Positions 1-34,582 of a stretch of DNA of 34,582 bases are shown piece by piece. The stretch is from a virus. Its lineage: Duplodnaviria > Caudoviricetes. The first letter of the stretch is position 1. Every line of letters starts with the position of its first letter. The stretch lies in IMG/VR virus record IMGVR_UViG_3300035544_000022, positions 1 to 34,582 of that record; one strand, 5' to 3'. The notes under the pieces were generated by a model. That model did no database searches, was not told the origin of the DNA, and saw only the letters and a program-made list of their open reading frames with translations. The position numbers were made by a program, and so were the translations under genes.

Positions 1-152
1 ATTGTGGGACTTGTTTTGAGTTTACGTGAATGAAGCTTGTATATAGATTTTAATATGAAAATGAGCGAAACAAAAAACTTTCGAATGACAGAGCGAGAAG
101 AATTACAGAACAACAAGACAAAATTAGAAATTTAACGTTAGAAAATGCCAAC

Positions 153-485
153 TTGAAAAAAGGTATCTCTAAATCAAGTTTAGATATTTTGAACGGTAAT
201 TCAGATGTTCTTTACAATGTAAAACACTCTACTGAAATACTAGACGCATTTAACAATATTGTTTTAGGCTTATTTAAATTGTCTGATGAGGAACGTGTAT
301 TTAATACCATAAACGTAAATACAGACACGATAGATCAATACAAAAATATAGAAAACGAAATCGGAATGGAACTAAATGAATTAGCAGGAAAGATAGGAAT
401 TATGAGAAATCTTATTTTTGCGGAAGTGATTGATTGGCATAAGATGAGTGACTATATAATTGACAGGATGGAGGAATCAGAATGA
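153..485 (+). CDS. Hypothetical protein (frame is open upstream to 54; true start uncertain)
   Basis: ORF track. Same frame has ATG at 30 but an in-frame TAA at 51-53. Confidence 0.55.
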   Translation: MKKGISKSSLDILNGNSDVLYNVKHSTEILDAFNNIVLGLFKLSDEERVFNTINVNTDTIDQYKNIENEIGMELNELAGKIGIMRNLIFAEVIDWHKMSDYIIDRMEESE

Positions 486-492
486 GTAAAAA

Positions 493-729
493 ATGGTTAG
501 AGGGAATAAAGGAAAAAGTCAATCATCATGGTCACTTAGACAGGTTGGTGTAATCATGCAGCCAACTTTACACAAAATTATGAAACGCGCACACATGATT
601 AACGAGTTGAGAGACCGATTTAATTATACGAACGTAGAAGAAAAAGATGACGATCAGTTACTCAGAATACTCACGCATCTACGTGCAAGAGATATTGACC
701 ACGATCATCCGAGCGATAAATGGTTTTGA
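493..729 (+). CDS. Hypothetical phage protein
   Basis: ORF track; GGAGG at about 470-474; start may lie further downstream. Confidence 0.6.
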   Translation: MVRGNKGKSQSSWSLRQVGVIMQPTLHKIMKRAHMINELRDRFNYTNVEEKDDDQLLRILTHLRARDIDHDHPSDKWF

Positions 730-730
730 A

Positions 731-774
731 AATAGGGACAGAATAGGGACAGAATATGGACAGAAAGGGGACAA
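731..774 (+). repeat. Four tandem 11-bp repeats (AATAGGGACAG consensus)
   Basis: aatagggacag / aatagggacag / aatatggacag / aaaggggacaa read directly. Confidence 0.85.
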
Positions 775-779
775 ATGAG

Positions 780-974
780 ATGTTTATAAAATTGACAGAA
801 TTTTATACTGAAAAGGATTTATATTTGAATGCGGATAAAATCGAAAGTTTAAACGGAAGTAAAGGGCGAGGAACCGCGATAACCCCTACCGGAAGCCAAG
901 GCGAGTTTAACGTGTATAAAGTCAAACAATCACCAGAACAAATAATTAAAATGATTGAGGAGATGAAGAAATGA
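780..974 (+). CDS. FlbD/SwrD-like small protein
   Basis: MFIKLT...LYLNADKIESL...TAIT...YKVKQSPEQIIKMI resembles the FlbD family pattern as I recall it. ATG at 780 preferred over 756. Confidence 0.55.
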   Translation: MFIKLTEFYTEKDLYLNADKIESLNGSKGRGTAITPTGSQGEFNVYKVKQSPEQIIKMIEEMKK

Positions 975-1273
975 GCGATCAATTAGAACGTCTAAAAGAA
1001 AAAAGATTAGAAGTTTTAGAAGCTATCAAACCAATATGTGAAGCTTATAGAATAGATGATTATGATTATGAGATTGAAACGTATGGACAAAGAGAGGTTT
1101 TAAGAATTTACGATACGTTCATAGGTTGTTCTTGTAATTCTATTTTCGCTGTTAAACAAGAATTAACAGGATACATCTTTTTATCGATGTGGAAAAATAG
1201 AAGCTTAGGAGCTTTTAGTCCGCAAACAAAGAAAGTGATTAAACGTTATTGGATTGAGGAGATGGAGAAATGA
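971..1273 (+). CDS. Hypothetical phage protein
   Basis: ATGA-coupled ORF with GAGGAG RBS. Confidence 0.8.
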   Translation: MSDQLERLKEKRLEVLEAIKPICEAYRIDDYDYEIETYGQREVLRIYDTFIGCSCNSIFAVKQELTGYIFLSMWKNRSLGAFSPQTKKVIKRYWIEEMEK

Positions 1274-1704
1274 AATACAGTGAATTTGAAAAAGAGATGA
1301 ATAGTTTAGGGTTTAAAGTCGAACATGAAGAATACGGTATCGTTCTAAGGAACGCGAGATATGGAATTCTTTTGACATTGAGCAAAGTAGAAGTATTTGT
1401 TATTGATAGTAATTTCAGCGCTTTTACAAACGAAGGTAGTAGAGAAAAGAGAACTATTATTGAAAATGCTGTAAAGCTAGCAAGCACACCAATCGAAGAA
1501 CGAGAAGAAGAAAAGCAGTATAGATTGAAATTTGAAAACAATCTAAAAGAGATTTATGTTCTTTTTAATGAATCGACATCAGATTGGACTTACTACGATA
1601 ACGGTAAATTTGTAGGCAACAAGAATAAAAAGGCGATATTCACAGAATCCGAGTTAAAAGATATTGATGAAACAGGATTTGTTAGAGAGGAAGTGACAGA
1701 ATGA
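1270..1704 (+). CDS. Hypothetical phage protein
   Basis: ATGA-coupled ORF; ...KLASTPIEEREEEKQYRL...FTESEL pattern common in Firmicutes phage middle genes. Confidence 0.8.
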   Translation: MKYSEFEKEMNSLGFKVEHEEYGIVLRNARYGILLTLSKVEVFVIDSNFSAFTNEGSREKRTIIENAVKLASTPIEEREEEKQYRLKFENNLKEIYVLFNESTSDWTYYDNGKFVGNKNKKAIFTESELKDIDETGFVREEVTE

Positions 1705-1919
1705 GTGTATTTAGGTGCATAAAAGAATTCGAAGTCGATGAACTTGATGAAAACGAATCACCAACAGGGAATGATGTCATAGTCGAAAAAGATACTTTCT
1801 GGGAGCTTGAAGAAGAAGCGTATATAAGCGATGTAAGACTTGTAAAGTTAAAAACTTTCGAGTGGTTAGAAATATGTGAAGAAACTTTAAATGAATATTT
1901 TGAGGAAGTGACGGAATGA
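1701..1919 (+). CDS. Hypothetical acidic phage protein
   Basis: ATGA-coupled ORF with RBS. Confidence 0.8.
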   Translation: MSVFRCIKEFEVDELDENESPTGNDVIVEKDTFWELEEEAYISDVRLVKLKTFEWLEICEETLNEYFEEVTE

Positions 1920-2311
1920 AAGAAATTAAATTCAGAGGTAAACGCTTTAAAAGTGATGAATGGGTTTGCGGTAGTTTAATAAAAATGGACGAAAGAGGTT
2001 ATCAAAGTTTTATTTTCGAACATTACAACTACTCGTCATCGCAAAGTTGCGGCGCGATCGTCGGAAGGAATATGATTCCGATAAAAATTGAAACTATTGG
2101 TCAATATACAGGACTTAAAGATAAGAACGGTGTTGAGATCTATGAGGGCGATGTTTTGTTTGATGAACATTGTGATGTGTGTGGTGTCGTCACATTCGAA
2201 GAAGGTAAGTTCTTGTGCGAAACAGAAACTTATTCAGATGACTTGTGGGAAGTTTGTGATTACATGGTTGTTGTCGGAAACATTTATGACAATCCGGAGT
2301 TAATCGAATGA
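1916..2311 (+). CDS. YopX family protein
   Basis: EIKFRGK...GQYTGLKDKNGVEIYEGD...VVGNIYDNPELI signature. Confidence 0.92.
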   Translation: MKEIKFRGKRFKSDEWVCGSLIKMDERGYQSFIFEHYNYSSSQSCGAIVGRNMIPIKIETIGQYTGLKDKNGVEIYEGDVLFDEHCDVCGVVTFEEGKFLCETETYSDDLWEVCDYMVVVGNIYDNPELIE

Positions 2312-2475
2312 AACAGTCGCAAAAAGTAGCGGGCTTACTCTTACATGATGCAGTGAGTATGTTAAAACGATCAGATAAACGAATAGCTGAGTTAGAAAAA
2401 GAAAACGAACAATTAAAGAAAGACAACGCAATACTGTATAAACAACAAACAAAGATACAAACGAGAGGAATGTGA
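2308..2475 (+). CDS. Small coiled-coil protein (55 aa, not in ORF track)
   Basis: MKQSQKVAGLLLHDAVSMLKRSDKRIAELEKENEQLKK...; overlaps neighbours at both ends. Confidence 0.65.
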   Translation: MKQSQKVAGLLLHDAVSMLKRSDKRIAELEKENEQLKKDNAILYKQQTKIQTRGM

Positions 2476-3113
2476 ATATGGACTTTAAACAATTATTTGA
2501 AACACAATTAAAACTAGACTATCGCATCAAGAAAGAAAAGGCCTTACACGGTATACCACTGACAGAAAACAAAATCCTAGCGTTACTGGTTGAGATTGGC
2601 GAGATGACTAATGAGTGGAGAGGATTTAAGTTTTGGAGTAACAATCAAGAACCTAGAACGAAATTAGAGTATCTTTGTCCGATTTGCGAAGGCGCCGGTT
2701 CTTTGTATAAAACTGGCGGTGAATATGCGCTTGGTTTATCTGAAAAAACATGTGAAGATTGCGACGGAGAAGGAAAAATAGGTGAAAAAAATCCCCTGCT
2801 AGAAGAATATGTTGACGTGCTGCACTTTTTATTAAGCATTGGAAACGACATTGGTTATACGACATATACAGCACTTAAACCGACGAACGAGAAAATGACG
2901 GTACAAAAGCAGATACTAGAATTATATGACTTCACAGCTATCTTTATGAACAGTTTAACATTTGATGAACAAGTCGCGCGTGATCCGTATCAAGAACTGT
3001 TCAACCGATTCTTGAATTTAGGCCGTTTGCTAGGATTCACACTTGAAACAATCGAAGAAGCATACTACAACAAAAATAAAATCAATCATGAGCGACAGGA
3101 CAACGGCTATTGA
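2472..3113 (+). CDS. dut: Dimeric (all-alpha) dUTPase with CXXCXGXG zinc-finger insertion
   Basis: ALLVEIGEMTNEWRGFKFWS, LLEEYVDVLHFLLSIG and KNKINHERQDNGY motifs. ATG at 2478 is an alternative start. Confidence 0.88.
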   Translation: MNMDFKQLFETQLKLDYRIKKEKALHGIPLTENKILALLVEIGEMTNEWRGFKFWSNNQEPRTKLEYLCPICEGAGSLYKTGGEYALGLSEKTCEDCDGEGKIGEKNPLLEEYVDVLHFLLSIGNDIGYTTYTALKPTNEKMTVQKQILELYDFTAIFMNSLTFDEQVARDPYQELFNRFLNLGRLLGFTLETIEEAYYNKNKINHERQDNGY

Positions 3114-3310
3114 AAGCGACAAAGAAACTCACAGCAGAAACACGCATACAACTAGCACACGACATGTTAATAGCTTCTAAGGACGGATATAAGCCGGTAG
3201 GCGATATTAAACGTGAGGAGTATAAAAGTTCTTATGCTAATTATAGCGGTCGTTTAAAAGACGAATATGGACATAAATACTATACTTACATGCAAAAGGA
3301 GTTAAACTAA
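3110..3310 (+). CDS. Hypothetical protein
   Basis: ORF track; coupled to neighbours. Confidence 0.6.
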   Translation: MKATKKLTAETRIQLAHDMLIASKDGYKPVGDIKREEYKSSYANYSGRLKDEYGHKYYTYMQKELN

Positions 3311-3450
3311 TGACGGATAACTTAAAACAAGCATACGACATAGCCATAAAAATATATAACGGTCACATAGATGAGTTAGAAGCTGAACTTAAAGTTAAGA
3401 ACGTCATAATTATTTTAATGTTAGGGGTGATCGCATGGCTTTTATTTTAA
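3310..3450 (+). CDS. Small protein with C-terminal hydrophobic helix (46 aa, not in ORF track)
   Basis: AAGGAG RBS; MTDNLKQAYD...VIIILMLGVIAWLLF. Confidence 0.6.
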   Translation: MTDNLKQAYDIAIKIYNGHIDELEAELKVKNVIIILMLGVIAWLLF

Positions 3451-3647
3451 AAAAAGTAGCGAATGTTAAATTTAAAACAGGTGATTTCCCTACATTTAAC
3501 TATCGTTATATAAGTTGTTATAGTCATCCACCGTGGGAATTTGATACAACGGACGATAGAAAAAAAGCCTATATATTCGACGAAGAAGATGACGACATAG
3601 AACATTTATTAGATGTTTTTACGAGGGAGGATATAGATGATATTTGA
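3435..3647 (+). CDS. Hypothetical protein
   Basis: GGGGTGA RBS; ORF track. Confidence 0.7.
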   Translation: MAFILKKVANVKFKTGDFPTFNYRYISCYSHPPWEFDTTDDRKKAYIFDEEDDDIEHLLDVFTREDIDDI

Positions 3648-3987
3648 GATAAAAGGCGAGCTACCGACGATGAACGAGATAATCAAAGTAGCAAAGGCTC
3701 ACTATGGCGCATACGCAACGATGAAGAAGAAAAACACGCAACGAGTAGTAGAACAATGCAAACGCTTAAAACCGATTGAGCGAGCAGATATAAGCGTCAC
3801 ATGGTACTGTAAAGATAAGCGCAAGGATAAAGACAATATAGCGACAGGCATAAAATTTATACAGGATGGCCTAGTTGAAGCGGGCGTATTGAAGAATGAT
3901 GGTTGGAAAGAGATAGGTTGTATACGACATTTCTTTGAAGTAGACAAGGATAATCCTAGAATAGTCGTTGAGTTGACAGAGTTTTAA
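3637..3987 (+). CDS. RusA-like Holliday junction resolvase
   Basis: KRKDKDNIA...KFIQDGLVEAGVLKND...NPRIVVEL; size and position typical. Confidence 0.85.
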   Translation: MIFEIKGELPTMNEIIKVAKAHYGAYATMKKKNTQRVVEQCKRLKPIERADISVTWYCKDKRKDKDNIATGIKFIQDGLVEAGVLKNDGWKEIGCIRHFFEVDKDNPRIVVELTEF

Positions 3988-3996
3988 TGATATAAT
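3968..3996 (+). promoter_or_regulatory. sigma-A promoter
   Basis: TTGAGT-17 nt-TATAAT with TG extended -10. Confidence 0.6.
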
Positions 3997-4041
3997 GAAT
4001 ATGAAATTGTCATACACGTTTGGGCAATTTCCTCCTTTGGT

Positions 4042-4077
4042 AAAAAGCGCTTATTCAACTGGAATAGGTGCTTTTTC
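4042..4077 (+). terminator. Intrinsic terminator (possibly bidirectional)
   Basis: AAAAAGCGCTTATTC-aactg-GAATAGGTGCTTTTT. Confidence 0.7.
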
Positions 4078-4094
4078 TATGTTATAATAAAGGT

Positions 4095-4212
4095 GTTGGT
4101 GCGGAAACACTAACGATCGCCGCGCGGAAACGTGGCAATTATAAAAAGATAGTATGTATATAGACATCACTATATGTTACAAGAGGGCTTACATTCGTTT
4201 GTAAGTCTTTTT
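4095..4212 (+). ncRNA. Candidate sRNA with twin CGGAAA-loop hairpins
   Basis: TG-T-TATAAT at 4080-4088; hairpins 4095-4114 and 4119-4136; terminator 4181-4212; no ORF. Confidence 0.45.
4181..4212 (+). terminator. Intrinsic terminator
   Basis: AGGGCTTACA-ttcgtt-TGTAAGTCTT followed by T run. Confidence 0.65.
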
Positions 4213-4215
4213 GTA

Positions 4216-4244
4216 TTGACAAATGTTGATAAAGTTGTTATAAT
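4216..4244 (+). promoter_or_regulatory. Consensus sigma-A promoter upstream of nuclease/terminase genes
   Basis: TTGACA-17 nt-TATAAT with TG; a second TG-T-TATAAT at 4256-4264. Confidence 0.8.
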
Positions 4245-4436
4245 GTGCGCTTTTGTGTTATAATGGTAGTAAGAGGACAGCGACCGTACATCGTTTCCCG
4301 AAACCTACATGAGTAGGGATTACTCTTAATAAAACTATGTAGGAGTAGATAAGATGACAAACAAAAACGGAAGAATAAACCGATCGCTTAAGAGTTTTTC
4401 GCAATTTAGTGTTTATGAAAAAGCGGAGGTGATTAA

Positions 4437-4877
4437 ATGGTTAAAGTCGTAAAAGACAACCCGAAGAATAAACAATTCGCGAAAGAAAAAGACTTGCAAA
4501 CACACATAACAAAAAACATTAAAAGGTTTTTTTCTGACGTTGTTGGTGATGAAATGATTTATTTTGAAACCGAAAAAAACATACACGAACAAGAAACACG
4601 CTCACCAAGACCTAGTAGGGTAGACATCTATGTGTCGTGCAAAAAAAACGATTATATTTTAGAGTTGAAAAATCCCAAAGGTAAAACAGAAAACACCGCT
4701 GGGATAGGGCAATTACTTAAATACGCAACAATGATTGAAAAAGATGTGAAACTTTTGTTGATAACTACAATGTTTGATAACGAGTTAGGTAGAGCGATAG
4801 AAAAATTTAAACTCCCTATAAGGTATTTTTATATAGATAAGGAAAGCGCTTATGAATATAAAGGGGAGGTGATGTAG
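4437..4877 (+). CDS. PD-(D/E)xK nuclease (NucS C-terminal-like)
   Basis: EKDLQ...RVDIYV...ILELK...GIGQLLKY pattern (E..D..ExK..QxxxY); GGAGGTG RBS. Confidence 0.7.
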   Translation: MVKVVKDNPKNKQFAKEKDLQTHITKNIKRFFSDVVGDEMIYFETEKNIHEQETRSPRPSRVDIYVSCKKNDYILELKNPKGKTENTAGIGQLLKYATMIEKDVKLLLITTMFDNELGRAIEKFKLPIRYFYIDKESAYEYKGEVM

Positions 4878-5392
4878 TGGCTGGAGGAAGAAAAGGAAAA
4901 TATGCCTATTGGATAACTGAGGAGGGTTTGACAAAAATTGAAGGTTGGGCGCGAGATGGATTAACTAACGAGCAGATTTCTCATAATATCGGCATAACAT
5001 CGGCAACCTTATACGAATGGCAAAAAAAGTATGTTGAAATAGCAGACACCTTAAAAAAGGGAAAGGAAGTCGTTGATAGACAAGTAGAAAACGCTTTGTT
5101 AAAAAGGGCGTTGGGATACAGGTATGAAGAAGTGACGAGAGAGTTATCAGAAAGTGGTGATCTATCAATAACAAAGATTGTCACCAAAGAAGTTCAACCT
5201 GATACAACCGCGCAAATTTTTTGGTTAAAAAACAGAAAGCCGGACGATTGGCGAGAGAAGCCGGATAAAGTCTTTACAGAGAGAGCAAAGGCTGATACAG
5301 AGTTGGCGAGAGAGCGTATTAAGTTAATTAAAGAAACAACAAAAGACACAAGTCTATTAGACGCATTAACTGAAGCGTTACAAGATAAATAA
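4877..5392 (+). CDS. terS: Terminase small subunit
   Basis: N-terminal HTH (GLTNEQISHNIGITSATLYEW), VENALLKRALG, PDTTAQIFWLKNR; directly before terL. Confidence 0.88.
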   Translation: MAGGRKGKYAYWITEEGLTKIEGWARDGLTNEQISHNIGITSATLYEWQKKYVEIADTLKKGKEVVDRQVENALLKRALGYRYEEVTRELSESGDLSITKIVTKEVQPDTTAQIFWLKNRKPDDWREKPDKVFTERAKADTELARERIKLIKETTKDTSLLDALTEALQDK

Positions 5393-5409
5393 GGGGGGGT
5401 GGTTTTACC

Positions 5410-6683
5410 TTGTTCACTTTTTCAGATAAACAGAAAGAAATCATACAACGTCCATTCAATAAGACGTTAGAAGTTAACGAGGGTACTTAACCCCTAGAAG
5501 CGGAAAGACAACAGCAGGACACTTTAGATACGCTTCTTACTTGACAAAAACAGAAGATGAAAACCATTTAATATTAGCTTATAACCAAGAACAGGCGCAC
5601 CGTTTATTTATCGAGGGCGATGGAACAGGTTTAAAACATATATTTGGCGATTTAGCTAAGGAAAAGCATAGTGATGATGGTGACTATTTAGAAGTAACGA
5701 CAAAAAAAGGCGTTAGGCGAGTTTTCTACAAAGGTGGAGGGAAAGCTGATAGCCATAAAGCATTTCAGGGTATGAGTTTAGGTAGTGTCGTCTTTTGTGA
5801 GATTGATCTGTTGCATATGAGCGCAATACAAGAATCGTTTAGACGTACATTCGCTGCTAAAGATAGATACCACTTAGCTGACTTAAATCCACCCGCGCCA
5901 CATCATCCGGTTATCAAAGAAGTGTTTGACGTGCAAGATACAAGATGGACACACTGGACGATTGACGACAATCCGATTATAAAAGGTAAGCGTAAAGACG
6001 AGATTAAAGAAACCTTGTCTAAGAATCCATATCTATATAAACGAGATTGGTTAGGCCGGAGAGTAATTCCAACAGGCGTTATATATTCAATGTTTAACCA
6101 CGACGAACACATAAAAGAAGCGATTGAGGGTAAACCTATCGAAATGTTTTTCTCGGCCGATGGCGGACAATCTGATGCAACAAGTGCAAGTTGTAATATC
6201 GTTACGCGCATGAAAGACAAGACGTTTAGATTGTACAGGGTAGCACATTATTATCACAGTGGTGCTGACACAGGCCAAGTTAAAGCTATGAGTGTATACG
6301 CTAAAGAGATAAAAGAGTTTATCAACTGGTGCAAGAATGAGTATGATATGTATTTCTCACATGTATTCGTTGACCCCGCGTGTAAGAGCTTAAGGGAGGA
6401 ACTACACATGATTAACATAGATACAGATAAAGCTGATAATAACGCAAGAGAAGCGAAAGGCACAGGTAAAGGAATTGAGATAGGCATAGAGCGTGTTCAA
6501 AATGCATTGACTGATGGATTGTTTTATTTAGTAGAGAACGACACATACGATCACTATCATTTCTTGAAAGAAATCGGCATGTATGCACGAGATAAGAATG
6601 GTAAGCCTATCGATGACTTCAACCATGCGCTCGACGAAATGAAATATAGTTGCAATTACTTCTATAAACGATACGTCTTATAA
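5410..6683 (+). CDS. terL: Terminase large subunit (PBSX-like), encoded in two frames: 5410-5487 and 5493-6683
   Basis: TTG start with G-rich RBS gives MFTFSDKQ...EVNEGT*; second frame continues PRSGKTT, with Walker B (VVFCEID) and nuclease motifs (FSADGG, DDFNHALDE). Confidence 0.88.
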
Positions 6684-6695
6684 GGTGGTGAATCA

Positions 6696-8171
6696 ATGTT
6701 TGAGAAAGTTAAAGATACTATTAGGGGGTGGCTAAGTAAATTGGGAATCATCAAAGAATTAAACGACATACGCAATCATAAGAAAGTGCATATCGACGAA
6801 GAAGAATATAATCGCATTGCTTTGTGGACTGATTTGTACAGAGGTTATCCAGAAGATGGCGAACACGAATACAGTTACAAATTATTGTCTAAGTCAATGA
6901 CAAGACGACTACTAACGGTGAATATGCCGAAGATGGTAGCCAAAGAAATGGCGACGTTAGTGTTTAACGAGAAAGTAGAATTTAACGTAGATAACGACAT
7001 ATTCGACGACTACTTGCAAACAATACTGAAAGACAACAAGTTTTATTACAACATGCAATCGCATTATGAAAGAGCGTTAGCAACGTCAGGCATGGTGATT
7101 AAACCGTATGTGCAAGACGATAAAATTAAACTAAGTTTTGTAAGCGCGTTAAACTTTTTCCCGACCGCGTGGGAGAATGGAAATATCAAAGAGGGGTTTT
7201 TCACTAACCGCTTCAAGCGTGGCAAATATCATTACACGCATATTGAGTGGCACGAATGGGAAAACGAACGGTATCGGATCACGAACGAATTGTATCGTTC
7301 AGAATATGATGACAAGCTAGGTATTAGAGTATCGCTTGCAGAAGCGTTTGACGAACTAGAAGAAGTTGTCTACTTTAACGGACTAGATAAAAATACAATG
7401 TTTGTTTATATTAAACCAAACGAAGCGAACAACTTTAATAGCGATAGTCCGCTAGGTGTATCGATTTACGCCAACGCATTAGATACTATCTATACGATTG
7501 ATAGAATGATAGACAGTCTTAATCGTGAGTTCGTGCTTGGTAAGAAACGCATTATTGTCCCTGCCAACATGGTTAAGACAGTAACGGATAATAACGGAAA
7601 CTTAGTAAGATACTTTGATACAGAAGATGAAACGTACGAAGCTTTTAATGGTGGTGGTGATATGGAAGCTAACAATATCACCGATATTAAAGTAGAGTTA
7701 CGGGTAGACGAACATATCAGAGCAATCGAATTAATGTTAAAAATGTTAGCGACACAAACAGGATTCAGCAGCGGGACATTTTCTTTTGAAGATGGTGGAG
7801 TTAAGACAGCGACAGAAGTTGTGAGTGAGCAAAGTAAGACGTTTAAAACAAAGCAGTCGCATGAAGTGTTACTAGCGGAAGCGTTTAAAGACTTAGTAGA
7901 CTTGATCGCGTATCTTACGCAAGCGTTTAATTTAGGTGCGGTGCCAGAATATGAAGTGGCCATCAAGTTTGATGATAGTATCGCAGAAGATAAGACGGCA
8001 GAACAAGCGCGTATCATCACACTAGTACAAAACAAGCTGATGCCGAAAATTAAAGCTATTGCCAAAGTAAACGGCCTTACTGATGAAGAAGCGCAAGAAT
8101 GGTTAGAAATGATAGATGGTGAAAACAGAATGATTAGTGGCGGTGACCCAGGACTGTTTGGAGATGAATAA
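6696..8171 (+). CDS. Portal protein (A118/SPP1 gp6-like)
   Basis: 491 aa after terL; SPLGVSIYANA, KTATEVVSEQSKT, FDDSI motifs. Confidence 0.92.
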   Translation: MFEKVKDTIRGWLSKLGIIKELNDIRNHKKVHIDEEEYNRIALWTDLYRGYPEDGEHEYSYKLLSKSMTRRLLTVNMPKMVAKEMATLVFNEKVEFNVDNDIFDDYLQTILKDNKFYYNMQSHYERALATSGMVIKPYVQDDKIKLSFVSALNFFPTAWENGNIKEGFFTNRFKRGKYHYTHIEWHEWENERYRITNELYRSEYDDKLGIRVSLAEAFDELEEVVYFNGLDKNTMFVYIKPNEANNFNSDSPLGVSIYANALDTIYTIDRMIDSLNREFVLGKKRIIVPANMVKTVTDNNGNLVRYFDTEDETYEAFNGGGDMEANNITDIKVELRVDEHIRAIELMLKMLATQTGFSSGTFSFEDGGVKTATEVVSEQSKTFKTKQSHEVLLAEAFKDLVDLIAYLTQAFNLGAVPEYEVAIKFDDSIAEDKTAEQARIITLVQNKLMPKIKAIAKVNGLTDEEAQEWLEMIDGENRMISGGDPGLFGDE

Positions 8172-9255
8172 GCAACGTATCGATCAACTATCTGTTGCGT
8201 TTACTGATATATACTTAGAGTTAGAAACTGACTTACTTGTGAATATAGCTGAAAAGCTAGCGGAAGCGGATATAGACGATATAAACACGTGGTCTATTGA
8301 GGTACAGAACAATCTAGCAACATTGAGCAATAGCAATAGAGAACTAATCATCAACAAACAAGCAGGCGTTGAACGTAAGTTACTAGAAACGATTGAAAAA
8401 GCAGGTTTTGAATCAGTTGACGAATTCGAGGACTTTCTAAGTGAACAAGCTGAAAAAGGGCGATTAAACACAGCGCCACCGATTAGAGAATCCAATCAAC
8501 TAGCTAGCATTATTACAACGGTTCTAGAAGAAGCGAAAGAACGCGTGAACATCGTAAATACAACGATGTTACAACAGTCAGAACAGGCTTACCTTGATAT
8601 AGTCAACAGAGTAACGAATGAGGTCACGGTAGGCTTAAAAACACCACAGGAAGCACTAAGACAAGTGGCTAGTGAATGGGCTGATATTGGCATACCTGCA
8701 TTAATAGACAAACGAGGTCGCAGATGGTCAACAGAAGCATACGTAAACATGATTACACGCACACAAGTTAACAACGTCGCTAATGCTATGCAAGATGAAC
8801 GATTTAAAGAATATGGTGTGGACTTAGTTGAGGTATCGTCGCATGCTGGCGCAAGACCAGGTTGCGCACCATATCAAGGGAAAATATATTCAGTAAGTGG
8901 CAATAGTAGACGATTCCCACCATTGTCTGAAACGAGTATAGGGGAACCAGCAGGATTGTTTGGAGTTAACTGTGGTCACGTGAAATATCCATATGTGCAA
9001 GGGGTTTCCAAAAAGACGAATATACGGTATAATAAAGAAGAAAACAATCGCATTTATAAAGAATCGCAACAACAGAGATACATCGAAAGACAAATACGCA
9101 AGGCGAAACGCGAACAATTAATGTTAGAAGCGTTAGGAGATAACGAAGGTGTGGCAATCGCAAAACAAAAAGCAAGAGCGCAGCAAAAGAATATGCGTGA
9201 GTTTATCGATAAGACAGATAGAACACGTAGACGTAACAGAGAGCAAATTGTCTAG
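8164..9255 (+). CDS. Minor capsid protein (phage_min_cap2-like)
   Basis: DKRGRRWS, VSSHAGARPGCAPYQGKIYS, GLFGVNCGH, QRYIERQIRK; ATG at 8164 overlaps the portal end. Confidence 0.9.
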   Translation: MNKQRIDQLSVAFTDIYLELETDLLVNIAEKLAEADIDDINTWSIEVQNNLATLSNSNRELIINKQAGVERKLLETIEKAGFESVDEFEDFLSEQAEKGRLNTAPPIRESNQLASIITTVLEEAKERVNIVNTTMLQQSEQAYLDIVNRVTNEVTVGLKTPQEALRQVASEWADIGIPALIDKRGRRWSTEAYVNMITRTQVNNVANAMQDERFKEYGVDLVEVSSHAGARPGCAPYQGKIYSVSGNSRRFPPLSETSIGEPAGLFGVNCGHVKYPYVQGVSKKTNIRYNKEENNRIYKESQQQRYIERQIRKAKREQLMLEALGDNEGVAIAKQKARAQQKNMREFIDKTDRTRRRNREQIV

Positions 9256-9266
9256 GAGGTGATGGC

Positions 9267-9392
9267 TTGTTAAACAAGAAAGAGATTAAAGAACTTGAGC
9301 ATCGTGTCACTGTGTTAGAAAATCAACTGATTAACTTATCGATGGAAGTAGCAAAACTGAAACAAGAAGAAAAACCAACTTATCTAGCGTAG
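9267..9392 (+). CDS. Small coiled-coil protein (41 aa, not in ORF track)
   Basis: AGGAGGTG RBS then TTG; MLNKKEIKELEHRVTVLENQL... Confidence 0.55.
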   Translation: MLNKKEIKELEHRVTVLENQLINLSMEVAKLKQEEKPTYLA

Positions 9393-9513
9393 AGAGGTGG
9401 TGATCTAATATCTCGTTAGTTACATACGTTAGTAACTTGTCCTAAACACGACATTAAACTGTTAAATCCTATCGTGTTCGCAACACGTTAAAACAGCGTA
9501 AGGAGATGCTATT

Positions 9514-10071
9514 ATGAACAGAGAACTACTTAAAGAATTAGGCTTAGAAGATGAAGCGATTAATAAAGTTATGTCGGAATACGGTAAAACAGTGAATGAG
9601 TTAAAAGAAAAGGCGGAAAAGTACGATACTTTAGAAGCACAAATCAATGATTACAAAACTCAACTGGAAGAACGTGACGAGCAACTCAACGCTTTATCTG
9701 AAAAAGCCAAAGGTAATGAAGAATTGACTAGTCAAATTGAAGAATTGAAGCAACAAAACGAACAAGTGAAAACAGAATATGAAGAAAAGTTAACAAAGCA
9801 ACAATTTGACTTTAACTTAGATAAGACGTTATCAAGTGAAGTTAAAAACACGAAAGCAGTGAAATCGTTGTTAGACTTAGATACAGTTAAGTTTGATAAC
9901 GGTGATTTTATTGGACTAAAAGAGCAAGTAGAAAAATTAAAAGAAAGCGATCCTTATTTGTTTAAAGAAGCGGAAGAAGAAAAGAAACCATCTTATTCAA
10001 CAGGCGACCATAAAGGCGAAGTGAAAACAGACGGACTATCTTCTTTACGTAAAGCAATGGGATTGCAATAG
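9514..10071 (+). CDS. Capsid scaffolding protein (GP20-like)
   Basis: MNRELLKELGL...coiled coil...GLKEQVEKLKESDPYLF; precedes capsid gene. Confidence 0.9.
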   Translation: MNRELLKELGLEDEAINKVMSEYGKTVNELKEKAEKYDTLEAQINDYKTQLEERDEQLNALSEKAKGNEELTSQIEELKQQNEQVKTEYEEKLTKQQFDFNLDKTLSSEVKNTKAVKSLLDLDTVKFDNGDFIGLKEQVEKLKESDPYLFKEAEEEKKPSYSTGDHKGEVKTDGLSSLRKAMGLQ

Positions 10072-10082
10072 GAGGAATTTAA

Positions 10083-10994
10083 ATGGCAAACACGATTAAT
10101 TTAATTGAAAAGTATGTACCACTTTTAGATGAGGTGTACAAAACAAACGCACTAACAGCTAACTTAGATGCACCGGCTGACTTGATTCGAGAAACAGCGG
10201 ACGCTAAGACGATTCTTTTAGCTGACATGGTATTGCAGGGGCTTGGTGACTATGACCGTGCTAACGGATTTGTGAATGGTGATGCGACATTGACGTGGAA
10301 CTCACATACATTCTCTATGGACCGCGGACGTAGTTTCCAGATTGATTCTATGGATAATCAAGAAACAGCAGATGTTGCTTATGGACGTTTGGCAGGCGAA
10401 TTCATTCGTTCTTACGTTGTACCTGAAGTTGATGCTTATCGTTTTGCGACAATGGCAGGCAGTGCAGGAACAACGGTTAACGCTGATTTAACAGCTACCA
10501 CCGTTGTACAAGCAATCGATACAGCAGGCGCACAGATGGACGATGCAGAAGTACCGACAGAGGGGCGTATTCTTTACGTATCGCCACAAACTTATAACGC
10601 GATTAAGCAATCTGATTTGTTCGAGCGCAATGTTGAAACAGTCGGACAAGACGGCATTTCACGTACGTTCAGCATGTTTGATGGTATGCGAGTTGTTAAA
10701 GTACCTAAAACACGTTTCCAAACCGGATTTACGTTTAATGACGGTACGACAGTTGGACAAGAAGCGGGTGGATTTGTCCAAGCGGTTGGACAACGCGCTA
10801 TTAACTTTATGATTGTGCATCCATCTGCAGTCGCATCTATTACTAAGCATGCTAAACCACGCGTGTTCAGTCCTGATGTGAACCAAGAAGCAGACGCGTG
10901 GAAATATGACTATCGTTTATACCACGATCTATTTGTTCTTGGCAATAAAGTTGATGGTATCTACGTACACGCAGTAGCAACAGCTAACGTATAA
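10083..10994 (+). CDS. Major capsid protein
   Basis: GLGDYDRANGF, DRGRSFQIDSMD, VVPEVDAYRF, YRLYHDLFV; position after scaffold. Confidence 0.92.
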   Translation: MANTINLIEKYVPLLDEVYKTNALTANLDAPADLIRETADAKTILLADMVLQGLGDYDRANGFVNGDATLTWNSHTFSMDRGRSFQIDSMDNQETADVAYGRLAGEFIRSYVVPEVDAYRFATMAGSAGTTVNADLTATTVVQAIDTAGAQMDDAEVPTEGRILYVSPQTYNAIKQSDLFERNVETVGQDGISRTFSMFDGMRVVKVPKTRFQTGFTFNDGTTVGQEAGGFVQAVGQRAINFMIVHPSAVASITKHAKPRVFSPDVNQEADAWKYDYRLYHDLFVLGNKVDGIYVHAVATANV

Positions 10995-10999
10995 GAAAT

Positions 11000-11019
11000 G
11001 GGGCTTAACAGCCCCTTTT
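11000..11019 (+). terminator. Intrinsic terminator after capsid gene
   Basis: GGGGCT-taac-AGCCCC-TTTT. Confidence 0.65.
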
Positions 11020-11033
11020 AAAGGGGTGAGTAA

Positions 11034-11237
11034 ATGATTAAACTAAAAAAAGGCGGTATCTACCGTTTTGTTGAAGAAAAAGACGTCGCTAAGTTTAAAA
11101 AGTTAGGTTTTAACGTTGTCGAACAAGAAAAACCTAAAACGGTCAAAGAAATCAAAAAGGCTTTAGATGATAAAGGTGTTGAGTATGACAGCGACATGAA
11201 AAAAGATGAATTACTTGCTTTGCTAGGCGGTGAGTAA
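11034..11237 (+). CDS. HeH/LEM-like domain small head-region protein
   Basis: TVKEIKKALDDKGVEYDSDMKKDELLALL. Confidence 0.75.
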   Translation: MIKLKKGGIYRFVEEKDVAKFKKLGFNVVEQEKPKTVKEIKKALDDKGVEYDSDMKKDELLALLGGE

Positions 11238-11616
11238 CGTGTACACAGACGAAACATATTACAATGGCACTTACAGAGGTATAGAAGTAGATTCAACAGA
11301 ACTAACACGTATGCTAGCGCGTGCAAGTGATTATATCGATATGTTGACTAACTACAAGTTAAAAGCAATCGACATTAATACGCTCGATCCGTTCTTTCAA
11401 GAGCAAATCAAAAAAGCAACGTGTGCGCAAGTCGAATCGTGGCAAAAACAAGGCGGAATTGACGTTGTTGGTGCAGGTTATGACAGTGTGAATATCGGTA
11501 ACTTTAGTTATAGTGGCGGTAGTGATTCACAACAATCGCGAGTTGATGCTAATGTTATTGGTTATCTAAAGCCGACAGGTTTGTTATACAGCGGAGTTAG
11601 TCGCTATGGTTATTAA
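11230..11616 (+). CDS. Head-tail connector
   Basis: RASDYID...IKKATCAQVE...IGNFSYS...YLKPTGLLYSGV; position. Confidence 0.8.
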   Translation: MSNVYTDETYYNGTYRGIEVDSTELTRMLARASDYIDMLTNYKLKAIDINTLDPFFQEQIKKATCAQVESWQKQGGIDVVGAGYDSVNIGNFSYSGGSDSQQSRVDANVIGYLKPTGLLYSGVSRYGY

Positions 11617-11941
11617 ACCTATATCAAAGCAGTTACTACCGCACACGGTCACGTATAGTGAGTATGAGGGTGTCAATTCGTGGGAAGATGAAACTATCTA
11701 TTCAGAGCCTATCACTATCTATAACGTACGCGTGCAGTATAACAGTCGGTTTAATCAAACAGCCGATAGCGAGAACAAAACGTATAACGCGTTAATGTTT
11801 GTTGATGTGGTTAATACTAGCCCACAAGTTAATTTTGTTGAAGAATCAAAAGTTATGTTTGACGGTAAAGAAATGTTTATCACAGAGATTGAACCGGTGT
11901 ACGCTGATACATTGCATCATTTAGAGGTGAAACTTGTATGA
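11606..11941 (+). CDS. Head closure / minor capsid protein
   Basis: LLPHTVTY...HHLEVKLV; A118-like synteny. Confidence 0.78.
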   Translation: MVIKPISKQLLPHTVTYSEYEGVNSWEDETIYSEPITIYNVRVQYNSRFNQTADSENKTYNALMFVDVVNTSPQVNFVEESKVMFDGKEMFITEIEPVYADTLHHLEVKLV

Positions 11942-12279
11942 GTTATACGTTTAATCGTCGAAAAGTTAGAAAACGTTATGACAAAGCGTCACAACACGCG
12001 CAATTCATACTTGACCAGCAAATATTAAAAGATACTAACGAGTATGTTCCAAAAGATACAGGTAATCTAGTGAACAGTAGTATTATTCACAGCGTACCCG
12101 GTAGCGGTTTGATAGTATGGTCTACTAAATACGTAAGACGATTGTATTACGGCACACAAATGCGGTTTAGTAAGGATAGGAACGGTAAGGCTCAAGCGCT
12201 ATGGTTTGAAGCTAGTAAAGCGAACAATAAGCGCAGGTGGCTTGATGTTGCTCGTAACGCGTTTAAGGGAGGGTTTTAA
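11938..12279 (+). CDS. Neck / minor capsid protein
   Basis: YVPKDTGNL...YVRRLYYG...WFEASK. Confidence 0.8.
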   Translation: MSYTFNRRKVRKRYDKASQHAQFILDQQILKDTNEYVPKDTGNLVNSSIIHSVPGSGLIVWSTKYVRRLYYGTQMRFSKDRNGKAQALWFEASKANNKRRWLDVARNAFKGGF

Positions 12280-12638
12280 TGTTATCGGATATTGTAAGAG
12301 AAACAGAACTAGCACTCACATTGTTTGATAGCATTATGCCTATGACGTTAAACGACGGCAACAGCATTGCTATTAAGACGACACCGACGACAGACGACAA
12401 CTATCGTTTGAACGGTGGCAGGACATATGTGTTAGGTATTCAAGTTTTGGTTAGACATAACAAATGGCAAACGGCTTGGAAAACGATTCAAGACATTAAC
12501 GATTTGTGGCAGTTCAAAAGATTGCCGATTGATGGACTAACAAACATACAAGCAACTACGAATCCTAACTTTATCGACAAGACGGAACATAAAGAATATG
12601 AGTTTACAGCGATTTATAATTTTGAATTTGAAAGGTAG
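12279..12638 (+). CDS. Tail terminator / minor capsid protein
   Basis: Size and position before tail tube gene. Confidence 0.7.
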   Translation: MLSDIVRETELALTLFDSIMPMTLNDGNSIAIKTTPTTDDNYRLNGGRTYVLGIQVLVRHNKWQTAWKTIQDINDLWQFKRLPIDGLTNIQATTNPNFIDKTEHKEYEFTAIYNFEFER

Positions 12639-12646
12639 GTTAAAAC

Positions 12647-13087
12647 ATGGCAGGATTTTTCTTGAATAGTGCATACACGTTTGAAATTGGCGATGACGTT
12701 ACAACGCTCAATACGCTAGGCGCAGGATTGTCAGAAGTAGACGTACAAAACAACGAGGAAACAGACCAAACCGCTTATTTAGACGGTGACGGTTTCTTAA
12801 CAACTGATGTTATTGGCGCACAGTTAACGTTTGAATTTACAGGCCACCGTTTATACGGTGACGCAGCACAAGACTTTGTTTTTGGCAAGGTTTTAACTTT
12901 AGGTAGCGCGCGTAATTGTCACTTTAGCGTAACTGATCCGGAGGGTGGCATCTTTGCAGGTCCAGCTACTGTAACAATTACTAGCGGTATTGGTGGCGGT
13001 GCGGCAAACGCTAAGAGTGAAATCTCATTCGGTGTACATTTCAATGGTAAACCAGCGTACACAGAACCACCAGTACCAGTCGTATAA
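12647..13087 (+). CDS. Major tail (tube) protein
   Basis: YLDGDG...TDVIG...FTGHRLYGDAAQDF...FNGKP; followed by terminator. Confidence 0.88.
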   Translation: MAGFFLNSAYTFEIGDDVTTLNTLGAGLSEVDVQNNEETDQTAYLDGDGFLTTDVIGAQLTFEFTGHRLYGDAAQDFVFGKVLTLGSARNCHFSVTDPEGGIFAGPATVTITSGIGGGAANAKSEISFGVHFNGKPAYTEPPVPVV

Positions 13088-13093
13088 TAACAC

Positions 13094-13127
13094 AAGGGGA
13101 TAGCATTAGATTGTTATCCTCTTTTTT
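13094..13127 (+). terminator. Intrinsic terminator after tail tube gene
   Basis: AAGGGGATAGCA-ttagat-TGTTATCCTCTT-T run. Confidence 0.65.
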
Positions 13128-13136
13128 AAAAGGAGA

Positions 13137-13520
13137 ATGAATATGCAAGAGTTTAAGTTTAATAACAGTTATGAAGAATTTAAAATTGGTGGCAAAACAT
13201 ATAAAGTCGATTTTAGCGATGAAAAGATTAAAGAATACATTAAGAGCATTAAAGAATACGAATCGCGCGCAAAAGAATTAGAAGAACGATCAAAAGGCGA
13301 TTTATCAGAAGAACAGCAATTACAACTGATTGACGACAGCTTAAAAGAACTAGAATCATTTATTGATTTGGTCTTAGGAAAAGGTAACTTCACTGAAATC
13401 TATGAAGCTAGCGGAAAATCAATGTATAACATGCAATTGTTTAGTGAATGGCTTGCAGTATTTCTAGGTGAGAATGTACAGAAGAAAAAAGGCGACGCTA
13501 TTAAACGATATAAGAAGTGA
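13137..13520 (+). CDS. Tail assembly chaperone
   Basis: Between tube and tape measure genes; FKIGGKTYKVDFSD...IDLVLGKGNFTEIY. Confidence 0.78.
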   Translation: MNMQEFKFNNSYEEFKIGGKTYKVDFSDEKIKEYIKSIKEYESRAKELEERSKGDLSEEQQLQLIDDSLKELESFIDLVLGKGNFTEIYEASGKSMYNMQLFSEWLAVFLGENVQKKKGDAIKRYKK

Positions 13521-13524
13521 TTAG

Positions 13525-14118
13525 ATGTTTACACACGTAAAGAAAAATATTATCGAGCATGACGGACAAACATATGAGATTAACGACACTTTTAATAACG
13601 TGTTACTACTTGTCGAGATGCTAGAAGATGAGATGCTAGAAGATGGTGAAAAACTAGCTTTAGCGGTTGAGATTGCAACAGGTGTCGAGTGTTTGAATGG
13701 TGATGGGTTAACGCAAGATGTAGAATGGTTACTAGCGATGTATGATAAAGTGATAGATTATCTGTTTGACAAGAAAGCAGATGATGAAGAACAAAGCGAT
13801 CCGATTTATAACTTTACGCAAGATAGTGAATTGATTTACGCATCGTTTTTACAAGACTACAACATCGACTTACTTAACGAGCTAGATAAGTTATCATTTA
13901 CAAAGTTTAGTACGTTGCTAAGACAGTTAAGCGATGATACACCGTTCAAAAAAGCGGTTGGGTATCGTGTGACGAAGATACCACCATTAACAAAGTATAA
14001 CAAAGACCAAGTAGAGCATTTAAAGGCTATGAAGCGCGTTTATGCACTCAAGAAAGATAATAAACCTAAGAACAACGACAAAGCACTAGACAGCGTATTT
14101 GGGGCTTTAAAAAGGTAG
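13525..14118 (+). CDS. A118 Gp15-like protein
   Basis: YNFTQDSELIYASFLQDYNIDL...LSDDT...R motif. Confidence 0.85.
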   Translation: MFTHVKKNIIEHDGQTYEINDTFNNVLLLVEMLEDEMLEDGEKLALAVEIATGVECLNGDGLTQDVEWLLAMYDKVIDYLFDKKADDEEQSDPIYNFTQDSELIYASFLQDYNIDLLNELDKLSFTKFSTLLRQLSDDTPFKKAVGYRVTKIPPLTKYNKDQVEHLKAMKRVYALKKDNKPKNNDKALDSVFGALKR

Positions 14119-14127
14119 GTGAATTAA

Positions 14128-16164
14128 ATGACAGATGGAAGTATTAAGATTGACACGAAGATAGACAGTAAACAGTTTGACAAAGATATGCAGTCTATCG
14201 AAAAAAAGTTGAAAAAGACGTCTGATAATCTTGGGAAGATGGGTAAGAATTTAACGACAGGCGTGTCATTACCAATTGCCGGACTATTTGCTGGTTTTGC
14301 TAAATCAGCGATGGACTTAGAAGCGACGGAAGCAAAGTATAACACGGTTTTCGAGGGTATGACTGATCAAGCAGATGAATTTATTAGCGAGTTTCAAAAG
14401 CTAACACCTGCCACAAAAGCAGAAGCGCAATCTATGGCGAGTGGTTTACAAGATTTGTTAATTCCAATGGGCGTTGCGCGTGATGAAGCAACCGACATGA
14501 CTGGTGAGTTTATGCACGTTGCAGGTGCATTGGCTAACTTCAACAGTGGTACGCATACATCACAAGACGTAATGAACGCAATGAACAGCGCTTTGACTGG
14601 TCAATATGACAGTTTAAAAAGTTTAGGTATACAACTTGACGCAACAACCGTAAAAGAAAAAGCCGTGCAAATGGGTCTGGCATCATCAACAGATGAAGTT
14701 GACAAGAAGATGCAAGCGGAAGTATTACTAAGTGAAGTTTACGCACAGTCAGGCGATGCGCTTAATGCTTACAACGAAGAAAACTTAGATGCTAAAACTA
14801 AGATGCAACTAGCAAAAACGGAAGCGATTGATTTAGCGGCGAGTTTTGGTGAGTTACTGTTACCGATGATTAACAGTTTAATCGATGGTGTTAGAAAAGT
14901 TATTGAATGGTTCAGCGGATTTGATGAGGAAACGCAAAAAACAATCTTAACTGTTTTAGCTGTTGTCGCAGCGATTGGCCCACTTGTATTAATCATCAGT
15001 AAAGTTATCGGTGGTATATCGTCAGTTATCGGGTTTTTAACAGCAATGAATCCGATCGTTTTACTCGTTATCGGTGTAATCATTGCGCTAGTTGCAGTAT
15101 TTACGGCATTATGGCAAGAAAACGAAACGTTTAGAACGAAAGTGATGGAAATCTGGAACAGTATCAAAGAGTTTTTTGCTCAAACGTTTGAAGTACTGAA
15201 AGAAGTCTTTAACACGTTTATAACGACTATTAAAGAGTGGTGGGCGAAATGGGGCGCTGATGTTATGCAGATAGCGTTCGATGCTTTTAATTTGATTTAT
15301 GAAACGCTTAGTCAAATCTTCGGCTTTATTAAAGAAGTTGTTAGTCAATTTATTTCGACATTCCAAGAATGGTGGGCAAAATGGGGAGAAGAAATCGTTG
15401 CTAAAGTTGATTGGTTTTTCGGTATCGTGTTTCAAATTATTTATGAAGTGCTAGCGTTTGTTCAAGAAGCGATTGGCGAATTTATCAGTGTAGTTCAAGG
15501 TTGGTGGGATAAGTGGGGAGATACCATCATGAGCGTTGTTGATTTAGCCTTTACGTTCATATGGGAAACTATTTCAAACGTCATGGATACCATCATAAAT
15601 CTTTTAAATGGTGCTTTCGATACAATTAAAGGTGTTTTTGAAACGGTTATGGGCGTTTTAACAGGCGACTGGGATAGAGCGTGGGACGGTATGAAAGACA
15701 CTGTAAAAGGTGTGGCTAACATTATCGGCGGTATTGTCAACGGCATTATTGGCGGTGTTGAAACAATGGTTAATGCGGTAGGTCGTGCGATTAACAAGTT
15801 GCCTAGTTTTAGTATTCCGGATTGGGTTCCAGTTTTCGGTGGTAGTGAATTCGGTATACCTAACATCCCTAACGTGCGTTTACCACGCGTGCCAAGTTTG
15901 GACGTTGGTACTGATCGAGTGAAAGCAGACGGACTAGCTATGCTTCACAAAGGCGAGAGTGTTGTACCTGCCGACGTTGTTGGCGGTGGATATAGCAACG
16001 ATAACGCTATGATGAAAGAGTTAATCAAAGCGTTACGAGAATACAAACCAACGATCAACATTGAAAAAATAGAAAACAATTCGGACAGCGACATTCCGAG
16101 AATTTTAGAACAATCGCAGTGGATTCTTGACAGACAAAGGGGGCGTTTAGATGGCTTGGTTTAG
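14128..16164 (+). CDS. Tape measure protein
   Basis: 678 aa helical; GKNLTTGVSLPI; periodic WWxKWG repeats; LTGDWDRAWDG. Confidence 0.92.
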   Translation: MTDGSIKIDTKIDSKQFDKDMQSIEKKLKKTSDNLGKMGKNLTTGVSLPIAGLFAGFAKSAMDLEATEAKYNTVFEGMTDQADEFISEFQKLTPATKAEAQSMASGLQDLLIPMGVARDEATDMTGEFMHVAGALANFNSGTHTSQDVMNAMNSALTGQYDSLKSLGIQLDATTVKEKAVQMGLASSTDEVDKKMQAEVLLSEVYAQSGDALNAYNEENLDAKTKMQLAKTEAIDLAASFGELLLPMINSLIDGVRKVIEWFSGFDEETQKTILTVLAVVAAIGPLVLIISKVIGGISSVIGFLTAMNPIVLLVIGVIIALVAVFTALWQENETFRTKVMEIWNSIKEFFAQTFEVLKEVFNTFITTIKEWWAKWGADVMQIAFDAFNLIYETLSQIFGFIKEVVSQFISTFQEWWAKWGEEIVAKVDWFFGIVFQIIYEVLAFVQEAIGEFISVVQGWWDKWGDTIMSVVDLAFTFIWETISNVMDTIINLLNGAFDTIKGVFETVMGVLTGDWDRAWDGMKDTVKGVANIIGGIVNGIIGGVETMVNAVGRAINKLPSFSIPDWVPVFGGSEFGIPNIPNVRLPRVPSLDVGTDRVKADGLAMLHKGESVVPADVVGGGYSNDNAMMKELIKALREYKPTINIEKIENNSDSDIPRILEQSQWILDRQRGRLDGLV

Positions 16165-16867
16165 ATTTAATGGTGAAGATAGTCGTGACTACAATATCAA
16201 AATTCATAATGACGTTTCTTTTGTCAGTCCTGAACGCGATATATCGTTTGCTCAAGTTCCAGGGCGTGACGGTGATTTAGCAATTGATAATGGGCGTTAC
16301 AATGCTTATGACTATTCAATACCTATCACGTTAAATTTAAAAGATGGTGATAATGTCGATAGACAATCGAAACGTATCACAGAATGGCTTAAAACTAGTG
16401 AATGGGGCGAATTGGAACTATCGTGGTCACCAGACTATCAATACAAAGCAATGTGTTTTCAAACTTTTGATATGGCACGCACGCTTGAAACGTTCGGTCG
16501 CACAGTGATTAACTTCAGGCTTCAACCTATAAAATATCAGTCAAAAGAAGTCGTTTTAACCGACGGACTAACGATTGTTAATCGTGAAAAACGAGCGTCT
16601 AAGCCACTGATTAACATTGAGGGTATTGGTGCTATAACCATACAAAAAAATGGCGTAGAGTGGCTTGTATTAACGTCAGTAGATGGCTACATCACGATTG
16701 ATAGCGAGTTAATGAGTGTGTACAAAGATAATCTACCGCAATACGAAAAAATGAACAGTAGCATCAGACCGATATTCCCGGTTATTGACCCAGGAGAAAA
16801 TACGTTTACGATCACAGGTAACGTAACAAATATTACGATGGATTGTAGATGGGAGAGTGTAACATGA
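16151..16867 (+). CDS. Distal tail protein (Dit)
   Basis: FRFNGEDSRDY...QVPGRDGDL...PGENTF; follows tape measure gene. Confidence 0.88.
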   Translation: MAWFRFNGEDSRDYNIKIHNDVSFVSPERDISFAQVPGRDGDLAIDNGRYNAYDYSIPITLNLKDGDNVDRQSKRITEWLKTSEWGELELSWSPDYQYKAMCFQTFDMARTLETFGRTVINFRLQPIKYQSKEVVLTDGLTIVNREKRASKPLINIEGIGAITIQKNGVEWLVLTSVDGYITIDSELMSVYKDNLPQYEKMNSSIRPIFPVIDPGENTFTITGNVTNITMDCRWESVT

Positions 16868-19287
16868 TCCCGATTTTATATGATAATAAAGAAACAAGTT
16901 TTTCGTCGCTTGGTTTAGGTGTTTTGAAAGATGCTACAAGCGCTATCGTGACAGAAGAACGCAATGGTGTGTTTGAATTAGAATTAAAGTACAGCGTTGA
17001 TGGAAAACTGTTTAACGAATTGAAGAACGATCGTTACATTAAAGTTGATGCGAATCCAAACAGCAAAGACCAGTTGTTCAGAATTATCCGTGTTGATAAG
17101 CCGATAAAAGGAGAAGTGACAGTATACGCTGAACACGTGAGTTACTTATCGCGAGATGTTGCGTTAAATCCAGTCGTTTCTTATAACGGAAACGCAGGCA
17201 GCGCACTAAATACGTGGTTAGACAACTTGATTGACGCCACGACTTTCAGTGTGTTTAGCGATATACTTACTGTAAAAAGTGGCACATGGAATATTGAAGA
17301 TTATCAAAACGCTAGAAATGTTTTAGGTGGTAAACAAGGTTCAATCTTACAAAATTACGGTGGCGAATATCAATTTGACAACTATCACATTATGCTATGG
17401 AATCAACGTGGCAAAAATCGTGGTGTTCCGATTGTTTACGGTAAGAACATCATTGACTTAAATCAAGAAGAAGAAATAAACAGTACGTACACAAGTATTT
17501 ATCCGTATCGCGTTTATGAAGATGAAAACGGAAATAAGATACGTATCACATTAACAGAAAAGTACATCGATGGTGATTACGTTAATAATTATGGTCATCG
17601 TAAAATTAAGACGGTTGCATTTGATGATGAATCAATTACATCTGAACAAGCATTACGAGATAGAGCAACGCAATACGTACAAGACAATAACATTGGATTA
17701 CCAAAAGTTAATATAACGGTTAATTTTATTGACTTGGCAAGCACACTAAATTACAAAGATAGAGCAGTTGTTGAACAGATAGATTTATGTGACACACTTC
17801 CTATTATTTATGATAAAATAGGGATAGAAACAAAAGCAAAAATTGTTAAAGTTACTTATGATGCGTTGCGCGATCGTTATGAAACGTTAGAATTCGGTTC
17901 TATCAAAAGTAATCTATCACAAACAATCACAGAAACAGTCACGCAAGAAACAGAACGACTAGACAAAGAGATTGAATATGTACAGATTAGCGCTAACGGT
18001 AAGAACAAGATATTTAGAAGAGAAACAGAACCGACAGAGGGTATGACAGAAAATGATTTGTGGTATAAACCGGTCGGCGCAGGTGAAACAGAGTTATATC
18101 GCTTCACTGGTACAATGTGGTCGTTGGAAAAAGTATCAGCAGGGTTGCTTGGTGGTACGCTAGATGCCGGTAGTGGCGATTTAGACGTGATTAATTTAAA
18201 CGCTAGTAGTATCGTGACAGGAACGTTAGATGCTTCGTTAGTCAACGTGATTAATCTCAACGCTAACAACATCATAAGCGGAACGATTGATGCTAACATG
18301 ATTAATGCAACAACATTGAGCGCGATAACTGCGAATTTAGGTACAATTAACGCAGGTACGATTAACGGTGTACAGGTTAATTCAGCTAACATCGCTATAA
18401 CCGAAGATATAAAAGTTGGTAAGAATATCTACCTCGGCGATATGACAACTTTTTCAGAGTTAAAAATGGTTCGGTTTAATAATTCAGCGAATATCACGGG
18501 TGGCCGCGGCTTTGCCGGTGCGGGCATCGCCATAAACAGTGACGAGCTTTATCTTGGCGCCTTAGAAATTTACTTCGAGGGCGGTTCTACTGTTCAGTTC
18601 TTTTCGCAAACTGATACACAACGAAATCTTAATTTTAGCGGTCATTTAACGATTAATGTTAGCGGTCAGACGAACTTATCAAACACAACAATCAACGGTT
18701 CCACACCGTGGACAGACGGCAACGACGGAAGCGGTTCAGGTCTTAGTGCTGATGACGTCGATGGACTGCATGCTCATCAGTTTTTACGTAGTGACACGTC
18801 AGATTCTACGAGTGGTAGTCTAACCGTTGGTGGGTCGTTAACGACAGATAGCGGTCTTGTTGTCGGAAGTGGATTGACGATAAATGGCGGAACAATACGT
18901 AGTGTACCAACGTACAACTACACAACATCGCTAGCATCGAATATGCACATCGCAAGTAGCGGACTTGTTTATCGCTCGACATCCGCAAGCAAGTACAAAG
19001 GCGACATACAACCGATTACGCGCGACTTCAACGACGTTCTATCGCTCACACCAAAATCATGGTGGGATAAAGCGGAACTAGCTGAAAATAACGGTGATAC
19101 AACGGGCTTGTGGCGCCATCACGGACTTATTGCGGAGGACTTAGTTAACGCAGGACTTGACGAAATGGTTATCTGGTATGACGGTCAGCCGGAAGGCATA
19201 CAGTATGAACGCTTGGCGGTATACTTAATACCGATAGTAAGAAAATTGACGCAACGTGTCGAAGAATTAGAAAGGGTGATTAAATGA
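16864..19287 (+). CDS. Tail spike / Tal-type protein with C-terminal intramolecular chaperone (peptidase S74-like)
   Basis: MIPILYD...VTEERNGVFELELKY...YGKNI; C-terminus STSASKYKGDI...GLIAED...IQYERL...RVEELE. Confidence 0.85.
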   Translation: MIPILYDNKETSFSSLGLGVLKDATSAIVTEERNGVFELELKYSVDGKLFNELKNDRYIKVDANPNSKDQLFRIIRVDKPIKGEVTVYAEHVSYLSRDVALNPVVSYNGNAGSALNTWLDNLIDATTFSVFSDILTVKSGTWNIEDYQNARNVLGGKQGSILQNYGGEYQFDNYHIMLWNQRGKNRGVPIVYGKNIIDLNQEEEINSTYTSIYPYRVYEDENGNKIRITLTEKYIDGDYVNNYGHRKIKTVAFDDESITSEQALRDRATQYVQDNNIGLPKVNITVNFIDLASTLNYKDRAVVEQIDLCDTLPIIYDKIGIETKAKIVKVTYDALRDRYETLEFGSIKSNLSQTITETVTQETERLDKEIEYVQISANGKNKIFRRETEPTEGMTENDLWYKPVGAGETELYRFTGTMWSLEKVSAGLLGGTLDAGSGDLDVINLNASSIVTGTLDASLVNVINLNANNIISGTIDANMINATTLSAITANLGTINAGTINGVQVNSANIAITEDIKVGKNIYLGDMTTFSELKMVRFNNSANITGGRGFAGAGIAINSDELYLGALEIYFEGGSTVQFFSQTDTQRNLNFSGHLTINVSGQTNLSNTTINGSTPWTDGNDGSGSGLSADDVDGLHAHQFLRSDTSDSTSGSLTVGGSLTTDSGLVVGSGLTINGGTIRSVPTYNYTTSLASNMHIASSGLVYRSTSASKYKGDIQPITRDFNDVLSLTPKSWWDKAELAENNGDTTGLWRHHGLIAEDLVNAGLDEMVIWYDGQPEGIQYERLAVYLIPIVRKLTQRVEELERVIK

Positions 19288-20012
19288 GTTTATCAGAATT
19301 TAGACGGATAGACATTCGATTAGACAAAGCAAACGATTATATTCCGCAACGAATTTACGCAAAGCAAGGGGACGTAAACGGACGTGAGCTATACGTTCAG
19401 CTTACGAACAATGGCGAGGTTGCCAATACGACCGGAACAACGCTTAATCTCGGTTGGACGCACTTAGCGACAGGTGGGACGGGGTTAGATTCGTTCACTA
19501 TCGTTGATGTGACGCAAGGTATTTACAAACATTCGTTCACAACAGCGTTCTTGCAACCGGGCCGTGTCGAGTGTTCGATTCAGATTGTTACTGGAACGGA
19601 TATTGTAAATAGCCGGACGTTTATCGTAGATGTCGCTTCTAGCGCATTTAATGAAACAGCGGTTGCGAGCGATAATTCGTTTACAGTGTTGCAGGACGCT
19701 TTATTGACGGTGAGTTCTTACGATGGTAGGATTTTAACCCTCGAAAACACCAAGGCTGAGCAAGTTTATGTCGAAGGCGAAGTCGGTAGAATTGACGCAC
19801 AGTTGGCACAAAAGGCGAATCAAGCAGCCTTAGAAGTTGAGAAGGCACGAATAAACAACTTAACTGCTAACGCTGGTGACGTAACCAACAATGCTGAACT
19901 CTTGGATATACGAGTAGGTTATGACGGTATCACGTATACCACGGCAGGCGAAGCAGTAAGACAAACGATTGGCGCTTACATGACATTAGAAAACGAAAGT
20001 TGGGTGGTTTAA
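19284..20012 (+). CDS. BppU-like baseplate upper protein
   Basis: AKQGDVNGRELYVQLTNNG N-terminus; coiled coil; AELLDIRVGYDG...TAGEAVR motif. Confidence 0.8.
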   Translation: MSLSEFRRIDIRLDKANDYIPQRIYAKQGDVNGRELYVQLTNNGEVANTTGTTLNLGWTHLATGGTGLDSFTIVDVTQGIYKHSFTTAFLQPGRVECSIQIVTGTDIVNSRTFIVDVASSAFNETAVASDNSFTVLQDALLTVSSYDGRILTLENTKAEQVYVEGEVGRIDAQLAQKANQAALEVEKARINNLTANAGDVTNNAELLDIRVGYDGITYTTAGEAVRQTIGAYMTLENESWVV

Positions 20013-21470
20013 ATGGCTGATAAAATGATGCGTATGGCTGGACGAGATTACGCCTCCGGCCAAGCTAAAGCAATAAAAACAAACAACACAGGAGCAATCG
20101 AAGTCGCTAAATTAGATGAAATATTGAGTAATCAAAAAACAATAATCAACGTTATGAATAGCGATAAGTTAATTTTCGGTACGTACTGGGATAAGTCGAG
20201 TAATCCAGTTATGCAACGTACAGATGCGGCTGCGGGTTTAAACGCAGCAATAGGCATTGATGGCGAATACGTTGTTAATGACTTCGATAAGATGCCGATT
20301 TTCGGTGAAATACACGACGTGATGGACGAATACGGCAATTACTTCGTCAGAATACCTAAGTTTTACATTAAAAAAGTTGATGGTCCTAATTTTAAACTTG
20401 TTCAGGTATCAAAAACACGCTATCCGGGCTTTTACTTACCATTTGTTTTTTGGGATTTTGCCAATAATGTTGAGCTTGATTACTTTGATTTCGGTAAGTA
20501 CAAAGGCTCCGAAAGTGCAGATGGAAAACTGGAATCTAAGCCAGACAAGTTTCCGTTAATTAATAAAAATATTGTGCAGTTTAGAATTTTAGCAACAGCA
20601 AACAACGATGAAGTGAACGGCGTGACTGGCTATCAACAATTAGATATACACGCTGTGGACGTCTTACAGACGTTATTTACTGTTGAATTTGCAACGTTAC
20701 ACTCACAGTCTGTCATGCCCGGATTCACTGCAGGTAATTACTCAGATTCTCATGTTGTGACAATTGAAGAACTATCAACAAATCGCGCGATCGTATCAAA
20801 TGCAACAGCAAGCGCTTTTAGCGTTGGTGATCCAATCTCAATCGGTACGAGTCGCGGCGGTAATCAAATTTTTTACGGTCGAGAAATCACAGCTATCACA
20901 GTATACGACGCTGAAAATCAAGCCATTGAATTTAGCGGCGATCCTGTTGATATTAGCGTCGGAAATTTTGTTTATAACACCGGCTGGAAGAATGGATTTA
21001 GTCGCAATGTTTTGGCGACGAGTGGCGCTATCAAATCGAATAACGGAAAAACACCTTGTCATTATCGAGGGATTGAATCGCCGTGGGGCGACATTTATCA
21101 ATTCGTTGACGGCGTTAATTTTACAGATCATCAGACGTGGACGTGCGAAAACGCGAAACTATACGCTAGCAACGTATTCGCGGATCCGTACAAAAAAGTC
21201 AGCTATTTAAATTCGGCTACAAACGGATACGTAACAGATTTAGGACATGATCCGACACATCCGTACGCAGCACTACCGATTTCTGTTGGCGGAGGAACGA
21301 CAACATATTATGCAGATAACTATTATCAAACGCTAGGCGCGAGAATCGCACTCTTCGGTGGCTCTTGGTCCTCTGGAGCGTCTGCCGGTTTGTTCTTCTG
21401 GTATCTGTATTTTACGTCTTCGGCTGCGACTGTCACTATTGGCGGGCGCCTTCTTAAAAAGGCCTCTTAA
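20013..21470 (+). CDS. DGR target protein: probable receptor-binding protein with C-terminal C-type-lectin-like fold
   Basis: FVRIPKFY, YRGIESPWGDIYQFVDG, ends FGGSW...IGGRLLKK; the VR forms its 3' end; lies in the tail module. Confidence 0.88.
   Translation: MADKMMRMAGRDYASGQAKAIKTNNTGAIEVAKLDEILSNQKTIINVMNSDKLIFGTYWDKSSNPVMQRTDAAAGLNAAIGIDGEYVVNDFDKMPIFGEIHDVMDEYGNYFVRIPKFYIKKVDGPNFKLVQVSKTRYPGFYLPFVFWDFANNVELDYFDFGKYKGSESADGKLESKPDKFPLINKNIVQFRILATANNDEVNGVTGYQQLDIHAVDVLQTLFTVEFATLHSQSVMPGFTAGNYSDSHVVTIEELSTNRAIVSNATASAFSVGDPISIGTSRGGNQIFYGREITAITVYDAENQAIEFSGDPVDISVGNFVYNTGWKNGFSRNVLATSGAIKSNNGKTPCHYRGIESPWGDIYQFVDGVNFTDHQTWTCENAKLYASNVFADPYKKVSYLNSATNGYVTDLGHDPTHPYAALPISVGGGTTTYYADNYYQTLGARIALFGGSWSSGASAGLFFWYLYFTSSAATVTIGGRLLKKAS
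21351..21450 (+). repeat. DGR variable repeat (VR)
   Basis: Ungapped alignment to 21529-21628 with 17 mismatches, all opposite A in TR. Confidence 0.96.
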
Positions 21471-21498
21471 GGGGGGTAAGGGGGGAGTACTCCCCCCT
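21441..21498 (+). promoter_or_regulatory. DGR homing signals: GC element, IMH and hairpin/cruciform
   Basis: GGCGGGCGCC, then TTCTTAAAAAG (TR copy reads CTCTTATTAAAG), then perfect 20-bp palindrome AGGGGGGAGTACTCCCCCCT at 21479-21498. Confidence 0.85.
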
Positions 21499-21505
21499 AG
21501 GTTTT

Positions 21506-21740
21506 GGGGTGGAAGATGCAAGCTCGCGCAATTCGGTGGCAATTGGAACAATGGAGCGAATGCCGGTTTGTTCTTCTGGAATCTGAATTATACGTCTTCG
21601 AATGCGAATGTCAATATTGGCGGGCGCCCTCTTATTAAAGAGAATGCAGTAATTACTATTGCATCTTTCATTCCGCGCCACTTGGCGAAAATTAGACCGA
21701 CAAAGAGCACGGCTGAGTAGCGATGCCGAAAATCCGTGAG
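21506..21740 (+). ncRNA. DGR template RNA core (5' flank + TR + structured spacer)
   Basis: 16-bp helix 21506-21521/21659-21674 with three G-U pairs; spacer hairpins CGCC-actt-GGCG and CACGG...CCGTG. Ends approximate. Confidence 0.65.
21529..21628 (+). repeat. DGR template repeat (TR)
   Basis: Nine AAY codons in the VR-equivalent frame; 24 adenines; intergenic, upstream of RT. Confidence 0.96.
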
Positions 21741-21766
21741 GTTAATAAGAAAAAAGGAGAAACTCT

Positions 21767-22873
21767 TTGAAAAGATTTGGTTACTTATTTGACGAAATAA
21801 CGTCAATAGACAATATACAATTAGCAATTCATAAAGCGTCCAAAGGTAAGAAAAAACAACGTAGAGTTATTGCTATCCTGGATAACGAATATTTCTACGC
21901 TAATCAAATTAGAAACATGTTGATCAATGACGACTTTATCCCCTGTGAACCCAAAATCACAACGATAAAGGACGCGGGAACAGGAAAAGAACGCAAGATA
22001 TACAAACCTAAATTTTATCCGGACCAAATCATACATTGGTCGCTGATGTTGGTGTTAGAGCCAATTTTGATGAAGGGTATGTATCGTTATTCGTGTGGGA
22101 GTATCCCGGGACGAGGGACGTCATTTGGCCAAAAGGCGGTGAGAAAATGGATGGATAACGACCGTAAGAACACAAAATATTGTTTTAAGATGGATGTTAA
22201 AAAGTTTTATAACTCCATCGATAACGATTTGATGAAAGCGTGTTTTAAGAAGAAAATCAAAGATAAAAAGTGTCTGAATCTTATTTTTAAGATAATCGAC
22301 AGTGTGGATGGACAGCCAATTGGTTACTATACATCACCTTGGTTTTCAAATTTCTTTTTACAAGGCTTAGATCATTACATCAAAGAAAAATTAAAAGCTG
22401 TTTATTATGTGCGTTACGTGGATGACTTAGTTATTTTCGGTCCAAACAAAAGAAAATTACACAAGATGCACAAGATGATAAAAGTCTATCTCGCTAATCT
22501 TAAACTAAGTATTAAAAAGAATTGGCAAGTGTTTCGAACAGCATGCAGAGACGTTGATTTTCTAGGTGTAAGGTTCTTCAAAGATAAAACAATTTTGAGA
22601 AAGAGAAACGCACTTAAAATAAGACGTCGAGTTAAGAAAATCATCAAAAAAGGTTACTTAAATGAAAAAGATGCATCCGCTGTTGTGAGTTACTGGGGAT
22701 GGATCAAGAGAACGAACAGCTACACGTTTTACAACAAGTACGTCAGTCCGTTTATCACGATAGAATTATGTAGAAAGGTAGTGAGTGTTAATGCCAAAAT
22801 ACGGCAAGCTAATCAATGGAGAATTACAAACAAGCAACCATATTATGCAAGATTACAAACCAATTACGTATGA
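21767..22873 (+). CDS. DGR reverse transcriptase
   Basis: KERKIY, SCGSIPGRG, KMDVKKFY, GQPIGYYTSPWFSN, YVRYVDD, VDFLG, SYWGW; AAGGAG RBS with TTG start. Confidence 0.96.
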   Translation: MKRFGYLFDEITSIDNIQLAIHKASKGKKKQRRVIAILDNEYFYANQIRNMLINDDFIPCEPKITTIKDAGTGKERKIYKPKFYPDQIIHWSLMLVLEPILMKGMYRYSCGSIPGRGTSFGQKAVRKWMDNDRKNTKYCFKMDVKKFYNSIDNDLMKACFKKKIKDKKCLNLIFKIIDSVDGQPIGYYTSPWFSNFFLQGLDHYIKEKLKAVYYVRYVDDLVIFGPNKRKLHKMHKMIKVYLANLKLSIKKNWQVFRTACRDVDFLGVRFFKDKTILRKRNALKIRRRVKKIIKKGYLNEKDASAVVSYWGWIKRTNSYTFYNKYVSPFITIELCRKVVSVNAKIRQANQWRITNKQPYYARLQTNYV

Positions 22874-23009
22874 ACAGATACCAGATTTTGACCAACAAAC
22901 GCATGCTGTTTATCAGTTAGATCCAGTCGATCGCGGAGACGACATTTATATCGGCATCAGAGTCGAAGAATTAGAGTTAGAAGATTTCGATGACACATTT
23001 GAATTTTAA
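22791..23009 (+). CDS. Small acidic protein overlapping the RT 3' end (possibly tail-fibre associated)
   Basis: MPKYGKLINGEL...YKPITY...; ATG at 22791 inside the RT ORF. Confidence 0.7.
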   Translation: MPKYGKLINGELQTSNHIMQDYKPITYEQIPDFDQQTHAVYQLDPVDRGDDIYIGIRVEELELEDFDDTFEF

Positions 23010-23023
23010 AAGGAGGAATACGA

Positions 23024-23167
23024 ATGAACTACGACATTAATAACGTACTAAACGCGTTATCAAACGAATATGCGCAACAACTAGCGCAAGCCAATCGAAA
23101 GGTAGCAATTTTGACAGAAGAAATCCGTATTTTGAAAGAAGAAAAAGAAGAAACGGAAAAATCGTAA
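23024..23167 (+). CDS. Small coiled-coil protein (47 aa, not in ORF track)
   Basis: AAGGAGG RBS; MNYDINNVLNALSNEYAQQLAQANRKVAIL... Confidence 0.7.
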   Translation: MNYDINNVLNALSNEYAQQLAQANRKVAILTEEIRILKEEKEETEKS

Positions 23168-23168
23168 T

Positions 23169-23441
23169 ATGGACTTAACAACAATCAAAGACAGTCTATA
23201 CATTGCCGGAATCATGATAAGCGCAGTTGTTGCTTTTTACAAAATAGCGAAAAATCTCAACACAACACTACTTAATCTAAACTATGAAATTAGTAAATTA
23301 AATGACAACATGGACTACACACAAAAAGAGATGCGCAAAGCTAACGAAATAACGAATCAACGCTTAAATAAAGGTTCAGAGAAGTTTAATAATCACGAAG
23401 TAAGAATCACAAAACTTGAAACATGGAGGGATAGCAAATGA
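23169..23441 (+). CDS. Holin-like / lysis-associated membrane protein
   Basis: N-terminal TM helix plus coiled coil ending HEVRITKLE; precedes holin. Confidence 0.65.
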   Translation: MDLTTIKDSLYIAGIMISAVVAFYKIAKNLNTTLLNLNYEISKLNDNMDYTQKEMRKANEITNQRLNKGSEKFNNHEVRITKLETWRDSK

Positions 23442-23680
23442 ATTTAAATGGTGTAACAAAATCTACTTGGGTGCGCTTAATTAGTATGTTACTCGTATTC
23501 ATCAATTTGATCGCGCGTGAGCTATTTAACTTTGAGCTACTACCATTTGACGATGAACAAATTAACGACGGTGTGAGCGTGTTGTTAACGGTTGTCATCG
23601 CTACTTGGGGAACGTGGAAGAATAACAGTGTCACAACGAAAGCACAGGAAGCGGATAAAGTTTTGAAAGGAGATAAATAA
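23438..23680 (+). CDS. SPP1-family holin
   Basis: TWVRLI...LLPFDDEQI...WKNNSVTTKAQEAD; two TM segments. Confidence 0.9.
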   Translation: MNLNGVTKSTWVRLISMLLVFINLIARELFNFELLPFDDEQINDGVSVLLTVVIATWGTWKNNSVTTKAQEADKVLKGDK

Positions 23681-23681
23681 C

Positions 23682-24359
23682 ATGAGAGTAGCATTAGATG
23701 CAGGACACGGATTAAATACACCAGGAAAACGCACACCAGACGGAGAACGCGAATGGTCATTTAATAACAAGGTTGTCAAAGCGATTACAGAGCGATTGAA
23801 CGATTATGAAGATGTTAGTATCGTTAGACTAGACGACCCGACAGGTAAGCGTGACGTCCCTTTAAATGAGCGCACGTACAAAGCTAACAAATCTAAAGCG
23901 GATATTCTTGTATCAATTCACCATAACGCAAACAGTGGCAAATGGGGTTCATGGGGTGGAACAGAAACATATTCATATGAAGCAAATCTACCGCAAGCAG
24001 AAAAGCTAGCGAAAACGATTAACGATCGCGTTGTTTCTATTAACGGATTAAGAAATCGTGGCACGAAGAAAGCAAACTTCCACATGTTACGAGAATCAAA
24101 CATGACAGCCGTATTACCAGAATTAGGATTCATGGATTCCACAACAGATATTAAAGTCATGCGTGATGATAACATGTTAAAGAAAATCGGTTATGGGATC
24201 GCTGATGAAATTGCTGAATACGGTAAACTTAAACTTAAAAAAGTTGATAAAGAACTTTATCGCGTTCAAACGGGTGCTTTCAGTAACAAAGATAACGCTG
24301 ATAGACTAGCTAAACAGCTTGAAAAAGCAGGGTTTGACACGTACATTGTTAAATATTAA
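23682..24359 (+). CDS. Endolysin: N-acetylmuramoyl-L-alanine amidase (Amidase_3) with SPOR domain
   Basis: LDAGHG, E, VSIHHNA, LPELGFMD; C-terminal LYRVQTGAFSNKDNA. Confidence 0.94.
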   Translation: MRVALDAGHGLNTPGKRTPDGEREWSFNNKVVKAITERLNDYEDVSIVRLDDPTGKRDVPLNERTYKANKSKADILVSIHHNANSGKWGSWGGTETYSYEANLPQAEKLAKTINDRVVSINGLRNRGTKKANFHMLRESNMTAVLPELGFMDSTTDIKVMRDDNMLKKIGYGIADEIAEYGKLKLKKVDKELYRVQTGAFSNKDNADRLAKQLEKAGFDTYIVKY

Positions 24360-24365
24360 TTTCGG

Positions 24366-24392
24366 GCACTCACTTAGGTGGGTGCTTTTTTA
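24366..24392 (+). terminator. Terminator ending the late operon
   Basis: GCACTCAC-ttag-GTGGGTGC followed by T run. Confidence 0.8.
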
Positions 24393-24427
24393 TTTAAAAA
24401 AAACTTCAACTTTTTCATTAAATATAC

Positions 24428-24456
24428 TTGCATAAGATAAAGTAATATGGTATACT
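24428..24456 (+). promoter_or_regulatory. Early sigma-A promoter, copy 1
   Basis: TTGCAT-17 nt-TATACT with TG. Confidence 0.8.
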
Positions 24457-24483
24457 ATAAGTATAGTAAAGATAACAAAGGAG

Positions 24484-24723
24484 ATGGCGAACATGGAAGT
24501 GAATTTCATTTTAGAAAAAGAGGAAGAAAAAGCAAAAGAATTAATGATTGACGATCTAGCTAGCGAATTTGTAGATTATTTATCAGAAACATTTGAAGAT
24601 GAAGCGGACGAGGAATTGGTTAACAACTGGTTAAATGAACGGTATAAAACTTTCGTATTGGCATTAGGAGATGAATCAGATAAGGTTATTCAAGATTTCA
24701 AAACAAATATAGCTTATTTATAA
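24484..24723 (+). CDS. Acidic hypothetical early protein
   Basis: Own promoter and AAAGGAG RBS; start could be ATG at 24493. Confidence 0.75.
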   Translation: MANMEVNFILEKEEEKAKELMIDDLASEFVDYLSETFEDEADEELVNNWLNERYKTFVLALGDESDKVIQDFKTNIAYL

Positions 24724-24731
24724 AATAATAC

Positions 24732-24760
24732 TTGCACAAGATAAAGTAATATGATATAAT
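24732..24760 (+). promoter_or_regulatory. Early sigma-A promoter, copy 2
   Basis: TTGCAC-17 nt-TATAAT with TG; near-identical to copy 1. Confidence 0.82.
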
Positions 24761-24781
24761 GAACTTAACAAATCAAAGGAG

Positions 24782-24973
24782 ATGGCATACATGCTAATAA
24801 TTACAAACGTAACACAAGACAAAGTGAGAGAAACAAACGATATTTTATACACCGTTCAATTTTGGAAAGCAGACGATCACATTACAATTTACGATGGTGG
24901 AACACCGATATTTGAAGGATCGTTACTAAGCATGTTAAAAAGTAAATCATTAAGAGAAAGAGATTTATTATAA
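24782..24973 (+). CDS. Hypothetical early protein
   Basis: Promoter and RBS; start could be ATG at 24791. Confidence 0.7.
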   Translation: MAYMLIITNVTQDKVRETNDILYTVQFWKADDHITIYDGGTPIFEGSLLSMLKSKSLRERDLL

Positions 24974-24986
24974 AAGGAGGAACAAC

Positions 24987-25187
24987 ATGACAAACGAACA
25001 AAAGGTGATGGCGCTGATACTAGCGCCTAAGCCTACAAATTACGAGGTGTGGCAAGAAACAGGCATCTCACAAGCAACATTATCAAGAATTAAAAGCGGT
25101 CATATTGACGTTAATAAACTCACGTCAGAACGCTTTAATAAACTTTTGAAATGCTATTACAGAAACGAGGCTAAAATAAATGAATAG
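24987..25187 (+). CDS. XRE/Cro-like HTH protein
   Basis: TNYEVWQETGISQATLSRIKSG...VNKLT; AAGGAGG RBS. Confidence 0.8.
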   Translation: MTNEQKVMALILAPKPTNYEVWQETGISQATLSRIKSGHIDVNKLTSERFNKLLKCYYRNEAKINE

Positions 25188-25371
25188 CGAAATGTACAGC
25201 CGATTGAAAATAAGGTTAGACAGTTGCAACAACGTTGAACGATTAGAAACGTTTGAGAGCGACTTAGTAGAGTTAAGTAGAATCACAAGAGGGAACGTCA
25301 GAAACATCATCATAAGCTTTCTAATGGACGTACAAACGAAGATGGAGGAGATGGAATCATGGGAACGATAA
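25180..25371 (+). CDS. Hypothetical protein
   Basis: Coupled ORF. Confidence 0.65.
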   Translation: MNSEMYSRLKIRLDSCNNVERLETFESDLVELSRITRGNVRNIIISFLMDVQTKMEEMESWER

Positions 25372-25571
25372 AGTATAGAAATACAGAATACACAGTTAAC
25401 GACTCGTGGGAGAGAAACGGTGTTGTTTCAATAAAGGCGTATAAGATATTCGATTGGGGATTTGGTGTGCTAGAAGTGTTTTATGCGGATGAATATATAA
25501 ACTATAATGAAAACAAAATGACAGCTAGCGACATTGAATACTTTATTTTAAAAAGAGGTGAACAACAATGA
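25359..25571 (+). CDS. Hypothetical protein
   Basis: Coupled ORF with GGAG RBS. Confidence 0.65.
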   Translation: MGTIKYRNTEYTVNDSWERNGVVSIKAYKIFDWGFGVLEVFYADEYINYNENKMTASDIEYFILKRGEQQ

Positions 25572-25717
25572 GATGTGAACAATGCCGAACAGTGTTTGAA
25601 CAAGGAGAAACTTATATCGAATTCGACAACGACAGAACTTTCTGCGATACGGAGTGTTTTATCGAATGGAATAAAGAGATTGGCTTAGTTGAAAAGGTGG
25701 TGGACGAGGATGAGTGA
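25568..25717 (+). CDS. Small zinc-finger protein (49 aa, not in ORF track)
   Basis: MRCEQC...FCDTEC; GAGGTG RBS; ATGA overlap. Confidence 0.7.
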   Translation: MRCEQCRTVFEQGETYIEFDNDRTFCDTECFIEWNKEIGLVEKVVDEDE

Positions 25718-25812
25718 GTATCCTTTCCCTAATCACCCAACATCCGAAGAAGAAGCGGAACGAGTAGAACAACTTATGAAAGACGAACAAATAACAAAGG
25801 AGATGGGACAAT

Positions 25813-26388
25813 ATGAACGTAACGCAAAAACTAATTAAGGTACAGAATGAACTGAAAGCGCCAAAAGGGAACTACAACTCTTTTGGTAAATACAAATATC
25901 GTAGCGCTGAAGATATATTAGAAGCAGTAAAGCCTTTAAACGCTGATAACGGGCTTTTACTAACATTATCTGATAAACCTACCCTCATTGGTGAATGGCA
26001 CTACATCGAAGCGACAGCGACGATAACGGACGGTGAAACGTCGTTGAGTGTTACAGCTTATGCCCGTGAATCATTAAATAAAAAAGGTATGGACGAATCA
26101 CAAATAACAGGTACAGCATCATCATATGCACGCAAATATGCTCTAAACGGTCTTTACTTGATTGACGATACAAAAGATGCTGACACTGACGAATATCAAC
26201 AACAAACGAATCAAGAACAAGCGTCTAAAAAAGCAAGTGACAAGCAACTTGATTTAATCACAAAGTTATTAAAAGGTGATAACGATCGTTTAAACAAAAT
26301 GCTAGAGTATTACAAAGTAAAAGACTTAACTCAACTAAGCGCAGCGCAAGCATCAGCAACAATTAAAAAACTACAAGGGCAGTCTTAA
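25813..26388 (+). CDS. ERF-family single-strand annealing recombinase
   Basis: KAPKGNYNSFGKYKYRSAEDILEAVKP...QITGTASSYARKYALNGL...DDTKDAD. Confidence 0.93.
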   Translation: MNVTQKLIKVQNELKAPKGNYNSFGKYKYRSAEDILEAVKPLNADNGLLLTLSDKPTLIGEWHYIEATATITDGETSLSVTAYARESLNKKGMDESQITGTASSYARKYALNGLYLIDDTKDADTDEYQQQTNQEQASKKASDKQLDLITKLLKGDNDRLNKMLEYYKVKDLTQLSAAQASATIKKLQGQS

Positions 26389-26412
26389 CCGATTGCCCGA
26401 AAGGGGTATAAT

Positions 26413-26886
26413 ATGAACTTATATGAACTTAGTGAGAAATATGCACAAATACAAGATATGATTGAATCAGGACACGATGGACTAGACGACACGTTAGAAT
26501 CACTTGAAGATGCGATCGATGACAAGTTAATCGGTTACGCTAGCATCATCAGAAACTTAGAAGCGGACGTCAAAGCAATAAAAGAAGAAAAATCACGACT
26601 AAGCGACAAGCAACGAACATTGGAAAACAGTATCACACGTTTAAAGAACAACGTAGAAATCAATTTAAGAGCCACTGACAAGCGAAAGTATAAGGCAGGA
26701 CTATTTACATTCAGTCTAGCTAAAAACCCGCCACACGCCGTTATTTTGGACGATAAAGCTATTCCTAAGCAATATTATATCGAGCAAGAACCAACGTTAG
26801 ACAAAAAGACGTTGCTCAACGACTTAAAAAATGGCGATGTTCCCGGTGCGGAATTACAACAGTCTGAAAGTTTAAGAATTAAATAG
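26413..26886 (+). CDS. Siphovirus Gp157-family protein
   Basis: MNLYELS...DTLESLE...FSLAKNPP...GAELQQSESLRIK. Confidence 0.92.
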   Translation: MNLYELSEKYAQIQDMIESGHDGLDDTLESLEDAIDDKLIGYASIIRNLEADVKAIKEEKSRLSDKQRTLENSITRLKNNVEINLRATDKRKYKAGLFTFSLAKNPPHAVILDDKAIPKQYYIEQEPTLDKKTLLNDLKNGDVPGAELQQSESLRIK

Positions 26887-26921
26887 AAATAAAAATAAGA
26901 AATAAAATAGGAGGAATAAAC

Positions 26922-27017
26922 ATGATTGCATGGATTGCACTATCTATTGTTACGTTAGCAATGATTTCACAGTTACCTAAAGCGATTAAATTTCAAGATG
27001 AATTGGAGGAAGAATAA
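26922..27017 (+). CDS. Small hydrophobic peptide (31 aa, not in ORF track)
   Basis: AGGAGG RBS; MIAWIALSIVTLAMISQLPK... Confidence 0.55.
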   Translation: MIAWIALSIVTLAMISQLPKAIKFQDELEEE

Positions 27018-27166
27018 TGCTATTTATATTTCAAGTGTTGCTATTGTTTTCAATGTTTGTTTTCTTAGTCGGATCGTATTCAAAAGGTGAATTTAGCAAT
27101 AAGGTTCCATTGATTATGTTTATATTCACTTCTATACTGTTTTTATTTACAGTGGTTGTCTTATGA
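27017..27166 (+). CDS. Small two-TM membrane protein (49 aa, not in ORF track)
   Basis: GGAGG RBS; TAATG and ATGA coupling at the two ends. Confidence 0.6.
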   Translation: MLFIFQVLLLFSMFVFLVGSYSKGEFSNKVPLIMFIFTSILFLFTVVVL

Positions 27167-27474
27167 TGGTGCCTAAACCAAATCACAACAGACGAGTGCC
27201 AAAACGTGGCGATCGTTCTAAGTTTAGCAAACAAACACGTCATCAAGTATATGAGCGAGAGAACGGCTTATGTCAGAATTGTGGTGGTCGTGGTAGTGAG
27301 GTTCACCATGTTTTTCCAAGAAGCCGTTCCGGTCGCAACGTCATCACAAACGCACTTCTACTATGCGATACATGTCACAGACTTATTCATAAAGAGAATG
27401 CGCTTATGGATTTTTGGATTGACAAGTATACGGATATTTACGGTGAGAAGTTTTGGCATGATGAATACGATTGA
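27163..27474 (+). CDS. HNH endonuclease
   Basis: CQNCG...EVHHV...N...LLCDTCHRLIH. Confidence 0.9.
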   Translation: MMVPKPNHNRRVPKRGDRSKFSKQTRHQVYERENGLCQNCGGRGSEVHHVFPRSRSGRNVITNALLLCDTCHRLIHKENALMDFWIDKYTDIYGEKFWHDEYD

Positions 27475-27501
27475 AGTTAGCTATATGCTAGCTTCTTTTT
27501 T
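27473..27501 (+). terminator. Intrinsic terminator
   Basis: GAAGTTAGC-tatat-GCTAGCTTC-T run. Confidence 0.7.
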
Positions 27502-27538
27502 ATGTAACAAGGTGTGACATTTTTGTAACAAGTAACGG

Positions 27539-27567
27539 TTGTATTATTGTAATAGTCATGATATGAT
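27539..27567 (+). promoter_or_regulatory. sigma-A promoter
   Basis: TTGTAT-17 nt-TATGAT with TG. Confidence 0.6.
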
Positions 27568-27598
27568 TAATACAAGATAAAGAAAAGAGGTGAGCAAC

Positions 27599-27748
27599 GT
27601 GGAGAATATCGTTATAAGAATTGACGCAGAAACGAAGAAGAAGTTAAAACTTTATGCTATCGAGATAGACAAAAACATGACGGACGTTATCAAGTTTTTA
27701 ATCAATCAAGAATTAACACAAAAAACAATGACAAAGGAGAATGAATAA
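27599..27748 (+). CDS. Ribbon-helix-helix-like protein (49 aa, not in ORF track)
   Basis: NIVIRID-AETKKKLKLYA-...-NMTDVIKFLI; GAGGTG RBS with GTG start. Confidence 0.7.
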   Translation: MENIVIRIDAETKKKLKLYAIEIDKNMTDVIKFLINQELTQKTMTKENE

Positions 27749-28443
27749 TGAATCAGTTAACAAAAGTGTTTGAAGAACAAAATTTAACAATTATCAATGT
27801 AGGTGGAGAACCTAAGTTTTTATTGAAAGATGTTTGTGACATTTTGGGGTTAGGGAACTCAAGACAAGTTAGAACTAGATTAGAAGATGACGTCATTACC
27901 AATGACATCATCACTGATAATTTAGGTAGAGAGCAACAAGCAACGTTTGTAAATGAAGATGGCCTTTATGACGTAATTCTTGACAGTCGTAAACCGGAAG
28001 CTAAAAAATTTAGAAAATGGATCACTAGCGAAGTTTTACCATCAATCAGAAAAACAGGCGGTTATAAAGTTGACCCAACCGAATTATTACTAGAAACAGC
28101 ATTAGAACAACGTCGAGAGATTAAAGTTATTAAAGACGATGTTAGCATGTTAAAAGGGACGATGAGAGTGTCGTCGTTAGAACAACAAGAGTTAAGAGAT
28201 GCGGTTAATAGAACAGTTGTAAGAGAGTTAGGTGGAAAAGAATCACCTGCATATAAAAACATTAGCAGAGTAACTTTTTCATCGTTTTGGAAAGAGTTTA
28301 AACAATACTTTCACGTACCACGTTACGGTGATTTACCAACAGTCAAATTTAAAGACGGGTTAAGCTTCGCGGAAAATTGGAAACCTAACACGCCTTTACA
28401 AATGGATATTAACTCTTATAACGATCAATCACAATTATTATAA
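27748..28443 (+). CDS. BRO-N / ORF6C antirepressor-like protein
   Basis: KDVCDILGL...VNEDGLYDVILDSRKPEAKKFRKWITSEVLPSIRKTGGY; C-terminal FKQYFHVPRYGDL. Confidence 0.92.
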   Translation: MNQLTKVFEEQNLTIINVGGEPKFLLKDVCDILGLGNSRQVRTRLEDDVITNDIITDNLGREQQATFVNEDGLYDVILDSRKPEAKKFRKWITSEVLPSIRKTGGYKVDPTELLLETALEQRREIKVIKDDVSMLKGTMRVSSLEQQELRDAVNRTVVRELGGKESPAYKNISRVTFSSFWKEFKQYFHVPRYGDLPTVKFKDGLSFAENWKPNTPLQMDINSYNDQSQLL

Positions 28444-28527
28444 GAAAAAGAAGCGGATAACACCGCTTCCCACGTTGTTTTGGACAACTTATTTGAATAC
28501 TATTATAACACAAAAGGAGAATGAATA

Positions 28528-28731
28528 GTGATTGATGAGGAATTGATTTCTAAAACGGTTTTAGCCACTAGTAAAATGGATGGGGTAGTAGTTGAAGTTT
28601 TTTATAAATACGGTGAGGTTGTTCAGTTATCTGTCTATGACAAATTTGGCGGAGTTAAAATAAATTCAATTGAAGATTTACATGGTTTTATGAGTGATTA
28701 TCCAGATGAGAATAGGAATAAAAATGATTAA
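28528..28731 (+). CDS. Hypothetical protein
   Basis: AAGGAG RBS; ORF track. Confidence 0.6.
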   Translation: MIDEELISKTVLATSKMDGVVVEVFYKYGEVVQLSVYDKFGGVKINSIEDLHGFMSDYPDENRNKND

Positions 28732-28746
28732 AAGGTTGGTGAAAGT

Positions 28747-28971
28747 ATGAATTTAGAAGAAAAACGCATACAAAAACGCAGAGGAGAAACGCCAAAACAA
28801 ACTTTAGAATCTGTTTTAAATGAATCTAATGACATTAAGGAAATCGTTATTTCATATGTAGATAGTGACGGTTATGCTCACGCAAGAGTTTCTATCGATA
28901 GTGTTTTTAAAACGATAGGAATGTTAGAAATAAGTAAGCAACAATTAATTTTGGAATCGGAAGTGGAATAA
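28747..28971 (+). CDS. Hypothetical phage protein
   Basis: ORF track; ...IGMLEISK C-terminal motif. Confidence 0.7.
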   Translation: MNLEEKRIQKRRGETPKQTLESVLNESNDIKEIVISYVDSDGYAHARVSIDSVFKTIGMLEISKQQLILESEVE

Positions 28972-29142
28972 ATGAAAGAATACGCATTATATAAAGGTGA
29001 CGATCTAATCGGTATCGGCACAATAAAAGAGTTAGCAGAGTTAACTAACGTAAAAGAAGATACGATAAAATTTTACGGCATGCCTGCACATATAAAACGT
29101 AAGAAAACAAATAACTTTAAAATACTAGTAAAACTTGAGTAG
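28972..29142 (+). CDS. Small phage HTH-like protein (56 aa, not in ORF track)
   Basis: MKEYALYKGDDLIGIGTIKELAELTNVKEDTIKFY. Confidence 0.75.
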   Translation: MKEYALYKGDDLIGIGTIKELAELTNVKEDTIKFYGMPAHIKRKKTNNFKILVKLE

Positions 29143-29160
29143 CTTAGCGGCTACTCTTTC
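29137..29160 (+). terminator. Intrinsic terminator
   Basis: GAGTAGC-ttagcg-GCTACTC-TTTC. Confidence 0.6.
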
Positions 29161-29173
29161 TATTAATCTGTTG

Positions 29174-29202
29174 TTGACAAATGTTATGTATTGTTATAAA
29201 AT
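29174..29202 (+). promoter_or_regulatory. sigma-A promoter of replication operon
   Basis: TTGACA-17 nt-TAAAAT. Confidence 0.7.
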
Positions 29203-29225
29203 ATAATCAAAGGAGATGAATAAAA

Positions 29226-29393
29226 ATGATGAACACGAAAGAATTATGTCAGTTTTTAAACGTTGTACCACAAACTTTATGGAGATGGAGGAATCAAGAT
29301 GACGCTATTCCACACATTAAGCATGGTAAAACTATCAGATATGACAAGAACGAAGTTATTCAATGGTTGAAAGAAAAGGAGAAAAAACAATGA
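29226..29393 (+). CDS. Xis/AlpA-like HTH protein (55 aa, not in ORF track)
   Basis: MNTKELCQFLNVVPQTLWRWR...IPHIKHGKTIRYDKNEVIQWL. Confidence 0.8.
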   Translation: MMNTKELCQFLNVVPQTLWRWRNQDDAIPHIKHGKTIRYDKNEVIQWLKEKEKKQ

Positions 29394-30187
29394 ACCATAG
29401 CTTTAATATTGATATTGCTAAAGAATACAGTATTGAAGAAGCAATCATATTAGAAAACATGGCCTTTTGGATAAACAAAAACATGGCGAACAAAAAGAAC
29501 GAGCGTGATGGCCGATATTGGACTTACAACAGTCAATCCGCTTTAACTAAGATATTTCCTTACTGGTCACGATCGCAAATACAGAGAATAATAAAGAAGT
29601 TAGAAACTAACGAATTGATTATAAAAGGTAACTTCAATAAGGCCGGATACGATAAGACAACATGGTACGCTTTAACAGATAAGTCTCTTGAAGCCTACGG
29701 GCTGTTGATTGTGCGAAATCGAACAATGGAGTGTGCGAAATCGAACAATGGAGTGTGCGAAATCGAACAACCTATACCAGTTATAAACGCAGTTATAAAA
29801 GAAGATATAAAAGACCATAATGTCGAGAGTGAACATGAAGAAGAAAAACCCGTACATTCGGCTAAAGCCGAACAAATCCCTTATAAAGAAATTGTAGAAT
29901 ATCTTAACAGTAAGACTAATAAAAGATTTAACTACAAATCAAATAAGACTAGAGATTTAATTAAAGCTAGATATAATGAGGGATACCTTGTAAACGATTT
30001 TAAAAAAGTAATAGATTACAAATGTAAAGAGTGGTTAAATAATAATACAATGAACAAATACTTAAGACCAGCAACGTTATTTAGTAACAAGTTTGACAAT
30101 TATATAAATGAAGTACCAAAAGAAAGAAAAGAAAAAAGTTCCGCTAAAAAAGAAAAGAAAGAAAGTTTACTAGACGAATTATTCTAA
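29390..30187 (+). CDS. Replisome organiser / replication initiator
   Basis: HSFNIDIA...DGRYWTYNS...DKTTWY N-domain; IPYKEIVEYLN...KYLRPATLF...KFDNY C-domain; internal iterons; ATG at 29390 has RBS and ATGA overlap. Confidence 0.9.
   Translation: MNHSFNIDIAKEYSIEEAIILENMAFWINKNMANKKNERDGRYWTYNSQSALTKIFPYWSRSQIQRIIKKLETNELIIKGNFNKAGYDKTTWYALTDKSLEAYGLLIVRNRTMECAKSNNGVCEIEQPIPVINAVIKEDIKDHNVESEHEEEKPVHSAKAEQIPYKEIVEYLNSKTNKRFNYKSNKTRDLIKARYNEGYLVNDFKKVIDYKCKEWLNNNTMNKYLRPATLFSNKFDNYINEVPKERKEKSSAKKEKKESLLDELF
29710..29770 (+). repeat. Iterons of the probable replication origin (22-bp unit, about 2.8 copies)
   Basis: TGTGCGAAATCGAACAATGGAG twice plus a 17-bp third copy, inside the initiator linker. 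Confidence 0.85.
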
Positions 30188-30200
30188 AGGAGATGTTTAA

Positions 30201-31421
30201 GTGGAATCACAAGTTATAGGTTGCATACTACAAGAGAACACACTAGCGAAAGATACAATACTGCAAGAGAAACACTTTTCAGATATGAACACACGTATTA
30301 TATTTAAAGAGTGCGTAAAACTAGCGAACGAGGGTAAAGCTATTGACCAAGTGAGTTTACTAGATGGCTTGTTTGAAAAAGTACCAGACGACGTTATAAA
30401 CGAAATAGCGACGTTTGAATTTAAAGCAAAGCTAGAAAACTTTGATACGTATGAAAAACAAATCATAGATAAGTATAAGAAACGTGAATCGAAGCGGATT
30501 GTTCATAAACATTTAGCTGATGATGAATTAGATCGCGCAGCGCTTATAAAAGAGTTAAATGACTTAGAGAAAGAAAGCAAGATGGAAGATGGCGAACTTA
30601 CTCACGTCTATCAACACATGATTACTAAACTGTATGAGGAACGTCAAGACATTAACGGGTTTAAGACAGGACTAAGAGAGTTAGACAGATTAACAGACAA
30701 GTCAACTGATGGAGAATTAATTATTGTGGCTGGGCGTCCGTCGATGGGTAAGACAGGATTTCTTATTAAGCTTGTAGACAGTGCGATTGAAGATGATTAC
30801 ATACCGATCGTGTTTAGTCTTGAGATGCTAAAAGGACAGTTATCAGCTAGATTGGTAGCGCAAAAAGCATTAATTAATTCAAAGGCAGTGAAATATCCGC
30901 AGTTATTAGGTGATAACGTTGAAAAGTATAACGAAACTGTTAATCATTATTACAAGAAAGAACACTATATCTTTGATAAGCTAAAATCATTAGATGAGAT
31001 GAAAGTAGCTATCAGACGTATCGCGAGCAAGTCAGATAAGCCGATAGCAATATTTATTGATTACTTACAGCTTATGAAGTCAGTCAGCAGAAAAGAACGT
31101 GAGGACTTGCGTATTGCTGAAATAACGGGAGAACTAAAGTCAATGGCGTTGGACTACATGTGTCCGATCGTTTTACTATCACAATTAAATCGTGGCGTAG
31201 AACAAAGACAAGACAAACGACCGGTCATGTCAGATTTACGCGATGCGGGCTCGATTGAGCAAGACGCTGACAAAATTTTACTTTTATACCGTGACGATTA
31301 TTACAACCGCGACCAAGAACCGACTAACGAACTTGATATAATTGTCGCTAAGAACCGAGAGGGTCAAGTTGGAACTGCAACAGTAAGATATTACTTAGAA
31401 ACAGGAGCGATGAAGAATTGA
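30201..31421 (+). CDS. dnaB: DnaB-like replicative helicase
   Basis: AGRPSMGKT, FSLEM, IDYLQL, LSQLNRGVEQRQDKRP, DLRDAGSIEQDAD, AKNREG. Confidence 0.96.
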   Translation: MESQVIGCILQENTLAKDTILQEKHFSDMNTRIIFKECVKLANEGKAIDQVSLLDGLFEKVPDDVINEIATFEFKAKLENFDTYEKQIIDKYKKRESKRIVHKHLADDELDRAALIKELNDLEKESKMEDGELTHVYQHMITKLYEERQDINGFKTGLRELDRLTDKSTDGELIIVAGRPSMGKTGFLIKLVDSAIEDDYIPIVFSLEMLKGQLSARLVAQKALINSKAVKYPQLLGDNVEKYNETVNHYYKKEHYIFDKLKSLDEMKVAIRRIASKSDKPIAIFIDYLQLMKSVSRKEREDLRIAEITGELKSMALDYMCPIVLLSQLNRGVEQRQDKRPVMSDLRDAGSIEQDADKILLLYRDDYYNRDQEPTNELDIIVAKNREGQVGTATVRYYLETGAMKN

Positions 31422-31840
31422 CATTAGGCGAACTATACTTAGAAGCAAAGAAACATAATCAACTTGAATTAGAAGTGTTGATACACTTTTTAATAAGCAA
31501 TAAACATCAATCATTCCAAGACGACGTGTCAGAGCTTAATAAATACTTCGCAGAACGTCATAAAGAGAAGATTAATGTAATTATTCATGACGAGTTAAAA
31601 ACACGCTCACGAGCGTTTAAAACGTATCTGATAGACGATAAGATAATAGCGCGATCACAAACGTTATCAGACTTACAATACAGTCTATCCAAACACAAAG
31701 TAAAATATAAAGACATAACTATAATTGATGATGATTTTTATAAAGAAACGTATGTAGAAGATGATGACGGGAATTTTAGAATAAAATCAAAAAAAATAAA
31801 TTTACCAAACAAACTAACTTTATTAGGATATATTAAATAA
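31418..31840 (+). CDS. Hypothetical protein
   Basis: TTGA overlap with helicase gene. Confidence 0.7.
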   Translation: MTLGELYLEAKKHNQLELEVLIHFLISNKHQSFQDDVSELNKYFAERHKEKINVIIHDELKTRSRAFKTYLIDDKIIARSQTLSDLQYSLSKHKVKYKDITIIDDDFYKETYVEDDDGNFRIKSKKINLPNKLTLLGYIK

Positions 31841-31895
31841 AATCGTTTAATATATAATGTAATTATGATATAATATAATCAAAGGGGGTTACAAC

Positions 31896-32057
31896 ATGAG
31901 GACTAAGCAAACACACACGTTTTACATGTCGGACGATACAAAACAAAAGTTGAAACAACTATCAAAAGAAACAAGAATAAGCATGAGCGAACTATTAGAA
32001 AAAGCAGTCGTAAAACTATATACAGAGATGAAAGAAAATAAAACAAATGGAGAGTGA
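31896..32057 (+). CDS. Ribbon-helix-helix-like protein (53 aa, not in ORF track)
   Basis: THTFYMS-DDTKQKLKQLSKETRISMSELLEKAV; TG-A-TATAAT at 31866-31874 and AAGGGGG RBS. Confidence 0.78.
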   Translation: MRTKQTHTFYMSDDTKQKLKQLSKETRISMSELLEKAVVKLYTEMKENKTNGE

Positions 32058-32476
32058 AGATAATGACTGAAAAAGTAAAAGTGCCAAAATGGTTTGATGG
32101 ATGGTATAAGAGTTTTGGAGGAAATGAATCTTATGTATACGCGAAATTCTATTTCTTATCTAGAGTTGGTTTTGGTTATGGATTGCAAGGATTTGGAGAA
32201 ACAGAAAATAAATTCGTTAATGACAAACAAATAACCAGCTACGTCAATACTCACAAAGAAGAATTAATCAGAGCAATTTTAGACGGTTATGAAGTAGAGC
32301 CGGAATATATTGAAATTACGCCGGTTGAAGCTTATGAAAGATATTACAATGACGAATACTTTTTTAGAAGTGATGAAACCACAAAAGGATATGACATCGC
32401 TACACTGCAAGACTTTATTCCTTACCAAATCAAAAGATACAATATTAAATTTTACATCAAAAAGGAGAATGAATAA
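32054..32476 (+). CDS. Hypothetical phage protein (DUF1642-like)
   Basis: EKVKVPKWFDGW...RAILDGYEVE. Confidence 0.7.
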   Translation: MKIMTEKVKVPKWFDGWYKSFGGNESYVYAKFYFLSRVGFGYGLQGFGETENKFVNDKQITSYVNTHKEELIRAILDGYEVEPEYIEITPVEAYERYYNDEYFFRSDETTKGYDIATLQDFIPYQIKRYNIKFYIKKENE

Positions 32477-32877
32477 TGATTAACAGTAGCACAATTGTAG
32501 GAAGATTAACACGCGATCCAGATTTAAGATACAGCCAAGCAGGTAAAGCGGTATGCAACTTTACGTTAGCGACTAACAGACCATTTAAAAATGCACAAGG
32601 TGAGAATGAAGCTGATTTTATTAAATGTTTAACTTTTGGTAAGCAAGCGGAGAATCTAGCAAATTATATGCGAAAAGGTAGTTTGGTTGGCGTTGAGGGA
32701 CGAATTCAAACAAGAAGCTACACAAATAAGGATGGCAATAAAGTTTATACGACAGAGGTTGTAGCTAATCAAGTTTCATTCTTAGATAACAAGAAAGACA
32801 ATCAACAACAAAAACCACAAAACAATCAATCACAAATGGAACCGATCGACATCGATGATAGTCAACTTCCGTTCTAA
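32476..32877 (+). CDS. ssb: Single-stranded DNA-binding protein
   Basis: VGRLTRDPDLRY...VEGRIQTRSY...DIDDSQLPF. Confidence 0.96.
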   Translation: MINSSTIVGRLTRDPDLRYSQAGKAVCNFTLATNRPFKNAQGENEADFIKCLTFGKQAENLANYMRKGSLVGVEGRIQTRSYTNKDGNKVYTTEVVANQVSFLDNKKDNQQQKPQNNQSQMEPIDIDDSQLPF

Positions 32878-32898
32878 GCAGGGTAAAACCTGCTTTTT
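32876..32898 (+). terminator. Intrinsic terminator
   Basis: AAGCAGG-gtaaaa-CCTGCTT-TTT. Confidence 0.75.
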
Positions 32899-32910
32899 AC
32901 TAAATAATTA

Positions 32911-32938
32911 TTGACATATGTTACAACAGTGTTATAAT
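32911..32938 (+). promoter_or_regulatory. sigma-A promoter
   Basis: TTGACA-16 nt-TATAAT with TG. Confidence 0.75.
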
Positions 32939-32959
32939 AAAGGTGGCAAAACAAAGGAG

Positions 32960-33145
32960 ATGGATAATGTGATAGAAGATTTGAAACCGTGGGAAGCTGT
33001 TAAGTTTGAATGGGGTGGCGGTGTTAGACATCGTAAAGGTAAATGGCAAACGATTTTTTTAAAAGACGGTCAAGAAATAGACGTAAGTGAAATGAACGTA
33101 ATTTTACATGATAACGGAATCGAATTTTATAAGGAGATGAAATAA
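32960..33145 (+). CDS. Hypothetical protein
   Basis: AAAGGAG RBS; start at 32960 or 32969 rather than 32918, which lies inside the promoter. Confidence 0.65.
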   Translation: MDNVIEDLKPWEAVKFEWGGGVRHRKGKWQTIFLKDGQEIDVSEMNVILHDNGIEFYKEMK

Positions 33146-33282
33146 TGGAAGAACGTATTACAATCAGAGTGAGCAAAGAAGAAAAAGAACGCTTATTCAA
33201 AATATCGAAACAGTTAGGTATACCGCTAAGTAGCTTGATTAAAATGGCGCTACACGAATTTATTACTGAAAAGAGGTTATAG
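33145..33282 (+). CDS. Ribbon-helix-helix-like protein (45 aa, not in ORF track)
   Basis: ERITIRVS-KEEKERLFKISKQLGIPLSSLIKMALHEF. Confidence 0.78.
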   Translation: MEERITIRVSKEEKERLFKISKQLGIPLSSLIKMALHEFITEKRL

Positions 33283-33283
33283 T

Positions 33284-33400
33284 ATGGATCGTGAATCTTT
33301 AATTGAGCAACTAGCGTTAGTTACAGGGTATAACAAATCGGCTTATGAAAAGATGACTGATGAGGAACTAAAAAAAGAAATGAAGCGGTTATATGGTTGA
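33284..33400 (+). CDS. Small protein resembling BH0509 family (38 aa, not in ORF track)
   Basis: MDRESLIEQLALVTGYNKSAYEKMTDEELKKE; GAGG RBS. Confidence 0.6.
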   Translation: MDRESLIEQLALVTGYNKSAYEKMTDEELKKEMKRLYG

Positions 33401-33722
33401 GATGAAAAGCGTCATCGAAATGATGATGGAAACATCACGACGTATCGATAAAGCGACGAGAGTACTGCATACGTTGGCTAAAGATAAAGCGGAGGCCCAA
33501 CATAACTACGTTATTAAAAAAGCGCAGGAAACGCTTATTTTAAAGCAGGAGGGAATGAGTGTCACGCTTATACAGGATATTGTAAAAGGAAAGTGTGCTG
33601 ACGAGTTATTAGAGCGTGACAGAACAGAAGAAGTGTTTAAAGCTAGTATAGAGAGTTTGAGAGCAATGCAATCACAACTAAGCGCGTTGCAAAGCATTAG
33701 TAAGTATCAGAGCGAGGTGTAA
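33393..33722 (+). CDS. Helical phage protein
   Basis: ORF track; GMSVTLIQDIVKG motif. Confidence 0.8.
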   Translation: MVEMKSVIEMMMETSRRIDKATRVLHTLAKDKAEAQHNYVIKKAQETLILKQEGMSVTLIQDIVKGKCADELLERDRTEEVFKASIESLRAMQSQLSALQSISKYQSEV

Positions 33723-33820
33723 CATGTTTGGCGCATTAATTATATTGAGTATTGTATCAATCGGATCAACAGCTATTGTAAGTATATTAAACTACTATTT
33801 AGCAAAGGAGATGTCAGAAC

Positions 33821-34186
33821 GTGCTGACAAAGTACAATCAGAAATCAAGATTATTTACTGACGAAGAAGATATCAAAATCATCAATTTAAAGTACATCAA
33901 CGGTAAGAAGCCAAAAGAAATAGCTAAGTTGATGAATCGTGATGAAGCACAGATATCTAACAGGATTGATTCGCTTGTGAGTACAAACGAATGGGCGAAG
34001 TCGTTACACATCATTCACTTAGAAACAAAAGCGAGAGCGAAAGAACTTAGAGATAAAAAGATTATCAGTATGCACAGACGAGGTATATCGCGTAAAAATA
34101 TTTCTATTCAGTTAGGTGTGGCAAGACAGACAGTAACAAATGTGGTGAAACGATGGAATTTCGAGAACTGCTTATCAGAGCGTTAA
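33821..34186 (+). CDS. Tandem HTH DNA-binding protein (possible transcriptional regulator)
   Basis: FTDEED...GKKPKEIAKLMNRDEAQISNR and GISRKNISIQLGVARQTVTNVV. Confidence 0.75.
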   Translation: MLTKYNQKSRLFTDEEDIKIINLKYINGKKPKEIAKLMNRDEAQISNRIDSLVSTNEWAKSLHIIHLETKARAKELRDKKIISMHRRGISRKNISIQLGVARQTVTNVVKRWNFENCLSER

Positions 34187-34290
34187 GTGAAAAAGGTATC
34201 TATCAAGCTAGGAAGATGAGTATTGAAGAAATGCGGAAGTTACTAGCTGAATTACAACGTGTGGATGAGGTGATAAGTGATGGAAATTAG
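34153..34290 (+). CDS. Small hypothetical protein (45 aa, not in ORF track)
   Basis: MEFRELLIRALSEKGIYQARKMSIEEMRKLL; GGTG RBS. Confidence 0.45.
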   Translation: MEFRELLIRALSEKGIYQARKMSIEEMRKLLAELQRVDEVISDGN

Positions 34291-34582
34291 ATGCAGCAAT
34301 TGCGGTTTTGATTGTGGCGGTAAATGTGTTGACTTTGACCAATTAATAAAAGACGGTAAAACAGTTGAAGCGTTGCAATATTTTGCGAAAGAAGGATATG
34401 AAAACGGTAATTTCGGAAATACAAGAAAAAATTAATCGAACATGCGGCACTATTAATAACTGAGCATGAAGGATTGGATTATTATAAATTATTGAAAAAT
34501 CTAAAAAAGATATTATGAAACTAGAACAGGAGGTGGATTGAATGTTTACTAGCGAAAAAGCTTTAGTGGATAAACTAGTAAT

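Follow-up and report, generated by a model that had tools for sequence, protein, structure and literature searches.

Interruption of terL in the Window

How does a tailed virus make its large terminase subunit (TerL) when five extra bases, beginning with a stop codon, interrupt the ATP-binding loop of this DNA-packaging motor gene? The question is raised by the window, a stretch of 34,582 nt that forms a linear virus record (IMGVR_UViG_3300035544_000022; Caudoviricetes) assessed as 87% complete. By PHROG and profile annotation its gene order is terS, terL and portal, with an uninterrupted head-tail operon that starts at an SPP1-type portal gene (nt 6696–8171, + strand; profile and PHROG matches). 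The GC content near terL is about 37%.

The terS gene (nt 4877–5392, + strand; PHROG 309, E 2e-61) abuts the terL leader, where an RBS-like sequence, AGGGGGGGTGGT, is found at nt 5392–5403 (+ strand). It is a strong Shine–Dalgarno (SD) sequence whose type, G[GA]GGTG[GA], is by motif counts characteristic of split alleles. The first part of terL (nt 5410–5487, + strand) was delimited by its frame, by homologue alignment and by a structure model, and runs for 26 codons from a TTG start to ...EVNEGT, followed by TAA. The sequence at the break reads GAG GGT ACT TAA, or GGT ACT-TA-ACC CCT across the gap. The predicted take-off codon, ACT (Thr; nt 5485–5487, + strand), is followed by the stop TAA (nt 5488–5490), which overlaps the predicted landing codon ACC (nt 5490–5492), and the resume codon CCT lies at nt 5493–5495. 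The coding gap, TAACC, occupies nt 5488–5492 (+ strand). ACT and ACC are synonymous rather than identical, and under standard wobble rules one tRNA-Thr(GGU) reads both. The frame from nt 5490 is open for 397 codons (TPRSGKT...) to a stop ending at nt 6683, and the second part of terL (nt 5493–6683, + strand; Terminase_6N and PHROG terL matches) encodes P-R-S-G-K-T, the rest of the ATPase domain and the nuclease domain (396 aa). If nt 5488–5492 are omitted, 26 and 396 residues join into a TerL of 422 aa; this length, already proposed in the preliminary description, matches the 422 residues of a continuous homologue (L006) with 96% aa identity to the window protein. Neither a second terL nor a tRNA gene, suppressor tRNA included, was found in the window.

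The joined protein has the characteristics of an SPP1/PBSX-like (D6E-like) large terminase, namely an N-terminal ASCE ATPase with GxxRxGKT, a C-terminal nuclease and a gene position between terS and portal. Skipping the gap restores the conserved G-T-P-R-S-G-K-T exactly, and all 11 continuous homologues aligned (56–71% identity) have an unchanged G-T-P-R-S, in agreement with the earlier remark that the product of a −1 slip, EGYLTPRSGKT, would break the spacing of the motif. The best solved relative of the continuous homologues is D6E TerL (5OE8), with the P-loop G-S-I-R-A-G-K-T; its Arg44 is required for ATP hydrolysis according to the available text of PMC5727402. In the model of L006 (mean pLDDT 78, pTM 0.52), the first part contains a helix (residues 6–13) and a beta-strand (residues 20–25) leading into the P-loop, after which a helix spans residues 31–45.

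Allelic Variation at the Site

The site was checked on assembled contigs, not raw reads. Contigs from runs X3, X4 and X6, which have three study codes but may belong to one campaign, cross it with no alignment gaps and 0–5 other letters, at depths of about 120–730, and record 21 of run X7 covers nt 5425–5713 (289 nt) with 22 other letters and again no gaps. The split of terL inside Walker A by ACT-TAA-CC is carried by contigs of all four runs, diverged strains included; sequencing or assembly error, which the preliminary description had called unlikely, is rejected as the source of the break. A private mutation is likewise rejected, because the gap recurs in diverged strains and the same junction geometry is seen in related terL genes.

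Contigs without the five bases also occur in these runs. Those listed carry 2–9 other differences each, and so represent other alleles rather than excision products. In runs X3–X7, at least three terL 5′ alleles, distinguished at nt 5391–5411 and 5470–5494 of the window, coexist at high depth, among them one that starts at ATG behind a different leader, and one that is continuous and L006-like.

Conservation of the Gap among Related Terminases

Three collections were scanned with a pattern that leaves the junction free (E-G, nine free bases, P-R-S-G-K-T-T), giving 146 matches (23 viral, 38 genome and 85 metagenome). Thirty-nine of them are terL (21 viral, 2 genome and 16 metagenome), a figure in which some contigs stand in two collections and 14 of the viral ones belong to a single Streptococcus-type lineage. 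A stop codon directly follows the last sense codon in all 39, with TAA, TGA and TAG all represented; that codon is Thr in 38, and Thr-stop-Thr (with TAA or TGA) is found in 37, the others being ACT-TAG-CG and GGT-TGA-GC. The gap is conserved in these homologous terL genes, a point that the preliminary description had listed as a check. Among the 107 non-terL chance matches there was no Thr-stop-Thr, the one match flagged (L387) being a short terL contig, and only 8 of the 1024 random 5-mers (0.8%) give a stop with a Thr landing codon.

There are 20 distinct +5 site sequences, the geometry persists at 50–70% protein identity, and carriers include Streptococcus pyogenes prophage 315.4 and Enterococcus prophages. 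Take-off is at ACT in 16 of 19 +5 representatives, compared to 9 of 69 Thr codons at continuous sites. Landing codons match poorly in L386 (ACT to GCG) and L346 (GGT to AGC), a single contig each, and the change from ACT to ACG in L046, L312 and L385 needs four-way wobble. Split contigs make up about 5% of the terL family (26 viral contigs against an estimated 510 or so continuous viral relatives).

A search that did not depend on any pattern found 15 of 55 phage records matching in two pieces (14 from S. pyogenes, and Bacillus phage LY4). Four of these were examined: 315.4, phiNIH1.1 and Javan523 have ACT-TG-ACC, and LY4 has a +1 form. Among plasmids, 4 of 26 records match in two pieces and all four have ACA-TA-ACG; the terL of B. 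mycoides p52 is otherwise intact, and the other three represent one decayed remnant. This decayed lineage (L313, L505–L507), damaged by a further frameshift, a stop codon and truncation, resides on large B. thuringiensis and B. cereus plasmids. The downstream frame is intact in all full-length split lineages but one.

Public annotations of these genes vary. Those of phiNIH1.1 and LY4 lack Walker A, that of 315.4 has the wrong start (in the NCBI record, a TTG overlapping the stop), and B. mycoides p52 has none for terL. Prophage 315.4 is inducible according to a passage of a review (PMC8228536), a statement that does not in itself extend to packaged particles. LY4 is a deposited phage genome, and a literature search on its viability found no paper.

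Other Gap Sizes

Scans for 1–29 extra bases, placed after T (48 + 31 matches) or after P/R (9 + 19 matches), found terL gaps of +5, +1, +7 and +6 only, at the site E-G-T-P-R-S. The +7 gap is CGA TAA C CGT (two contigs), the +6 gap is CGA TAA CGA (one contig, L483), and the +1 gap is ACT CCC TAG (two contigs in the scans and three records overall: LY4, which is L390, L125 and L136). All four sizes place a stop in the A site, and immediately ahead of the conserved resume codon each has a codon for the same amino acid. Their landings fall in all three frames, so a single frameshift or reinitiation model cannot cover all gaps. The Arg-stop-Arg gaps of +6 and +7 are independent versions within the same motif and count in favour of a bypass.

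The +6 site, at nt 1261–1295 of L483, is a candidate natural in-frame stop-hop (CGA-TAA-CGA), known from a single 2.2 kb contig without the nuclease gene (see below) upstream. The +1 allele (LY4, L125 and L136) has an apparent ATT start behind a strong SD, and in LY4 an annotated HNH gene lies directly downstream of terL.

Selection and Phylogeny

Of 39 listed differences in terL among strains of the window virus, read in the frames of nt 5410 and 5490, 34 are synonymous and 5 non-synonymous, and in the X7 contig 18 of 19 listed differences are synonymous. Comparisons of split alleles with each other gave omega values of 0.00–0.04 downstream of the gap (L052/L336, 0.005; L299/L268, 0.01; L046/L370, 0.025). 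Upstream, where codons are few, synonymous and non-synonymous changes stand at 4:0 for L052/L336, 3:0 for the window and L006, and 1.5:2.5 for L046/L312. Together these ratios point to strong purifying selection on both halves within split lineages.

A quick maximum likelihood tree, with the gap excluded, was built from 84 representatives of the 181 loci (out of 230 classified) that had at least 250 aa. The 13 +5 rows require nine changes on this tree, all forced by starred branches, compared to a mean of 12.4 when shuffled. As judged from the tree, the +5 gap has been repeatedly gained, lost or exchanged. On a weakly resolved tree built from the 5′ DNA segment, ten changes are still required; that tree has too few columns and did not show one origin of the segment. 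Continuous sisters of split alleles have 94–97.5% identity to them. L125 and the continuous L004 are 97% identical overall and differ at 31 of 69 bases upstream and at 27 of the first 60 bases downstream, a block of differences resembling a conversion tract.

Leader and Recoding Signals

The leader motif G[GA]GGTG[GA], which was chosen post hoc, occurs in 20 of the 23 representatives that are split and in 4 of the 69 that are continuous, and three of the four continuous carriers are sisters of split alleles. The median SD energy is −14.8 kcal/mol in split compared to −8.2 kcal/mol in continuous genes (p of about 0.02–0.03 over 10 independent pairs). The strong leader SD may be the 3′ end of the nuclease element, a compensation for a low hop rate, or both.

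No take-off stem-loop or conserved RNA structure was consistent over 19 split loci (z-scores of 0.04 and −0.39 for the window); a single fold of nt 5390–5500 gave a z-score of −2.4 with a diffuse ensemble. The GAG triplet, a candidate mini-SD, precedes 19 of 21 sites of the +5, +6 and +7 types and 40 of 69 continuous ones (raw p 0.008). On independent pairs the signal fell to a p of about 0.6 with equal duplex energies, and an internal SD at GAG-GG was not upheld once kinship had been corrected for in this way. Given neither conserved structure nor an internal SD independent of kinship, the hop may be inefficient. The 5-nt bypass of the preliminary description is well supported by comparison, through a geometry conserved under varying stops and codons, purifying selection on both halves and the +6 and +7 versions. 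A search for T4-like stimulators found neither a stem-loop nor an internal SD.

Nuclease Genes Adjacent to Split terL

In several distant +5 loci a gene for a NUMOD4-HNH nuclease of 176–181 aa (NUMOD4 + HNH_3) lies between terS and terL. Among loci with at least 250 nt of upstream sequence, 8 of 57 of the +5 type have the nuclease directly upstream, and none of 161 continuous ones does. After clustering of 221 loci it is found in 5 of the 12 clusters that are split and in 0 of the 39 that are continuous (p 3e-4), or in 4 of 11 and 0 of 39 when a cluster found through the nuclease is left out (p 0.0014). It is absent from the remaining 7 of the 12 split clusters. A further four split loci, and none that is continuous, retain remnants of the nuclease tail (its last codons, a motif chosen post hoc).

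A search with the nuclease as query returned at least 80 loci from 35 of 64 parts scanned. Two belong to the subfamily, one known and one new (L395), and both lie directly before a split terL, that of L395 having the +7 gap. In the other 78 loci this terL was absent within 2.5 kb. The subfamily comprises about 33 protein clusters, with named members in Enterococcus, Lactococcus, Holdemania, Virgibacillus and the B. cereus group. Among whole genomes (134 of the family, and samples of 401 each at class and order level), nuclease loci were found only in two known Enterococcus genomes, and none were found in plasmids.

A search of the window with HNH profiles returned nothing, there is no HNH gene between its terS and terL, and no nuclease remnant was found in it. 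The window has the leader and the gap with neither nuclease nor remnant, so a nuclease origin is extrapolated here from the relatives.

Other nuclease-related features were observed near terS in the window and its relatives. The terS of L336 (nt 849–1436) ends in a tail that looks like the two termini of the nuclease gene found in the relatives L052 and L305, which suggests an internal deletion and fusion. In a split B. mycoides plasmid prophage (L508), a GIY-YIG nuclease gene (nt 1–226) two genes upstream of terS is a possible replacement mobiliser. Directly upstream of terS in the window, an ORF (nt 4437–4877) encodes a PD-(D/E)XK-like nuclease of 146 aa (atlas scores 0.90–0.92) with no Pfam or PHROG match; L006 has a different gene at this position, and a different terS. 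A role of this ORF as replacement mobiliser is unsupported, as no homologue was found in named phages or in the other loci fetched.

Proposed Mechanism

By comparison of the sequences, the terL break is a real and conserved recoding site, and full-length TerL is likely made by a short bypass, or stop-hop. Peptidyl-tRNA-Thr(GGU), weakly paired to ACU, would wait while UAA occupies the A site; the tRNA would then release ACU, slide five bases and re-pair at ACC, and translation would resume at CCU to give G-T-P-R-S-G-K-T.

The gap probably arose and spread as an immunity allele of the free-standing NUMOD4-HNH nuclease between terS and terL, and this origin taken together with the stop-hop is a reading we consider likely. 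The nuclease would cut conserved Walker A DNA about 75–100 bp downstream of its gene, and the gap, by analogy with MobA, would spoil the target without altering the protein. Homing would copy the nuclease, the leader, the first 25 codons and the gap as one; the nuclease would often be lost later, apparently in the window as well, and the gap would sometimes revert. TerL is needed in few copies, and a strong RBS would make up for infrequent hopping. The gap, its conservation, the selection and the nuclease linkage in relatives were observed; we infer the hop itself, the nuclease target, the protection by the gap, a former nuclease in the lineage of the window and the RBS compensation alike. The chances appear evenly balanced that homing nucleases of Bacillota phages have repeatedly evolved minimal, structure-free stop-hop cassettes within 12 bases of the terL Walker A motif, a joint claim that takes in the +5 Thr, +5 Gly, +6/+7 Arg and +1 Pro forms.

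Alternative Explanations

The bypass could be real and be kept as a regulator that benefits the phage, by limiting TerL or by sensing release-factor or tRNA status, with an incidental link to the nuclease. In 7 of 12 clusters, and in the window, the gap does persist with no nuclease present, a regulatory role was proposed for bypassing in Hau3 (PMC10732093, available text), and nucleases of homing endonuclease type are often found near terminase genes (14–35% of neighbourhoods in the available text of PMC10055350). However, most relatives are continuous, including sisters at 94–97.5% identity, single runs hold gapped and ungapped alleles side by side, split genes have a stronger rather than a weaker leader SD, and the nuclease is in 0 of 39 continuous clusters, making this reading unlikely. 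The specific proposal of the preliminary description, that recoding limits TerL relative to TerS, is unsupported given that about 95% of relatives are continuous, that the RBS of split genes is much stronger, and that the nuclease is associated with the gap. Quite improbable is a TerL of two chains assembling in trans, the 26-aa piece and a chain reinitiated at a codon overlapping the stop (TTG, ATA or TTA), although the T4 topoisomerase split by MobA works in this manner (bioRxiv 2022.08.31.505936, available text). TTG overlaps TGA in the S. pyogenes lineage (gap TTGA, a start-stop overlap) and in L346, ATA overlaps TAA in L043, and NCBI annotates terL of 315.4 from that TTG, but in the window and most lineages the codon is TTA, which is not a start codon, and the +6, +7 and +1 forms offer no start there. 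The cut would also fall inside the P-loop, between strand 20–25 and helix 31–45 of the L006 model, and terminal extensions of the kind seen in the MobA split are absent.

A −1 (or +2) frameshift would yield a full-length TerL with two extra residues, E-G-Y-L-T-P-R-S-G-K-T, and is very unlikely. In every +5 case examined the −1 frame stays open through the gap, and GAG GGN permits a Gly tRNA slip in many of them, but the slippery sequence is not conserved (GAA GGC/GGT in L313, L346 and L508), the inserted residues vary (YL, HL, HI, NL), and the terL gap scans up to 29 nt found no in-frame insertion at the motif save the stop-containing +6. A frameshift also leaves unexplained the +7, +6 and +1 forms, and the Thr codon kept at both take-off and landing. 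It is more doubtful still that terL is dead, by a private or lineage mutation, in a phage that is defective or borrows TerL from a continuous relative. Continuous alleles in the same runs, the one decayed split lineage of Bacillus and the partial, linear state of the window (87% complete) fit with this; strong purifying selection on both halves in split lineages, the same geometry at 50–70% protein identity and the downstream frames, which are intact in every full-length split lineage but one, do not. Removal of the five bases from the RNA, as a micro-intron or by polymerase slippage, or from the DNA in a subpopulation, is hardly conceivable, even if a terL intron with an adjacent nuclease exists in ICP1 (PMC10055350, available text). 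A ribozyme cannot be built from five bases, the site has no homopolymer on which a 5-base slip could occur, the gap-less contigs all bear other substitutions, and removal would need neither a leading stop nor a landing codon for the same amino acid. A self-splicing intron or an intein in terL was rejected, the insert being only 5 nt.

Comparison with Known Systems

Natural bypassing is known from T4 gene 60, from the byps of yeast mitochondria and, tentatively, from Hau3. The terL site has features of the first: a stop directly after take-off (ACT-TAA in the window, and 39 of 39 terL matches), a landing codon for the same tRNA just 5′ of the resume codon (exceptions L346 and L386), and purifying selection in two frames with exact restoration of the protein. 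According to the available text on T4 gene 60 and MobA (bioRxiv 2022.08.31.505936), the two systems share the stop right after take-off and the same-tRNA landing, location in an essential phage gene with an HNH nuclease just upstream (for terL, in 5 of 12 split clusters and not in the window), a patchy distribution among near-identical genomes, and a nuclease often decayed or lost where the gap stays. By the same text, the T4 gap is about 50 nt long with a stem-loop and mini-SD, whereas the terL gap has 5 (also 6 or 7) nt and neither signal was detected. The MobA element sits in the topoisomerase large subunit, splits the ORF and adds terminal extensions; the terL site lies in Walker A and has no extensions, and its nuclease, located between genes in Bacillota phages, is a NUMOD4-HNH protein of 175–181 aa from a different HNH subfamily. 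The terL site works like the T4 gene 60/MobA cassette and is not a member of it, having another host gene, another nuclease, no extensions and no structured gap.

The terminase of Streptomyces phage Hau3 (also of prophages StrepC.1 and S. catenulae) likewise has a short non-coding insert in the large subunit, and for its 10-nt bypass the junction peptide was demonstrated in E. coli with UAA in the A site (PMC10732093, available text). Judging by the printed sequences, the Hau3 g6/g7 junction (KGWG|KD) looks to us like a Walker A motif. In Hau3 the trigger is a rare sense codon, UUA, a regulator was proposed, and the inserts are 7–10 nt with predicted RNA structures (PMC10732093); in the window a stop occupies the A site in frame. 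Hau3 also differs in TerL family and host phylum, and the available description of Hau3 mentions no nuclease link.

In synthetic E. coli stop-hops, a stop stands between matched codons, with nine bases giving one residue, which is exactly the form of L483; the available text of a 2016 review describes such hops from synthetic constructs only, with no natural in-frame case known (PMC5009743). Unlike these, the terL sites are natural, conserved and in an essential gene. The CCC-TAG of the +1 allele, which occurs in Bacillus LY4, L125 and L136 and not at the window's own site, has the same shifty-stop form as the +1 frameshift at CCC-stop in Listeria phages PSA, A118 and A500 (PMC5009743, available text). 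In Listeria the shift gives optional extended structural proteins, whereas in +1 terL alleles it would be required for any TerL.

A literature search, with most subscription journals and bioRxiv supplements outside its reach, found no paper describing this terL site, which appears to be a new, minimal variant of nuclease-linked translational bypassing. On the evenly balanced reading of repeatedly evolved cassettes given above, terL stop-hops would be a fourth route to immunity without protein change, next to introns, inteins and split genes; an essential gene would for the first time be seen to hold a natural in-frame stop-hop, and well-known S. pyogenes prophages would depend on ribosome hopping. 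Within one essential motif, the alleles make up a natural series of hops as short as they can be; continuous sisters at 94–97.5% identity serve as controls, and some carriers have Enterococcus or Bacillus hosts that can be cultured. With these alleles one can test whether matched codons around a stop are by themselves enough for an essential gene, and whether immunity to homing endonucleases is the general origin of bypass gaps. Where a split terL is mis-annotated, intact prophages may be judged defective.

Retroelement of the Window

The window also carries a diversity-generating retroelement (nt 20013–22873). The variable repeat (nt 21346–21456) lies at the 3′ end of a tail gene (nt 20013–21470) and is followed by the template repeat (nt 21524–21634), with 17 of the 19 mismatches between them at template adenines, and by the reverse transcriptase gene of the element (nt 21767–22873).
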